A model generated the notes under the pieces. It was not told where the DNA came from and did not search any database. It saw nothing but the letters and a program-made list of their open reading frames with translations. Shown here in pieces: positions 1 to 64,000 of a stretch of 64,000 bases of DNA; the stretch's first letter is position 1, and each line of letters begins with the position of its first letter. The stretch is from Deltaproteobacteria bacterium. Its GTDB lineage: Bacteria; Myxococcota; Kuafuiibacteriia; Kuafuiibacteriales; Kuafuiibacteriaceae. Made by a program: the position numbers and the translations under genes. The stretch covers positions 5,437,532 to 5,501,531 of the forward strand of contig JADJPE010000005.1 of assembly GCA_016713425.1 (NCBI GenBank). Direction: 5' to 3'.

Positions 1-280
1 CGCCCTCTGCATCCCAGGTGGTCGTTGAAGAGCCCAGCGCGACGACACCTTCGTACGTTTTCTCGGTCGCCTCAATGAACCGACTGATCCGGGTGGCTCG
101 TCCCAGCGTCAGCACGAGAAGCCCCGTAGCCATCGGGTCCAACGTCCCCGTGTGGCCCACCTCGCGCTGCCCAAAGATGCGCCGAACGCGGGCGACGACA
201 TCGTGGCTGGTCCAGCCGCGGGGTTTGTCGAGCTCCAAAACACCCGTTTGGGCGTCGGCCCGTGGCCGCCGGCCGCTCAC
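1..280 (-). CDS. truB: tRNA pseudouridine(55) synthase TruB, N-terminal part (gene runs off the window start)
   Basis: The reverse-strand translation reads '...[52 protein letters not shown]...', the TruB N-terminal signature (LDKP.G.TSHD, GTLDP.A.G). A GTG start at 280-278 overlaps the rbfA TGA stop (GTGA). Gene order rbfA-truB is standard. Confidence 0.75.
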
Positions 281-753
281 GGATCAGAATCCTGGCCCGC
301 GGACTCTTCTTCCGGATTCGGATTCGGATTCAGATTCGGATCTTGTTGTGGGTGTTGGCCGCGGTCCTGCTCCACAACGTCCCGAAGAAGCGCCTCCATC
401 CGCGCGCCATTTGCGATGCTTCCATCGTAGTCGAAGCGAAGATGCGGTGTGAAACGAAGTCCTGTGCGTGCGGACAGCATTCGTTTCATCTCGTTGGAAG
501 CCGAACCGAGCCCGTCGAGGACATCCTCGATCGTAGCCTTGTCGTCCGGGAAGATGGACACAAAGCAACGAGCAAGCTTCAGATCGGGTGACATGTCGAC
601 GCCGGTGATCGTCACCAACGACGCTCGCTCGAGGCGAGGGTCTTTGATGTGACCCTCATGAAGAACCTCGGAAAGTGTCTGGCGAACCAACTCTCCGACC
701 TGGACGGGCCGACCGCCGGCGCCTCGCTGGGGCTTCTTCTTCGTGCGTGCCAT
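277..753 (-). CDS. rbfA: ribosome-binding factor A (RbfA), with a C-terminal NPNPNP low-complexity tail
   Basis: The 158-aa ORF has the RbfA core ([24 protein letters not shown]...[20 protein letters not shown]) and lies directly downstream of infB and DUF503. The tail is encoded by a (gattcg)n repeat at about 296-335. Confidence 0.9.
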
Positions 754-776
754 CAGAAATATCAGGAATGGAAATA

Positions 777-1091
777 TCAGAAATGCAGCAGCTCGAGGCG
801 TTCATCCTGAAGATCCGCCTGGCCGAGGGTGTAGTCGGCCACCGCAGACCTCACTTTGTCCAGCACCGAGTTCACATACGCCTGGTCGTTGGCGACCATC
901 GCGATACCGAGGCAAGCGCGACGATGCTCGTCGTTGAAATCGACCTCGGCGATGGCGACGCCAAAGCGATGTCGAATCCGTTCCACCACGCTCTTGACGA
1001 CTCTCCGCTTCGCCTTCAGCGAATCGGCTTCGACGATCGAGAGCGTGAGCTCCAGGACACCAACCACCACGGCTCGATCCACTCTGCGCAC
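777..1091 (-). CDS. DUF503 family protein (YlxP-like), the conserved small ORF between infB and rbfA
   Basis: A 104-aa ORF in the canonical position between infB and rbfA. The sequence pattern (LELTLSIVEADSLKAKRRVVKSVVERIRHRF...VANDQAY) matches DUF503. Confidence 0.75.
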   Translation of the reverse strand: MRRVDRAVVVGVLELTLSIVEADSLKAKRRVVKSVVERIRHRFGVAIAEVDFNDEHRRACLGIAMVANDQAYVNSVLDKVRSAVADYTLGQADLQDERLELLHF

Positions 1092-1101
1092 CGAGGAGAG
1101 A

Positions 1102-4100
1102 TCACGCGGTCGGACGATCTTCCTTCACCGCGTCATCCAGCGTCGCCTGGACCTGGATCATCTCAAAGGACTCGATCACATCACCCACCTTGATGTCGTT
1201 GAAGCGGTCGATCCCCATACCGCACTCAAGGCCTTCCTTGACCTCTCGAACGTCGTCTTTGAAGCGCTTCAGGCTCGACAACTTGCCTTCATAGACCGGC
1301 TTGCTGTCGCGCAGGAGACGAATGCTCGCACGCCGCGCGACCACGCCGTCGACGATGATGCACCCGGCCACTGTACCAACCTTCGGAACGCTGAAGGTTT
1401 GGCGGACCTCCGCTCGGCCCAGGTATCGCTCCTTCGCCACCGGCGAAAGGAGACCTTCCATCGCCTTGCGAACCTCATCGACCGCCTCATAGATGATGTC
1501 GTACGTTCGAACGTCCACATCCATCGATCGCGCCGATTTCAAAGCCTTGGTATCCGGTCGGACACCAAACCCAAGCACAATCGCGTCGGAGGCCCGCGCG
1601 AATTCGACATCGGATTCCACGATCGCGCCGACGGCCGCCGTAATCACCAAGACCTTGACCTTCTCGGTCGAGAGTGCCGACAGCGCTGCCCGAACCGCCT
1701 CGGCAGAGCCTTGAGCATCCGCCTTGACAATGATCCGCAGCTCCTTCTGCTCACCCGCTTTGATCCGGTCGTAGAGATCCTGCAAGGAGGACGTCGATCG
1801 CTCCCCAAGCTCAACCGTACGGCGCCGCTCGCGTCGGTGCGCAGCCAAAAGCTTGGCGTCGGACAGGCTCTCCGCCACGCGAAGCTCCTCACCCGGATTC
1901 GGAACACCATCGAGCCCCAAGATCTCGACCGGTGTCGAAGGCAAAGCCTCCTTGGTTTGCCGCCCACCATCCACGAGCATGGCGCGAACCTTGCCAATAT
2001 TCTCGCCAACCACGACGATCTCGCCGGTTCTCAGAGTCCCCTCTTTGATGAGCACGGTGGCCACCGGTCCCCGTCCCTTATCGAGATGGGCTTCGACCAC
2101 CACGCCCACCGCCGGCGCGTCCTGGTTTGCCTTCAGCTCCATGATCTCGGACTGCAACGCAATCTGCTCAAGGAGTTCTTCAACGCCCTCGCCCGTCTTC
2201 GCCGAGACGCGCTTCCAGAGCACCTCGCCGCCCCAATCCTCGACGAGCAAGCCTTGATCCGCGAGTTGCTGCAGCACTCGGTCGGTATTCGCCTCAGGCT
2301 TATCGATCTTGTTCATCGCGATGATGATCGGCACTTCCGCGCTCTTGGCGTGTTCGATCGCCTCAAGCGTCTGCGGCATGACACCGTCATCCGCGGCAAC
2401 CACGAGCACCACAATATCGGTCACGTTGGCGCCACGCGCACGCATCTGACTGAACGCTGCATGGCCCGGTGTATCGAGGAAGGTCACTGGCCCCCGCGAA
2501 GTCGTCACCTGGTAGCCAGCGATTCGCTGCGTAATGCCACCGGCCTCCCCGCCCGCGACATTCGTATGCCGAATGTAGTCGAGCAGAGATGTCTTCCCGT
2601 GATCGACGTGCCCCATCACCGTCACGACCGGGGCGCGGGATGAGGAGTTGTCTTCATCGTGACCTGCGCGCGCGGCCTTGAGGCTCACGCCCGAGAGGTG
2701 TCGTTCTTCGTCGAACTGCAATGACTGAACCTCGTACCCGAACTCCTGACAGACGGTCGCCGCCGTGTCGTGATCCAAAGGCTGATTCATCGACGCCATG
2801 ACGCCATGTCGCACCAACCACGAAATGACTTGGCTCGCTTTCAAGCTCATCTGCTGAGAGAGCTGCGCGACGGTTATCGCATCACCAATCTCGATCGGCT
2901 TGCGGTTCGCCTCCGCGAGATCCGGACGCCGAACCACCTTCTTCGCACCTTTGACGCGCTTCCGATTCGGCGCCGGGTAGTAGACCTGGCCACGCCGAAC
3001 CTCCAGCAGATCCTTGGCTGAGAGCTCGTCGCGCCGCCGAGCGCTCCGGCCGCTCTTACCCTTCGCGGCCTCCTTGCGCACGTCGACCAACTCACGGTGC
3101 TTGCCCGATGCATCCTTGCGCACCTCGAGCTCCCGTTTGGGAGACGCCGCAACCTCTACCTCGGGCGTGGGGCGTCCCCAATCCTTCGGAGGCTCAGGTC
3201 GCTTGGATGCGCCCAACCGTGCTTTGAGAACGCTCGGATCAATCGTCCGTACGATCTTACCTTTGGCGAGTTCTTCCGTCTTCTTCACCGCGACCACCGT
3301 AGACGGCGGGGGAGGCGCGACACGAGCTTCCTTCTCTGGCCGTTTAATATTTATAAAATCAAACTCCGAGATTCCGAAATCTTCGACCTCGGGTTTTTCT
3401 TCTTCCTCATCGTAGGATTCGTCTCGTTTGCGATCCGGGCGAGCCACGCGCGCCTCGCGACGCTCACGCCGGGGCTCGTCGTCGTCGCTTCGAGCCGTCG
3501 TCGTCGCTTCGCCGAGGTCAGGCTCTGCCAAAGACGCCTCTTGCGCCCCCCGCGCGGGCAGCGCGGCGCTCGACGCGGCCTGGGGCTCGGCATCGGGCAC
3601 CGCGAGTGCGACCGAATCGGAGGCTTGCGCGCTCTCGGGCGCGACCTCGCGAGACGATTCACCGAGGACCGTCGTTTCCGCCAGCACCGGAGCAACCCCG
3701 GCGGCCGGCGCTTCGGCGGCTTCGAGCTCAGAGGTCTGAGTCGCCTCGAGCGCCTCATCATGGCTCTGTCCGTCCGCACCGACGAGCTCTTCGCCCACCG
3801 ACTCGGACGCGGCATCCTCAGCCCCGCCAACATCTTCTTCGTCGCGCGAAGCGGCGACGAGGACATCCGGCACGCCATCCTCAGCATCCGCAGAATATCC
3901 ATCCGCAGAATCGCTCAGATCAAAAGAAGTCGAGCCGTCACCCGCCAGCTCCGAGCCATCGAGGCCGCTCTCGTCCTCATCGGTGGACGACGCCTGCGCG
4001 TTCTCGCCGGCACCTGGTCGATCGTCCGCATCCTTCGGACGCCGCCGAATCACGCCGCGGCTGATGCGCCGCTCGTCCGTCTTCGCTCGACGTTCTGCCT

Positions 4101-4251
4101 CGGCCTTGTCGAGCAAGCGCTTCACCTCGTCGGCATCAACGCTCGACGAGTGCGACTTGACGTCGAAGCCCAGCTTCTGAAGCTTGTCGATCAGATCTCG
4201 GTTCGTGTAGCCGAGCTCTCGGGCGACTTCGAATATCCGCTTCTTGCCCAT
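1102..4251 (-). CDS. infB: translation initiation factor IF-2
   Basis: A 1049-aa ORF with an IF2 N-terminal domain ([29 protein letters not shown]) and a GTPase domain ([26 protein letters not shown]). It has the long acidic low-complexity linker typical of high-GC IF2 proteins. It sits in the nusA-infB operon. Confidence 0.95.
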
Positions 4252-4898
4252 TAATCACTTTCCCTCAAACAAAGCCCGCTCAGCCGGTCAGACGCCTCGC
4301 GCATGCGCTGCGCGAAGGTCCCGGGACGAATCCCAACCGCACCGACATCTTGGCGCCCCAATGCATGACCGATCGACGCCTTGGTGGCGAATCGCATCAA
4401 GGGCACCGGTTCGTCCAGCCGCGAAATCACGTCCGCGATCTCTTGCGCGGCGCGCGGGCTGACGTCTTCTGCGACAAACACCAGGGCAACCTCGCCGTGC
4501 ACCAGCCCCTCAGCGACGTAGTCCACCCCAAAAATCACCTGGTTGGCGCGCCATCCAAATGCAATAAGCTCTAAAATCCGGTCATTTAGGCGAGTCGTCG
4601 TCGCGATGAGTATCTGCGTCTGCGCCTCCGGGTCCAGAATCCGCGCCTGGCCCCGAAACAGACGTCCAAGCCCCTTTGGCGTCAAAGCCTCCGCGAGCGC
4701 GGCTCGCTTGGCCTCCACATAGACGCCGCGACCTGGCATTCGCCCCAGCACATCCACGAAGGGCGTGCCGTCCTCGGCTAAGCACAGCCGCAGGAGCCCC
4801 GCCTTGGGCCTCGAAGCCCGCGACACGGCACACCTTCTCTTTGGGCCGCCGCTGATGTTCATCTGGGTATCCAAGATCGTCAAACCGTCGTTGCCCAT
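4251..4898 (-). CDS. YlxR-like (DUF448) protein fused to, or adjacent to, an L7Ae-like ribosomal-protein domain; start uncertain (possibly the internal Met MNISGG)
   Basis: The Cys/Arg motif (RRCAVSR...GRGVYV) is characteristic of DUF448/YlxR. It is followed by an L7Ae-like fold segment (ILIATTTR...VIFGVDY). The position between nusA and infB matches Bacillus nusA-ylxR-ylxQ-infB. Confidence 0.65.
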   Translation of the reverse strand: MGNDGLTILDTQMNISGGPKRRCAVSRASRPKAGLLRLCLAEDGTPFVDVLGRMPGRGVYVEAKRAALAEALTPKGLGRLFRGQARILDPEAQTQILIATTTRLNDRILELIAFGWRANQVIFGVDYVAEGLVHGEVALVFVAEDVSPRAAQEIADVISRLDEPVPLMRFATKASIGHALGRQDVGAVGIRPGTFAQRMREASDRLSGLCLRESD

Positions 4899-4909
4899 CC
4901 GTCGACCCT

Positions 4910-6562
4910 TTAGGCCGAGAGCGACGTGTCCCCCGCACTCAACGTCTCCGCAAGGTACTCTGACGGCTGGTAGTCTTCCTCAGGTCCGGCGTTCTCGTCC
5001 GATATCTCCTGAGCCTCGCCCGCCGCCTCTCGATCCAAGAATCGCAGAGCCGCATGCCGCAATGCGTCCAGCTTCTCCGCCGACAGCCCCGAACGCTCCG
5101 CTGCACCGCGCAGATCCGTCAGCTCCGCCAGATCTTCCACGAAGAAGATTCCAGCCGCTTCAAGCTTCGGTACCAGCGACGAAGCCATGCCCCGGACACG
5201 GACGATCCGTTCGGCCTCCGGCATGCGCGTCTTTCGGCGATCGGCGTCGCCAAACATCTCCTTCGCTTGGATCCGCGCCTGCTTCTCTTCCTCGAGCTTC
5301 ATGTCTTTGCGTTCCGAGTCTTCCTCGGCCACGACACGCTTGGAGTCTTCTTTGAGGCGAGCGGCCATCTCCTCGCCGATCCCAGGAATCGAAGCGAGGA
5401 AGCTCACATCCGTCTGCAAGATGTCTTGCGCACACCGAATACCGTAGTTGTACAATGTCTGCATGTGAATATCGTTCACCGACGCCAAGCGGCCAAGCGA
5501 TTTGAACGCTCGGTCCTTGATCTCTTTGACCTTGGCCTCAGACACGATGTCGAGCTTCCATCCGGCGAGCTGCGACGCGAGACGCACATTCTGCCCGCGG
5601 CGCCCGATCGCAAGCGAAAGCTGATCATCCGGAACAATAATTTCCATCGCGTGATTGGACTCGTCGACCAACACGCGGCTCACCTCGGCCGGCGCCAAAG
5701 CGTTGCAGACGAATCGCGCGGGGTCCTCGCTGTATGGAACGATGTCGACCTTCTCACCCCGGAGCTCCTGCACGACCGCTTGAACGCGGGAGCCCTTCAT
5801 GCCGACGCAAGCACCCACCGGATCAACGTCGCGATCGGAGGAAGAGACCGCGATCTTCGATCGAGCCCCCGGCTCCCGAGCCGCCGCCTCGATCTTGACG
5901 ATGCCCTCGTAGATCTCCGGCACCTCTTTCTCGAAGAGCTTGACCAAGAGCCCCGGTGACGTACGCGACAACACGATCTGCGAACCGCGCGCCTGTTTGT
6001 TCACATCGACGACATAAGCCTGGATCCGATCGTTCAACCGGTATGACTCGCGCGGACACTGCTCTCGCATCGGCAGCACCGCCTCCGCGCGACCGAGGTC
6101 TACAATCAAGTTGCCGCGCTCGAAGCGCGTCACGACGCCCGTGACGAGCTCTTCTTTGCGATCCGCGTACTCATTGAAGATCTTCTCCCGCTCCGCCTCA
6201 CGAACGCGCTGAATGATGACCTGCTTGGCCGTCTGCGCCGCGATGCGGCCGAGATCCGCCTTCTCGATTCGGATGCCGAGCGAGTCACCCATCTGGCAGT
6301 CGGGGTCCAGCTCGAGAGCGTCGTCCATGAGGACCTCGGTGTTTGGATCGCTCACGGTTTCGACGACGGTGCGAAACTCGAAGATCTCGACGTCGCCGCT
6401 GTCCTCATTGAAGTGGGCTTCGATGTCGCGCTGGATGCCATAGACCTTGCGCGCGGCCGTCAACATCGCGGCCTCGAGCGCCTCCACGAGGATGTCCTTC
6501 GCCAACCGCTTGTCCTTGGCGACCTGGTCAATGATTTCCGAGAGATTAACGAGTTCCATCAA
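4910..6562 (-). CDS. nusA: transcription termination/antitermination factor NusA
   Basis: A 550-aa ORF with the NusA N-terminal domain (MMELVNLSEIIDQVAKDKRL...), S1 and KH domains (GSRVQAVVQELRGEKVDIV) and a C-terminal acidic repeat region. It lies between rimP and infB. Confidence 0.95.
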   Translation of the reverse strand: MMELVNLSEIIDQVAKDKRLAKDILVEALEAAMLTAARKVYGIQRDIEAHFNEDSGDVEIFEFRTVVETVSDPNTEVLMDDALELDPDCQMGDSLGIRIEKADLGRIAAQTAKQVIIQRVREAEREKIFNEYADRKEELVTGVVTRFERGNLIVDLGRAEAVLPMREQCPRESYRLNDRIQAYVVDVNKQARGSQIVLSRTSPGLLVKLFEKEVPEIYEGIVKIEAAAREPGARSKIAVSSSDRDVDPVGACVGMKGSRVQAVVQELRGEKVDIVPYSEDPARFVCNALAPAEVSRVLVDESNHAMEIIVPDDQLSLAIGRRGQNVRLASQLAGWKLDIVSEAKVKEIKDRAFKSLGRLASVNDIHMQTLYNYGIRCAQDILQTDVSFLASIPGIGEEMAARLKEDSKRVVAEEDSERKDMKLEEEKQARIQAKEMFGDADRRKTRMPEAERIVRVRGMASSLVPKLEAAGIFFVEDLAELTDLRGAAERSGLSAEKLDALRHAALRFLDREAAGEAQEISDENAGPEEDYQPSEYLAETLSAGDTSLSA

Positions 6563-6596
6563 ACGTCCTCTGGTCCTTGCGCCGGCTCCGTCGGCT

Positions 6597-7109
6597 TCAA
6601 ACCGGCCCGCCGCGCGAGAGATCTGGCTCTAGGTTCGCCTTTGCTACCTGCCTCAGCTCAAGCTGCCGCTCAGCGCCATCCACGTGGATGCTCAGCAGGC
6701 CGCCCTCGTGCTTCGTGAGGATTCCCGTGAACACCTTTCGGTCCCCTATTCGCTCGAACGTCTTGATCTTCACTCTGGCCCCGACCGAGCGATCGAAGTG
6801 TTCCGGCTTCGTGAGCGGACGATAGATACCGGGCGAAGACACCTCGAGGTGGTACTGCCCCGGCACAACATCCTCCACATCGAGCAGGTCGGACACGACC
6901 CGAGAGACGTTGGAGCAATCCTCAACACCGATCGCACGCTCAGCCGTCCCCGGCGGAATCGTGTCGATGTAAATCCGCAGAATCTGCCGGCCGCGGTCGG
7001 AGACGTACTCGACGTCTACCAACTCGTATCCCTCACGACCAAGCACGGGGTCGATGAGCGCCTTTACCTGCTCCACCAATTCGGTGCTCTTCGTCACCAG
7101 CGACTCCAT
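6597..7109 (-). CDS. rimP: ribosome maturation factor RimP (ORF extends to 7214; the internal Met at 7109 is the likely start)
   Basis: The RimP signature (LVEQVKALIDPVLGREGYELVDVEYVSDRGRQILRIYID) is present. This is the first gene of the rimP-nusA-infB operon. Confidence 0.85.
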   Translation of the reverse strand: MESLVTKSTELVEQVKALIDPVLGREGYELVDVEYVSDRGRQILRIYIDTIPPGTAERAIGVEDCSNVSRVVSDLLDVEDVVPGQYHLEVSSPGIYRPLTKPEHFDRSVGARVKIKTFERIGDRKVFTGILTKHEGGLLSIHVDGAERQLELRQVAKANLEPDLSRGGPV

Positions 7110-7273
7110 TCGGTCCCAGGCATAAAAAAAGGTGGGCGGCCCGAAGGCTCCCACCTTTCTTTCGGCCGCCGCCGAGAGAAGGGTTTCTTCCGACACCGTT
7201 ACTCGCTCAAGCACCTCGGGTTGGCAAGAAAAAAGAGCGTCGAGGCGCGTAGATCGTCCCCTATGCTGCGGCC

Positions 7274-7858
7274 ATGAACATCATGGACGTGATTCGTCTG
7301 CGTCGCTCCATCAAACCCGAATCGATGAAAGCGGATCCTGTTGCCCGGGATCTGCTCGACCAACTCTTCGAGGCCGCGAACTGGGCGCCGAGCCACGGTC
7401 GAACCGAGCCTTGGCGATTCGTTGTCTTCACGGACGATGCGCGCCTCGATCTCGCCCGCGTCCTCGCGAGCGCGGAGGTCGGATCGTCCCCCGTCTCCGA
7501 GACCGATCCGACGTACCTCAAGCTGCGACAAAAGATGACGAACGCCCCCGTCGTCATCGCGATCATCTGCGCCCCTTCCCCGAACCCAAAGATCGAGCCG
7601 CACGAGGAGCTCGCTTCGGTGGCGATGGCCGTTCAAAACATGCATTTGTGTGCGCGCGCGCTTGGCCTCGGTGGCTTCTGGTCATCGGGGAAAAAGGCCT
7701 TTCACCCGGCCGTCGCATCGTTTCTCGAGGTCGCGCCTCCCGCACACTGCCTCGGCTTCTTCTATGTTGGATGGCCTGCGATCCCCTGGCCAAAAGGAGA
7801 GCGTGGTTCAGTGACCCACAAGGTCACCTGGCGCAACCGCACCGAACTTTCAATTTGA
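7274..7858 (+). CDS. nitroreductase family protein
   Basis: A 194-aa ORF with the nitroreductase N-terminal pattern (RRSIK...APSHGRTEPWRFVV) and a C-terminal conserved Gly-rich segment. Confidence 0.75.
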   Translation: MNIMDVIRLRRSIKPESMKADPVARDLLDQLFEAANWAPSHGRTEPWRFVVFTDDARLDLARVLASAEVGSSPVSETDPTYLKLRQKMTNAPVVIAIICAPSPNPKIEPHEELASVAMAVQNMHLCARALGLGGFWSSGKKAFHPAVASFLEVAPPAHCLGFFYVGWPAIPWPKGERGSVTHKVTWRNRTELSI

Positions 7859-7919
7859 TCCGAGATCGATGTACACTCGGCTCACCCAGTTCTTCGGGTG
7901 GCTCGTCAGAAGATTTGCG

Positions 7920-7948
7920 CCCCACTCGGCGAACCTCGCCGAGTGGGG
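7920..7948. terminator. GC-rich perfect hairpin (13-bp stem, 3-nt loop) in the convergent gap between the nitroreductase gene and ileS; candidate bidirectional terminator
   Basis: The sequence is CCCCACTCGGCGA-ACC-TCGCCGAGTGGGG. It lies between two convergent stop codons (7858 and 8001). It has no clean U-tract. Confidence 0.4.
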
Positions 7949-8000
7949 ATGAGCAATCAGTCCGGATCACGATCCACCATCGGCCCGCCGAAAAACAAAG

Positions 8001-11000
8001 CTACGAACGGCTCGTTCCTGCCGCATCGAAACGATCGCTCTTCTTCCCGGGGGTGCCGAGATCGACGATGCCGATCCCGATCCTCTCATCGCCAACCGTC
8101 GCCTCGAAGACGTCGCTCGGGGCGACTTCGGAGACCAACCGGACGTCCGAAGCCAGCGTCTCCCGGCCGAGCTCCTCGCGGCGCTTCTCCAACGTTGCCG
8201 CCAAACGCTCGCTCAAGCCCCAAAGCGACAAAGAGATCCGCGCCGCAAAGTCGAGCTTAAGGTCCTTGCGTCGTCCCTGGACCTTGGAGAGGACCTCACG
8301 GAACAGGCCCTCCTCGATAAGCGCATCCGACAAGGTCGTGTTCAGCACCACGACACCCACCGGTCCTCCGGCCGCCGCGAACCCTTCCTTCGCTTCGACG
8401 GTCACGACGAGGTCTTCCTTCGTGAGCTCGACGGTGCCCGCATCGACGTCGAGCGTCACACGCCCGTTCTTGTCCAAGGCTCGCTGAAGCTCACCCGGAT
8501 CTTTCGCCGCGATCGCCGCCTGCGTGGCCTTCATCTTCGGTCCGAGCCGCTTTCCAAGCGCTTGGAAGTTAGGCTTCACCCGGTAGCTCACATACTCCTC
8601 GGCGGCCCGAACGAATCGAATGGTCCGCACGTTGAGCTCGTCCTGCATGATGCCCACGTACTGGCTCAGCGCAGCCTCGCGCTCCGGTGCCGACAGCACG
8701 ATCTCGGCTTCCTCCAGTGGTTGCCGCACCTTGATCTTCGTCTTCGCACGCACCTGAAGTCCGAGTGAAACAAGCGCCCGAACCTCCGCCATATCCTGGG
8801 AGAGCACCTCATCCACGCGCGACGCATCACCGGTCGGGAAGAGCCGCAGGTGCACGCTGTCGGGATGTCCCTCGCCGTACTGACGCACGACGAGGTTCTG
8901 ATACATATCTTCGGCCGCGAACGGGAGAAACGGCGCGATCATGAGTGCCAGATCGCGGAGGCATTGATAGAGCGTCCAATACGCGTCGAGCTTTTCTGGC
9001 CCCTTGCCTTCGGCCCAGAAGCTGTCGCGCGATCGGCGGACATACCAATTCGACAGGCCCTCTACGAACTCGTTGAGCGCCTGCGTCGCCTCATAGGAGC
9101 GAAACGCATCCATGTGAAGAACGACGCTCATCTTCGTCTTCTCGAGCTCCGAGATGACCCATCGCTCGAGCAACGCCCGCTCTTTGACCGGACGTTTCGC
9201 CTTCTCGTGCTCGACGGGCGAGAAGCCGTCGATATTGGCGTAGGTGACGAAGAATGAGTAAACGTTGCGAAGCTTGATCGGCAGCTCCTTTTGGAGCGCT
9301 CGCACGTTGCTCAGCGAATGACGGGTGCTGTTCCAAGGTGGATTCGACGCCAAGAAGAACCAGCGAAAGGCGTCCGCGCCCGGTGCCGGCACGCTCTGAT
9401 CCTCGACCATCACGCGCTGGCGCATCGGCAGACGCGGAACCTCGGCCGGTCTGACGTCCGCGGGCGCCGGTTCGAGCGCGAGGGCCTTCATGTCCTCTTC
9501 GGAGAGGATCACGACGCGTCGAGGGAGTCCCGTCTTCGTCGTTTGCGTACGCTTGCCCGCGACCCGGAGCTTCACCCGGCGTCGAATGCGATCGTCCGCA
9601 ACGTCGCCCGTCTTCTCTGCATTCTCCGCCTTCTCCGTCTTCTCCGCCCTCTCTGTGGCTTCCGCCGGGACACGCGAGACGGAGGTGGAGATCGACGGCG
9701 ACGTGAGCACGACCTCGCTTCCATCCTTCAGGTCGAGGCCGTCGAGGTCCTCCGGTCCGATCAGCGCTTCGCCTGGGCGCGGAGGCTTGAAGTCCTTGGC
9801 GTACGGGGCATCCATCGTGACGACCGCGAGCTCCATTCGAACGGCGTCCAAGATAATCTCGGGAGGCGTATAATTCCCGGAAGACTTCGATTCCTTCTTC
9901 CCGAACTGATCGAGCACGTGGCCGAGGACGATGCATCGCTTGTAAGGATGCGCCTCTCTCTTCTCTTCGAAGAGCAGGTTGGAGATCATCATCAAGGAGT
10001 AGAACCACCCGCGCGTCTGATCGATCGCTTCCGAGATGAAGTCAGCGGGAAACGCTCGTCTGAAGCGCTCTTCGCTGCCCTCCGCGTGCGGGTAGCCAAA
10101 CTGCGCGAACGGCATGCACCCGGAGTCGAACCAACAATCGATCACCTCAGGGACACGCTTCATCGTGCCACCGCATTCAGGCTTCACGCACGGCATCGTC
10201 ACGGCGTCGATCCATGGCTTGTGCACCATCAGATCGAGTGACAGATCTTCGTTCTTATCGCGTGCCGCCGCGCGATCGGCGTGAAACCGCGAGAAGGCCT
10301 CTGGGTTTCGCTTCTCGATCGCCGCGCAAGAAGCCGGAGCCTCCATCGTCCCGCAGGTCTCGCATACCCAAATATTGAGCGGCGTGCCCCAAAATCGCTC
10401 GCGAGAAAGCGCCCAGTCGACGTTCCCCTCGAGAAAATCGCCGAAGCGGCCTTCCTTGATGTGCTCCGGAGCCCAAACCACCCGGCCGTTGTTTTCGATC
10501 ACCCGATCGATCTTCTCGGTCGTACGGATGAACCACGCGTCGCGCGCGAACTGAATGAGCGGATCGCTGTCGGACCGCCAGCAGAATGGGTACTCGTGCG
10601 TGTAGGTCTCGTGATGAACGAGAATCCCGCGCGCCTTGAGGTCTTGGATGAGCGGGCGATCGGCATCCTTCACCCACGTGCCCTCGAGACCGAGTGATGC
10701 CAAACGTTCATCCATCTTTCCGTCCGGGCGGACCGTGCAGAGCAACTTGAGATCGCGCTTCGTCGTCTCGAGTTCCCGTCGCTCTTCCTTTCTCCAGACT
10801 TTCCAGTCGTCTTCACCAAAGGCCGGCGCCAGGTGGACGATGCCGGTCCCCACGTCGAGGGTCACAAACCAATCGGGTGCGGTCGTATGCGAACGGTCGC
10901 CTCCGACGACCCGCCAGTAGCGGTCGTCCCCGTCCGTCGCGCCATGCGTGTCTTTCGTGAAGACATCGAACGGCGGCGTATAGCGTCGCCCGATGAGATC

Positions 11001-11852
11001 GCGGCCCAAAACAACTTTCCGCTCCTCGAGCCCACGCCCGAACTTCTCGGACAATCGGGCCACGAGTTCGCGCGCGACGACGAGCGTCTCGCCGCGTTCG
11101 GAATCGTAGACGTAGCTGTATTCGAGATCGGCGTGTACGGCGGCAAACATGTTGCTCGGAAGGGTCCACGGGGTCGTCGTCCAGATGAGAAGCGACGCAT
11201 CCTCCCCGACGAGGGGTAGACGCACGTAGACGGACGGATCGTCCACGGTTTTGTAAGCGTTTCCGACCTCGCCGGACGACAACGCAGTACCGCCCTGCGC
11301 CCACCACCAAACAACCTTGTGGCCACGATAGAGGAGCCCCTTCTCGAACAGTCGCGACAGCGCCCACCAAACCGATTCGACGTAACGCTTGTGATATGTC
11401 ACGTAGGCCTTGTCGAGGTCGACCCAGAAGCCGATCCGCTTGGTCATGTGCTCCCACTCGCGCGTATAGCGAAAGACCGACGCAAGGCATCGCTCGGCGA
11501 ATCGATCGACGCCATACTCCAAGATGGCTTCGCGGCCCCGAATTCGGAGTTCCTTTTCGACCTCCACTTCAACCGGAAGTCCGTGCGTATCCCATCCGGC
11601 GCGCCGCTCGACGTGATAGCCCCGCATCGTCATGTAGCGCGGGAAGAGATCCTTGATGACGCGCGTGAGCACATGCCCGTTGTGCGGAAGCCCGTTTGCG
11701 GTCGGCGGTCCCTCGTAGAAGACGAATTCGGGTCGGTCCTTGGTCTCGGCCAACGAACGATGAAAGACCTTGCGATCTTCCCAGAGCTGCAAGATGCGGC
11801 GCTCGAGGTTCGGGAAATTCGGGATGGCCTGGTCGACCTTTTCAAAAGCCAT
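8001..11852 (-). CDS. ileS: isoleucine--tRNA ligase, unusually long at 1283 aa
   Basis: The HIGH-type motif (PPTANGLPHNGHVLTRVIKD) and a KMSKS-like motif (KESKSSGN) are present, together with the editing domain and an anticodon-binding domain (ADAFRWFFLAS). An extra insertion of about 150 aa follows the KMSKS motif. Confidence 0.95.
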   Translation of the reverse strand: MAFEKVDQAIPNFPNLERRILQLWEDRKVFHRSLAETKDRPEFVFYEGPPTANGLPHNGHVLTRVIKDLFPRYMTMRGYHVERRAGWDTHGLPVEVEVEKELRIRGREAILEYGVDRFAERCLASVFRYTREWEHMTKRIGFWVDLDKAYVTYHKRYVESVWWALSRLFEKGLLYRGHKVVWWWAQGGTALSSGEVGNAYKTVDDPSVYVRLPLVGEDASLLIWTTTPWTLPSNMFAAVHADLEYSYVYDSERGETLVVARELVARLSEKFGRGLEERKVVLGRDLIGRRYTPPFDVFTKDTHGATDGDDRYWRVVGGDRSHTTAPDWFVTLDVGTGIVHLAPAFGEDDWKVWRKEERRELETTKRDLKLLCTVRPDGKMDERLASLGLEGTWVKDADRPLIQDLKARGILVHHETYTHEYPFCWRSDSDPLIQFARDAWFIRTTEKIDRVIENNGRVVWAPEHIKEGRFGDFLEGNVDWALSRERFWGTPLNIWVCETCGTMEAPASCAAIEKRNPEAFSRFHADRAAARDKNEDLSLDLMVHKPWIDAVTMPCVKPECGGTMKRVPEVIDCWFDSGCMPFAQFGYPHAEGSEERFRRAFPADFISEAIDQTRGWFYSLMMISNLLFEEKREAHPYKRCIVLGHVLDQFGKKESKSSGNYTPPEIILDAVRMELAVVTMDAPYAKDFKPPRPGEALIGPEDLDGLDLKDGSEVVLTSPSISTSVSRVPAEATERAEKTEKAENAEKTGDVADDRIRRRVKLRVAGKRTQTTKTGLPRRVVILSEEDMKALALEPAPADVRPAEVPRLPMRQRVMVEDQSVPAPGADAFRWFFLASNPPWNSTRHSLSNVRALQKELPIKLRNVYSFFVTYANIDGFSPVEHEKAKRPVKERALLERWVISELEKTKMSVVLHMDAFRSYEATQALNEFVEGLSNWYVRRSRDSFWAEGKGPEKLDAYWTLYQCLRDLALMIAPFLPFAAEDMYQNLVVRQYGEGHPDSVHLRLFPTGDASRVDEVLSQDMAEVRALVSLGLQVRAKTKIKVRQPLEEAEIVLSAPEREAALSQYVGIMQDELNVRTIRFVRAAEEYVSYRVKPNFQALGKRLGPKMKATQAAIAAKDPGELQRALDKNGRVTLDVDAGTVELTKEDLVVTVEAKEGFAAAGGPVGVVVLNTTLSDALIEEGLFREVLSKVQGRRKDLKLDFAARISLSLWGLSERLAATLEKRREELGRETLASDVRLVSEVAPSDVFEATVGDERIGIGIVDLGTPGKKSDRFDAAGTSRS

Positions 11853-11901
11853 GGCCGGCGGACCCTACACGAAACGACCCCGCTTGGGGTACATCTGTCG
11901 G

Positions 11902-12745
11902 CATGTCGACCTTCTTGGCTGCTGTCGTTCAGCTCACGACCACCGACGACGTGGAAGCGTCCTTGAATCGCGCCTGTCAGGGCGTAGAAGACGCCGCCCG
12001 GCGTGGGGCCACGTTGGTCGCTCTACCGGAAAACGTCAGCTTCATGGGAAGCGAGCGCACCAAGCTGACCCTAAGGGAACCGATCCATGGACCGACCTTC
12101 CAGAGGTTCTCTGACCTCGCGCGGGCGCTGCGCATCCATCTGATCGCGGGGACTCTTCCCGAGATCGCCTCGGATGACACGCACGCGTTCAACACGTCGG
12201 TCGTCTTCGGGCCCGACGGCGCCCGCCTCGGGCGCTACCGGAAGATCCATCTATTCGACGTCGAATTGGGCGAGGGTGCCACCCACCACGAGTCCGCAAC
12301 CGTCGAGGCCGGGACGTCGGCGACGGTCGTCGATACGCCCCTCGGAAAGCTCGGTCTCAGCATCTGCTACGATGTTCGCTTCCCGGGTCTTTATCGAGCC
12401 CTCGCCCGCGCCGGCGCGGAGATCCTCTCGGTGCCCGCCGCCTTCACGGTCCCGACGGGGCGCGACCACTGGGAGGTCTTGATCCGCGCGCGCGCAATCG
12501 AGAACCAGTGCTTCTTGCTTGCACCCGCGCAGGTGGGCGCGAACGCACCGAACCGCCGAACCTTCGGCCGCTCGATGATCGTCGATCCGTGGGGCACGGT
12601 CCTCGCCACCTGTCCAGACGCGCCCGGCATCGCGTTGGCGGAGATCGATCTCGCGCGCCTTCGCGACCTCCGCGCCCGGCTACCGACGGCGGCGCACGAA
12701 CGTCCCGAGGCCTACCACGTCGCCGCCTCCGAACCGAGCCGTTGA
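11902..12745 (+). CDS. carbon-nitrogen hydrolase (nitrilase superfamily amidohydrolase)
   Basis: All three members of the catalytic Glu-Lys-Cys triad are in the expected contexts (LPENVSF, YRKIHLF, LSICYDVRFP). Length is about 281 aa from the ATG at 11902. Confidence 0.8.
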
Positions 12746-12828
12746 GTCTTCTCCCCGGCCAATCGCGTTGACGGCATACGGGCCGACTGCTACCGGCGAA
12801 CGATGAGCCGGAACGATGAGCCGGGACG

Positions 12829-13971
12829 ATGAGCCGTGATCTCCTGCGAGTGGTCGCACGGCCGGCGTTCAAGAACCAAGCCGTAAACCCGTATAATGCG
12901 CGCATCTACGGCGGCATGGACCGCTATGGAATCCAAGTGGTCGAGTACGGTCCCGCCGCGCTCTTGGCTCGGCCCGATATCGTCCATGTGCACTGGCCTG
13001 AGTCGTCCTTCAACCACGGACTTCTGGGCGCACGGCTCACAACCCACGCCCTCTTGCTTGCGCTCAAATCGGCCCGCCAAAGAGGGGCCAAGATCGTCTG
13101 GACGATGCACAACCTTCGCGCCCATGAGCGTCGCTATCCTTCGACCGAAGCGGTTTTCTGGCAGCGCTTTCTCCCGCTGGTCGACGCGACGATTGCGCTG
13201 AGTCAAGCCAGTCTGGATTTCGCACGCCAGGCGCGGCCCGAGATCGCCGACAAACCGTCGTTCGTCGTTCGGCATCCCGACTACCGAGGTGCATATCCAG
13301 ACGACGTCGACCGGATCGAGGCCCGCCGACGTCTTGGCCTTCCGCCCGAGACGCAGGCCGTCATCACGTTCTTTGGGCACATCAAGGCGTACAAGAACGT
13401 CCCGGCCCTCATCGAGACCGTTCGTGCTCTGCCCCCCGATATCGTCCTTCTCGTGGCGGGACGCGCTCGAGACCCGAGTGCCGCAGAGCTCATCCGCAAC
13501 GCCGCCGGCAACGACCCCCGTATTCGCCTCACGCTGCGTCACATCGAAGACGACGAAACGCAGCTCTTCTTCCGCGCCGCCGATCTCGTCGCCCTCCCCT
13601 ACCACGACATCCTCAACTCGGGGACCGCGTTGCTCGCGCTCTCCTTCGACCGGCCTGTCTGGCTGTCGGTCGGAGGTGAACCCAGCGAAGGCGGAGCAAA
13701 CACCGTCGCCGACGGGGTCGATGCGGCGAGCGCGGCGAGCGCGACGGACGCTTCCGGTTCGGCCCGTGCGCTGGCTCGCGACCTTCAGGCCGCTGTCGGT
13801 ACGCAATGGGTTCGTTCTGGCCCGCTGTCGGCCGAACAACTGCAAGCCGCATTGCTCGGTTCGCAACAACTACCGGAAAGGACCTCGGGCGACCATCTTC
13901 GACTCTTCTCGCCCGCGGCCGTCACCCAAACGACCGCAGGAGTCTTTCACAGCGTGGTGGCTCAGCCCTAA
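12829..13971 (+). CDS. glycosyltransferase (GT-B fold, GT4-like)
   Basis: The N-terminal region (IVHVHWPES...KIVWTMHN) and the C-terminal Rossmann-like region have the layout of GT1/GT4 enzymes. No exact family assignment is possible. Confidence 0.55.
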   Translation: MSRDLLRVVARPAFKNQAVNPYNARIYGGMDRYGIQVVEYGPAALLARPDIVHVHWPESSFNHGLLGARLTTHALLLALKSARQRGAKIVWTMHNLRAHERRYPSTEAVFWQRFLPLVDATIALSQASLDFARQARPEIADKPSFVVRHPDYRGAYPDDVDRIEARRRLGLPPETQAVITFFGHIKAYKNVPALIETVRALPPDIVLLVAGRARDPSAAELIRNAAGNDPRIRLTLRHIEDDETQLFFRAADLVALPYHDILNSGTALLALSFDRPVWLSVGGEPSEGGANTVADGVDAASAASATDASGSARALARDLQAAVGTQWVRSGPLSAEQLQAALLGSQQLPERTSGDHLRLFSPAAVTQTTAGVFHSVVAQP

Positions 13972-14067
13972 GACGAGTCATGGGCGTTGTTGCACGCTCG
14001 AAGAGTCGGCCGAGGACTCCTCGTCAGGAGGCCCGAGGACCCTGCGGGGCCGTGCAGGGCCCTTTCA

Positions 14068-14134
14068 CGGCGATTGACGGCGATTGATCGCGATTGACGG
14101 CGATTCCTGATGGCGAGTGAGTGATGGCGAGTGG
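14068..14134. repeat. direct repeats with 10-bp phasing, (C/G)GCGATTGA(C/T) x4, followed by GATGGCGAGTG x2
   Basis: Visible in the intergenic sequence upstream of the 14292 ORF. Confidence 0.5.
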
Positions 14135-14291
14135 CAGCGGACAGTTTCCGAGCCGGTCGACACTCCTAGATGGCACACCGCGGCTTCCAACGGATCTTCG
14201 AACGAAGCTTTTGCTGTCGATCGCTCGCGGTCCGGGGTCTGCAAGAGGCCCGTCCAAGCACGCCACACTACGACCGATAGGGAGATTGCGC

Positions 14292-15461
14292 ATGAAGACA
14301 AGTTGGAGATCGACGGGACTCAGCCACCCGGGCCGTGCGGTCCGCACGGGCGCCTTTGTCGCGGCCATATTTAGTAGTCACTGCGGGACGGGCGCCGACG
14401 GATGGCCCGAGGCTGACGACGAGAACGTCGAAGAATCGCAGGACGGGCTGACCCTGAACGTGTCGAACTGGCACGATATCCCGGTGTTCACGCCGAACTC
14501 GACCGGATCGAACATGAACCAGCTCTTCGAGAAGACGCTGTACTCGGGCGCGCTTGCGAAGCAGGACATCAACATCTGGTACGCTCGGACAGCATTTGCG
14601 CGCACGTTTCCAAACGCCGGTCGTGTCAAATTGCCAGGCCTGACTCGCAATTATATCGGCGTGCCTTGGCAGCCACGCCCATTTATCAACTACGTAACGG
14701 GCCAAGGGTACCTCATCGAACTCGAAGTCGAGAGCACCGGCGCGGTCGTGCCGTTCGGCGTACTCGACGTGTACGGCATGGCCAACGGCGTCCATGGGCT
14801 CTACTCAACGGGTGCCATGAAGAACCCGAGCAGCCCGACGGCACCGGCGCCCGGTGCGACGGCACAGACTTGGGGCGGTCCACTGTGGCCCGAGACCTCG
14901 AAGTTTCCGCGGCTCCTGCCGCTCCTACCGAGCCAGATCCTGCTTCCAGACCGACTCGGCCAGGAGACACGCTTCACCGTTCCGTGGCCCGGCCGCGCCA
15001 CCGACAACTGGGCCGCCTTCATCGGCATGTCGAACGCGGTCAGTCGTGGGGCCGCGCCGGCCGCGTGCCAGCTCAAGTCGGAGGGAAGCATTGGCTTGCC
15101 CATCGCCTCTTCGACGGGGAACACGATTCACGCGCTTCGCAAGATCAACTTGGGCGGAAACATGGGTGTAAGGTGGGTGCTGATCTACTCCAACTACGAC
15201 GACGTCCAACGTCGAATCCGTAACGAAAGACAAGGCGGAATCGTGGAGTACTTTGGGATCGATCTTGCACCCGGCTCCGTTTGGCCTGGTGGCGGCCCTC
15301 CAACCTATGGCCGCGTACTCTACGGCCAGCAGGTCCTCGATGGGTCGGGCAAGATGGTGAACTGGAGTCTCGGACTATGGAATCGAACCGTTCCAAGAAC
15401 CAGAGGGGGCCGAATTTTCAACTGCTCGACCGTGACACCGGTTGTCGACGTCACCCTGTGA
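14292..15461 (+). CDS. hypothetical secreted protein or lipoprotein (no recognisable domain)
   Basis: The ATG at 14292 yields MKTSWRSTGLSHPGRAVRTGAFVAAIFSSHCGT..., which has signal-peptide character with a possible lipobox (SSHC). The 390-aa ORF has coding-like composition and ends convergent with the TonB-dependent receptor gene. Confidence 0.45.
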   Translation: MKTSWRSTGLSHPGRAVRTGAFVAAIFSSHCGTGADGWPEADDENVEESQDGLTLNVSNWHDIPVFTPNSTGSNMNQLFEKTLYSGALAKQDINIWYARTAFARTFPNAGRVKLPGLTRNYIGVPWQPRPFINYVTGQGYLIELEVESTGAVVPFGVLDVYGMANGVHGLYSTGAMKNPSSPTAPAPGATAQTWGGPLWPETSKFPRLLPLLPSQILLPDRLGQETRFTVPWPGRATDNWAAFIGMSNAVSRGAAPAACQLKSEGSIGLPIASSTGNTIHALRKINLGGNMGVRWVLIYSNYDDVQRRIRNERQGGIVEYFGIDLAPGSVWPGGGPPTYGRVLYGQQVLDGSGKMVNWSLGLWNRTVPRTRGGRIFNCSTVTPVVDVTL

Positions 15462-15555
15462 TCTTGAGATGATCCGCCGCCGCTCGAAGAGTGCTCGCCC
15501 TCGACGTCTCACCGGCGGACGAAAGGTGAGTTGCAGTGGGGAGAGGCCTCCGGCT

Positions 15556-18111
15556 TCAGAGGTCCGTCGACATCGAGATCGTCCCGAAGACCCAGCAACC
15601 CGGCTGCGGATATGGAAATTGGGTACTCCCGCCCTGATACCACCGCGAGCCGAAGAGATTGTAGACCCAGAGCGAAACGCCAAGCCCTGGGAGGAATGCA
15701 TTCTCCGCCCGAACCCCGACATCCGCGAGCAACAGATCAGGCTCCGAATTCGCGACGTTATCGATACGATTCGGCCGGTTCTGTGAAACGCGCAGGATCG
15801 GCGACTGCCGAGCCCCCACGTGCCGAAGGTGTAGGCTGACCCAGGCGTCGTCGAGGATGCTGGAGATCGGATTCACGTCGACAATCAGATTCCCGTAGAA
15901 CATGGGAACATTCCACAAACGATGGTCACCATCTTGCGCGTTCACGATCGGGCGCGTCGACTGGCGATCGAAGGCCGTGTACTCCTCCACATCCGTGACG
16001 ACGAAGACGGTATAGTTCCCCCGAATGCGGTACCAATCTCCAATGAACGCAATCTCGTCTTCGAGGCTGACCGAATTCACAATGCCCGCGTTGTTGTAGT
16101 TCGACTCGCCGGCGGCCGCGTTCGGAATCCGGTAGATACCATCGCGAAGGTTGCTGTACGAAATATTGAGCGTATTGACGAAGCGTCGCTCGAGAAGACG
16201 CAACGTCGGTGTCAACGAGACCGATCGCATCCGTTCGGGTCGAAGGTTGTACGCTCCCGTGTAAGCCTGCAACGAGCTATATCGATACCAGTACGGACTA
16301 TCGACGAACGCATCGGAGTACGAAAGACTCACATCGAGCGCATCATTGGCCGTAACGATGACCGCTGCTCGCGGACTGAGAACCACGATGTCATCTTGCT
16401 CCGGCGGTTCGGAGGCGGCCGAACCATCGTTGTTTCGGCGCTCGCGATAGTCGAGCCGCCCGCCGATGTTGAGGAGAACGGGATCAGACAGGCGGTGTTT
16501 CAGTTGAACAAAGGCCGAATAGGTGCCCTCCCGCCCGGTGAACAACACGCGCTTGCGCGTTTCGTCGGCGAAGACATCGAAGTCGCCAACGCCCGAAGGG
16601 AGCGCACTGTCTTGCAGCCACCACACATCGAGCTGAGCACCGGCGAGGACAGTTCCACGACCGAACCCACCGAGATCGTAGTCATAGATGCCTTGTAGGA
16701 TCGCTTGATAAGCATCCTCCGTCCACGTGAGCCAGATCTGACTATTGTCGACCAGCGGCAGCGGCGGAGGGCCCATCGTATCGACATCCCATCCGGGCGG
16801 TGCCGTCCGGTTCCCGACCAGGACGCCCTCAACGCTCGAATGATCCCAAGCGGTCTTGACGGATATCTTCAACGACGTATTCAAACGACGCGACCACTCG
16901 GCGCCAAAGGACATCGTCCGCATCCCTAGCCCCGTCCCCACGCCGTTGAAGGTCCGGATCTTGTCGTAGTCGTAGAGATCGCCCGTTCGTCCACTCGATG
17001 AATAGGACTCGGTCAGCTTCTCGAAACGAGACTGCCCAAAGACGGACAGATCTCCCGCCCGAAGCCGCAGCCCTACATCATGATTGAGCGGAACTTTGAC
17101 CGCTCCCACGTACAGATTCCCGGAACGTGGTTGCTCAGTACCGAGGTCTTGAACCCAGTCGTCTGCGGCCGCGATCTGAACGCGTTCGCCCTTGGCTCGG
17201 TAGAGTTGGCCATAGAATACAACATCGCTCCACTCGTTGAATCGGCGCCCAAACGTGGCTTCGCCCAGCCATTGACCAAAGTTGCCCGTGCCGATCCGAA
17301 GCTTGGCCGCATTGATGTCGCCGCCGTCCTTGGTCACGATGTTGACCACGGCCGTCAACGCTGCGTTCCCATAAACTGAAGATCCGGGCCCACGCAGGAC
17401 CTCGATCTGCTTGACCTTGTCGGGATTGATGCTGATCCCGAACCCGGGCGCGGCTGTTCCATAGGCACGTTGGTTCAGTCGGTGCCCGTCGAGCATCACG
17501 AGAATCTTCTGCTGCGAGGACGCATAGATTCCGCGCATCGCGACGTTGTATTCGTTGTGGTCGATGATGCTCGTCATGCCTGGGACATAGGCGACGAGGA
17601 CATCCAACAGCGTTCGACCGCCGACGGCACGAATCATGTCGTCGGTAATGACCGTGACCGGGACCGGAGCCTCCCGTAACGGCTCACGCTGACCCGACGC
17701 CGTCTCCACCGAAATCGGGAGCTTCAGGAGCTCGCCCAGCGAGAGATCGACCAAGTCCTCCGCCTCATAGTTGGCGTCCTCGTCTTCGCCCTCATCCCCG
17801 CCTTCGCCTTCATCGCCGCCCTCGCCCGCAACCTCAACCTCGCCGCTGCCTCCGCGGACTCCGCTGCCTCCGCGGACTCCGCTCGCTTCGCGAGCGTCAC
17901 GAGCTTCACGAGCTTCGGCCCCTTCCCCAAGCGCCTGACTGCTTGTCTGGACCGAGCTGAGCGCAGGGGGCCCCTCGTCGCCCCAGGCAGCCTCCGGATA
18001 CGCCGAGACCGCGGGAACAAGAAGCAGGCACGCGCCGAGCCCCGCTCCGATCATCGGCCGAGGACAACGTCCGGACGTCGGCCTGGCCGCCCAATTATTC
18101 ACTCCGCGCAT
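15556..18111 (-). CDS. TonB-dependent outer-membrane receptor
   Basis: Signal peptide, an acidic Gly-rich low-complexity N-terminal extension and a TonB-box region (DLVDLSLGELLKLPISVETASGQ). The plug domain is recognisable (LLDVLVAYVPGMTSI...RGPGSSVYGNAALTAVVNIVTK) and is followed by a long barrel region. Confidence 0.85.
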   Translation of the reverse strand: MRGVNNWAARPTSGRCPRPMIGAGLGACLLLVPAVSAYPEAAWGDEGPPALSSVQTSSQALGEGAEAREARDAREASGVRGGSGVRGGSGEVEVAGEGGDEGEGGDEGEDEDANYEAEDLVDLSLGELLKLPISVETASGQREPLREAPVPVTVITDDMIRAVGGRTLLDVLVAYVPGMTSIIDHNEYNVAMRGIYASSQQKILVMLDGHRLNQRAYGTAAPGFGISINPDKVKQIEVLRGPGSSVYGNAALTAVVNIVTKDGGDINAAKLRIGTGNFGQWLGEATFGRRFNEWSDVVFYGQLYRAKGERVQIAAADDWVQDLGTEQPRSGNLYVGAVKVPLNHDVGLRLRAGDLSVFGQSRFEKLTESYSSSGRTGDLYDYDKIRTFNGVGTGLGMRTMSFGAEWSRRLNTSLKISVKTAWDHSSVEGVLVGNRTAPPGWDVDTMGPPPLPLVDNSQIWLTWTEDAYQAILQGIYDYDLGGFGRGTVLAGAQLDVWWLQDSALPSGVGDFDVFADETRKRVLFTGREGTYSAFVQLKHRLSDPVLLNIGGRLDYRERRNNDGSAASEPPEQDDIVVLSPRAAVIVTANDALDVSLSYSDAFVDSPYWYRYSSLQAYTGAYNLRPERMRSVSLTPTLRLLERRFVNTLNISYSNLRDGIYRIPNAAAGESNYNNAGIVNSVSLEDEIAFIGDWYRIRGNYTVFVVTDVEEYTAFDRQSTRPIVNAQDGDHRLWNVPMFYGNLIVDVNPISSILDDAWVSLHLRHVGARQSPILRVSQNRPNRIDNVANSEPDLLLADVGVRAENAFLPGLGVSLWVYNLFGSRWYQGGSTQFPYPQPGCWVFGTISMSTDL

Positions 18112-18146
18112 TCACGACCCCCACCTACAAAACTCACAGTCCGCAC

Positions 18147-18839
18147 CTACTCCACGACCTCGGCCAGGCGCAAAAAGGCCGCACCAAAGTCAGCACGAAT
18201 CCGCCGAGCAGCCGGCAGATTCACGAGAATTGCGGGATTCTTCCCCTTGGCCACCACGCCAATCGTTATGCCCTTCTCCACGTACGATCGCTGCCCCGCA
18301 AGCGTTGGGGCCTCGACCTTCGCGGCCGCGGCGAGAATCTCTTGCAGCGAATCGTCGAGACCCGGGCAGACATACACGACGGTTGCCTTCGCCTTCGCGA
18401 GCTCCACGTCCAACGGCGTCTTGAACGGAACCGACACGAAACGAACCTTCAAGTCACGGATCGTTATATTTCCAGCGCGCTGAAAGGCCCCCAACATCTC
18501 GGTGTACCGCTGTACCGAGGTGCTCGAGCTGGGTTCGTAGACGATCGCGACGACAATCTCCGAGAGTGATCGCTGCACGAGGTTTCGGTCATACCCGATC
18601 GCCTTCAGATGGATCGCAGCCTCCAGAGCTGCGTCAACCTCTCCGCGGGATTTCGCGACGGCCTGCAACGGGATCCAAACAAGAACCGCCGCGATCCCCA
18701 GCGCCACGGCGACGCCTCGCGTTCTCCGAACCCCCAACGACGTCACGTCTCCCCCGGGGCCATCCAGGCGCGCAAACGCCACCCCTTCCCGACCGCAAAG
18801 ACCTAACATGCGCTCAGGGCACCGTCGAGGATGCGCCAC
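18147..18839 (-). CDS. YfiR-like periplasmic protein (DUF4154 family); start probably internal, at the signal peptide VALGIAAVLVW
   Basis: The C-terminal half (TLAGQRSYVEKGITIGVVAKGKNPAILVNLPAARRIRADFGAAFLRLAEV) follows the YfiR/DUF4154 pattern (LLIGEQ..F...G.I.F.L.GNKVRFEIN...K..GL.IS..LL.L). A hydrophobic signal segment is present near the N-terminus. Confidence 0.6.
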   Translation of the reverse strand: MAHPRRCPERMLGLCGREGVAFARLDGPGGDVTSLGVRRTRGVAVALGIAAVLVWIPLQAVAKSRGEVDAALEAAIHLKAIGYDRNLVQRSLSEIVVAIVYEPSSSTSVQRYTEMLGAFQRAGNITIRDLKVRFVSVPFKTPLDVELAKAKATVVYVCPGLDDSLQEILAAAAKVEAPTLAGQRSYVEKGITIGVVAKGKNPAILVNLPAARRIRADFGAAFLRLAEVVE

Positions 18840-18999
18840 CGCATTGCGTCAGACCGCGCAAGGCAAGTCCTCGACGCGACCACCCACGTCGTGACATCGG
18901 GAGGGAAGGACACCCACCCACCTCGATCCCCAAAGCCCTACTGGTTGGGAATCCGTCGCCTAGCGTCTGCATTCGAGTTCGTGACAGATCAGACAAAGC

Positions 19000-19551
19000 G
19001 TGTCCAACACGAGCGGAGAAGAACGCTGGGTCGAGCTCGCAGAGCGCTACGTGCTGCGCTGCACTCCCGAGCTCTTTACAGCCTACGGAATGGCGATTGA
19101 AGGCAAGACTTCGTCGAGAGTCTCCTTCGACTCCGATTCTCTGGTCGGCGTCGCGGGATTCGTCGGCGATGTATGCGGTATTCTTTCGCTCCGCATCGAC
19201 GCTGCGGTTGTCGCCGCTTGCCACCCTATCCAAAAGGATGCCGCGCCCAATCGACGCATGCTCTTCGACTGGACAAGCGAGCTTGCGAATCAGCTCGTCG
19301 GGCGAATCAAGCTGCGGCTCGGGAACCACGGAATAAACTTCCGAGTGAGCGCTCCGATCGCCCTCGATGGTGCGCGAATGCGTTTCGTGGGTGCGAACGG
19401 GCACACATGCCGTGCCAGCTTCGACACCGGAACCGGCGATCTCGACGTGTGGGTCGACGCAGAACTCCGGAAGTCTGTCACATGGTCCGAAGCATTCTTC
19501 CGCGATGACCTATCCGATCCCAACGTCGAAGGCACGGTGATCTTCCTATGA
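19000..19551 (+). CDS. CheX/CheC-like phosphatase-fold protein (putative)
   Basis: A 183-aa ORF containing D-x3-E-x2-N-x21-P (DWTSELANQ...SAP), a near match to the CheC/CheX D/S-x3-E-x2-N-x22-P motif. Its stop overlaps the start of the downstream CheY-like gene. Confidence 0.45.
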   Translation: MSNTSGEERWVELAERYVLRCTPELFTAYGMAIEGKTSSRVSFDSDSLVGVAGFVGDVCGILSLRIDAAVVAACHPIQKDAAPNRRMLFDWTSELANQLVGRIKLRLGNHGINFRVSAPIALDGARMRFVGANGHTCRASFDTGTGDLDVWVDAELRKSVTWSEAFFRDDLSDPNVEGTVIFL

Positions 19552-19928
19552 CGACAAAGAAGGTCATGGTCGTCGACGACTCGCACACGGTGCAGGCGCT
19601 CGTCTCGTCGGCGTTTGCGAACCATGGATTCAGCGTCATCTGTGCGTCTGACGGCATGGACGCGATCGAGAAGTTGTCGATGCACGACGACGTGGTGCTC
19701 ATCTTCTGCGACGTCAACATGCCTCGGATGAGCGGCCTCGAGATGGTCAGTGAAGTCAAACGCATGCAGAAGTACGTCGATATTCCGGTGGTCATGCTTA
19801 CAACAGAAGGCCGTCCGGAGCTCATGCGCCGCGCGAAGGAGGCAGGCGCAAGTGCATGGATTGTCAAACCATTCAAACCGGAACAGCTCGTCGCGGTTGT
19901 GAAGAAGCTCGTTGAACGAACAGGCTAG
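19548..19928 (+). CDS. single-domain CheY-like response regulator
   Basis: A 126-aa receiver domain (VMVVDDSHTV...IFCDVNMPRMSGLE...VMLTTEG...KPF) with the acidic pocket and phospho-acceptor Asp intact. Confidence 0.85.
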   Translation: MTTKKVMVVDDSHTVQALVSSAFANHGFSVICASDGMDAIEKLSMHDDVVLIFCDVNMPRMSGLEMVSEVKRMQKYVDIPVVMLTTEGRPELMRRAKEAGASAWIVKPFKPEQLVAVVKKLVERTG

Positions 19929-19939
19929 ACGATACAGTC

Positions 19940-22069
19940 ATGAATGAGAACCGCCCCCCGCTCGTCCTACTCGTCGCGCCCACGCCCTCGCCGACCCTCG
20001 AGCGGGCCCTGGCTTCGACCGGACTCCGGGTCGTACACTCGAACGAACCGCGCGAAATCCTCGAGAAGCTCACGGAGCTCGACATTCGCCTGATCGTCGT
20101 GGACGGCCGACGATTCCCCCGAGGCGCCCAAGAAGTCGCCACGCTCCTCCATGAGGGCATGCCGGAGAACACGCTTCCAACCATCGTGGTCGTCGACGAC
20201 ATCGACGCTGCGATCGAGATCTTCGGATCTTCGTCCGCCGTCGAAATTCTCGCCGACGAGCGTCTGCTCGTTCACGCCGTCGGGCGCTCTCTGAAGACGC
20301 AGAAGGTTCACGAAGACCGACGACGGGCCGAGACGCGCTTCTCTCGCGCACGCCTCATGGCGGGTTTCGCGAGTTGGGAGTGGAGCCTCGAAACCAATCG
20401 GTTCGCCTGCGACCTCGAGCTCCTCGAGATCTTCGACTGCGGACCGATCCGCGGCTCCGTGCAAGTCGAAGACCTTCTCGGGCAAGTCCACCCGAGCGAC
20501 GCCGCGTTGGTTCGCACGGCTTTCGAGAATCGACGACCTCACCAGATCGAGTATCGCCTGTCGTCGACCAGCGCTCGCCCTATCCGTACGGTGCTTCAGG
20601 AAGCAGAGCTCGTCCAAGATCAGCCGAACGGCGAGGTCCGACTTCTCGGAACCGTTCTCGACATTTCGGAGCTGAAGGACGCCCAGACCCGCATCGCGCG
20701 TCTCGTGTACTTCGACAGCCTCACCGGGCTCCCGAATCGAGCCTATTTGAACGAGCATCTCGCACGAGTCATCGGGGCGGCCCAACGCAACCAGGAGCGG
20801 GTGGCCGTCATGGGGCTCGATCTGGACCTATTCAAACGCGTCAACGACACCCTCGGCCATGCGGCCGGGGATCTTCTGCTCCGAGAGGTCGCCAACCGCA
20901 TCAGTCGTGCGATTCGCCACGGGGACTCCGTTGTCGCGAGCGGTCATGGTTCGGTCGATCTTAAGCCAACAACCTCATCGACGACGGGCGTCGACCGTGA
21001 GAACACCGCCGTTCGTCTGGGCGGCGATGAGTTTATCATTATTCTGAATCGCCTCAACGCGCCCGAAGACGCAGAGGTGGTCGCACGAAGAATCGCCGAC
21101 CGGCTTTCAAAGTCTGTCGTCATCGAGGGCGCCGAAGTCTTCGTGAGTTGCAGTATCGGGATCTCGCTCTTTCCCGAGAACAGCGACTCGCCGGAGGAAC
21201 TTCTCAAGCAGTCCGATGCCGCAATGTACGAAGCCAAAGAAAAGGGGCGTAACACCTTTCAGTTCTTCTCCGCCTCGATCCACGAACGCGCCATGCGACG
21301 GGCCAAGCTCGAGAACGGCCTACGCGGTGCGCTCGAAAAGGATGAATTGCGCCTCGTATACCAACCCAAGGTGAAGCTTTCCACGGGCGAGACCGTCGGG
21401 GCGGAGGCATTGCTTCGTTGGACGCACCTCGGCGAGGCGATATCCCCCGGCGAATTCATTCCGGTCGCCGAAGATCGTGGCCTCATCGTGCCCATCGGAG
21501 AATGGGTGCTTCGCCACGCATGCGCCCAGATTCACGCTTGGACGCTTGCGGGGCGATCGATCCATGTCTCGATCAATGTGTCTTCGCGCCAATTTCGCGA
21601 GTCTGATTTCGTCGACAACGTGGCGCGCATCCTGCACGAGACAGGCGTCCGGCCCGACCTCGTGGAACTCGAGATCACCGAAACTTGCATCATGCAGACC
21701 TCAGAACGAGCGACTCGGACGTTGGAGCGCCTTAAGGCACTCGGGGTCACGATCGCCGTCGACGACTTCGGGACGGGCTACTCATCCCTCAGCTATCTGG
21801 GTCGGCTCCCGATCGATACGCTGAAGATCGACGTTGAATTCGTAAGAAGTGTCGTGACGAATGCATCCTGTCGCGCGATCACGTCGGCGATCATTGCGCT
21901 CGGGCGCACGCTCGGTCTTCAAATCGTCGCCGAGGGCGTCGAGTCAAAGAAGCAGATCGACTATCTCCTCCAGCAGGGCTGTTCCTTTGCGCAAGGATTC
22001 GCGTTCAGCCGCGGGATCCCACCCGAGGAGCTGCGCTCGGCGTATAAGGCTCAGCCGGAGGACGCATGA
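19940..22069 (+). CDS. REC-like-PAS-GGDEF-EAL protein (bifunctional c-di-GMP cyclase/phosphodiesterase candidate)
   Basis: The N-terminal receiver-like fold lacks the usual DD pair. A PAS region follows. The GGDEF motif is intact (VRLGGDEFIIILN). The EAL domain is intact (GAEALLRW...DDFGTGYSSLSYL...KID). Confidence 0.9.
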   Translation: MNENRPPLVLLVAPTPSPTLERALASTGLRVVHSNEPREILEKLTELDIRLIVVDGRRFPRGAQEVATLLHEGMPENTLPTIVVVDDIDAAIEIFGSSSAVEILADERLLVHAVGRSLKTQKVHEDRRRAETRFSRARLMAGFASWEWSLETNRFACDLELLEIFDCGPIRGSVQVEDLLGQVHPSDAALVRTAFENRRPHQIEYRLSSTSARPIRTVLQEAELVQDQPNGEVRLLGTVLDISELKDAQTRIARLVYFDSLTGLPNRAYLNEHLARVIGAAQRNQERVAVMGLDLDLFKRVNDTLGHAAGDLLLREVANRISRAIRHGDSVVASGHGSVDLKPTTSSTTGVDRENTAVRLGGDEFIIILNRLNAPEDAEVVARRIADRLSKSVVIEGAEVFVSCSIGISLFPENSDSPEELLKQSDAAMYEAKEKGRNTFQFFSASIHERAMRRAKLENGLRGALEKDELRLVYQPKVKLSTGETVGAEALLRWTHLGEAISPGEFIPVAEDRGLIVPIGEWVLRHACAQIHAWTLAGRSIHVSINVSSRQFRESDFVDNVARILHETGVRPDLVELEITETCIMQTSERATRTLERLKALGVTIAVDDFGTGYSSLSYLGRLPIDTLKIDVEFVRSVVTNASCRAITSAIIALGRTLGLQIVAEGVESKKQIDYLLQQGCSFAQGFAFSRGIPPEELRSAYKAQPEDA

Positions 22070-24261
22070 GGCCAAACGCGCACCGTCTGCGCTTCCATTC
22101 GGTCGGATGGAAAATCGCCGGTGCGACCGTAGTGGTGGTGACCGCCCTCGCCGCCATCGTGCACGTCGCCGTGAGCCGACGGCACCGTGAGTACATCAAG
22201 GCCGCCAAACAAGACGCGGCCAGGATGGTCATTCAATTGACCGCCGCTGGTCTATCAGCACCCGTTGTCTTTGGCGACACTCAGACCACGCAAGAACAAC
22301 TCGATCTTCTCGAGTCCAATGAAGATGTTCTCTACGCAGGCGCATGGCTGGTGAGCAACGACAAACCGCCCATGCCCACCGAACGGCTCGGCCTATACTA
22401 CCGGCAGGCCCGGACTCCGAGGCGCGGGCATCCTCCGGCATCGCCACGAGAACGCACCACGGAACAAGTCATGAAACCCGACCGCGTACCGGAGCAGATC
22501 GAGCAAAGCTACGGTCAGATGTTGATCTCGACGGCGCCGATCGTCGATCTGAGCGGGCGGACCGTCGGGGTCGTGCAAATCGCCTTCTCTTTGGCGCGCG
22601 AGCGCGCGGCCGATGAGGCAGGCGAACACCAGGCGATCATCTTTTCGGCAACTCTTGCAACTTTTCTTGCCTCGATCCTTCTCCTCTTCGCGCGTTTTGC
22701 AATCATAAGGCCACTACACATGCTTTCGAACGCCGCAAATCGCCTGGAGCGCGGCGAAAGGGCAACCATCGACGTGCAATCGAAGGACGAGATCGGCGAC
22801 CTCGCGACCGCTCTACGTGCGATGTCGAGCGCCGTGCAAGACCGGGAAGCGAAGCTCAAAGCGCGCAACAACGACATGCGATTGATCCTCGACAACGCCG
22901 GCGAGGGTTTCGTGACGGTCACATCTCACGGAAAGATGGCGGACGAACGTTCGAAGATGATCGACGAATGGTTCGGCCCACCCGCGGATGGCGCAACTTT
23001 CTTCGACTTCATAGCAACCGTCGCCGGACAAGAGATCGCCGACTGGATGACGCTCGGATGCGAAGCCCTTCACGATGGATTCCTGCCCCTTCAGGTCGCG
23101 ATCGACCAGCTTCCCAAGCAGTTCTCGCATGACGGGCGTTATTTCGCGCTCGAGTACCGCCCCATCTTGCAGGAAGATGGCACATTTCAGGCGATCTTGG
23201 TGGTCATCCGAAACATCACCGCAGAGGTCGAGTTCAAACGCTCGGAGGCGCTCCAACGAGAGGCCCTTGCCCTATTCCAACACTACGTGCGCAACCGCAT
23301 CGGTCTCATCGATTTCTTCCGCGAATCACGCACCCTCGTCGATGCGATCATCATGCACCGAAAAGACGAGCAAGCGATGCGCCGCAACATCCACACACTC
23401 AAGGGCAACGCCGCCTTGTTTGGCGTCGAACGCATCGCAGAGTATTGCCATCGCCTCGAGTCGAAGTGGTCCGAAGATGATCGGCACCCGAGCACATCCG
23501 ATCTTCAAGAGCTGTCGAATCGATGGCGATCGGTCGAGGAGGTCGTCAGCAACCTGGGCGCCGGCACGGAATCTGAGATTATCATGAGCCGAGAAGAACA
23601 CGCGCGCCTCCTCGCGGCCATTCGGTCACGGCAACCGCACGCCGAACTCGAATCCGCCCTGGGCGCTCTCGCCTACGAGCCGGCGGCGCGACGACTCGCC
23701 GCGATGCGGGAGCAAGTCCTGGCGCTCGGCGAGCGATACGGAAAGCCCGAGATTCAGGTCGAGATCAAGCCCACGCCCCTGCGACTTCCTTCTGCTCGTT
23801 GGGCAAGATTCTGGCCATCGTTGGTTCACATCTTTCGCAACGCGGTCGACCACGGTCTCGAAGACGCGGATGAACGAAGTCGGCTGGGGAAGCCGCCCCA
23901 CGGACGCATCGTGCTCTCGTTCGAGAATGTCGGAGACAAGGTCGTCTTCGCCTTCGAAGATGACGGCCGAGGCATCGCGTGGACCAAGCTCGCGGAGCGT
24001 GCCGCCGAGATCGGGCTCCAGACGACCACCAAGGCGGAACTTGAACAGGCTCTCTACTCGGGCGCGCTCTCCTCGAGGGGAGAGGTCACGGAGCTTTCGG
24101 GTCGAGGCATCGGAATTTCAGCCGTCAATGCGACCATTCAGTCCCTGGGGGGCACGATGTCCATTGCCAGCGAGAGTGGCCACGGAACATCCATCCGGTT
24201 CGCCTTTCCCAGCTCGATGCTGAAGGATGATGCACCGACTCAGGAATCCTCTGCCACCTGA
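22066..24261 (+). CDS. membrane sensor kinase with periplasmic domain-HAMP-PAS-Hpt-HATPase architecture (CheA-like phosphorylation on the Hpt domain; no DHp/H-box or CheW domain)
   Basis: Two TM segments flank a periplasmic domain of about 150 aa. HAMP and PAS follow, then an Hpt motif (HTLKGNAALFG). The HATPase has an N-box (IFRNAVDHG), G1 (DDGRGI) and G2 (GRGIGIS). The start overlaps the stop of the upstream gene. Confidence 0.8.
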   Translation: MRPNAHRLRFHSVGWKIAGATVVVVTALAAIVHVAVSRRHREYIKAAKQDAARMVIQLTAAGLSAPVVFGDTQTTQEQLDLLESNEDVLYAGAWLVSNDKPPMPTERLGLYYRQARTPRRGHPPASPRERTTEQVMKPDRVPEQIEQSYGQMLISTAPIVDLSGRTVGVVQIAFSLARERAADEAGEHQAIIFSATLATFLASILLLFARFAIIRPLHMLSNAANRLERGERATIDVQSKDEIGDLATALRAMSSAVQDREAKLKARNNDMRLILDNAGEGFVTVTSHGKMADERSKMIDEWFGPPADGATFFDFIATVAGQEIADWMTLGCEALHDGFLPLQVAIDQLPKQFSHDGRYFALEYRPILQEDGTFQAILVVIRNITAEVEFKRSEALQREALALFQHYVRNRIGLIDFFRESRTLVDAIIMHRKDEQAMRRNIHTLKGNAALFGVERIAEYCHRLESKWSEDDRHPSTSDLQELSNRWRSVEEVVSNLGAGTESEIIMSREEHARLLAAIRSRQPHAELESALGALAYEPAARRLAAMREQVLALGERYGKPEIQVEIKPTPLRLPSARWARFWPSLVHIFRNAVDHGLEDADERSRLGKPPHGRIVLSFENVGDKVVFAFEDDGRGIAWTKLAERAAEIGLQTTTKAELEQALYSGALSSRGEVTELSGRGIGISAVNATIQSLGGTMSIASESGHGTSIRFAFPSSMLKDDAPTQESSAT

Positions 24262-24574
24262 CACCTCTGGTCGTCGCTCGGGGCCAACGCCCAGCGTTTC
24301 TGATTCGCGATGCGCTCAGCAAGCGCTGGGTTCGTGTTCATGCCACCGCGAATCACACAACTCGACCCAACCCCTCAACGGGGCCCCTGAACGGGCATCT
24401 TGAGGATGTCACCGGAAAACGGTGGGATTGCGGAGTCGACGCCGACGCCGACAATCGACCGCCGACTGCGACAACCGGCAGGGTTTGCAGTCGGCAGCCA
24501 GGCTGAACGATCGTTGACCCTCCGGGGGGCATGTGTCCCCTCCGGGGAGAAGCGCAACGTCATAGAGCCCCACC

Positions 24575-25315
24575 GTGATACGCGCCATTCGTGCCGGGAG
24601 CACCACGCTCTGGGTCGCGAAGTCCCTGCTCAAGGTCAGCAAGCAAGGAATCGGTTCCGGGTCGGTGACCAGCGTTCCCCTGGGCATCAACTGTGGCAGC
24701 GACTGCACCGAGAGCTACGAAGCGGCGACGTCCGTTGTGCTGAAGGCCCAAGCCGCCTCGGGTTCGGAGTTCTCGGGTTGGAGTGGCGGCGGGTGCAGCG
24801 GGAACGAGGCAACCTGCACAGTAGCGATGACCGGAGCCCGTACCGTCACCGCCGAGTTCGCGCTTGCAACCAAGGTGTCTTTTTCCCCGGGAACCATTCT
24901 GATCGAGCAGAACCAATATGCCGAGACCGCCAGGTTCAGGCTGTACATGCAGGCCGATGGAAATCTCGTACTGTACCGGAAGTCGGACGCCACCGTCCTC
25001 TGGTCGAGTGGAACCAGCGGACGAACCTGCAACGACAGCAACGTCTGCAAAGCGAAGTTCCAGGGCTCGTGGTCACCGCCGAAGACGCACGAGTCGCCCT
25101 GCGGTCTACCGTCTAGCGTCTACGCGTCAGGGTCGCGCGGAGCATCACCTTTGATCCCTGCGTATCGGCCTCGGTCGCGACCGCTGTCCGTCCGCGGTCC
25201 ATCACCAACCTGTGCTCCTGAACCATGGGGTCGATCCCGGTGGGAAGGCCGCTGCTCAGGACTTGGACGACCGAAACCGCAAAGTCTCCATCGGTTAAGA
25301 CGCGCTCACACATAG
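24575..25315 (+). CDS. fragmentary protein with a divergent InlB B-repeat domain and a partial bulb-type (mannose-binding) lectin motif; possibly a pseudogene or frameshifted
   Basis: GSGSVTSVPLGINCGSDCTESY...GSEFSGWSGGGCSGNEATCTVAMTGARTVTAEF matches the InlB B-repeat pattern. RLYMQADGNLVLYRKSDATVLWSSGT matches one B-lectin subdomain. Only one of the expected three subdomains is present, no signal peptide is seen, and the C-terminus is junk-like. Confidence 0.3.
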   Translation: MIRAIRAGSTTLWVAKSLLKVSKQGIGSGSVTSVPLGINCGSDCTESYEAATSVVLKAQAASGSEFSGWSGGGCSGNEATCTVAMTGARTVTAEFALATKVSFSPGTILIEQNQYAETARFRLYMQADGNLVLYRKSDATVLWSSGTSGRTCNDSNVCKAKFQGSWSPPKTHESPCGLPSSVYASGSRGASPLIPAYRPRSRPLSVRGPSPTCAPEPWGRSRWEGRCSGLGRPKPQSLHRLRRAHT

Positions 25316-25378
25316 TATGGGTCGAGCGCTCCAGTTGCGCCCTCGATCGACGTCCAGCGCTGACTTGAGCCTAAAAAG

Positions 25379-28300
25379 GTGGTTGGCTCGCAGCCAACCA
25401 TGAAACGCCTCGTCGCATCGCGTCGAAATGACCTCCGCCTCGCCGTGATGTCGAGCTGGCTGTTCGACACCGCGACCCAAGGCTCGGTCCTTGTCGTGGG
25501 CACGACCCGAAGGGCTGCCGACGACTTTGCGCGCGACATTCTGCGCGCGGACGAACGGGGGCGCATAGGTGTCGTCCGGCTCACGCTTCGCCAGCTCGCA
25601 AGAGAGCTTGCTACGCGCGATCTAGCCCGGAGCAAGAAGGGCACCGCCGGTTTCCTCGCTTGCGAAGCGCTCGCCGCGCGATCCGCGCACCAGGCGCAAT
25701 TCCACGGAGGCCTTCGAGCCTTCGCAGCCGCCGCGAAAAGCCCAGGATTCGCGCGGGCGCTTGCCGAGACCATTCGCGATCTGCGTGGGGAAGGAATTGG
25801 CCCGTCCGAACTCGCGCCGCTCGGCCCCGCTGGCGCCGACCTCATGACACTGCTCAAGGCCTACGAAGCAGCGCTCGCCGCCCACAGGCTCGCCGATCCG
25901 AGCGATGTCTTCGAGATCGCGACGACCGTCGTCGAGCGGGGCGAACATCCGTTCGTTGCACGGCCGATCCTCCTCCTCGACGTTGCACCGGCAACGCGCG
26001 CCGAAGAACGCTTCGTCGGCGCACTCAGCAATGCGAGCCCTTCGGTCCTGGCCGGCGCGCTTCGCGGCGACGACGACGGCATCGCCCGCCTCGAAGCGGC
26101 GCTCGGCGTTCGCGCCGAGTACCTCGAAGATATTGACCTCGTCGATCCGGTCCGCGTTCCATCGGACGGCCCGGATGAAAGCCGCCGCGGGCGGGCCCTC
26201 GAGCGGGCGCAAGCAAGGACCTTCAGGGCGCTTCCCCGCGACGAGGTCGCGGTCGTTCCGCCGGAGGCGGAGCCAGAGGACCACTCGTTCGAGCTGTTCG
26301 CCGCAAGCGGCGAGTCGGCGGAGGTGCTCGAGATCGCGCGTCGCATCCTTGTCGCCGCGCGCCAAGAAGGCGTCGCATTCGACGAGATGGCCATCCTCCT
26401 GCGCCACCCGTCCATCTACGAACCGCTCATCGAAGAGACGTTGCGGCGCGCGGACATACCGGCCTTCTTCACCCAAGGGACCCGGCGACCGCAAACGAGC
26501 GGACGTGCGCTCCTGGCCTTGCTGGCGTGTGCGGGGGAGCGCTTGTCGGCCCGGCGGTTTGCGGAGTACCTGTCCCTCGGGCAGGTACCTCCGCTCGACG
26601 CTGAGGCCAAACCGAAACCAAGGACCGTGCCTTGGGTCGCGCCCAAGGATGATATCCAGCTCGTCTTTGCGACCGATGTGTTCGAGCCCCACGAACAAAC
26701 CGACGAACAAACCGACGAACAAGCGGTCCCCGAAGCCTCGGAGCGAGATCCCCGAGGCTCGCCTCACCCCAATATTCGGCCGCATGGTCGACCCGAGGCG
26801 TCAACGCGACGAGACAACGACGAAGGCCCCGAGAGCGCCGGGACGCTCCACACACCGCGGTCTTGGGAGCATCTGCTCGTCGATGCAGCCGTCATTGGGG
26901 GCCGCGATCGGTGGGTGCGCCGTCTTCGCGGCCTCGAACAGGAGTTCCAGGCCCAGATTCGGGCGCTCGAGGTCGAGGATCCGGTGCGCGCACGCAAGAA
27001 GCAGGATGATCTCGAACGTCTTCGAAACCTCGAAGGCTTCGCGCTCCCAGTCATCGATTTCTTGGCCGCGATGCCGAGCGCGGCGCCCTGGGGTGTATGG
27101 CTCGACCACCTCGATGCGCTCGCCGGCATGGCGCTTCGACATCCGGAACCCGTGCTTGCGGTCCTGGCGGAGCTGCGCCCGATGGCGGACGTCGGACCGG
27201 TCACGCTTCGTGAGGTCCGCGAGGTCCTGACGCGGCGCCTAAAGAACGAACGCGTACCCACCGGCGGCCAACGTTTCGGTCGCGTCTTCATCGGCCATCT
27301 CGAGGAAGCCGCGGGCCGGGCCTTTCACACGGTCTTCGTGCCCGGCCTTACTGAGGGTCTCTTTCCCGAGAAGGCCTTTGAGGATCCTTTGCTCCTCGAT
27401 CAGGCGCGAATCGAAATCGCCGGGCCGTCCTTCGCACTTCGCCCGCAGCGCGTGCGCCACGAGCGGCACATGCTGAGGCTCGGCCTCGGCGCAGCACGCG
27501 AGAAGCTCGTGGTCTCCTATCCAACGGTCGACTTGGCCGAGGGCAAGGGCCGCGTTCCGTCCTTCTACGCGCTCGAGATCCTTAGGGGTGCCGAGGGTCG
27601 CGTCCCGTCGCTTCGGGGTCTCGAACAACGCGCCCAGTCATCGGCGTCGAACCGGCCGGGCTGGCCGGCCCCCAGATCGCCAGAGACCGCGGTCGACGAT
27701 GCGGACTACGATCTTTCCATCATCGGTGCACTTCGCGATCTACCTTCCGATGAGATCGGAGGACGAGGCCGCTATCTCATCGAAGGCCACGACGGCGCAC
27801 CCCCGAACGACAGCCTCGTTCGAAACCTGCGTGCACGCGCACAGCGCTTTCGACATCGCTTCTCCGGCGCGGACGGTCTTTGGCTCGACGACGACAACGC
27901 ACATCTCGTCGCGGCGCTTGCCGCGCGCCGTCCGACGGAGCGCGCCTATTCTGCAACATCGCTTCAGACCTTTGCCGCATGTCCCTATCGATTCCTGCTC
28001 CACGCCCTCCATGGCCTAAGGCTACGCGAGGATTTCACGACGGTCGAGTCGCTCGATCCGCTGACACGCGGCAGCATCTACCACGACGTCCAGTTCGATC
28101 TATTCTTCGCGCTCAAAGCGCAAGGGCTCTTGCCCGTCAACGAGGCGCGCCTCGAACCCGCGACCCGAGTCCTCGACCGGGTCGTGCGCGAGGTCTTCGC
28201 TCGTTATGAAGAACGACTCGCGCCCGCGATCCCTCAGATCTTTGCTCGCGAAACGCAGGCGCTGCACCAGGACATCAACCAGGCCCTGCACGTCGAGGCC

Positions 28301-28864
28301 GCGCGGAGCAGCGACTGGCGTCCCATCCACGCCGAGCTCGCGTTTGGGCTGGCCGACGAGCTCGAACGACGCGACCCCGAGAGCCGGCCAGAACCGATCC
28401 AGATCCTTTCTCGCTTCCTCGTGCGTGGCAGCGTGGATCTCGTCGAAGAGCACCACACGTCGGGTCATCTTCGCATCACAGATCACAAGACGGGGCGCCT
28501 CCCGAAGCCACCACCCCGCTACGTGGGAGGCGGCGAGCATCTGCAGCCGCTCCTTTATGGTCTCGCCATGGAGGCCCGCTTGGGCAAGCCCGTCCAAAGC
28601 GGACGTCTGAGCTACGGGACCGAGCGCGGACAATTCGACGCGATCGAGGTCGAGATCAACGCGTCGTCGCGTGGGTCCTTGGGTCAGGTTCTCGAAACGA
28701 TCGACGACGCCGTCGCGAGTGGTCGCTTGCCGGCTGCGCCCCAACTCGGAAAATGCAGCTACTGCGACTATCGACCCGTTTGCGGAACGCACGAGGAGCA
28801 ACGGGTGCAGCGCAAGGATATGAGTCAACTTGCCGCGCTCGAGGCGCTGCGCGCGCTCCGGTAG
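25379..28864 (+). CDS. addB: AddB-type helicase-nuclease subunit (RecB-family nuclease with Fe-S cluster; degenerate N-terminal ATPase)
   Basis: A 1161-aa ORF. The C-terminal nuclease motif (ITDHKTG) and the Cys cluster (GKCSYCDYRPVCG, CxxCx5C) are as in AddB. The N-terminal P-loop is degenerate (VVGTTRRAAD). The gene lies upstream of an AddA-like gene. Confidence 0.8.
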   Translation: MVGSQPTMKRLVASRRNDLRLAVMSSWLFDTATQGSVLVVGTTRRAADDFARDILRADERGRIGVVRLTLRQLARELATRDLARSKKGTAGFLACEALAARSAHQAQFHGGLRAFAAAAKSPGFARALAETIRDLRGEGIGPSELAPLGPAGADLMTLLKAYEAALAAHRLADPSDVFEIATTVVERGEHPFVARPILLLDVAPATRAEERFVGALSNASPSVLAGALRGDDDGIARLEAALGVRAEYLEDIDLVDPVRVPSDGPDESRRGRALERAQARTFRALPRDEVAVVPPEAEPEDHSFELFAASGESAEVLEIARRILVAARQEGVAFDEMAILLRHPSIYEPLIEETLRRADIPAFFTQGTRRPQTSGRALLALLACAGERLSARRFAEYLSLGQVPPLDAEAKPKPRTVPWVAPKDDIQLVFATDVFEPHEQTDEQTDEQAVPEASERDPRGSPHPNIRPHGRPEASTRRDNDEGPESAGTLHTPRSWEHLLVDAAVIGGRDRWVRRLRGLEQEFQAQIRALEVEDPVRARKKQDDLERLRNLEGFALPVIDFLAAMPSAAPWGVWLDHLDALAGMALRHPEPVLAVLAELRPMADVGPVTLREVREVLTRRLKNERVPTGGQRFGRVFIGHLEEAAGRAFHTVFVPGLTEGLFPEKAFEDPLLLDQARIEIAGPSFALRPQRVRHERHMLRLGLGAAREKLVVSYPTVDLAEGKGRVPSFYALEILRGAEGRVPSLRGLEQRAQSSASNRPGWPAPRSPETAVDDADYDLSIIGALRDLPSDEIGGRGRYLIEGHDGAPPNDSLVRNLRARAQRFRHRFSGADGLWLDDDNAHLVAALAARRPTERAYSATSLQTFAACPYRFLLHALHGLRLREDFTTVESLDPLTRGSIYHDVQFDLFFALKAQGLLPVNEARLEPATRVLDRVVREVFARYEERLAPAIPQIFARETQALHQDINQALHVEAARSSDWRPIHAELAFGLADELERRDPESRPEPIQILSRFLVRGSVDLVEEHHTSGHLRITDHKTGRLPKPPPRYVGGGEHLQPLLYGLAMEARLGKPVQSGRLSYGTERGQFDAIEVEINASSRGSLGQVLETIDDAVASGRLPAAPQLGKCSYCDYRPVCGTHEEQRVQRKDMSQLAALEALRALR

Positions 28865-28897
28865 TCGGATGCTGACTGCCGCCACGAGGACACCAAC

Positions 28898-30076
28898 ATG
28901 ACATGCGCCGATGGGAATGCACTGGGTCTAGCGCTGCTGCACGAACTGGAAGACGCCCTTCGCACGATCCTGACCGGACGCTACGCGTACGAGGATCGCA
29001 CGCCGCCCTCCGACCCGGAAGCAGACGAGACGCTCGCCCCCGGTCGACCATCGCGTTTGCCCACGGCTTTGGAATGGATCCGCGACGTCTTTGTCCCGCG
29101 CCAGAGGGCTCAGCTCGACCGAACGCGTTTCGTCGCGCCCGAGCCTTGGGTTTCCGCGATCGTAAGCCGGATCAACCGAACGGACACGTCCGAGTTTCTT
29201 CGACGGTTGGACCGCTATCAAAACTGGCTGATGTGCAACGCGGAGAACCGCGGTTCGGCGAGCCCAGCTGGCGCCGATTCCAACGCCGAATCCGCGTCAG
29301 GGTCCGGGCCCGAGTCGATCCAGCAGCCCACGCCCATCCTCGACGCCCTCGACGCCCTCGACACCCTCGACACCCTCGACACCCTCGACACCCTTGACAT
29401 CCTCGACACCCTCGATGCCATCGAAGCCCTCGAAGCGGAGCTCGCCGCGCTGGGTTGCCATCAGCGGCCGTTGGTACCAGCGTGCCACGAGGAGGCTTCG
29501 CATCTTGGTGTCGAGGATTATGTCGCCGCTGTCGTCCTGCCCGCCGCTCGCGCCCACGCCCACGCTCGCGCCCGCGGCGAAGATCCGCCCTCCGCAAGCG
29601 CGGTCGTGTGCGGTCTCGACGGACTATGCCAGGAGCTATCGCACTTCGAATCGGGGCGGCGTCTCGAAGCATTGCTCCGCACGCTGGCCCACTCGGTCGG
29701 CGCACCGCTGCCCGAAGCCGTACCGAAAGGACCTGCGCACTACGGGATCGTCACATTCTCGCCGGCGTTGGTCGACCGCACCATCCATGAGGTCGTCGTT
29801 GCCCGGCAGAGGACCCTGAAGATCCCCGGCTACGCGCGCGGGAAGGCGCCGTCCGCGGTGGTGCTGGCCGCACACTGGAACGACATTTCCGAAGAGGCAA
29901 CGCGCCGTCTGCTGCTTTGTTTGGGAGGCGAGCAGGTCTTCTTCGCTCTCGAACCGCTTGCGCAAGGGGTTCCGTTTCGGGTCGCCCTCGAGTTGCTCTT
30001 CGACGATCCGCACAAGTTCGAAGCCCGACTCGCAGAGGTCGGTGCCGAAGTCTGCGCGGAGTTCGAAATGATCTGA
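28898..30076 (+). CDS. hypothetical protein with a (D-A/T-L)n repeat, encoded between addB and addA
   Basis: A 392-aa ORF containing DALDALDTLDTLDTLDTLDILDTLDAIEALEAEL, encoded by a 9-bp tandem repeat (ctcgacacc)n at about 29340-29410. No recognisable domain. Confidence 0.45.
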   Translation: MTCADGNALGLALLHELEDALRTILTGRYAYEDRTPPSDPEADETLAPGRPSRLPTALEWIRDVFVPRQRAQLDRTRFVAPEPWVSAIVSRINRTDTSEFLRRLDRYQNWLMCNAENRGSASPAGADSNAESASGSGPESIQQPTPILDALDALDTLDTLDTLDTLDILDTLDAIEALEAELAALGCHQRPLVPACHEEASHLGVEDYVAAVVLPAARAHAHARARGEDPPSASAVVCGLDGLCQELSHFESGRRLEALLRTLAHSVGAPLPEAVPKGPAHYGIVTFSPALVDRTIHEVVVARQRTLKIPGYARGKAPSAVVLAAHWNDISEEATRRLLLCLGGEQVFFALEPLAQGVPFRVALELLFDDPHKFEARLAEVGAEVCAEFEMI

Positions 30077-30156
30077 AGAGCCGAAGCTCGCAGCCTGGGC
30101 GACAAACATCCCGGCCCAAACGCGGCTTGCCAGGGTTCTGCGCTGGACGCCATAAA

Positions 30157-33100
30157 GTGCACGTGCAAAACAACGAATCGCCACCCGACCGCGATCCAGG
30201 CCGGCTCGACGCCGAAGCACGCGCCGCGATTCGGCACCGCCTCGATGAGAGCCTACTGGTCGAGGCTGCAGCCGGCACCGGGAAGACCACCGCCCTCACC
30301 GAGCGCATCGTCGCCCTCATTCGCACCGGCCGGGCCACGGTCGACCAGATCGTCGCTGTCACCTTCACGCGAAGAGCAGCCGGCGAACTCAAGCTGCGTC
30401 TTCGCGAAGCGCTCGACTTGGGCCGACTGACCGCGGACCTCCCCGACGGTGAGCGCGTTCGCCTTGAGACCGCGCTCGCCCGGCTCGAGGAGGCACATAT
30501 CGGCACCATCCACGCCTTCTGCGGTGAAATTCTTAGAGAGCGGCCCATAGAAGCCGGAATCGATCCGCGATTCGAGGAGATCACCGACGGCGCCGACAAT
30601 CCGCTCTTCGCGGAGGCTTTCTCGCGCTGGTTCGAAGCGAAGCTTGCGGCGCCACCACCAGGGCTCGCCCGCATCCTCGCGCGTAAGCCGACAACCTTCG
30701 ACCTCTCGCCGCCGTCCGTTCGCCTTCGTAGCGCAGCCTGGATGCTCGCCGAATGGCGTGACTTTCAGACGCCCTGGCGTCGTCCCGCCTTCGATCGAGT
30801 GGCCATGATCGATGCGCTGACCCACGAAGTCCTCGATGTCGCAGACGACAGTGCAAAGGCCGAATCAACGAAGGACGCGTTGTATGAAGGCCTTCGGGAA
30901 ACGAGGCGTTTCGCGTCTTGGTGGCGGGCGGCATCCGCCGTCACCGCGAACGCGCCGGTCACCGCCCACGCGGCCGTCACCGCCGTGAGCACCGACGCCG
31001 TCACCCCCGCTGAACGCGATCATGCCGACGCCGGGTCGCTCCTCGACGAGCGGGAGGTTCGCCTGTTCGCAGTGCTCTCAGGACTCAAGAAAGAGAAGAA
31101 GAAAGGAACGGGTCGCTACGGTGGACCGGGGACCCGCGAACAGCTCCTCCGCAAGAAGGAGGCCTTGGTCGAGCGCTTGGCCGCATATCAGATCGTCGCC
31201 GAGGCCGAGCTCGCAACGCTGCTTCGAAGCGAGCTCCAAGAGGTCGTGGAGGGCTACGACGCACTGAAACGGGAGGCGGGCAAGCTGGACTTCATGGATT
31301 TGCTGCTCTTCACGCGAGGATTGCTGAAAGGGAACCCGCTCGTTCGCGAACATCTTCAGGCGCGATACACGTACATCTTCGTCGATGAGTTTCAGGACAC
31401 CGACCCTCTGCAAGCGGAGATCCTTCTCCTCCTAGCGGCCGCAGATCCTTCGACCGAAGACTGGCGCGAGACCCACCCGAGAGCCGGGAAACTCTTCTTG
31501 GTCGGGGACCCCAAACAGTCCATCTATCGTTTCCGTCGGGCCGATGTGCTGTTCTACCACGACGTCAAATCGCACCTCGCATCGCGCGGCGTCGTCGTCC
31601 TCGAACTTTCTCGCAGTTTTCGCGCAACGCAGCCGATCCAAGCTGCGCTCAATGCGGCTTTCGCCCCCGAGTTCCTCTATGACGAGGTAAGCGGACAGCC
31701 CGGATACATGCCCATGACCGGCGGTCCGCCCTCAGAGACCGAGACCGCCGCGCCGCCGGCGCTGATCGCGCTTCCGGTGCCGCACCTGCACGGGCGCTAC
31801 GCGGGCATCTTCCGTGGTACCGTCGAACGCGCTCAGCCGGCCGCCATCGCAAGCTTCGTGCGCTGGATGCTGGAGGACAGCCAGTGGCGGATCCGCGATC
31901 TCGTCGAGCCCTCGAAATACCGAGCCATCGCACCGAGCGACGTCGCGATCTTGTTCCGCCGCTACGTTTCCTTTGGCCGGGACATCACCCGCGATTACGC
32001 CCAAGCGCTCGAGAATCAGAAGATCGCGCATGTACTCGTCGGTTCCCGTTCGTTTCATCAACGGGAGGAGGTCTTGGCGTTGCGGGCCGCCGCGACGGCC
32101 ATCGAGTGGCCGGAAGACGAGCTCTCGGTCTTCGCGACACTGAAAGGGCCCTTCTTTTCGATCTCCGACGACCTTCTTTTCCGCCATCGGGCGGGCGGCC
32201 ATCCATTCGACCCCCTCAAGGCCCGGGCGCTTTCGCGACGGTTCTCGGAGGAACTGAACGTATCCCTAGGCGTCAAAGCCCGCGAAAACCTCGAGGCACA
32301 CGAAGACCTCGGAGGACACGAAGACCTCGCGCCCGTCTGGCGGGCGCTCACCTTGCTCGCGGACCTTCACGACGCGCGGAACGACCGTCCCGTCGCCGAC
32401 GTGCTTAGCCAGCTCCTGTCGGCGACGCGCGCCCACGCGGGCTTTGCGCTTAGGCAGACGGGTCACCTCGTGCTCGCCAACATCCAACATGTCATCGACC
32501 GCGCGCGAGCCTTCGAGATGCAGGGAGGGCTCTCATTTCGCGGCTTCGTAGATCGTCTCGCCGCCGAAAGTGAGAGCACATCGTCGGCCGACGCGAGCCA
32601 CGTTGAGGAGCAAGCGGAAGGCGTCCGAATCATGACCGTGCACGCCGCGAAGGGCCTAGAGTTTCCGGTCGTCATCCTGGCCGACCTCACGAACCCGATC
32701 GCGCACGAGGTTCCGGATCGTTTCATCGACCCCAAGCGCCAGCTTTGGGCGGCCCGCATCCTCCAGTGCGCGCCGATCGACCTCTTGGAGCATGCCGCCG
32801 AAGAACGGCGACGCGATGAGGCTGAGGGCATCCGTCTCGCGTATGTCGCCGCAACTCGAGCGCGCGACGTGCTGGTCGTGCCTGGAATCGGCGAAGGCCC
32901 ACGCGGCCTGTTCTGGGAGAGCGACAAGCGAAGCTGGCTCGCCCCGCTCGATCGCGCGATTTACCCGCCGACCAGCGCATTCAGCGCCGCATCCCCCTCG
33001 CCGAAGTGCCCGCCGTTCGGGCGCAACACAGTGCTCAGCGTACCGGAGAGCGGACACCCATCGCCCCAGATCCGACCCGGCGTCCACGCGATCGAATCCG

Positions 33101-33807
33101 GGGACGTCGTCTGGTGGGACGCGGCGCTCATCGCCGATGTCCCGGCCCCAACCGCCGGTCTTCACGACGAGTCGTTTCTGGCCAAGAACCCGCCCCATGC
33201 GGACCGAGCGGCGCTTTCGGTCACGCGCTATCAGGCGTGGCAATCGGATCGGACGTTGGCGCTCGAGCAAGGAGGGCGCCTGTCGAAATCCGTTCTCTCA
33301 CCGAGCGAGACGGACGTCGACCCACCCTCGCCCTTCAAATCCTCCATCGAGGTTATCCGGCTCCCGGGCGCAGCCGCCGAAGGACGTCGTTTCGGCACCC
33401 TCGTTCACGCGATCGCTCGCGACGCCGCGTTCGATGAAGAGGCGTCCATGGTTCTGGCCCTCGCCGAACACCACGGTCGAACCCTGGGTGCAAGCCGCGC
33501 TGAGGTCGAGGCGGCGCGCGACACGATCGCACGCCTCCATCGGCACGAGATCATTCGCCGCGCCCACGCGGCTTCGGTCTGTCATCGAGAGCTTCCGGTG
33601 CTCGTCACGACCGAGGACGATGAGGTCGTCGACGGCGCGGTCGATCTCGTCTTCGAGGAAGGCGCGTTATCGATCGTGGTCGACTTCAAGACCGGCCGCT
33701 TCGATGCGGAACGCGAAGAGAAGAGCCGACGGCAGCTCGCCTGGTACTGCTACGCCCTCGAGCGGACGACTGCTCGCCCTGCGCGGGGCATCATTCTCGT
33801 CCTGTAG
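30157..33807 (+). CDS. addA: AddA-type ATP-dependent helicase/nuclease (UvrD-like helicase with a C-terminal PD-(D/E)XK nuclease)
   Basis: Walker A (AAAGTGKT) and UvrD motifs (VTFTRRAAGELK; DEFQDTDPLQ) are present. The C-terminal nuclease motif is (G)AVDLVFEE...VVDFKTG. Likely GTG start at 30157 or 30163 (in frame with ORF 29917..33807). Confidence 0.85.
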   Translation: MHVQNNESPPDRDPGRLDAEARAAIRHRLDESLLVEAAAGTGKTTALTERIVALIRTGRATVDQIVAVTFTRRAAGELKLRLREALDLGRLTADLPDGERVRLETALARLEEAHIGTIHAFCGEILRERPIEAGIDPRFEEITDGADNPLFAEAFSRWFEAKLAAPPPGLARILARKPTTFDLSPPSVRLRSAAWMLAEWRDFQTPWRRPAFDRVAMIDALTHEVLDVADDSAKAESTKDALYEGLRETRRFASWWRAASAVTANAPVTAHAAVTAVSTDAVTPAERDHADAGSLLDEREVRLFAVLSGLKKEKKKGTGRYGGPGTREQLLRKKEALVERLAAYQIVAEAELATLLRSELQEVVEGYDALKREAGKLDFMDLLLFTRGLLKGNPLVREHLQARYTYIFVDEFQDTDPLQAEILLLLAAADPSTEDWRETHPRAGKLFLVGDPKQSIYRFRRADVLFYHDVKSHLASRGVVVLELSRSFRATQPIQAALNAAFAPEFLYDEVSGQPGYMPMTGGPPSETETAAPPALIALPVPHLHGRYAGIFRGTVERAQPAAIASFVRWMLEDSQWRIRDLVEPSKYRAIAPSDVAILFRRYVSFGRDITRDYAQALENQKIAHVLVGSRSFHQREEVLALRAAATAIEWPEDELSVFATLKGPFFSISDDLLFRHRAGGHPFDPLKARALSRRFSEELNVSLGVKARENLEAHEDLGGHEDLAPVWRALTLLADLHDARNDRPVADVLSQLLSATRAHAGFALRQTGHLVLANIQHVIDRARAFEMQGGLSFRGFVDRLAAESESTSSADASHVEEQAEGVRIMTVHAAKGLEFPVVILADLTNPIAHEVPDRFIDPKRQLWAARILQCAPIDLLEHAAEERRRDEAEGIRLAYVAATRARDVLVVPGIGEGPRGLFWESDKRSWLAPLDRAIYPPTSAFSAASPSPKCPPFGRNTVLSVPESGHPSPQIRPGVHAIESGDVVWWDAALIADVPAPTAGLHDESFLAKNPPHADRAALSVTRYQAWQSDRTLALEQGGRLSKSVLSPSETDVDPPSPFKSSIEVIRLPGAAAEGRRFGTLVHAIARDAAFDEEASMVLALAEHHGRTLGASRAEVEAARDTIARLHRHEIIRRAHAASVCHRELPVLVTTEDDEVVDGAVDLVFEEGALSIVVDFKTGRFDAEREEKSRRQLAWYCYALERTTARPARGIILVL

Positions 33808-33809
33808 CT

Positions 33810-33865
33810 CTCGTCTTATAGGTCTTGTCTTATAGATCTCGTCTTATAGATCGCGTCTTGCGAAC
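33810..33865. repeat. about 14-bp tandem repeat (CTCGTCTTATAGAT x3-4), AT-rich for this genome, immediately after the addA stop
   Basis: Read directly: ctcgtcttataggt cttgtcttatagat ctcgtcttatagat cgcgtcttgcgaac. It lies in the convergent gap between addA and the SDR gene. Confidence 0.6.
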
Positions 33866-33882
33866 GGCGAGCGAGGTCTTGA

Positions 33883-34659
33883 TCACATGGAGAGGCCACC
33901 ATCAACATCGATCGTCCGACCGGTGAAATAGTCACAGGCGATAATGAACCTCACGGCTTCCCAGATGTCTTCCGGCAAGCCCACTCGACCGACGGGAACC
34001 ATATTCACGAGCGCGTCACGCGCCTTCTGATTCATGCCTTGGATCATCGGCGTCTCGATCATGCCGGGCGCAACCGCTCCGACGCGAATGCCGAAACGCG
34101 CAAACTCGAGCGCCCACGTTCGGGTATTGGCCGCAATCGCAGCCTTCGTCGCCGCGTAGCTCGTCTGACCTCGATTCCCGTACCGCGCGATCGACGACAT
34201 GTTCACGATGACGCCTTTTTGGTCGGTCGCGATCATCTTCGCCACGGTCTCTCGGACCATGAAGGTCGCGCCCGTCAGGTTGACGGCAAGCGTGGCATGC
34301 CAGGCCGCCTCGTCGAGCGTTACCACTTCGCCTGTCTCTCGATCTTTTCGAACCATCAGACCGTCGCGCAAGATACCTGCGTTATTGATGAGCCCCGTCA
34401 AGCCGCCCATCGCTTCCGAGGCCCAATCAACGAATGCTTTGAGATCCGAGATCTTCGAGACGTCGAGCGGCCGGCTGAAGACCTGACCGGGCAGCCCGCG
34501 GCACGATTCCTTGACGGCCTCGAGACCTTCGGGCTGAACGTCTCCGACCGCCACGGACGCGCCGGATTCCGCAAGACGCTGGACGAAATGGCGGCCCATG
34601 CCCTGGGCACCACCCGTGACGATCAGCCTCATATTCTCGAGCTTCATGAGAGGACTCAT
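33883..34659 (-). CDS. SDR family oxidoreductase (FabG-like 3-oxoacyl reductase)
   Basis: TGGAQGMG cofactor motif, NNAG, and the catalytic S...YxxxK (SSIARYGNRGQTSYAATKAA). The ORF extends to 34776 through an (EEKGL)4 repeat, but the Met at 34659 or 34647 just before the Rossmann fold is the more plausible start. Confidence 0.85.
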   Translation of the reverse strand: MSPLMKLENMRLIVTGGAQGMGRHFVQRLAESGASVAVGDVQPEGLEAVKESCRGLPGQVFSRPLDVSKISDLKAFVDWASEAMGGLTGLINNAGILRDGLMVRKDRETGEVVTLDEAAWHATLAVNLTGATFMVRETVAKMIATDQKGVIVNMSSIARYGNRGQTSYAATKAAIAANTRTWALEFARFGIRVGAVAPGMIETPMIQGMNQKARDALVNMVPVGRVGLPEDIWEAVRFIIACDYFTGRTIDVDGGLSM

Positions 34660-34684
34660 AGCGCCCGAGCCGCGCCAAGGCCAG

Positions 34685-34744
34685 CCCTTCTCTTCAAGAC
34701 CCTTCTCTTCAAGACCCTTCTCTTCAAGACCCTTCTCTTCGAGA
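34685..34744. repeat. 15-bp tandem repeat x4 (CCCTTCTCTTCAAGA) in the divergent region between the SDR gene and plsC
   Basis: Four near-perfect copies are visible. It encodes EEKGL repeats only if the upstream alternative SDR start is used. Confidence 0.6.
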
Positions 34745-34790
34745 TCGTTCCCCGCGGAACCTTCTCTTCGCGACACCTCTTTGACTGTGC

Positions 34791-35558
34791 GTGCTCAAGT
34801 GCGATAGGCGGGCCGTCGTGTGGTCAACCGTCGTGAAGCTCACCGCCGGCATGCTGTTCCTCGGAGTCATGATGACGGTTGGGTTGGTGCTGCTCCTCGT
34901 GCTCTTGCCTTCTCGAGTGGCGCGCATCCGGCTCACCAATGCTTTTGGGCACGTGGTTGGCCGCGGCATCATGTGGATCTCGCGGTGCCCGATCGTCGTC
35001 GAGGGCCTTGAGAACCTTCCGCCCGGCCGCCCGGTGATCTTCTGCGGCAACCATACGTCCATCTTCGATGCCTTCACGTCCATCTGGCTGACCCCGCTCG
35101 GCACGGTCGGCGTCGCCAAGAGGCAGATCCTCTACTACCCATTCTATGGGGTCATCTTCTGGCTGGCGGGTCACGTTCTCGTCGATCGAGGGCGCACGGA
35201 GCGAGCGAAGCGAGATCTCGAGGACATCAGCCGCTTTCTGCTGCGACATCGGCTTCACATCTTCATGTGGCCGGAAGGGACGCGCGCGGCAGACGGTCGA
35301 CTCAGACCTTTCAAGAAAGGGATAGGCCATCTCGCGCTCAACACCCGGAACCCGATCATGCCCATGGTCACGGTGGGGGCGCATCAAGCCTGGGTGAAGT
35401 CGGGGCTTAGGCTCAGCAAGGTTCCCATCTCGATTCGCTTCCTGCCGCCGATCGAAACCTCATCGTGGGCCCTCGAAACGCTCGACGCACACCTCGAAGC
35501 CCTGCATCAAACGTTTCGCGCCGCGCTTCCGGCCGAGCAACGGCCGGTTTCCACCTGA
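34791..35558 (+). CDS. plsC: 1-acyl-sn-glycerol-3-phosphate acyltransferase (LPLAT family)
   Basis: The HX4D motif (NHTSIFD) and PEGTR motif are present, together with an N-terminal TM anchor. Confidence 0.85.
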   Translation: MLKCDRRAVVWSTVVKLTAGMLFLGVMMTVGLVLLLVLLPSRVARIRLTNAFGHVVGRGIMWISRCPIVVEGLENLPPGRPVIFCGNHTSIFDAFTSIWLTPLGTVGVAKRQILYYPFYGVIFWLAGHVLVDRGRTERAKRDLEDISRFLLRHRLHIFMWPEGTRAADGRLRPFKKGIGHLALNTRNPIMPMVTVGAHQAWVKSGLRLSKVPISIRFLPPIETSSWALETLDAHLEALHQTFRAALPAEQRPVST

Positions 35559-35600
35559 CCCTGACCCTGACCCTGAGCCTGAGCCTGACTCTGACGCCTC
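35554..35600. repeat. hexanucleotide repeat (CCTGAC/CCTGAG) of about 8 units that exactly fills the convergent gap between plsC and lgt
   Basis: Read directly from the sequence. Confidence 0.6.
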
Positions 35601-36693
35601 AACCCTGAGGCGAAAGCATAACTTCGACCGCCTCAGCCGCCGAACGAAGCGGGCGTCGGCGGCGAAGTCTCGCGTATGCGAAGATCCCAATCGGGATGAG
35701 GAAAAGGGCGACCGTCTGGGTCGTGGAGAGGATCAACGGGTCGTCGGTCGGATATCGGAACGCGAACTGCCGCTCCGGGTCGCCCCGCACCAGTTCAACC
35801 AGGAACCGGCCGAACGGATAGAGGACGAGATACGCGGCCGTTACCATGCCCGGTACCGTCTCGCGCTGGCGGTGAAGCCAAAGCAGCGTGAACCCGACGG
35901 CGAAACACATGACGACGGAGTAGAGCTGCGTCGGATGCACATGAGGCGTCCACGCGTCGGGCGCGATGCGGCCCTCGGTGGCGAAAACGAACTGCGCGAT
36001 GCTTCCGGGCGGGAACGATACCCCCACCGAGGCACTCGTCTCCCGCCCGTAACAGCATCCCGCCAAGAAGCAACCGATTCGACCGATGCCGTGGCTCAGC
36101 GCGACGCCAAGGACCAGGGCATCGAGCGACCCAAGCCCAAGCCCTCGTCGTCGCAGGTACAGCATCGTGAACACGAGCGCCGCGATCGCCCCACCGATGA
36201 ACGCCATACCGCCATCCCAGAAGGTAAGCGCCGCGAGCGGCGTCGCTTCGTAGTCGCTCCAGTTGACGACGACGTGAAGAAGGCGCGCACCGATCGCGGC
36301 CGCCAATCCGCCGTAGATCCAAATCGACAAGATCTGATCACTCGTCAGCCCTGCCCGCACGCCGAAGTGACGCTGCACGAGAAAGCAGACCATCATCCCG
36401 AGCACAACCATCAACCCCCACGATCTAAGGGGGATCGCAAAGTTCTCAGGCAGCCGGGCGGGCGTGATGAACGCCGATATGAGCACGAAGCTGACAGCCA
36501 CGAAACCGACGCCCATCACGAGCGCACGCCCGAGGTACGCGCGCCCGTGCTCGCGGCAGCCGTCGAAGACGATGAAGCCTCCGAGCAAGACGCTCACGAC
36601 GTACGCCACGAGGCGGAGCGTCTCTGGAGTGGAGGTCAGGGTAAGAAATGTCGGAAACACAGGCGAGCCGAAGCTAGCGCGCTCGGTCGCCAT
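35599..36693 (-). CDS. lgt: prolipoprotein diacylglyceryl transferase
   Basis: The Lgt signature (GRIGCFLAGCCYG) is present in a multi-TM protein of 364 aa. Confidence 0.9.
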   Translation of the reverse strand: MATERASFGSPVFPTFLTLTSTPETLRLVAYVVSVLLGGFIVFDGCREHGRAYLGRALVMGVGFVAVSFVLISAFITPARLPENFAIPLRSWGLMVVLGMMVCFLVQRHFGVRAGLTSDQILSIWIYGGLAAAIGARLLHVVVNWSDYEATPLAALTFWDGGMAFIGGAIAALVFTMLYLRRRGLGLGSLDALVLGVALSHGIGRIGCFLAGCCYGRETSASVGVSFPPGSIAQFVFATEGRIAPDAWTPHVHPTQLYSVVMCFAVGFTLLWLHRQRETVPGMVTAAYLVLYPFGRFLVELVRGDPERQFAFRYPTDDPLILSTTQTVALFLIPIGIFAYARLRRRRPLRSAAEAVEVMLSPQG

Positions 36694-36927
36694 CGTGAAG
36701 GGCGAAAGATCCGATCTGAGATGTCCGTCCCGCTCTCGGTTCTCGGTCTCGATCTCGGTCTCGATCTCGGCGTGAGCCGTTCATGGCGCATCGGCCGCGG
36801 CGAGCCCACCTTAAGGGCGCCGACCGTCCAGAGCCCATCCCGGTCTGGCGTGGGCGAGCGTGTGGTGCGAGGCCCCCCCGGCCCACGAATTGATTCGCCC
36901 CGACCGCTTGGGCATCATGGCGTCGAC

Positions 36928-37560
36928 ATGATCGCCCTCGCGTGGAACCTTTTCATCGACGAGTCCATCGCTTCACGAGCGATGCGCGGCTTTCGTCGCC
37001 CTGCTGTCCCTCGGCCGCTCCGCGTTGTGAGCCCCGTGGGTCTCCTCGGTCTCCTCGGTCTCCTCGGCCTCGGGGGGGGCGCGACCGGGTGCGAACAGGT
37101 GCCGAAGGAGGCCGCGCCGGTCGAGTCGGGCGACACGTTTAGATACGCGTTCGTCGTCAGCGCAGGCCCCTCATCGAGCCAGTATTTCGCGACGGTCAAC
37201 TTGACCGTCGAGGGTCCGAACGCTATCCGGCTCGACTCTGACCCCCCGCTCGGCCAGGACCCGGTCGTCGCGAACAAGGCCTTATCGGCGCGACGCCTCA
37301 TTCCCATGCATTCGCTCGGCATGTTGTGGCTTCCTACGCAACAGCGACACATCGGCGCACCGACCGATGTGGGCACAGTGCAAAGGGAGCGCGCGTTCGG
37401 CGGCTACGCGACCTACGTCATTCCGCAACCCGGGCAACTCACCAACGAACGGTACTACGACCAAGCAACGGGCTTCTTGGTCGGCTACCAAGTCAATGCA
37501 CCATCGGGTCCAACGACGTGCACACTGCTCGAGAGCTCGATCGAAGGCCTCTCGCGCTGA
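36928..37560 (+). CDS. putative lipoprotein (hypothetical)
   Basis: Signal peptide with a (GLL)n hydrophobic core and a lipobox-like GGATGC. Possible starts are 36928 or the later Met MRGFRRP at about 36988. The N-terminal 1 kb of the track ORF 35872..37560 is antisense to lgt and was rejected. Confidence 0.45.
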   Translation: MIALAWNLFIDESIASRAMRGFRRPAVPRPLRVVSPVGLLGLLGLLGLGGGATGCEQVPKEAAPVESGDTFRYAFVVSAGPSSSQYFATVNLTVEGPNAIRLDSDPPLGQDPVVANKALSARRLIPMHSLGMLWLPTQQRHIGAPTDVGTVQRERAFGGYATYVIPQPGQLTNERYYDQATGFLVGYQVNAPSGPTTCTLLESSIEGLSR

Positions 37561-37663
37561 TTCCGACCGCAGGCCGCGAGCGCCAAGAACCTCGATTTCG
37601 GGTGGCGGACCGCGCGAAAAGCGCGTAGCACTGGAGCCGAACGCTGACCAACCAGGGGTCGAG

Positions 37664-37990
37664 ATGAGCAAAAAGATCGATAAAAAGACGGACAAGAAAA
37701 ACGGGGCCAAGAGGAAGCAGAGCGGGGCCGAGCCAGCAGGCTCAGCCCCTCGGGCGACCAAGGTTTTCACCTTCGCGGTCACCGACGAACGCGAAGCCCA
37801 CGTCCTGATCAGGGCGCGAACCAAGCGCGAAGCCGAGGATTTCCTTGCGGACCATCAGAACGAGATCGACTGGGAGTCTCTGCGTTGGGTGCCAAAAGGC
37901 TTGGAATTCCGCCGGGAAAAAGACGAAGCATTCGACGCCGAGACCTATGGCGGCGTGATCCACCTCGACGCCAACGCTCCGGCCGAGTAA
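37664..37990 (+). CDS. small hypothetical protein (108 aa, Lys-rich N-terminus)
   Basis: The ATG at 37664 gives MSKKIDKKTDKK.... The composition is coding-like and no domain is recognised. Confidence 0.35.
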   Translation: MSKKIDKKTDKKNGAKRKQSGAEPAGSAPRATKVFTFAVTDEREAHVLIRARTKREAEDFLADHQNEIDWESLRWVPKGLEFRREKDEAFDAETYGGVIHLDANAPAE

Positions 37991-38180
37991 GGCTGCCCCG
38001 AAAACACCGCGCGCGAGACCGCATCCGCATTTCGACACCGAACAGTCACAAGGCTGCTCTCCGAGAGTCACAAGGCCGTCTCCGCGAGTCACAAGGCTGC
38101 TCCCCGCGCGCCGTGGTTCACGCCTGAACCCGAATGCTCCAGAGCAAGAGATCGGTTGATTTCCCTGGGTCAAGGACCCT

Positions 38181-40541
38181 ATGCCACGGCACATGAAAAC
38201 TGAGATGCGTTTGGGCCGAGCCGCGGCTTCGCGAGGTCCCGCGCGCGAACCGCAGGGCTTCCGGGCAGACCGAGTTTCGCTCTCCATCGCGCGTTCGTCC
38301 GCCGCGCGCCCGACACGCCGCGCGGTCGCCATGTTCGCAGCCGGCGTATGTCTCTTCGCGTCGCCGGTCGCCATGACCGTGGCGCGGGCACAAGTCGTCC
38401 TCACCGAAGTTCAACCCAACCCGTCCGGGACCGACGACAGTGAATGGATCGAGATCCAGAATATTGGGCCGGTCGGCGCCTCGATTGAAGGCTTCGTCCT
38501 TCAGGATTTCGGACCCACGAGCCCACGTCGCTACGCGTTCCCTCCGGGTTCGACACTTGGGCCGCAGCAGGTCATCCTCCTTGCCCGTTCCGCATCGAGC
38601 TACGAGCTTCTCGCGGCGAGCGAAGGGTTCTCGAGACCCCAGCCTGACTACGAATTCGCCGAAGGAGACGACGATCCGGGGACACCAAACCTCGTCGTCA
38701 CCGAAGGGTCCTCGGCCATCCAGCTCGCGAACGGTGGGGACGCCGTCGCGCTTTACGACGCCGCCGGTGCCTTCGTGTCGGGTATCGAGTGGGTCGTCGA
38801 CCGAGCCGAGATCCCGGGTGCCCCGTTCCCAGGTACGGCCGGTTCAGGCGAAAGCCTCCGCCGTATCGGCCTCAGCGGGAACAGCGCCGATGACTTCGAG
38901 ATCTCACCGCGGCCAACGCCGGGCGAGGGGATGGGTGCAACAAGCAACCGCGGGCCCCTGCTCAGTGACGCGCACGCAACACCGAACGTGCTCTTCTATG
39001 GGGAGACGACCACCTTCGAGGTCTCGGCGACGGACCTCGACGGGGTGCATTCGGTCGTGGGCTACTTCGCCCTCGCGAACACCCCAAATGCACCGACCTC
39101 GACGGATTTCATCGACGTGCCGCTCGCGGCCGACGCCGCTGCGCCCGGACGCTACCAGCTTTCGGGTACACCGGAGATCATCTTCCCGGGCCTCGTGGGC
39201 GACCCACCGACCGGATTTCATGACCGGTATCTTCGATACTACTTCCAGGCGACCGACGCGCTCGGGGCGGCGACGACGCTGCCCGCAAATGCCTCACCCA
39301 CCGCCGGCAGTTCCGCTTTCTTCTGGGACAACGTCCTCCCCGCCGGCGCGATCGTCACGATCGCCGCGGCGCGCCAACAAGACGCGAGCCACATCTTGTT
39401 GTACGACAACCACGCCGTGCGCGTGGACGCCATCGTGACCTCGGCCGGTGACGCTTTCAGCACCGCACGCACCGACTTCTTCGTTCGCGATCTCGAAGGC
39501 GCCGATTCGATTCACGTCTATTCACGCACGGCCCTCGCCACATCCTTGCTTCCCGGCGATATCGTTCGAATCACCGGCCGCCTGAGCAGCTATGCGGATC
39601 TTCGCCAAATTGGCGATGACCCCCGAAGCGACGCCCCGACGCTCACGATTGAATCTTTGGGCACGACGACGAGCCCCGAACCCCGCTTCTTGACCATCGC
39701 GGAGCTTCTTCTCGCGCCTGAGGATCTGGAGTCGCAGCTTGTTGGCGTCCATGATGCAGAACTGGTCGCCGGTCCGGGTCAGGATTTGGGTCATCCGCCA
39801 ACCGTCTGGCCCAGCGGCGATACGGTGTACATCGTCGACGGGACAGGCACCCTGGCGGTGCGCATCAGTGCCGGCAGCCAGATCGCGGGCGCGCCAACGC
39901 CCACCGGGCGCTTCGATTTGTCGGGCATCTTTGGCCAGTTTTCGCCCGGAGCACCCGTTCCGGAGACGTACCAGATCCTCCCCCGTGGACTCTCTGACAT
40001 CGCCCTTCCGCAGATCGATTCCGACGGCGGCGTCGCAGCCGACGCAGAAACAACCGATGCAGACGTGGCCGACGCGGACGTTGCCGATGCAGACGTTGCC
40101 GACGCAGACGTTGCCGACGCAGACGTTGCCGACGCAGACGTCGCCGATGCAGACGCGGCCGATGCAGACGTTGCCGATGCAGACGCCGCGGATACAGACG
40201 TCGCCGATGCAGACGTCACCGATGCAGAAGCAGCCGACGCCGGGGGCTCCCAACTCGATGTCGGCACCCCGGGCGACGCCGCGCCGCCCTCGCCTGCCCT
40301 CGCCGATGCCGGAACGTCGAGCCGCCCGGACGCCACCGTCGGCGGCCGAGATGCGCTGAGTTGGGGCGCATCCTCGCCAGCGGGCGACGACGAAGGTGGC
40401 TGCAGCTGCGGAATCCACCGGCCTGCAGATGCGCCGCCGGGGAGCAATGGGCTTGATCTCCTGTTTCTGACGCTTCTCGCTTCCGCGGTCGTGATCAGGC
40501 GGGGTACTCGGCGCTTCAAGACGGTCTCCCTTTCGCAGTAG
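38181..40541 (+). CDS. secreted lamin-tail-domain (LTD) protein with C-terminal (ADADV)n repeats and a MYXO-CTERM-like sorting tail
   Basis: The LTD signature (VVLTEVQPNPSGTDDSEWIEIQNIG...IEGFVLQD...LANGGDAVALYD) is present. About twelve copies of a 15-bp repeat encode ADADVADADV. The C-terminus is GGCSCG...hydrophobic...RRGTRR. A signal peptide at MFAAGVCLFASPVAMTVARA suggests a later true start (about 38331). Confidence 0.75.
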   Translation: MPRHMKTEMRLGRAAASRGPAREPQGFRADRVSLSIARSSAARPTRRAVAMFAAGVCLFASPVAMTVARAQVVLTEVQPNPSGTDDSEWIEIQNIGPVGASIEGFVLQDFGPTSPRRYAFPPGSTLGPQQVILLARSASSYELLAASEGFSRPQPDYEFAEGDDDPGTPNLVVTEGSSAIQLANGGDAVALYDAAGAFVSGIEWVVDRAEIPGAPFPGTAGSGESLRRIGLSGNSADDFEISPRPTPGEGMGATSNRGPLLSDAHATPNVLFYGETTTFEVSATDLDGVHSVVGYFALANTPNAPTSTDFIDVPLAADAAAPGRYQLSGTPEIIFPGLVGDPPTGFHDRYLRYYFQATDALGAATTLPANASPTAGSSAFFWDNVLPAGAIVTIAAARQQDASHILLYDNHAVRVDAIVTSAGDAFSTARTDFFVRDLEGADSIHVYSRTALATSLLPGDIVRITGRLSSYADLRQIGDDPRSDAPTLTIESLGTTTSPEPRFLTIAELLLAPEDLESQLVGVHDAELVAGPGQDLGHPPTVWPSGDTVYIVDGTGTLAVRISAGSQIAGAPTPTGRFDLSGIFGQFSPGAPVPETYQILPRGLSDIALPQIDSDGGVAADAETTDADVADADVADADVADADVADADVADADVADADAADADVADADAADTDVADADVTDAEAADAGGSQLDVGTPGDAAPPSPALADAGTSSRPDATVGGRDALSWGASSPAGDDEGGCSCGIHRPADAPPGSNGLDLLFLTLLASAVVIRRGTRRFKTVSLSQ

Positions 40542-40751
40542 GCGGCCCACGATTGCGCCTGAGGCGCAGGTCTCCACTGTCTCACCACGACGGGCGCCTC
40601 CGTCTCATGCAACAAGCCAGTATGTTCCCGGGGGGTGGATCTCCGCGTCTGCTTCCTCTCGTTCTCCTTCTGGCCCGATTCTTGAGGCTCTTGTTCCCAG
40701 GTGTTCCGATTCACCTGTCTCAAGCACCTGTCTCAAGAGAGAGGACTGCCC

Positions 40752-42638
40752 ATGTATACACGCGCCAACGACGATCTCATTCACACGCGGAGGAACGGAC
40801 TGCTCAGCGCCTTCACGCTGCTGCTCTTGCTCTCCGGATGTACACCGAGCGACGAACCGTCGGACGACTTGACGCAGGCTGCCTCCATAGCCCCCGAGGG
40901 TCTGCGGTACTTCGGCTACTATCAAGCGGACCGGGCCGACGAAACTCGAGCTGTAGCAGACCACTCGAACACACTCATCGCGGAGATCGGGTTTACGGAC
41001 AGCGAGTTCGCTCGATTCCGCGATCAGAATCTCAAGATCTTCCTGTCCCTCGCCCCCATCTTCTTTGAGTGGGACCCATCTTGCCCTTGCCACGTCTTTC
41101 GGCGCGACACGGCGGATGCGGAATGGGACAAGCAGAAGGACGTCATTCGTCGCAACAGTGACGTCATCGAAGCCTTCATTCCCATCGACGAACCCGAGTT
41201 CAGCCGCTTTCCTGGCTCAGAAGAGACGGAACCGCTTCGTCGACGAGAGGGTCTCGAACGCATTGCCGCGCTCGTGCGAAGAGATGTTCCCGGAGCAAAG
41301 ATGGCCGTAAACTTCTGGAGCAGCACGGTCCACTTGTTCGAGCGAGTTCCGCGCGAGTTCGAGCGACGATATCCCCCGAGCTACGACTTCGTCGGCACGG
41401 AGGACTACGAAGAGGCTTTTGACGCAAGGCTGTACGAGAAGCTCATGGCGCTCACCGCCTCCGTGAGAAATCCACCGCCTGAAGTGTACCTGGTACCGAA
41501 AGCATTCATCAATGACGGCAGCAGTCGGTTTCCTCAGCCCGATGGTCAGCAGGGACTCATAACCCGCCACCTCGAGCCTGCACTCGCCTTCGCACGAGCC
41601 GACCCCCGGGTCGTCGGGTTCTTCGCCTTTCTCTATCGAACCCTTGGCGAACAGGGCGCCCAACTGCGTGGCCTCAACGAACAACCCGAAGCGCTTGCTT
41701 GGATGCGTCGAACGGGTGGCGGCTCCGGAGGTACGACGCCCACGCCTCCCCAACCAAATCCGAACCCTACGCCGCAGCCCCCCGCCGGCCCAACGGCACC
41801 CATCCGACTGGCGTCAGGCCTGTGCCTCGACGTAAATGCAGCCTGCATGAACGAAAACGGGTGTAACGTCCAGGTCTGGAGCTGCAACGGCGCAGCACAG
41901 CAGGCCTGGAGCCTTGACGGCGGCACATTGCGTAACGCGAACGGTAAGTGCGTCGACGTCCATGCACCATGCATGAGCGAGAACGGATGCAACGTGCAGA
42001 TCTGGGACTGCAACGGAACACCGCAGCAATCATGGACCCTTCAGAACGGCACACTACGGAACGCCGGCGGCAAGTGTCTCGATGTCCACGCGCCATGCAT
42101 GAACGAAAACGGATGCAATGCGCAGGTCTGGGACTGCAACGCGGCGCCCCAGCAATCCTGGACGCCCACGCCCACGGGGCCGAACCCAACGCCGAACCCA
42201 ACGCCGAACCCAACGCCGAACCCAACGCCGAACCCAACGCCAGAGCCTCCCCCGGCATCGACCGGCCCGGTTCGCTCGGCTTCGGGTCTTTGCCTAGATG
42301 TCCATGCACCCTGCATGAACGAAAACGGGTGCAACGTGCAGGTCTGGAGCTGTAGCGGCGCAGCACAGCAGACCTGGAGCCTTGTCGGCGGCACATTGCG
42401 TAACGCGAACGGCAAGTGCGTCGACGTCCATGCGCCGTGCATGAGCGAGAACGGGTGTAATGTGCAGGTCTGGGACTGCAACGGGACACCGCAGCAATCA
42501 TGGACGTTTCAAAACGGCGCCTTGCGAAACGCCGGCGGTCAGTGTCTCGACGTCCACGCGCCATGCATGAGCGAAAACGGGTGCAACGTGCAGGTCTGGA
42601 GCTGCAACGCAGCAGCCCAGCAATCCTGGACGCGTTGA
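40752..42638 (+). CDS. lipoprotein with an N-terminal hydrolase-like domain and two ricin-B (beta-trefoil) lectin domains
   Basis: Lipobox LLLLSGC. There are six Q-x-W subrepeats (GLCLDV..CM.ENGCNVQVW.CNG..QQ.W), equivalent to two ricin-B domains. These are separated and preceded by PNPTPNPT linkers. The N-terminal 300-aa domain is unassigned. Confidence 0.8.
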   Translation: MYTRANDDLIHTRRNGLLSAFTLLLLLSGCTPSDEPSDDLTQAASIAPEGLRYFGYYQADRADETRAVADHSNTLIAEIGFTDSEFARFRDQNLKIFLSLAPIFFEWDPSCPCHVFRRDTADAEWDKQKDVIRRNSDVIEAFIPIDEPEFSRFPGSEETEPLRRREGLERIAALVRRDVPGAKMAVNFWSSTVHLFERVPREFERRYPPSYDFVGTEDYEEAFDARLYEKLMALTASVRNPPPEVYLVPKAFINDGSSRFPQPDGQQGLITRHLEPALAFARADPRVVGFFAFLYRTLGEQGAQLRGLNEQPEALAWMRRTGGGSGGTTPTPPQPNPNPTPQPPAGPTAPIRLASGLCLDVNAACMNENGCNVQVWSCNGAAQQAWSLDGGTLRNANGKCVDVHAPCMSENGCNVQIWDCNGTPQQSWTLQNGTLRNAGGKCLDVHAPCMNENGCNAQVWDCNAAPQQSWTPTPTGPNPTPNPTPNPTPNPTPNPTPEPPPASTGPVRSASGLCLDVHAPCMNENGCNVQVWSCSGAAQQTWSLVGGTLRNANGKCVDVHAPCMSENGCNVQVWDCNGTPQQSWTFQNGALRNAGGQCLDVHAPCMSENGCNVQVWSCNAAAQQSWTR

Positions 42639-42760
42639 TGTCTACGCCGCGCTCGGTCCGATGGTGCCGCGGCAGCGCCGGACCGTCGTGAGACCAGACG
42701 CATTTTTCTCCGTCCACCGTCCATCGTCCACCGTCCACCGTCCACCGGCTCGCGGAACGT

Positions 42761-43882
42761 TCAGAGGGCCGACGCCGGCGGTAGGAAAGGCAAGGGCGAA
42801 AGCGTCGCCTCGACTTGGCTGCCATCCCCGGTTTCGACGAGCAATCGGGTGCCTGGGGCGTCGTCCGCCTTTCTGACATACCCAAGCGCAATCACCTCGT
42901 TGAGTGCGAAGGAGAACACGGCCGAGGTCAAATGACCGGTCTCGCGGCCATCCGACGCCATGCGCAAGATGGCCCCGCGTTCCGGTATGCTTTTCGAAGC
43001 GGGGCCGAACCTAAGCCCCACCAAGATGTGCTTGATGCCTCCCAGGTTCGTGGCGCGCGCAATGACCTCTTGACCGACATAACAGCCCTTGGTCATCGAG
43101 ATCGCGTCTTCCAGTCGCGCCTCCATGGGAAGCGTATCCTCTTCGAGATCGACGCCATCACGTGGGCGTCCAGCCTCAACGCGAAGCACATTGAGTGCAT
43201 CCGTCGAGACACGATGGCCACCCGAAGCCACCACGCGGGCAAGAAGCTCATCCGGCTTCGGCGCCCCGCGCGAAACTGTGCCCAAGGCCGTCTCCAAGGT
43301 CTGCTCCGAGCTGCTCGTCGCCTGAGTCGCCTCAGTTCTCTGACTCGCCTGACTCGCCTGACTCGCCTGAGTTGTCTGAGGAATGTGTAGATCGTAGCCA
43401 ACGACCCCTAAACTGTCGTCGCGGACGATCACTACACCGTCGGGCGCTTGAACGAAGGCGTATGAGGAGGCTGGGCGGTGCTTGTATCCGGCGGCCTCGA
43501 GGACGGCGTCGCCGCGCGGCCCCAGCACGCTGATCACGGCGAACGCATCCGGGTGCTCGGCGATCGAACAGTCGTCCATGATGATCAATCGGTCGAAACT
43601 CGAAAGGATACGGTTCTTCACCGAACCTTCAACGTCGATCTCGAAGGCATCCTCCAAGGCGCGTACGCGAAGGACGCCCTCGATGCGGCCCTTCTGTGTC
43701 GTCTTGATGGCCACGAGACCTTGCCCCGGCGTCAACGTCGAGACGTCGTTCGTCACCATTCCGTTGAGAAAACGAACACGGTCGGCGCCTAAGAGTCTGA
43801 GCACGGCTCGTTCCTCTCGGCGGCAGACGCCCGCCCCTTCCCTCAGTGCCCGGACCTCATCCTCGATCGCGTTTGCACGCAT
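42761..43882 (-). CDS. ygfZ: folate-binding tRNA-modification protein YgfZ (GcvT-like)
   Basis: The YgfZ signature (KGCYVGQEV) is present in a GcvT-like fold. It contains a QASQASQASQ low-complexity insertion encoded by (ctgactcgc)n. Confidence 0.75.
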   Translation of the reverse strand: MRANAIEDEVRALREGAGVCRREERAVLRLLGADRVRFLNGMVTNDVSTLTPGQGLVAIKTTQKGRIEGVLRVRALEDAFEIDVEGSVKNRILSSFDRLIIMDDCSIAEHPDAFAVISVLGPRGDAVLEAAGYKHRPASSYAFVQAPDGVVIVRDDSLGVVGYDLHIPQTTQASQASQASQRTEATQATSSSEQTLETALGTVSRGAPKPDELLARVVASGGHRVSTDALNVLRVEAGRPRDGVDLEEDTLPMEARLEDAISMTKGCYVGQEVIARATNLGGIKHILVGLRFGPASKSIPERGAILRMASDGRETGHLTSAVFSFALNEVIALGYVRKADDAPGTRLLVETGDGSQVEATLSPLPFLPPASAL

Positions 43883-43921
43883 GTCGTCCCCCTCGCCAAT
43901 CCCGGCGCCCGCAAATTCGAT

Positions 43922-44662
43922 TCACCAGTTTCGGCCAATTCGATCTGGTGAAAAGCCCGACTCAGTGAGCGCCTCCGTACAGCCCTGGACCATCGCCTTC
44001 ATGCCGCTCACGTAGGCCATAGCGTCAGACGCCGGGGGCGAATCCGCGCGAAACCTATCCTGAACATACGGCCTAGATATCGACTGAATCACCTCGACCT
44101 GATCACTCGACCACCCGAAATACTCCGCCCGATACGGAAAATCATTCGTGGTGTGCGCGCCGAGGTAGGCTCGAATCCGCCCATACTGCCCGCGATCGCG
44201 ACGGAAGTGCTCAATCAGTGGCCGGACCGAGGCGATGGCCGAACCGACCGCGAAGATCAGAATTTCTCGGCCGGACGCTCGGTCGAGCGGGAAGCCTGCG
44301 CCAAAGGGTTCGCTGATCTCGAGTTCCTGTCCGACCGAAAGCGTCAACTTCTGCTGGGCGCCCGCGCCCAGAAGGACTTCGAGCGCAAAGCGCTCGCCCG
44401 GAAACGACGCCAGTGCAAGATACACCTTCTCGCCGCCCGGGACCGACGACAACGTAACGACCTGCCCGGGGCGTACGTATCGAGCCGCGAGTTCGGGCTC
44501 CACCTCAAGCACGGCACCCTCGAGTCTCTCCGTCTCCTTCCAGGTCCGTCTGACAATGGCCGTATGACGACTGCCCCCACCCATCCCTGCCGCGCATCCT
44601 GGCGTCGACCCGTCAAAGAGACAAGCCTTTCCAGGCCGCTTATGGAAGGATTCGCGATGCAT
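43922..44662 (-). CDS. ferredoxin-NADP reductase-like FAD/NAD(P)-binding oxidoreductase
   Basis: An FAD-binding beta-barrel (RPGQVVTLS...) and an NAD-binding motif (ILIFAVGSAIASVRPL). The ORF extends to 44824, but the Met at 44662 fits the domain boundaries. Confidence 0.6.
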   Translation of the reverse strand: MHRESFHKRPGKACLFDGSTPGCAAGMGGGSRHTAIVRRTWKETERLEGAVLEVEPELAARYVRPGQVVTLSSVPGGEKVYLALASFPGERFALEVLLGAGAQQKLTLSVGQELEISEPFGAGFPLDRASGREILIFAVGSAIASVRPLIEHFRRDRGQYGRIRAYLGAHTTNDFPYRAEYFGWSSDQVEVIQSISRPYVQDRFRADSPPASDAMAYVSGMKAMVQGCTEALTESGFSPDRIGRNW

Positions 44663-44837
44663 GAGCAGCTCCCGTTCGGGCCCCCCGCGGTCCAAAGACG
44701 CCCCGCCCTGCGCGATCGGCGTGGAGATCATCCAGAACCTATCGTCGGTCTCGTCGCCGCTTGACGGATTTCTTCGCCGCCATCGCCTCCGTGCCAAGAC
44801 GCTGCTGTCCGATGGGCGCCGCACCGAGACCTATCTC

Positions 44838-45557
44838 ATGGACTACGTCGACCGTGCCCCCGGACGACGCGATGCGGTGGCGGTCGCCCTCGTCGCCCGC
44901 GAAGTCGAGACCCCAGCCGCTTTCATCTCCACGGCCCCTTCTGCGGCCCCTTCTGCGGCCCCTTCTGCGGCCCCTTCTGCGGCCCCTTCTGCGGCCCCTT
45001 CTGCGGCCCCTTCTGCGTCCACTTCTGCGTCCACTTCTGCGTCCACTTCTGCGGCCCGCTGGACCACCGCGTCCGCCGCAAGCCCCGTCCCCCGGGTCAA
45101 GGTTCTGCTCCGAAAGCAGGCTCGGTATCCGGTGCACCTCGTCACGGGGCAGATTCTCTGTACCGAAGTCGTGGCCGGCATCATCGAGGGCGACGAGGCC
45201 CCCGAAGCCGCGGCAGTTCGTGAAGTCCTCGAAGAGACAGGCATCGCGGTCGATCGGGCCGACGTAACCTGTTTGGGCCCCGCCGTCTTCGCCAGCCCAG
45301 GCATGCTCACAGAACGCTTTTTTCCAATGATGGTGGAGATCCCGACCGCGACCCTCGAACACCTACCTCAGCTGCGACCCGCGGGTGACGGCAGCCCGAT
45401 GGAGGAAGGCGCGGTCCTCCTCGTTGCGACGCTCGAACAAGCACTTAAGGCCACCCTTCATCCGGTCGAGACGAAGGAGGGTCGCCTACACGTGAACGAT
45501 GCCAAGACCGAGATCGTGCTCAACAGGGTGTGGCGGCATCTTACCGGTCTTTCGTGA
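44838..45557 (+). CDS. NUDIX hydrolase with an internal (PSAA)n / (STSA)n repeat insertion
   Basis: The Nudix box (GIIEGDEAPEAAAVREVLEETGI) is present. An in-frame 12-bp tandem repeat encodes APSAAPSAAPSAAPSAAPSAAPSASTSASTSASTS. The start is uncertain (the ORF opens at 44661). Confidence 0.6.
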   Translation: MDYVDRAPGRRDAVAVALVAREVETPAAFISTAPSAAPSAAPSAAPSAAPSAAPSAAPSASTSASTSASTSAARWTTASAASPVPRVKVLLRKQARYPVHLVTGQILCTEVVAGIIEGDEAPEAAAVREVLEETGIAVDRADVTCLGPAVFASPGMLTERFFPMMVEIPTATLEHLPQLRPAGDGSPMEEGAVLLVATLEQALKATLHPVETKEGRLHVNDAKTEIVLNRVWRHLTGLS

Positions 45558-45571
45558 CACCATAGAGCGCG

Positions 45572-46669
45572 ATGCGCTCGTGCCCGCCGCCCACCCTTCA
45601 TCGTCCCTCGATTCATCGTCGGCCGGTCTTGTGCACGGCCGTGCGCGCGATAGCCCTCCTCGGTGTCTTTTCTCCCGTTCTGGCCTCCGCCCAGCAAGAA
45701 CGCGGTCTCCAAGTCCTCCATCAGCTCGAGCGTCTGCGGGACAGTGACAACTGGCGAACACGGATGCAGGCCGCCGTTTATATCAGCGGGTCACGCGACG
45801 TTCGGGCGCGTCGAGCGCTCGGTCGAGCGCTCGACGACACACACTACGCCGTGCGTGCCGCATGCGTCCGCGGGCTCGCATCCATCGGGGATGCGCGCGA
45901 TGTCGCGGCCGTCGTCGACCGGCTTGCTGATCCGGAATCCTATGTTTCGATGGAGGCCCGCCGCGCGCTCGAGCGCTGGCCGATCGACACCATCGAAGAC
46001 ACGCTCATCCGCCTTCTGAAGACCCATCCCGACTCACAGGTTCGACGCACGATCGCGGAGCGTCTCGCCGAGCGCGTCACCCCCGCGGTTGCGGACGCAC
46101 TGCTCGAGGCCATGGCTGACGCCGATGAAGCCGGGCGGTTTGCAGGTTCGGTCCTCGGAGCTCTCCCCGACGCCACGGCTCGCCGCGTTTTCCTGCGTGG
46201 GCTCCAGATGCCGAGCTACCGTGTGCAAGCCGCGGCCATCGATGCCCTCGGACACCTCGACGACCCATCGGTCGTGGAGCCCATCGCGCGACTTATTGGG
46301 GCACGATCCCCCGAGGTCTCCCGGGCCGCCGCCCGCTCACTCGCCCGTCTGCGCAAGCACATCGATGCGAAGACCTATCTCATGGTCGCGCGACGAAGCC
46401 GCGATCGGAGGGCCCGAGCCCACGCACTGCGCATCGCAGGCGTCGTCGGCGGCGAAGAAGCATCATCCGCAATCTTCTTTGCCATGGACGACAAGGACAT
46501 CACCGTGCGCGGAGCCGCCGTCGCGGCCCTCGTCGATCTTCGCGACCCGAGGGCCATTCCCAAGTTGAAGGAAATGAAGGGACGACGCGAAAATGCGCGT
46601 ATCATCGCGCTCATCCGCAGCACGATGGCTCACCTCGCACGACTTCAGCGCGCGGCGGCGGAGAGCTAG
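45572..46669 (+). CDS. secreted HEAT/PBS-lyase-repeat protein
   Basis: Signal peptide (AIALLGVFSPVLASA), then repeated units of A..LG.L.D..AV..L..LL.D.d..VR..A..AL that fit HEAT-like repeats. Confidence 0.55.
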   Translation: MRSCPPPTLHRPSIHRRPVLCTAVRAIALLGVFSPVLASAQQERGLQVLHQLERLRDSDNWRTRMQAAVYISGSRDVRARRALGRALDDTHYAVRAACVRGLASIGDARDVAAVVDRLADPESYVSMEARRALERWPIDTIEDTLIRLLKTHPDSQVRRTIAERLAERVTPAVADALLEAMADADEAGRFAGSVLGALPDATARRVFLRGLQMPSYRVQAAAIDALGHLDDPSVVEPIARLIGARSPEVSRAAARSLARLRKHIDAKTYLMVARRSRDRRARAHALRIAGVVGGEEASSAIFFAMDDKDITVRGAAVAALVDLRDPRAIPKLKEMKGRRENARIIALIRSTMAHLARLQRAAAES

Positions 46670-46829
46670 AGGCCCGGTCGATATCTTTGCGGACTCAGCG
46701 GAAAGCATTCCGTCGCCCCGCCCCTGACCATCGGTCCCATGCTCCCAAGGTCACGCTTTCAAAGAAATGGGTCATCCGCGCTCGAATTGCTTGCGGATGC
46801 GGGCCAAATCCGTAGCCTGTCTCATTCGC

Positions 46830-48302
46830 ATGACTGCTGAGGCTCCTCCCCCAACGAATCGTGTCCATTTCGTCTCCCTCGGGTGCCCCAAGAACCGGGT
46901 GGACTCGGAGATCATGCTCGGCCACCTGCAAGACGCGTCCATGACCGTCACCGATGAGGCCGAGGACGCCGATGTCATCGTGGTCAATACGTGTGGCTTC
47001 ATCGAAGACGCGAAGAAAGAGTCCATCGACGTCATTCTCGAGATGGCTCGCCATCGGACCGAGGGGCGCGCGCGTCGACTCATCGTTACGGGCTGCCTGG
47101 TACAGCGCTACGCCCAGGAGATCGCGAGCGAGATTCCGGAGATTGACGTTCTCCTGGGCAACGGAGCTTATGCCTCGGTTGCAGAAGCCGCCCAATCCTC
47201 ATCCTTGCTTCCCGTTCCCCGTATTCAGATCGAGCCGCCACGCTTTCTCCATCAGGCAACCACCCCACGCGTGAACACGTTCCTTCCGCACTCCGCCTAC
47301 GTGAAGGTGTCCGAGGGCTGCGACCAGAAGTGTTCCTTCTGCGCGATCCCCAGTATGCGCGGGCTTCAGAGAAGTCGTCCCATCCACGATATCGTCGACG
47401 AAGTCTCGACCCTGGGCGCGCGTGGCATCGTGGAGGTAAATCTTATCGCGCAAGATCTAACCGGGTACGGGACCGATCTCACGCCACGCGCCTCGCTGGC
47501 CGAGCTCTTGAGATCTTTGGGCGGCGTCGATCACGTACGATGGCTCCGCCTCCACTACGCCTACCCACGGCCGTTCTCTCGGGCCCTCCTCGAGGCGATG
47601 GCGGAAGAACCCAAGGTTCTGCCGTACCTCGACATGCCTCTTCAACACATCGCGGACCCGATCCTCAAACGCATGCAACGAGGTCGGCCACGCCGCTTCA
47701 TCGAGAGGCTCCTGGGCGACATCCGAGCCTCCGTGCCCGAGATCGTCATGCGCACGTCCTTCATCGTCGGCTTTCCAGGTGAGACCGAGTCGGAGTTCAA
47801 GGAACTCCTCGATTTCGTCGAAGAGCAAGATTTCGAGCGCGTGGGCGTTTTTCGCTTCTCGCGCGAAGAAGGCACGCCCTCCTTCGATCTCCCGGACCAA
47901 GTTCCCAAAGAGACGATCGACGAACGCTACGACCGGCTGATGACGTCGCTCGCCAAGAAGTCACGTGCGCGAATGGAGAGCTACGTCGGACGTCGCCTCG
48001 CGGTTTTGGTCGATGGCGTGTCGGACGAAACAGATCTGCTTCTCACGGGGCGACACAAAGGGCAAGCGCCCGAGATCGACGGGACGACCTATATCAACGA
48101 CGGCGAAGCACGCACGGGCGACATCGTGGAGGTCGAGATCACTGAAGCCTTCGACTATGACATCGTCGGTCACGTCACCCAGATCCTCTTCCCGGCCCCG
48201 CCGCGCCCAGAGCATCCGCGGCTCGAGCATTTGCCCGTCGAACACCCGCGGACCGAGCATTCGCGCCATGGCCACGCGAGCCTCCGCGTGCTACCCGGAT
48301 GA
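46830..48302 (+). CDS. rimO: ribosomal protein S12 methylthiotransferase RimO (radical SAM MTTase)
   Basis: The MTTase N-domain (VHFVSLGCPKNRVDSE...VNTCGF) and the radical-SAM motif (CDQKCSFC) are present, followed by a TRAM domain. A C-terminal HP(R/E)xEH repeat extension is appended. Confidence 0.9.
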   Translation: MTAEAPPPTNRVHFVSLGCPKNRVDSEIMLGHLQDASMTVTDEAEDADVIVVNTCGFIEDAKKESIDVILEMARHRTEGRARRLIVTGCLVQRYAQEIASEIPEIDVLLGNGAYASVAEAAQSSSLLPVPRIQIEPPRFLHQATTPRVNTFLPHSAYVKVSEGCDQKCSFCAIPSMRGLQRSRPIHDIVDEVSTLGARGIVEVNLIAQDLTGYGTDLTPRASLAELLRSLGGVDHVRWLRLHYAYPRPFSRALLEAMAEEPKVLPYLDMPLQHIADPILKRMQRGRPRRFIERLLGDIRASVPEIVMRTSFIVGFPGETESEFKELLDFVEEQDFERVGVFRFSREEGTPSFDLPDQVPKETIDERYDRLMTSLAKKSRARMESYVGRRLAVLVDGVSDETDLLLTGRHKGQAPEIDGTTYINDGEARTGDIVEVEITEAFDYDIVGHVTQILFPAPPRPEHPRLEHLPVEHPRTEHSRHGHASLRVLPG

Positions 48303-48348
48303 TCGTACCGACCGACGGTTGATTCGTACCGACGGTTGAACAACCGCT

Positions 48349-49389
48349 ATGGCTGTGTCGCATAAGAAACTTACGGTGCTCGGGTTGATCGTGTCGATCA
48401 GCGTCCTCGTCGTGCTCGCCCACGAGTTCGACGTTCGGGCCGTAGTGCAAACGTTGGAGGGCGCCGACCGCAGATGGATTGCCATCGGCGCTCTGTCGTA
48501 CGTCTCCCTGTTCGTTCTTCGTGGTCTCCGGTGGGCGCTCATTCTTCATCCTCTTGCGCCGGTATCCGTCGCTTCGGCGACCGAGGGATTTATCGTCGGC
48601 GCCATGGCCAACAACGTGCTCCCGGCACGACTTGGCGATGTTTCTCGGGCCCTTTGGCTTGCTCGCCGGGAGGCGGTTTCACGGAGCTCGGTCTTCTCGA
48701 GTGTGCTCTTCGAGCGAATCCTCGACGGCACGACGGTCGTCGCTTTGCTCGGCGCGGTCTTGTGGCTTGAACCCCCAGAGGCCCCTTGGGTCGGGGCGAT
48801 AGGGCAGTCCATGGCGTTCGTCTTCATCTCGGCGTCGCTGACGGTCTTCCTCGTCGCACACGCGGAGTCAAAGGTACTGCTCATCGCGCAACGTATGCTG
48901 CGTTGGCTGCCGGCGAGGCGCCTCGACCGCGTGACCTCGACGTTGACCAAGCTCGCGCGCGGCGTCGCGGTGCTCCGCGACCGGAAGCGAACCGTGAGCA
49001 TCGTGCTTCTCTCGGTGGGGATATGGCTCTCGGAGGTCGCCATCTACGCGGTTATTCAGCGCGCCTTTGGGCTAGCGATTCCCTTGTCTGGTCTGGCGCT
49101 CGTCATGTGCGTCCTGACGCTCGGCCTAACCGTTCCGAGCTCACCGGGCTTCGTTGGCGTGTACGAAGGACTCATCATTGCGACGCTCTCACTTTACAGC
49201 CAGGACACTCACGGCGTGGCTGCCGCGTTCGCGTTGATGATGCACCTCGTACACTACGTCCCCGTCACGCTCTTGGGCTTGTTCATCGTCTCGAGACGAG
49301 GGCTCAAGCTGCGCGAGCTGACCAGCACATCCGAGCCGCCGCCCACGGACGTCGACGACGCGCCCTCGCCTCGCCGCATTCAAGTCTAG
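48349..49389 (+). CDS. integral membrane protein of the lysylphosphatidylglycerol-synthase TM-region / flippase-like family
   Basis: Roughly eight TM helices. The conserved R..RW motifs (LRGLRWALIL) and overall topology fit the UPF0104/LPG-synthase TM region family. Confidence 0.6.
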   Translation: MAVSHKKLTVLGLIVSISVLVVLAHEFDVRAVVQTLEGADRRWIAIGALSYVSLFVLRGLRWALILHPLAPVSVASATEGFIVGAMANNVLPARLGDVSRALWLARREAVSRSSVFSSVLFERILDGTTVVALLGAVLWLEPPEAPWVGAIGQSMAFVFISASLTVFLVAHAESKVLLIAQRMLRWLPARRLDRVTSTLTKLARGVAVLRDRKRTVSIVLLSVGIWLSEVAIYAVIQRAFGLAIPLSGLALVMCVLTLGLTVPSSPGFVGVYEGLIIATLSLYSQDTHGVAAAFALMMHLVHYVPVTLLGLFIVSRRGLKLRELTSTSEPPPTDVDDAPSPRRIQV

Positions 49390-49517
49390 GACGGACTGCT
49401 ACATCTAGGATACCCGACACCCGAGCAGCAGCCGAGCGCCCAACGGCCGCTCACCTGTCGTTTTTCTCCCTTGGGCCCGTTTCCAGATCCAAGCAATGAG
49501 GTAGATCAGACGCCCAT

Positions 49518-50819
49518 ATGGATCTTGCGGTTATTGGGACAGGCTATGTCGGACTGGTCGCTGGGACGTGCTTCGCCGAGACGGGGCACACCGTCGTCTG
49601 CGTGGATAAGGACAGCCGGAAGGTCGACCTCTTACGAAACGGCGAGGTCCCCATCTACGAGCCCCGACTCAAGGAGCTCATCCAGCACAATGTCGAAAAG
49701 AACCGCCTCACCTTCTCGACAGACCTCAAGGCGGCCGTCGCGAACGCGGAAGTCATATTCATCGCAGTCGGGACGCCGGAGGGCGAGGACGGAAGCGCGG
49801 ATTTGTCGATGGTCCTGGCGGTCGCGAAGGCGGTCGGCGAGTCGCTTACCGGACCCGCGATCGTAGTCACCAAGTCGACGGTACCGGTTGGCACCGCCGT
49901 GCGCATCCGCAGCGCAATCGCCGAAGTGACAGATATCCCCGTCGACGTCGTGAGCAATCCGGAGTTTCTGAAGGAAGGCGCCGCGGTCGAAGACTTCTTG
50001 CGCCCGGATCGGATCATCATCGGGAGCGACAGCGAGCGCGCAAGAGAGGTCATGACCGATCTCTACGAACCTTTCAACCGAACGAAGAGCCGCATGGTCT
50101 TCATGGATACGGCGTCGGCCGAAATGACGAAGTACGTCTCGAACGCCATGCTCGCCACACGCATCTCGTTCATGAACGAGATGGCGAACCTCTGCGAGCG
50201 CGTCGGCGCTGACGTCACGAAGGTCCGCGCCGGCGTCGGCAGCGATCCTCGGATCGGATCGTCCTTTCTTTTCCCTGGGGTTGGGTTCGGCGGGAGCTGT
50301 TTTCCAAAAGACATCAAAGCGCTCCTCAAGACCGGTGAGCTCAACGACATGCCGCTCAAGGTTCTGGGGGCAGTCAGCGAGGTGAACGAGCGCCAGAAAA
50401 CGGTGTTGGTCGACAAGATCATTCGGCGGTTCGGCGAAGACCTCTCAAAGCTCAAGTTCGGCGTTTGGGGCCTCGCGTTCAAGCCGGAAACGGATGACAT
50501 GCGTGAAGCGCCCTCGATCAAGATCATCGAGGCTCTCCTGGCGCGCGGAGCCCGCGTCGCGGGGACGGACCCTGAGGCGTATGAGACGGCCAAGCGGGTT
50601 TTTGGCGATCGGATCACCATCGAGAAGGACCCCTATGCGGTGTTGCAAGACGCCGATGCTCTCGTGGTTGTCACTGAGTGGAACGAGTTTCGGCGGCCCG
50701 ACTATCGGCGAATCAGGAGCGCACTCAGGACGCCCGCCATTTTCGACGGGCGAAACGTTTACAATCCGCGAACAATGAGGGAGATGGGCTTCGACTACTT
50801 TTCCATTGGGAGGCCCTAA
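49518..50819 (+). CDS. ugd: UDP-glucose 6-dehydrogenase
   Basis: The N-terminal NAD-binding motif (MDLAVIGTGYVGLVAGTCFAETGHTV) and the catalytic-Cys region (GGSCFPKD) are present. The 433-aa length is typical. Confidence 0.9.
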   Translation: MDLAVIGTGYVGLVAGTCFAETGHTVVCVDKDSRKVDLLRNGEVPIYEPRLKELIQHNVEKNRLTFSTDLKAAVANAEVIFIAVGTPEGEDGSADLSMVLAVAKAVGESLTGPAIVVTKSTVPVGTAVRIRSAIAEVTDIPVDVVSNPEFLKEGAAVEDFLRPDRIIIGSDSERAREVMTDLYEPFNRTKSRMVFMDTASAEMTKYVSNAMLATRISFMNEMANLCERVGADVTKVRAGVGSDPRIGSSFLFPGVGFGGSCFPKDIKALLKTGELNDMPLKVLGAVSEVNERQKTVLVDKIIRRFGEDLSKLKFGVWGLAFKPETDDMREAPSIKIIEALLARGARVAGTDPEAYETAKRVFGDRITIEKDPYAVLQDADALVVVTEWNEFRRPDYRRIRSALRTPAIFDGRNVYNPRTMREMGFDYFSIGRP

Positions 50820-50821
50820 CT

Positions 50822-52186
50822 GTGGCAGATATCCGTCCGTTCCGAGCAATCCGCTATCAGCCTGATCACGTCGGAGACATCAGCAAGGTGATCGCGCCGC
50901 CCTACGACGTGATCTCCCCCGAGCTCCAAGACGAGCTCTACGCGCGCAGCGAGAAGAACATCGTCCGCGTCGACCTCAATCGCGCGGAGCCTGGCGACGA
51001 GGCCTTGTCGCGCTATGAACGCGCCAACGCCCTCCTCGAGGCCTGGCTGAGCGAGGGAACGCTCACGCAGGATTCCGAACCCGGATATTATGTCTTGGCG
51101 CAAACGTTCACCGGCCCCGACAAGGTCGAGCGGACTCGAACGGGCTTTTTCAGCTCGGTCCGCTTGACGCGCTTCGGCGAGGGGCCGGTTCTACCGCACG
51201 AGCGAACGCTCAAGGGGCCGAAGCAAGATCGCTTGCGGCTCTTCCGGGCAACCAAGGCGAACTTGTCGCCGGTCTTCATGATGTACGAGGATCCGGAGCA
51301 AGAGGTCCACAAGATCCTTGAGAGTGTTCTTGCCGACCCTCCTTTGGTGGAAGCCACGATGGATCGGGTTAGAAACCGGCTTTGGCACGTTCGCGACCCG
51401 AAACGAATCGAAGCCCTGTCCTCGGCCATCAGTGTCCGGAAGCTGTACATCGCCGACGGTCACCATCGCTACGAGACAGGCCTCGCCTACCGTGACGAGC
51501 GCCGGCAGGAAGCCAAGACCCCGACGAGCGCGGCTTCGGACGGCGGCCCGGGTTCGGGTTCGAACAGCGTTGAACTGGGGCACTTCGACGCCATGCCTGC
51601 GTATGAGAGCATCCTGGCGTTCTCGGCGGCCGTCGAGGATCCGGGGATGGTGGTGTTTCCCACCCATCGCATCCTCCACAGCCTGCCGAATTTCAACGGT
51701 TCTGCCTTCAAAGAGGCGCTCGAACCGTTCTTCGAGATCACGGCCGTCGCGCCGTCCGCGGACCTTGTCCAGACCCTGGCCGCTGCGGGAGAGGGCAAGA
51801 TGGCATTCGCCTGCGTGACGAGCACCGGCACCGACCTCCTGACGCTCCGCAAGGACGCGCCGCTCGATCTCGTTAAGAGCCTGCCGGGACACCCGCTTCA
51901 TCGGAGTCTCGACGTCACGATCCTGCACTGCGTGATCATGGAGCATATCCTCGGCATCAGCCGCGAAGCACAAGCCGCGCAAGAGAACTTGCGGTACTCC
52001 AAAGATGCGAAAGACGCTGCCAGTCAGGCGGCCAACGATGCCCAAGTCAACGCGGCCTTCTTGATGAATCCCACCCGCATCGACCAGGTCATCGCGATCT
52101 CAAACGCGCAGGAAATCATGCCGCAGAAGTCGACCTTCTTCTATCCGAAGGTGCCGAGCGGCTTGGTCCTCTACCCGCTGGGCTAG
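50822..52186 (+). CDS. DUF1015 family protein
   Basis: A GTG start 2 nt after the ugd stop. The N-terminus (ADIRPFRAIRYQPDHVGDISKVIAPPYDVIS) matches the characteristic DUF1015 opening motif. The first 144 nt of the track ORF overlap ugd and were trimmed. Confidence 0.7.
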   Translation: MADIRPFRAIRYQPDHVGDISKVIAPPYDVISPELQDELYARSEKNIVRVDLNRAEPGDEALSRYERANALLEAWLSEGTLTQDSEPGYYVLAQTFTGPDKVERTRTGFFSSVRLTRFGEGPVLPHERTLKGPKQDRLRLFRATKANLSPVFMMYEDPEQEVHKILESVLADPPLVEATMDRVRNRLWHVRDPKRIEALSSAISVRKLYIADGHHRYETGLAYRDERRQEAKTPTSAASDGGPGSGSNSVELGHFDAMPAYESILAFSAAVEDPGMVVFPTHRILHSLPNFNGSAFKEALEPFFEITAVAPSADLVQTLAAAGEGKMAFACVTSTGTDLLTLRKDAPLDLVKSLPGHPLHRSLDVTILHCVIMEHILGISREAQAAQENLRYSKDAKDAASQAANDAQVNAAFLMNPTRIDQVIAISNAQEIMPQKSTFFYPKVPSGLVLYPLG

Positions 52187-52226
52187 TCTCGACCCACGCA
52201 TGAGGTAGACAAACATCGGCCTTGAG

Positions 52227-53549
52227 GTGCCTTTGGCGCCGGACCCGACTTGTCTTGATCTTCGTAGTATCCCTAACTCTGGTGTCGCTCATCGGCTTTG
52301 CCCATCACCGTCTCGCGCGAAATGTGCAGGAGTGCTAACCGAGTGTCTCGTGGGGTCAGAGACGGCACACCATTCGGCTCACTGGATTCCGCTGGGAAGC
52401 GCTCAGATCATCGATTGGGCTCATCTCGGCGACAACGTGGGGGCCCGCGGCGCAACGGCCTGGCTATCGACGATCGCGCAAGGGCCGGTTTTGCTTCGAT
52501 CGTGGTGCAGTGATGAGACGATCTTCTACGAGTTTCATTGCCTCGCAGGAAATCTGCCGCGCGGATCGATCGTGCTCTCATCGGTCATTGGCGAAGACCG
52601 CCGGGCACGCCTGAAGATCACGCTCGAAGTGGACGGCCGTCTCGCCTATACGGACATCACGGAGTTTGTTCCTCACGTCACGACCGGACTGGTCCTCCTC
52701 GAAACGCGGGAGGTCGAGGTCACGCTCGGGAACATTGACGTTCGCGCCCTGCCTCAACCTTCGGGCGACCAAGCCAAGCTCTTCGCGCAGTGTCCGGAAG
52801 AAGTGCTCTCTACATCCTGCGGCACCCTGATCCACACGATCATCGACTTCGTAACCCAGGATCATCCGCCAGCGCTCCATGGATACATCGATGCCCAGCT
52901 TTCGGCGCCGATGCCGTCGTCGGCTCCTTCCAACGGAAGGCCGGGCTCGCAAGCCGACGTTGGGCACGCGCGATCCGAGGCGAGCCCCAGCCCTCGCCCT
53001 GCGCCCATGCCGACGCCCACGCCCGCGCCACTTGCAGCCGCTGCGCCCTCGGCGGGCGGTTCGCCTTCTCCAGCCGGTGGCAAGCAACGCCCAAGCCTGT
53101 CGTCCGTCCCTCGGGCGCGGCCGCTCCCCGGTGGCGCGCGTACCCCGGATGCGCCTCGAGCCGCACCCGCACCTGTACCCGCACCTGTACCCGCACCCGT
53201 ACCCAGCGTCGATCGCGCAGCCTCCCTCAGCTTGCCAAGAACGGGGCCGAACGAGGTCCTCGACCGTCCGCAGCTCACCTGCACCGCGAACACCGGAGAA
53301 GTCTGGACGATCACCGATGACGAAACGTTTATCGGCCGGAGCAAGCAGTGCGGCATCATCTTGCGATCGCAGCGCGTCTCGCGAAAACACGCCTCGCTGA
53401 CGGCTGAGCCCGAGGGCTACTACATCAACGACCTCGGCGCCGCCAACGGCGTTTGGTGTGGCACCGAGAAGATCGAGCGAGCGCTCTTGCAAGACGGGTC
53501 CGAGTACATCGTCGGCGATGTGCTTCTCACCTTTCATCTCGGCGCTTGA
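52227..53549 (+). CDS. FHA-domain protein with an unassigned N-terminal domain and a Pro/Ala-rich linker
   Basis: The C-terminal FHA domain reads VWTITDDETFIGRSKQCGIILRSQRVSRKHASL...YYINDLGAANGVW. An (APVP)n linker is encoded by a 12-bp repeat at about 53162-53205. Confidence 0.7.
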   Translation: MPLAPDPTCLDLRSIPNSGVAHRLCPSPSRAKCAGVLTECLVGSETAHHSAHWIPLGSAQIIDWAHLGDNVGARGATAWLSTIAQGPVLLRSWCSDETIFYEFHCLAGNLPRGSIVLSSVIGEDRRARLKITLEVDGRLAYTDITEFVPHVTTGLVLLETREVEVTLGNIDVRALPQPSGDQAKLFAQCPEEVLSTSCGTLIHTIIDFVTQDHPPALHGYIDAQLSAPMPSSAPSNGRPGSQADVGHARSEASPSPRPAPMPTPTPAPLAAAAPSAGGSPSPAGGKQRPSLSSVPRARPLPGGARTPDAPRAAPAPVPAPVPAPVPSVDRAASLSLPRTGPNEVLDRPQLTCTANTGEVWTITDDETFIGRSKQCGIILRSQRVSRKHASLTAEPEGYYINDLGAANGVWCGTEKIERALLQDGSEYIVGDVLLTFHLGA

Positions 53550-53664
53550 GCGTCACGCGGCCCGCTTTGTCCGTCCGAGCCGGGTCGACCGCACGACACC
53601 CCGGACGAATCGCCCCCTATGCCCTGGTCTCACGTTTGGCGCAGAATCTGCTACCTGCCTTCGG

Positions 53665-54096
53665 ATGCAATCACCTCGCACTGACCTCACCCACGGAGCT
53701 TTGGAGCGGATCGCTGCCGAGCTCATCGACCTCGCGACCAGCGGCGACCTCGGTATTCGCGAAGGCACGGTCATGACGGTCGGCGCGCCGCCGTACCGTC
53801 GCCTGGACTGCGACGGACGGGCGCTCGCGTACATACGCACCCGCCCCCGTCGGCGTGCCGTGCGCGTTGACGTCTCAGGGCTCTGGATCGCCACCGAGCC
53901 GCCTCACTTCGGGATCCGAGGGGCAGGCGGGAGCGTGACCTTGCTCCTTCAACGTCGAGCCGATCTGGTCGAAGCGACCACGTACATCGAGGCACTCGTC
54001 GTCAGGACCCGCAAGGCGCACGAACAAGAGCATCGTCGTCGTCGCGCGACGGGACACATCGCCGTGCCCGCCCCGGTTGACGACGCCCATCTCTAG
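53665..54096 (+). CDS. hypothetical protein (143 aa)
   Basis: In-frame ATG inside ORF 53458..54096, placed after the FHA gene stop. No recognisable domain. Confidence 0.3.
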   Translation: MQSPRTDLTHGALERIAAELIDLATSGDLGIREGTVMTVGAPPYRRLDCDGRALAYIRTRPRRRAVRVDVSGLWIATEPPHFGIRGAGGSVTLLLQRRADLVEATTYIEALVVRTRKAHEQEHRRRRATGHIAVPAPVDDAHL

Positions 54097-54233
54097 CTCG
54101 ACAGGTCCGGACGCCTGGAGCGCCTTGGCATCCATCCGTCGTGGGCGTCGTCCGTCGTGGGCGTCGTCCGTCATGGGCGTCGTCGATCGGCCGAGACGAT
54201 TGACCCGGCGCGCAAACCCACGTTTGAGGACGT

Positions 54234-55439
54234 GTGTTTTCGGAGCGTACTCGGTGGTCGCGCGAGGAGAACGCGCTCTCGCTCGAGGCCCGACAGGCGC
54301 GAGGCTTTGACGACTTCATCGACCTGACGCAGTCGAACATCACGCGGGTGGGACTCTCGTCCTCCCAGCTCGCAGAGCGTCCCCTGGCGACCCTCGATGA
54401 GGTATCCGGGTGCGCCTACGATCCGCAGCCACTCGGGACGCTCGACGCGCGATGCGCCGTGGGCGCCTACTACGAACGTCGTGGTCTTCATGTTCCTGGG
54501 GAGCGCGTCATGCTGACCGCCTCAACGAGCGAAGCGTACGTTCATTCCTTTCGCCTTCTGGCCGACCCGGGCGAGGCCGTGCTCGCGCCCACCCCGAGCT
54601 ATCCGCTCTTCTCGTTCCTCGCGGAGGCTGCGGGCATTTCGTTGTGCCCGTATCGACTTCGATTCGACGGTGAACGCTGGTACGTGTCGATGGACGACCT
54701 TCGCGATCGCCTCGAATCGGAGAGCGGGCCGAAGGTTCGAGCCATTCTCCTCGTCAGTCCCAACAACCCGACCGGTTCTTTGTTGTCGTCGCAGGAGCGT
54801 GCAGAGATCTACCGGCTGGCGCGCGCACATGAGGCGGCCGTCGTGAGCGACGAGGTGTTCCTCGATTTCTGTCATGCTTTCGATGACGATCGCACGTCAG
54901 CGTTCACGGAGCACAGCGCCGTCGACGCGCCCGTCCCGCTGGCCTTGACGCTCTCCGGCCTCTCGAAGGTGGCGGGTCTGCCGCAAGCCAAGCTCGCCTG
55001 GATGGTGGCGAGCGGCGTGCCTGCACGCGTCCATGAGGCGATGGCGCGCCTCGAGATCATGGGGGACACGTTCCTCTCGGTCTCGTCGTCGATCCAGCGT
55101 GCCGCCCCCGATATCCTAGACCAAGTCGAGGGATGGCAGTCCGAACTTCGGGGTCGACTCCGGCGGAACTGGGCGGCGCTCTCGACTCAGACCGCGACCA
55201 GCGTCAACATACGTGCGCGCCCGATTTCGGCCGGATGGCACGCCGTCCTCGCCCTTCGGACGCCGCTCGACGACGAAACGTGGGCGCGACGCTTGCTGGC
55301 TGAAGCACACGTCCTCGTGCATCCAGGCTATCTTTTCGAGATCGAAGACATGCCGTCGGCTGTCATATCCCTGATTCTCCCTGAGGAGACCTTCAGCGAT
55401 GCCGTCGCACGCCTCGTTCGCCATGCAGACAAGGCGTGA
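54234..55439 (+). CDS. pyridoxal-phosphate-dependent aminotransferase class I/II (alanine or aspartate transaminase-like)
   Basis: A 401-aa protein with an aminotransferase fold I N-terminus (RTRWSREENALS...) and the conserved SLSK (LSGLSKVAGL) PLP-lysine region. Confidence 0.85.
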   Translation: MFSERTRWSREENALSLEARQARGFDDFIDLTQSNITRVGLSSSQLAERPLATLDEVSGCAYDPQPLGTLDARCAVGAYYERRGLHVPGERVMLTASTSEAYVHSFRLLADPGEAVLAPTPSYPLFSFLAEAAGISLCPYRLRFDGERWYVSMDDLRDRLESESGPKVRAILLVSPNNPTGSLLSSQERAEIYRLARAHEAAVVSDEVFLDFCHAFDDDRTSAFTEHSAVDAPVPLALTLSGLSKVAGLPQAKLAWMVASGVPARVHEAMARLEIMGDTFLSVSSSIQRAAPDILDQVEGWQSELRGRLRRNWAALSTQTATSVNIRARPISAGWHAVLALRTPLDDETWARRLLAEAHVLVHPGYLFEIEDMPSAVISLILPEETFSDAVARLVRHADKA

Positions 55440-55450
55440 GGCGTCCCGCC

Positions 55451-55528
55451 GACCGCAGCCCCAGACCGCAGCCCCAGACCGCAGCCCCAGACCGCAGCCC
55501 CAGACCGCAGCCCCAGACCGCAGCCCAT
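55451..55528. repeat. 13-bp tandem repeat x6 (GACCGCAGCCCCA) between the aminotransferase stop and the ttcA start
   Basis: Five perfect copies and one degenerate copy. The unit length is not a multiple of 3, so the repeat is unlikely to be coding. Confidence 0.7.
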
Positions 55529-55552
55529 AAGACCGCGAGCCTCGATTCGTCG

Positions 55553-56485
55553 ATGACGTTCTTCGCCCGGTTCGCTACGGTTCTTCCCGTGTTGTCCAAA
55601 TCGACCGCGGCGGATGAGGAAGCGGTGGATCGCTTGAAGGTCCGTCTCCTCAAGCAAGTTCGGCGAACATGCAAACGCTATCAACTCCTCGCCGCGGGAG
55701 ATCGGATTCTCGTCGCCGTATCGGGCGGGAAGGACAGCTTCACGATGCTAGAGCTCATGGCCGCCCTCAAGGACCGGCTTCCCTTTCGCATCGAACTCAT
55801 CGCCGTCCATCTCGACCAAAGACAACCCGGTTATGATGGTGCACCCTTGGTCGGGTGGCTTGAGCAAAGGGGTCTGCCCTTCGAGATTCTCTCCGAAGAC
55901 ACGTATGGCGTCGTCAAGACACACGTCGAGGAAGGCGGCACGTACTGCTCCCTGTGTTCGCGCCTTCGACGAGGCATTCTCTATACCGCCGCTCAGAGGC
56001 TCGGCTGCAACAAGCTGGCCCTCGGACATCATCGCGAGGACACCCTCGAGACCTTTCTCTTGAACCTCTTCTTCGCGGGGAAGATGCAAGCCATGCCTCC
56101 CCACTACACGACGGACGACGGGACGCTCGGCGTGATTCGACCTCTTCTCGAGTGCAGCGAAGCGGAGATCGCGGAGTACGCTCGCCGCAAAGCGTTCCCG
56201 ATCCTCCCCTGCAATCTTTGCGGTTCTCAGCCGGGTCTCAAGCGAGACATGATGGGTGCGTTCATCGAACGGCTCGAAGCCGTGCAGCCCAACGTCCGCG
56301 CCACGATGATGAACGCCCTCAGCAACATTCGACCAACCCATATGCTCGACCCCGAGGTCCTCGAAGCCTGGCATGCGCGGCCGCCTCACGTGCGGCCAGT
56401 CCCCGAGGTAGCCCGCCGTACCGAACACGCAAGTGCCGAGCCGATCCGCTCCTCCCTGAGTCGCCTTCCGATCATCGACGCCTGA
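55553..56485 (+). CDS. ttcA: tRNA 2-thiocytidine(32) synthetase TtcA
   Basis: The PP-loop (SGGKDS) and both Fe-S Cys motifs (CSLCSRLRRG, PCNLCGSQ) are present. The ATG at 55553 lies downstream of the 13-bp repeat array. Confidence 0.85.
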   Translation: MTFFARFATVLPVLSKSTAADEEAVDRLKVRLLKQVRRTCKRYQLLAAGDRILVAVSGGKDSFTMLELMAALKDRLPFRIELIAVHLDQRQPGYDGAPLVGWLEQRGLPFEILSEDTYGVVKTHVEEGGTYCSLCSRLRRGILYTAAQRLGCNKLALGHHREDTLETFLLNLFFAGKMQAMPPHYTTDDGTLGVIRPLLECSEAEIAEYARRKAFPILPCNLCGSQPGLKRDMMGAFIERLEAVQPNVRATMMNALSNIRPTHMLDPEVLEAWHARPPHVRPVPEVARRTEHASAEPIRSSLSRLPIIDA

Positions 56486-56709
56486 TCCTCTCCGCCAACT
56501 CCGGTGCCTGGGCCCGCAACGCCTAGCCCGAGTCGGCCGGATGAGAGGCGAGCCTTCCGTGCCCGGAGCCTGGCGGGCGGATCAAGGCTCCTCGGTCGGT
56601 CGGGCGGTCGGGCGGTCGGGCGTGCCTCGGGAGTAAGGCGAAGAGACCTCGATCAACTCTGCGGAGCTGAAGGTTGGCAAATCGTCGACATTCGGACAGA
56701 GCCTCCCTC

Positions 56710-57483
56710 ATGCGCATCGCGACATGGAACGTGAACTCGATCTTGGCGCACGAAGACCAGGTGCTCGACTGGATCGAAAGCGAGCGCCCCGATGTCGTCT
56801 GCCTACAAGAGACCAAAGTGGTGGATCAGGCGTTCCCCGAAGATGGCTTCGGCGACCTCGGATACGATGTCGTCTTCTTCGGACAGCCACGCTACAACGG
56901 CGTCGCGATTGCGAGTCGCGCCGAGATCAGAGACGTATTCCGAGGCTTCCCGGGCGAATCCGACACCGACGATCGCCGTATCATCGGAGCCACGATCGAG
57001 GACATCCAGGTCCTCAGCGTCTACGTCCCGAACGGCCAGACCCTCGACTCGCCGCAGTATCCAAACAAGCTCACCTGGCTCGCTCGGCTGCGCACCCTGC
57101 TCGAGCCACACGCGCGCGCCGATGTCCCATTGGTGGTTGCGGGTGATTTCAACGTCGCACCGGCCGATGAGGACGTCTGGGACATCGAGGCCTTCCGGGG
57201 CGCGACCCACGTCTCCCCACCCGAACGCGAAGCCTTCTCACAGCTCCTCGACCTCGGACTCACGGATGCGCTCCGACACTTTCAGGGCTCCGACAAGCGT
57301 CTGTACACCTTCTGGGACTATCAGGCCCGAGCGTTCGAACGCGATCGCGGCATGCGCATCGATCACATGCTCATCTCGCCGCCGCTCCTCCAACGGGCCA
57401 CCGGCTGCTTCGTTGACCGCGCGGCCCGCGCAGCGGACAAGCGAAGCGACCATGCCCCGGTGGTGCTCGATCTCTCCACATGA
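56710..57483 (+). CDS. xthA: exodeoxyribonuclease III
   Basis: MRIATWNVNS...VCLQETK...DFNVAP...RIDHMLIS, with the EEP nuclease catalytic residues in canonical positions. Confidence 0.9.
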   Translation: MRIATWNVNSILAHEDQVLDWIESERPDVVCLQETKVVDQAFPEDGFGDLGYDVVFFGQPRYNGVAIASRAEIRDVFRGFPGESDTDDRRIIGATIEDIQVLSVYVPNGQTLDSPQYPNKLTWLARLRTLLEPHARADVPLVVAGDFNVAPADEDVWDIEAFRGATHVSPPEREAFSQLLDLGLTDALRHFQGSDKRLYTFWDYQARAFERDRGMRIDHMLISPPLLQRATGCFVDRAARAADKRSDHAPVVLDLST

Positions 57484-57925
57484 TCGACGCGCCCCCGACC
57501 CAAGCAGGGGCTCTCAACCAAGGAAGGCGCAGCACGGAGCCTGGCACAGCACCAAGGACCAAGACTGAGGGCAGAAGGAAGCGGGCAGAAGGCAGAGGAC
57601 GGAAGACGGGGGACGGAGACACCCAGAATTCGGGTCGGTGCCCGGGGCGCCGACGCCCTCGCGGACGGGGAAAGGCCGGCGACAAAGACCAAGAACCCGC
57701 TTGACTTCGCCGGTTCACACCCCTAACGTCTCAACGTTCGCAGCGCTCGTTTAGGGAAAAGGTTCCCCAGCGCGCTGCGTTTTCTCGACAAACCATTGAA
57801 AGGGTCACCGCGGCGCGGCCCGTCTTTTCGTTAAGAATCCGAACGTTGGCTCTGACGACGCGCGATGCGTGGCTCAAGACGACGGCACGGGTGAGCCGCA
57901 CTCAACCAACTGAGGTATCGAAAAC

Positions 57926-59365
57926 ATGACCGGTGAAGGAACCGAAACTCCCCGCCGCAGCCCCGGCAAGAAACGTCGCCCCCCAACTTCTGGAAGAGGC
58001 CCTGACCACGGCGGTGACGCGGTCGACATCCCCGAGACAGACGAGACGACCACCACGAATGAGGGCACATCGCGCGCAGAGGTGCGTGGACCAAGCATCG
58101 ACTTGAGCGACAAGAAGATGAATCTGAAGGAGCTCAAAGAGAAGCGCATCTCCGAGCTCACGCGCATGGCGCGTGAGATGGGTGTCGAAGGCGCAGCGGG
58201 CATGCGAAAGCAGGAGCTCATCTTCGCGGTCTTGACCGCGCATGCCGCCGCCAACGGACAAATCTATTCGGAAGGTGTGCTTGAGTGCCTCTCCGACGGC
58301 TTCGGGTTCCTTCGGTCCCCGGATTACAGCTATCTCCCAGGCCCGGACGACATCTACGTCTCCCCGTCGCAGCTCCGACGGTTCAACCTTCGGACGGGCG
58401 ACACGGTCAGCGGGCAGATCAGACCGCCCAAAGACAACGAGCGCTACTTCGCGATGTTGAAGGTCGAGAGCGTGAATTTCGAGCCTCCCGAAGTTGCGCG
58501 CGACAAGATCCTCTTCGACAACCTCACGCCCCTTTATCCGCAGTCGAAGCTTCAGCTCGAGTACCGAAACGACAACTACTCGACACGGATCATCGACCTC
58601 CTCACGCCGATCGGAAAGGGTCAGCGTGCATTGATTGTCTCGCCTCCGCGAGCCGGTAAGACGGTTTTGCTGCAAGACATCGCGCACGCGATTTCGACGA
58701 ACCATCCTGAAGTCTGGCTGATGGTGCTCTTGATCGACGAGCGCCCGGAAGAAGTGACCGACATGGAGCGTAGCGTCGACGGCGAAGTGATTTCGTCGAC
58801 GTTCGACGAGCCAGCGTCCCGGCACGTCCAGGTGGCCGAGATGGTGATCGAGAAGGCTAAGCGGTTGGTCGAGCACGGGCGAGATGTCGTTATCCTTCTC
58901 GATTCGATCACGCGTCTCGCGCGCGCCTACAACACGGTGATCCCGCCGTCGGGTAAGATTCTCTCGGGTGGTGTGGATGCCAACGCACTCCACAAGCCGA
59001 AACGTTTCTTCGGCGCCGCGCGAAACATCGAAGAGGGCGGTTCGTTGACCGTTATCGCGTCTGCGTTGGTCGATACCGGAAGCAGAATGGACGAAGTCAT
59101 CTTCGAGGAGTTCAAGGGTACCGGTAACTCCGAGATCCACTTGGATCGGAAGTTGATGGAAAAGCGCATCTTCCCGTGCCTCGACATCAACAAGTCGGCC
59201 ACCCGCAAGGAGGAACTCCTGCATCCGCAGGACGTCTTGAAGCGCGTCTGGATTCTCCGGCAGCTCTTGCATCCGCTGAACGTCATCGACTCGATGGAGT
59301 TCATGCTGTCGAAGCTACGACCGACGAAGGCCAACCAAGAGTTCCTCGATTCGATGAACTCCTAG
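57926..59365 (+). CDS. rho: transcription termination factor Rho, with a basic N-terminal extension of about 60 aa
   Basis: Rho N-terminal domain, cold-shock (CSD) fold, and RecA-like ATPase with Walker A (SPPRAGKT) and Q/R loops. Total 479 aa. Confidence 0.95.
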
Positions 59366-59415
59366 CCCAAAGACTTCGGATTTTTCCCCTTCCGCGCGGC
59401 CGCGCGAAGTCAGAA

Positions 59416-59530
59416 TTCCCGTACGGGAATCGTTCCAACCAACGAGCGTCCACCGGCTGCCTATATTCCCGATCGGGAATCGGAAGTCCTAACCTTGGCT
59501 ATCAGATGCCTTAGATTCCCGTTCGGGAAT
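59416..59530. repeat. array of three 16-bp palindromes, ATTCCCG-NN-CGGGAAT, at 49-50 bp centre-to-centre spacing
   Basis: Two copies are perfect palindromes: 59416-59431 (ATTCCCGTACGGGAAT) and 59465-59480 (ATTCCCGATCGGGAAT). The third, 59515-59530, has perfect 7-bp arms around a TT spacer. They lie in the convergent gap between rho and the Ser/Thr kinase gene. Confidence 0.7.
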
Positions 59531-59695
59531 GAGAATCGCCAAGACGCCGAGGATCACCATCGTGGGGAACCAGCGAGACCCGTGGCGAGATCATTCTCGC
59601 GAAGCGCGTCGCAAGGCGACGCGATCGACGCAAGCTCGACGCCAACCAACGGATGCAACGGATGCAACGGATGGATCGTGGGACCGCGAGCTCCG

Positions 59696-60889
59696 TCAGC
59701 TCGCGGTCGAAGGTCCCAAAGTCGTCGCTCGAGGCGAGACTTCGTGCGTCAGCGGCTCACCATGGGCGAGCAAGCTCGCGACCCGGCGCTCCGATCGACG
59801 CAACGGCTCGGCCTCGAGTACCTGATGGCGCTCAAGCGATACACGCTCGACCCGGTCTGGCGACTGAAGCGCGTTCATAATCGCGTCCTCGAGGTTGTTC
59901 TCAGCCGCGATTCGAGCGCGCACGACCGCGTGGCCAAGGCCCCGCTCCTGGTCGAGACAGCGCGCGCCAATGAGAAGGCGACGAAGATCGCTCCGGCAGC
60001 GCTCGGAGTCATACTCGATGAGCGCGCTGTCCAGTGCATCTGCGAACGCGCGCGCCGACTGATAGCGGTCGCGGGGGTCCAGCTCTGTCGCCTTTCGGAA
60101 GACGAGATCCATGGAAGCGGGTAGACCTGGGCGGGCGTCTTCGAGCGTCGGGAGATCGGCGTTCGCAACGCGAATCATGAGCTGGGCCACGCCCACGTCA
60201 TCGTAGATCCGCTTGCCGGCCAGGAGCTCCCAGAGCACCAAGGCCGTCGAATAGACGTCCGTGCAGGCCGTGGTGATGTGGCCTTTGATTTGTTCCGGCG
60301 CCATGTACCGGAACTTGCCCTTGACGTTTCCCGCCTCGGTCTTCGCGAGCCGATTCTGTGCGCGCGCAATGCCGAAGTCGACCAAGCGAACACGGCCGTC
60401 GACGTCCACCATCACGTTGCCCGGCGAAACATCGCGGTGAACCACGTTCAGATAGTCGCCCTGCTCATCCTTGATGTTGTGGGCATAGTCGAGGCCTTCC
60501 AAGATCTCGCGCACGATGTGCACCGAAGCCTCGAGCGAGAAGTCCTGTCGAGTCTCACGCGCGAAACGTTTGAGCCGTCCGAGGTCAACGCCGTCGACGT
60601 ACTGCAAGATCAGCCCGAGTTGCCCTTCGACCTCAACGACTTCAACGACAGAGGCAATGTTCTCGTGGTTGAGAAGCGAGCAGATCTTCGCCTCATCCAT
60701 GAGCATCTTTCGAAACTCGACGTCATCGTCGCAATCCGGCCGGATACGCTTGAGCGCGAAAGCTTGGTCGGGCCAGTTGTCCCGATAAACTTTGAAGATC
60801 TCGGCCATGCCTCCGCTGGCGATCCGTTCGACCACCCAATAGGGACCAAACTGCCCCAGCTCGGAGCGCGAGCTCGTCATGCGTGACAT
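59696..60889 (-). CDS. Hanks-type serine/threonine protein kinase
   Basis: A Gly-rich loop (IASGGMAEIF), the catalytic loop (HRDVSPGNV), DFG and APE motifs. The start was chosen at the Met of MSRMTSS before the kinase domain; the ORF extends to 60952. Confidence 0.85.
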   Translation of the reverse strand: MSRMTSSRSELGQFGPYWVVERIASGGMAEIFKVYRDNWPDQAFALKRIRPDCDDDVEFRKMLMDEAKICSLLNHENIASVVEVVEVEGQLGLILQYVDGVDLGRLKRFARETRQDFSLEASVHIVREILEGLDYAHNIKDEQGDYLNVVHRDVSPGNVMVDVDGRVRLVDFGIARAQNRLAKTEAGNVKGKFRYMAPEQIKGHITTACTDVYSTALVLWELLAGKRIYDDVGVAQLMIRVANADLPTLEDARPGLPASMDLVFRKATELDPRDRYQSARAFADALDSALIEYDSERCRSDLRRLLIGARCLDQERGLGHAVVRARIAAENNLEDAIMNALQSPDRVERVSLERHQVLEAEPLRRSERRVASLLAHGEPLTHEVSPRATTLGPSTAS

Positions 60890-61099
60890 GTTCGAAGCAC
60901 CGTGCCGTTCCGCCGTCACTTTCGTCTCATGCGTCGCACATTTCGAAGGCATACGGAACCCCGGCGAGGGACCTTCCCGCGGTCACGCGCCCGCAGCCAT
61001 TCGTGTCATCAGAACGCATTCGCGACAACGCATCGCGAAAGACTACCCGAGTGTGCCGGCCTGTGATATGCCACCGATTCCGTAGTCGAGCACCCCAGC

Positions 61100-61172
61100 A
61101 GGCGGATAGCTCAGTTGGTAGAGCAACGCTTTTACACGGCGTGGGTCGCAGGTTCGAGCCCTGTTCCGCCTA
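61100..61172 (+). tRNA. tRNA-Val (anticodon TAC)
   Basis: A manually folded cloverleaf: acceptor AGGCGGA/TCCGCCT, D-arm GCTC-AGTTGGTA-GAGC, anticodon stem ACGCT/GGCGT with loop TTTACAC, T-arm GCAGG-TTCGAGC-CCTGT, and discriminator A. Confidence 0.85.
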
Positions 61173-61320
61173 AATTCACCCCCTGCCCTCGCGACCGCAT
61201 GGAGACCAGCATGCACCCCGTCCCTTGGGCTCTTAGTGTCACGCCAACAAGAAATCCGTTTCGCGCCGTTCGATCGAATTGTAAAGTCGCTTCTTTACGA
61301 AACGAAAGCGGCCCCCTAGC

Positions 61321-61653
61321 GTGCGCTCCCGGATGAGCACCGAGGAGAACGAAACGGCAACGATTTATCGGCGGGGAGGTCACGTCAACCTCCAGCTCGC
61401 CTCTCGATATGATGAATCTTTGATCGAGGAGGCGCGGACAATCTCGGCCCGACTCTTGGATCGGGTGAAGGCAAACGTCGACGATTTCGACGACTTCGCA
61501 CGACGCGTCGAGCGTTCTGAAGAGTTCAGCCTTCACGAATCAGCTCAGCTCTCGAAAAAAGAGAAGGAGTTCCGGACCGTATATCTCCGCGGGCGCGCAC
61601 TCCTCGACGCGATCGCCGAAGCAGAAGCTCGAAAGGCGCGGTTCGGTCGTTGA
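61321..61653 (+). CDS. hypothetical small protein (110 aa)
   Basis: An ORF of coding-like composition following the tRNA. No recognisable domain. Confidence 0.35.
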   Translation: MRSRMSTEENETATIYRRGGHVNLQLASRYDESLIEEARTISARLLDRVKANVDDFDDFARRVERSEEFSLHESAQLSKKEKEFRTVYLRGRALLDAIAEAEARKARFGR

Positions 61654-61689
61654 CGCCCCCTCGAGCGATTGAGGCGCGGTCACACCTTC

Positions 61690-61833
61690 TCGGCCGCTAT
61701 CGCTTTCTTGGCCGCTATCGCTTTCTTGGCCGCTATCGCTTTCTCGGCCGCTATCGCTTTCTCGGCCGCTATCGCTTTCTCGGCCGCTATCGCTTTCTCG
61801 GCCGCTATCGCTTTCTCAACAGCTATCGCCTTC
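61690..61833. repeat. 18-bp tandem repeat x8 (GGCCGCTATCGCTTTCTY) in the convergent gap between the hypothetical ORF and rlmN
   Basis: Seven near-identical copies and one degenerate copy, read directly. There are no interspersed spacers. Confidence 0.75.
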
Positions 61834-62898
61834 TCGGATCGGCAGACGGGTTCTTCGCAGTTCGATGTTCCCGAGCTGACCGCATCCGGCCATGACGGAG
61901 CGCCCCTTCGTCACCCGTCGCGTCACTGGAACGTGAAGCGACGAAAGCCAAGCCATGAACTGAGCGACCTCGGCTTCCGTGGGCGCCCGCGCGAGCGGTT
62001 TCGTCCCCGGATTGTACGGAATAACGTTTACCATGACACGAAGTGATCGACAGAACGCCGCAACGGCCTCCGCATCCTCGCGGCGATCATTGATCCCCGG
62101 CATCAAACAATAGTTGATGCCATAGACGAACTTCGCCCGCCGCGGAAATCGCTCGAGCGCATCGCGAAGGGCCGCAATCCCGACCTTTCGATTCATCGGC
62201 ATGACGCGATCCCGAACTTCGTCCGTCGCACTGTTCAAGCTAATCGAAACATCGAGACGCTTCCAACCAAGCGTCGCCAACTTGGCCAGGCCGTCGGGAT
62301 GCCCAACCGTGCAGATCGTCAGACGCTGCTGTCCATAGGACAAACCGAACGGATCGTTCATCACGCGCAACGCACCGATCACGTTGTCTGCGTTATCAAG
62401 CGGCTCGCCCATCCCCATGAAGACGATGTTGCGAATGGGCCAGCCCAAGAAACCACGGGCCAGGACGAGCTGACCCACGATCTCCGCCGTGCTCAAGTTG
62501 CGCAGAAGGCCCATGCGCCCGGTTTCGCAGAAGCCACAAGCAAGACGGCAGCCCACCTGACTCGAGACACACAAGGTGTACTTGCCGCCGCCCATCGGCA
62601 CCCGCACCATCTCGAACTCGAGGCCCTCCTCGGTCGCCAGGACCGTCTTGATCGTGTCGCCGTCGAAGGCGGAGGGCTCGGCAACGCTCCGAACGACCCG
62701 CGGCAAACTGAACCGAAACGCGGCCCGCCAGGCCTCGACCGCCTCCGGGCGAAGGCCCATCGTGTCGGGCTGAAAACGGCCCTCCAGGCAGGCCTCTCGA
62801 TAGATCCGCCGCGCAACCCCGAACCCGCGCGGGATGAGGCGCTGGGCCTCCGCAAACAACGCGCGGCCGCCAAACTCAAGGATGTGGCGCTGAGTCAT
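61816..62898 (-). CDS. rlmN: 23S rRNA/tRNA m2A methyltransferase RlmN (radical SAM, Cfr family)
   Basis: The radical-SAM motif (CGFCETG), MGMGEPL, and the conserved C-terminal Cys (MAGCGQL) are present. The ORF extends to 62913 (MHAHGMTQRH), giving an alternative start. Confidence 0.85.
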   Translation of the reverse strand: MTQRHILEFGGRALFAEAQRLIPRGFGVARRIYREACLEGRFQPDTMGLRPEAVEAWRAAFRFSLPRVVRSVAEPSAFDGDTIKTVLATEEGLEFEMVRVPMGGGKYTLCVSSQVGCRLACGFCETGRMGLLRNLSTAEIVGQLVLARGFLGWPIRNIVFMGMGEPLDNADNVIGALRVMNDPFGLSYGQQRLTICTVGHPDGLAKLATLGWKRLDVSISLNSATDEVRDRVMPMNRKVGIAALRDALERFPRRAKFVYGINYCLMPGINDRREDAEAVAAFCRSLRVMVNVIPYNPGTKPLARAPTEAEVAQFMAWLSSLHVPVTRRVTKGRSVMAGCGQLGNIELRRTRLPIREGDSC

Positions 62899-62952
62899 CC
62901 CATGGGCGTGCAACGCTTTGCACGAAGACGCAACGAATCCCTCGCCGGCCGC

Positions 62953-63582
62953 GTGCGACCATGCGAAACTTGCGGCGCCACGGTCCGCCTAGAAGACATC
63001 GAGCGCGCCCTCGCGATTCACCAGCCGACCCGACCCCCGCTCCAGCGGATCTTTCGAAAGGCCGCCGTTGCGGCCATCTTCCGCACTTCTTCAACGTCAA
63101 CGCTCGAGCTGCTCTTCATTCGCCGCGCCGAGCACCCGCGCGATCCCTGGTCCGGCCACATGGCTTTTCCGGGGGGGAGGATGGATCCGGTCGACAGAAC
63201 ACCACTCGACGCCGCAGTCCGCGAGACACGGGAAGAACTGGGTCTCGATCTCGAGCGACACGGGCAGAATATCGGGGCCCTCTCGCCCGTCCCCGCGACC
63301 GCCCACGGAAAACCGGTTCCGCTCATCATCTCGCCCTTTGTCTTCAGCGTCGGTGAGGCACCGCCGCTCGCGCTCAATCACGAGGTCCAAGAAGTCGTCT
63401 GGATCCCGATCTCTTTTTTTCTCGACCCGCGCCACCGCACACACATGCGACGCGCCATTGCCGACGTCCCGGTCACCCTTCCCTGCTACAACTATCAGTC
63501 ACGCTGCATCTGGGGCCTGACCTTGCGCATGGTCGACGAGCTCCTCGCCATTCTCCGAGGCCTGGCTGCGACTCGAACCTAG
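62953..63582 (+). CDS. NUDIX hydrolase, CoA pyrophosphatase-like (NudL family)
   Basis: AAVAAIFR...LLFIRRAEHPRDPWSGHMAFPGGRMDPVDRTPLDAAVRETREELGL, a Nudix box in the NudL-like UPF0035 context. The 5' part of the track ORF is antisense to rlmN, and the start is uncertain (GTG 62953 or ATG 62902). Confidence 0.5.
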   Translation: MRPCETCGATVRLEDIERALAIHQPTRPPLQRIFRKAAVAAIFRTSSTSTLELLFIRRAEHPRDPWSGHMAFPGGRMDPVDRTPLDAAVRETREELGLDLERHGQNIGALSPVPATAHGKPVPLIISPFVFSVGEAPPLALNHEVQEVVWIPISFFLDPRHRTHMRRAIADVPVTLPCYNYQSRCIWGLTLRMVDELLAILRGLAATRT

Positions 63583-63975
63583 GGCCACGCCCGCTGACGG
63601 TGAGGCCGCCAACATCCGTCCCGCACCGTCGCCCAAGAGCGCGCCAAAGGCGCTTCCGATCAGGGCGCCCGCCTTCAGGACCGCATCTGTTTTCGCGGCC
63701 GGCAAACCCCGGCGAAGCGCGTCGACCATCGCGGCCGGACTGCGAACGTGCTCCGCGACCCATCCAGCGCCTCTGACCACCTTGTTGACGCCGCCCAGGA
63801 AGAAATGTCCGAACACGAGTGCCAAGAGCGCCCCTCCGACGGCCCCAACCGTACCGCCGACCGCCCGTCCAGCCACCTGACGCGTTCGCGCGAACGACTC
63901 GTCCCCCGAGCGGAGATCGGACGCGGCCGCGGTGCCCAAACTCACGAGATCGATGCCGAGCGTCACCGGGAGCAT
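63499..63975 (-). CDS. hypothetical Gly-rich membrane protein
   Basis: Gly-zipper-like segments (GALIGSAFGALLG; VGGTVGAVGGALLALVFG). Low-complexity composition, weak call. Confidence 0.25.
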   Translation of the reverse strand: MLPVTLGIDLVSLGTAAASDLRSGDESFARTRQVAGRAVGGTVGAVGGALLALVFGHFFLGGVNKVVRGAGWVAEHVRSPAAMVDALRRGLPAAKTDAVLKAGALIGSAFGALLGDGAGRMLAASPSAGVALGSSRSQASENGEELVDHAQGQAPDAA

Positions 63976-64000
63976 CGCTCGAACCGCCAGCGAGCCGGTC

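Follow-up and report, generated by a model that had tools for sequence, protein, structure and literature searches.

A phased three-palindrome array in the gap between rho and a convergent kinase gene resembles the operator arrays of hipBA promoters

Three palindromes lie between rho and a convergent kinase gene

In the window, by which we mean the whole stretch of 64 kb that was analysed, rho and a gene for a Hanks-type Ser/Thr kinase converge on an intergenic gap of 330 bp, which holds three copies of the palindrome ATTCCCGNNCGGGAAT, each with 0 mismatches (Table 1). The starts of the copies are spaced exactly 50 and 50 bp, leaving 34 bp between the 16-bp palindromes, whose two central bases are TA in the first, AT in the second and TT in the third copy. 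All 48 palindrome positions are intact across the three sites, and no further copy is present in the 64-kb window even when up to 2 mismatches are allowed. None of 100 dinucleotide-preserving shuffles gave three matches (mean, 0.45).

An earlier description made from the letters of the DNA (hereafter the sequence-only reading) had placed three palindromes at 59416-59530, two of them perfect and the third near-perfect, in the convergent gap 3' of rho and the Ser/Thr kinase gene. The three copies are real and the gene arrangement is as described, with rho on the plus strand and the kinase, recognised by its Pkinase domain, on the minus strand, while the array has to begin one base earlier, at 59415. 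The third copy departs from symmetry solely in its central TT, in line with that description. The regular phasing likewise stands, the exact value being 50 and 50 bp where centres 49-50 bp apart had been given, and the weak similarity that had been noticed in the flanks of each unit of roughly 50 bp is found, confined to the 1-4 bases next to each palindrome.

Table 1. Coordinates of the genes, palindromes and other features in and around the rho-kinase gap (positions of the window)
Feature	Position	Strand	Remarks
rho	57926-59365	+	Rho_N, Rho_RNA_bind and ATPase domains
Compound hairpin right after the rho stop codon	59372..59411	+	-15.4 kcal/mol; context, outside the array
Putative operator 1, distal in the inferred polarity	59415..59430	.	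ATTCCCGTACGGGAAT, perfect 16-bp palindrome; TTCCCG-N2-CGGGAA core as in sites upstream of hipB elsewhere
-10-like hexamer TATATT	59462..59467	+	Overlaps operator 2 at its start; begins at -4 with respect to the operator core
Putative operator 2, middle	59465..59480	.	ATTCCCGATCGGGAAT, perfect palindrome; operator 1 + 50 bp
-10-like hexamer TAGATT	59512..59517	+	Overlaps the start of operator 3; canonical register
Putative operator 3, proximal in the inferred polarity	59515..59530	.	ATTCCCGTTCGGGAAT, perfect arms, asymmetric TT centre; operator 2 + 50 bp
Non-coding stretch of 165 nt at the place expected for hipB	59531..59695	+	GCGTCGC-AAG-GCGACGC hairpin and CAACGGATG x3 tandem repeat
Perfect 11-bp stem with 5-nt loop, spanning the kinase stop codon	59682..59708	-	-25.1 kcal/mol, z = -3.9; context, outside the array
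Hanks-type Ser/Thr kinase gene	59696-60952	-	Pkinase domain; convergent with rho

The compound hairpin that follows the rho stop codon ends 4 nt ahead of operator 1, so that rho has a 3' structure of its own. To the right of the array, the stretch up to the kinase stop codon has a GC content by codon position of 0.62/0.62/0.64, that is, no bias, as against 0.59/0.41/0.78 in rho, and Pfam has no match for any of the ORFs overlapping this stretch.

The same phased palindrome lies upstream of hipB genes in many phyla

One genome per species, 596 Gb of sequence, was scanned for pairs of TTCCCGNNCGGGAA sites whose starts lie 35-65 bp from each other. Such a pair occurs in at least 119 loci, where the chance expectation is, by our own estimate, of the order of 0.1. 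About a dozen phyla are represented among the matches listed, including Acidobacteriota, Actinomycetota, Planctomycetota, Verrucomicrobiota, Spirochaetota, Alpha-, Beta- and Gammaproteobacteria, Elusimicrobiota, Gemmatimonadota, Chloroflexota, Myxococcota and others. With any distance from 35 to 65 bp allowed, 127 of the 169 neighbouring pairs in the loci listed (75%) are spaced by 49 or 50 bp. When window positions 55001-64000 were compared by blastn with the 119 array loci listed, no match was obtained.

At 96 of the 119 loci listed, a gene encoding an HTH protein of 70-90 aa begins no more than 200 nt from the array and is directed away from it, a hipB linkage of 81% that rests on an arbitrary sample of loci. 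These proteins match TIGR03070, the type II TA system Y4mF family antitoxin (couple_hipB), with E-values from 1e-18 to 1e-23, and they also match Pfam HTH_3. The next gene encodes a HipA toxin kinase with HipA_C (PF07804) and Couple_hipA (PF13657) domains, HipA being found in 82 of the 119 loci listed, and the HipA subfamily associated with the arrays is 67-69% identical across phyla.

The layout of the canonical arrays is regular. Counting sites with up to 2 mismatches (n = 96), three sites are present in 45 arrays, two in 38, four in 9 and five in 4, the spacing is 49 bp in 47 cases and 50 bp in 95, and the commonest layout has three sites at -100/-50/0, with the hipB start mostly about 0-30 nt past the proximal site. 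Many of the two-site arrays have an extra degenerate copy in phase. Exact TTCCCG-N2-CGGGAA sites upstream of hipB genes in these other genomes number 233, and the centre most frequent among them is AT (82/233), the one found in operator 2 of the window. The invariance of the arms in the exact copies is imposed by the search pattern, which has no such effect on the spacing peak, the hipB linkage or the pattern of the degenerate copies. In the latter the palindrome is broken in 41 cases and compensated in 6, the changes being one-sided and mostly giving TTACCG or its mirror image CGGTAA. Because degenerate copies break the palindrome rather than compensate for the change, the symmetry points to sequence-specific recognition by a protein and not to an RNA stem.

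The window shares two properties with these hipBA operators, namely at least two copies of TTCCCG-N2-CGGGAA, each extended to 16 bp by a flanking A and T, and phasing of 49-50 bp. The sequence-only reading had offered, as one of its two interpretations, a set of sites for a dimeric DNA-binding protein, and this is borne out by the same palindrome with the same phasing upstream of genes of the Y4mF/HipB family; its remark that the sites would lie on one face of the helix also agrees with a known property of HipB operator arrays. Judging from these sequence comparisons, the array in the window is very probably an operator array of the HipB type. That HipB would be the protein that binds the palindrome we infer from the position of the sites and from those HipB-operator systems that have been solved or assayed.

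Readings as repetitive palindromes, terminators or a CRISPR-like array

Under the other interpretation in the sequence-only reading, the array could be a REP/BIME-like element, for instance one that stabilises the 3' ends of mRNAs, and folding of the copies as 6-bp stems had been envisaged. REP/BIME elements are, like the array, short extragenic palindromes in clusters, a convergent intergenic gap would be a suitable place for such palindromes, or for hairpin terminators, by which the mRNAs of rho and the kinase were stabilised or ended, and a 6-bp hairpin can arise from each copy in either strand. However, these hairpins are weak (-7 to -8 kcal/mol each) and no T-run follows them, the 330-nt gap folds no better than its shuffles (z = -1.5 and -1.1), and both rho and the kinase gene have stronger hairpins of their own. 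Rfam 15 covariance models gave no match at E <= 1 on either strand of 58800-60200, and no terminator-like site was found in the gap, the sole one in 59000-60100 lying inside the kinase gene at 59978-59991. REP elements reach a density of about one copy per 5-10 kb in REP-rich species, and in the 64 kb of the window there are just the three copies of the array. Moreover, REP/BIME elements comprise hundreds of dispersed, species-specific copies that act as RNA or DNA hairpins, whereas the motif of the window is unique in 64 kb, identical across phyla, with variants that are uncompensated, and linked to a repressor gene, upstream of which, rather than downstream of a gene, the arrays of other genomes sit. 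Neither the REP/BIME-like element nor the 3'-end role withstands this comparison, and we regard a reading of the array as REP-like palindromes or terminators as very improbable.

The regular period of 50 bp and the dissimilar intervening sequences also bring to mind a miniature CRISPR-like array, with repeats of about 20 nt and spacers of about 30 nt. Here, however, the repeat is only 16-20 nt long with a variable centre, there are three copies, no cas genes are seen near the array, and the identical arrangement is a hipB promoter at the 96 other loci listed, so that we give this reading next to no credence.

The array has a rightward polarity and stands without hipBA genes

Both -10-like hexamers of Table 1 are on the plus strand, and a T and an A occupy positions -4 and -3 ahead of operators 2 and 3 on this strand only. 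Furthermore, operator 3 shares its last bases with an ATG at 59529, the usual place of a hipB start codon. Together with this ATG, the plus-strand-only hexamers indicate that the array points to the right, towards the 3' end of the kinase gene. Canonical arrays have a TTGACA-like -35 element in the spacer before the proximal site and the same T and A at -4/-3; a sigma-70-like promoter whose -10 element overlaps the proximal site was found in the forward orientation in 32 of 83 canonical arrays and in reverse in 4 of 83, and in 35 of 41 promoter-like sites (from the 32 of 83 canonical arrays having one) the -10 element starts at -7 to -4. The best -35 pairings in the window are poor (CCAACG-17-TATATT, 7/12; CTAACC-17-TAGATT, 7/12), the test that gave these values being passed by 39% of canonical arrays, and a promoter scan of 59000-60100 returned no site.

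No significant hipB was detected in the 64-kb window, either by tblastn with 62 HipB sequences or with a HipB profile with filters off, and the HipA profile, also with filters off, revealed no significant hipA there. In the window no TIGR03070 gene abuts the proximal site, no other HTH gene adjoins the array, and no gene with HipA_C and Couple_hipA follows in the same operon. The neighbouring kinase belongs to the Hanks type (Pkinase) and not to HipA, it is convergent, and it is conserved in relatives in which the array is lacking.

Two candidate traces next to the array were considered and rejected. The highest match to the HipA profile in the whole window does adjoin the array (59533-59877, plus strand), with a score of 2.2 bits and an E-value of 4.7, which is at the level of noise, and it corresponds to an Arg-rich stretch partly encoded by the CAACGGATG repeat; the best HipB-profile match near the array scores 0.9 bits. 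An ORF of 98 aa (59529-59825) starts where hipB would, but it shows no codon-position GC bias, has no Pfam match and overlaps the conserved 3' end of the kinase gene in antisense.

Comparison with relatives indicates that the locus has been rearranged. In assemblies with a 93%-identical kinase and in a genome with a 66%-identical kinase, Lon rather than rho follows the kinase gene in convergent orientation, the array is absent from the gap of about 148 bp, and no similarity to the window extends past the kinase stop codon. From the other side, neither HipB nor the motif was found next to rho in 80 metagenome loci with rho 61-79% identical, except at one locus (L202), which has a single copy of the motif just upstream of rho, and no synteny beyond rho is common to the 80 loci. 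As far as these sequences tell, the rho-kinase junction is lineage-specific.

A hipBA cassette may once have been inserted between rho and the kinase gene and have lost its genes by a recent deletion, leaving a functionless array. Such a relic would explain the full three-site layout, the rightward polarity and the ATG located exactly at the expected hipB start, and it would suit a locus that is rearranged relative to its relatives (Lon instead of rho after the kinase gene, and no array); toxin-antitoxin cassettes are mobile, the associated HipA proteins are similar across phyla, and the poor -35 elements would fit incipient decay. Nevertheless, no coding trace of hipB or hipA is left, the deletion would need to have begun precisely at the hipB start codon, and the intactness of 48 out of 48 positions is unlikely beyond about 5% neutral divergence (exp(-48 x 0.05) = 0.09, our own estimate). 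In addition, palindrome pairs found apart from hipB remain exact among diverged phages, as described below. We therefore regard a relic as a serious alternative, if a rather unlikely one. Our preference is for a free-standing HipB operator array to which a HipB from a gene elsewhere binds in trans, a joint claim towards which we lean with some reserve, and we infer that a cognate HipB is encoded in the source genome and that the site is still in use.

Arrays without hipB occur in other genomes and in phages

Free-standing arrays are not confined to the window. Y4mF hipB is missing from 23 of the 119 genome loci listed, each of which was taken as an 8-kb block or as a short contig in full, so that a few orphans near an end (e.g. 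L009 and L079) may be cut, and 13 of the 119 have a pair spaced by 48-50 bp without hipB. Several of these 13 have as a neighbour an integrase (L014 and L113), an AlpA-like gene (L054) or an IS630-type HTH gene (L025).

All 2.9 million contigs of a viral collection were scanned, with spacings restricted to 44-54 bp, and a palindrome pair was found in 63 contigs, the spacing being 49 bp in 32, 50 bp in 23 and 51 bp in 7 cases. A few of the viral matches are coding repeats and irrelevant. In 62 of the 63 contigs Y4mF HipB is absent from the whole contig, and in the remaining one hipB or hipA lies nearby; in the whole collection 20 viral contigs encode a HipB with the family signature, 1 of which is among the 63. 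Among some 15 related AT-rich phages that form one group, both palindromes and the 49-bp spacing are exact despite divergence of the spacer and the flanks; here the pair is intergenic, upstream of an operon of a putative small terminase and a large terminase. In jumbo-phage contigs the pair lies inside tRNA gene clusters, and in two others (L265 and L267) it directly abuts the 3' end of a tRNA. When two of the viral groups were compared with GenBank phages by blastn, no match was found. The preservation of free-standing pairs among diverged phages argues that orphan arrays can be under selection.

The lack of Y4mF HipB at so many of these viral and genomic loci, and in the window itself, might suggest that the palindromes are operators of a different dimeric regulator, unrelated to HipB, that shares the half-site and is encoded elsewhere. 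Against this, hipBA promoters have the same motif, the same phasing of 50 bp and the same layout of three sites, no HTH gene adjoins the array of the window, and no alternative gene is common to the orphan loci: clustering of the ORFs within 2.5 kb yielded no family shared by unrelated orphan loci. A regulator of another kind is thus improbable, and the lack of a common gene suggests a protein that acts in trans, the simplest candidate being the HipB of the host.

A possible role for a HipB operator array between convergent genes

If the array is indeed a free-standing set of HipB operators, each palindrome of 14-16 bp would be the site of one dimer of a HipB-family antitoxin with a Cro/C1-type HTH, and the phasing of 49-50 bp would let adjacent HipB2-HipA2 units contact each other and assemble cooperatively, along a single face of the DNA, into a higher-order repressor complex. 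The source of HipB, or of the HipB-HipA complex, would be a hipBA module at another place in the 7.3-Mb genome, and binding would be in trans. Once occupied, the array might serve as a weak, repressible promoter, as a roadblock between the convergent genes or as a site that titrates the complex.

More tentatively, and with considerable doubt on our part, free-standing arrays may form a functional class of their own, which would link chromosomal loci, integrative elements and phages to the HipB-HipA system of the host. Members of such a class could be promoters under HipB control that fire when HipB is degraded under stress or, alternatively, DNA decoys that soak up HipA-HipB and keep the toxin inactive, and the array in the window would be a chromosomal member with the full three-site layout. 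Should host HipB bind orphan sites, the regulon of this persistence toxin would be wider, and mobile elements could sense or disarm it. Phages that carry phased sites and no toxin-antitoxin genes are an unexpected and testable observation, next to which the feature in the window, taken by itself, is a modest curiosity.

For Y4mF/HipB-HipA, a very large family, the comparison across phyla also provides an operator consensus, TTCCCG-N2-CGGGAA, often with A/T-rich flanks and usually in three copies phased by 49-50 bp, from which hipBA promoters and HipB regulons could be predicted from sequence alone.

Comparison with known HipB operator systems

Type II antitoxins bind palindromes in promoters and thereby repress their own operons, as has been demonstrated for HipB in E. 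coli, Shewanella oneidensis and Legionella. Operators off the own operon have a precedent in E. coli, in which HipB reportedly has sites at the relA, eutH and fadH promoters; these are single sites in promoters, in contrast to a complete three-site array in a convergent gap. HipB operator arrays as such are already known, and what seems to be missing from the searchable literature is the half-site: no searchable paper spells out TTCCCG-N2-CGGGAA, no paper reporting HipB binding data for the motif was found, and the motif and HipB occur together in no paper, the sole co-occurrence being a primer. Only two hipBA operator sequences are called conserved in one 2023 paper, and we found no description of an array that has all three sites but lacks hipBA.

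In E. coli K-12 the hipBA operators O1-O4 (TATCC-N8-GGATA) overlap the promoter and are bound cooperatively, with HipA as co-repressor (PMC3920265), and on NC_000913.3 their starts are 28, 39 and 28 bp apart. The window resembles this system in having multiple palindromic sites for HipB dimers and differs from it in the length (18 bp in E. coli), the spacing and the half-site of the operators, and in that those of E. coli are attached to hipBA. In Legionella HipBST, three 18-nt HipB sites (O1-O3), separated by gaps of 53 bp and demonstrated by EMSA, precede hipB, and elsewhere in that genome the motif occurs only at a duplicated copy of the locus (PMC10653801). Three evenly spaced sites are common to this system and the window, whereas site length, gaps and sequence are different; among solved structures, HipB(Lp) (PDB 8ezt) comes closest to the HipB proteins of the Y4mF family, with an E-value of 1.5e-7.

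In Caulobacter crescentus, the hipBA1 and hipBA2 promoters contain, upstream of hipB, three identical inverted repeats at regular intervals (Huang 2020, PMC7029023; Zhou 2021, PMC8545095). The sequences are published only as figure images, and the repeats probably belong to the same motif family as those of the window, since three Caulobacterales loci of our scan (L006, L112 and L119) carry the motif; they differ from the window in being attached to hipBA.

Shewanella oneidensis hipAB has the geometry of the array in the window: its GTGTA-N6-TACAC sites, four in number, are described as "equally separated by 34 bp" (Wen et al. 2014, NAR; PMC4150777), and a HipA-HipB-DNA ternary complex has been solved for this system (PMC4150777). 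Palindromes of 16 bp, gaps of 34 bp and a period of 50 bp are the same in both, whereas the Shewanella sites have 5-nt arms around a 6-nt centre and those of the window (TTCCCG-N2-CGGGAA) have 6-7-nt arms around a 2-nt centre, and there are four sites beside hipAB in the one and three sites with no hip genes in the other. As the 50-bp period recurs with an unrelated half-site, it may be the higher-order complex of HipA and HipB, rather than the DNA sequence, that determines the phasing.

Surroundings of the array in the window

Comparison of the window with relatives (L120, L123), whose kinases are 93% and 66% identical to its own, revealed a synteny break in the gap that holds the array, given that the convergent gene after the kinase is Lon in the relatives, whereas in the window it is rho; Lon is absent from the 64-kb window.

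A tandem repeat of CAACGGATG separates the array from the stop codon of the kinase gene. A perfect direct repeat, CCAACCAACG, has one copy within the first array spacer and the other just before the tandem repeat, and does not enclose the array as a whole. The perfect inverted repeat that spans the kinase stop codon is probably the 3' hairpin of the kinase gene, and no T-run was found at it. The top HipA-profile match of the whole 64-kb window adjoins the array; it reaches only 2.2 bits (E 4.7), depends on a low-complexity, Arg-rich segment and was taken as noise; that such a weak match is sited right beside the array is a curious coincidence.

Coordinates of features in the window and of palindrome pairs at other loci (L numbers)
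Feature	Location	Remark
Synteny break	window 59366-59695; L120:2600-2747; L123:7150-7293	window versus relatives
tRNA-Val	61100-61172	just upstream of kinase
Tandem repeat CAACGGATG, three copies	59647-59678	non-coding; last copy imperfect
Perfect 10-bp direct repeat CCAACCAACG	59435-59444; 59642-59651	207 bp apart
Perfect 11-bp inverted repeat	59682-59708	5-nt loop; -25.1 kcal/mol, z = -3.9
HipA-profile match	59533-59877	+ frame; rejected
Elusimicrobiaceae pairs	L014:315-377; L021:6401-6463; L113:5017-5079	orphan
46-bp-spaced pairs (Gordonibacter, Collinsella, Tannerella)	L056:6091-6150; L102:3022-3081; L109:5260-5319	without hipB
Example viral pairs	L210:5365-5427; L262:3534-3596; L234:2664-2727; L265:560-623	
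Bacteroidales tandem repeats	L029:7237-7374; L055:25-79; L061:2006-2060; L101:2714-2768	palindrome-bearing
Delta-proteobacterial MAG pair	L085:308-363	spacing as in Bacteroidales
Planctomycetota arrays	L020:7345-7418; L052:5451-5524; L070:3819-3892; L086:3675-3749; L099:161-231	wide-spaced, hipB

Pairs at possible mobile elements and in viral contigs

Three Elusimicrobiaceae species have a near-identical orphan pair in common, which probably marks the edge of one integrative element, since in two of them (L014 and L113) it lies immediately downstream of a gene for a tyrosine integrase. Pairs spaced by 46 bp and lacking hipB were detected in Gordonibacter, Collinsella and Tannerella loci. Two of these loci (L056 and L102) share neighbouring ORFs, one of them identical across the stretch shown; extra single palindrome copies lie 1.4 and 3.6 kb off, and their pair may belong to a shared mobile element.

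Two TTCCCGNNCGGGAA sites 49-51 bp apart were also identified in 63 viral contigs (L206-L268), only one of which has hipB or hipA. Among about 15 related AT-rich phages forming one group, both sites and the 49-bp spacing are exact while the spacer has diverged, and the pair lies upstream of a putative terminase operon. The pair is enclosed by tRNA gene clusters in jumbo-phage contigs (L218; L234, L242 and L257), and adjoins a tRNA 3' end in L265 and L267.

Spacing variants and the operator-linked HipA

Bacteroidales (Parabacteroides, Prevotella) carry the same palindrome within 41-42-bp tandem repeats that have almost identical "spacers" and no hipB nearby, and that look like a different kind of repeat sharing the palindrome; a delta-proteobacterial MAG has the same spacing. 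In Planctomycetota the palindromes upstream of hipB are 57-61 bp apart rather than 49-50 bp. In Terricaulis and a Hyphomonadaceae MAG (L022 and L071) the spacing alternates, with values of 39-42 bp in both loci and also of 50 bp in L022. Such lineage-specific spacings could reflect differing assembly of HipB-HipA complexes.

More than 7,800 proteins match the operator-linked HipA (L097:2599-3873) at E <= 1e-20. Among the best 120 of these (P0121-P0240), 117 are 66-69% identical to it, and the names within this set point to Proteobacteria, Planctomycetes and Verrucomicrobia (Methylacidiphilales), among others. Judged by these comparisons, the operator-linked HipA subfamily is very large and very conserved, and its size and conservation across phyla fit the view that the entire cassette is often transferred horizontally together with its operators.
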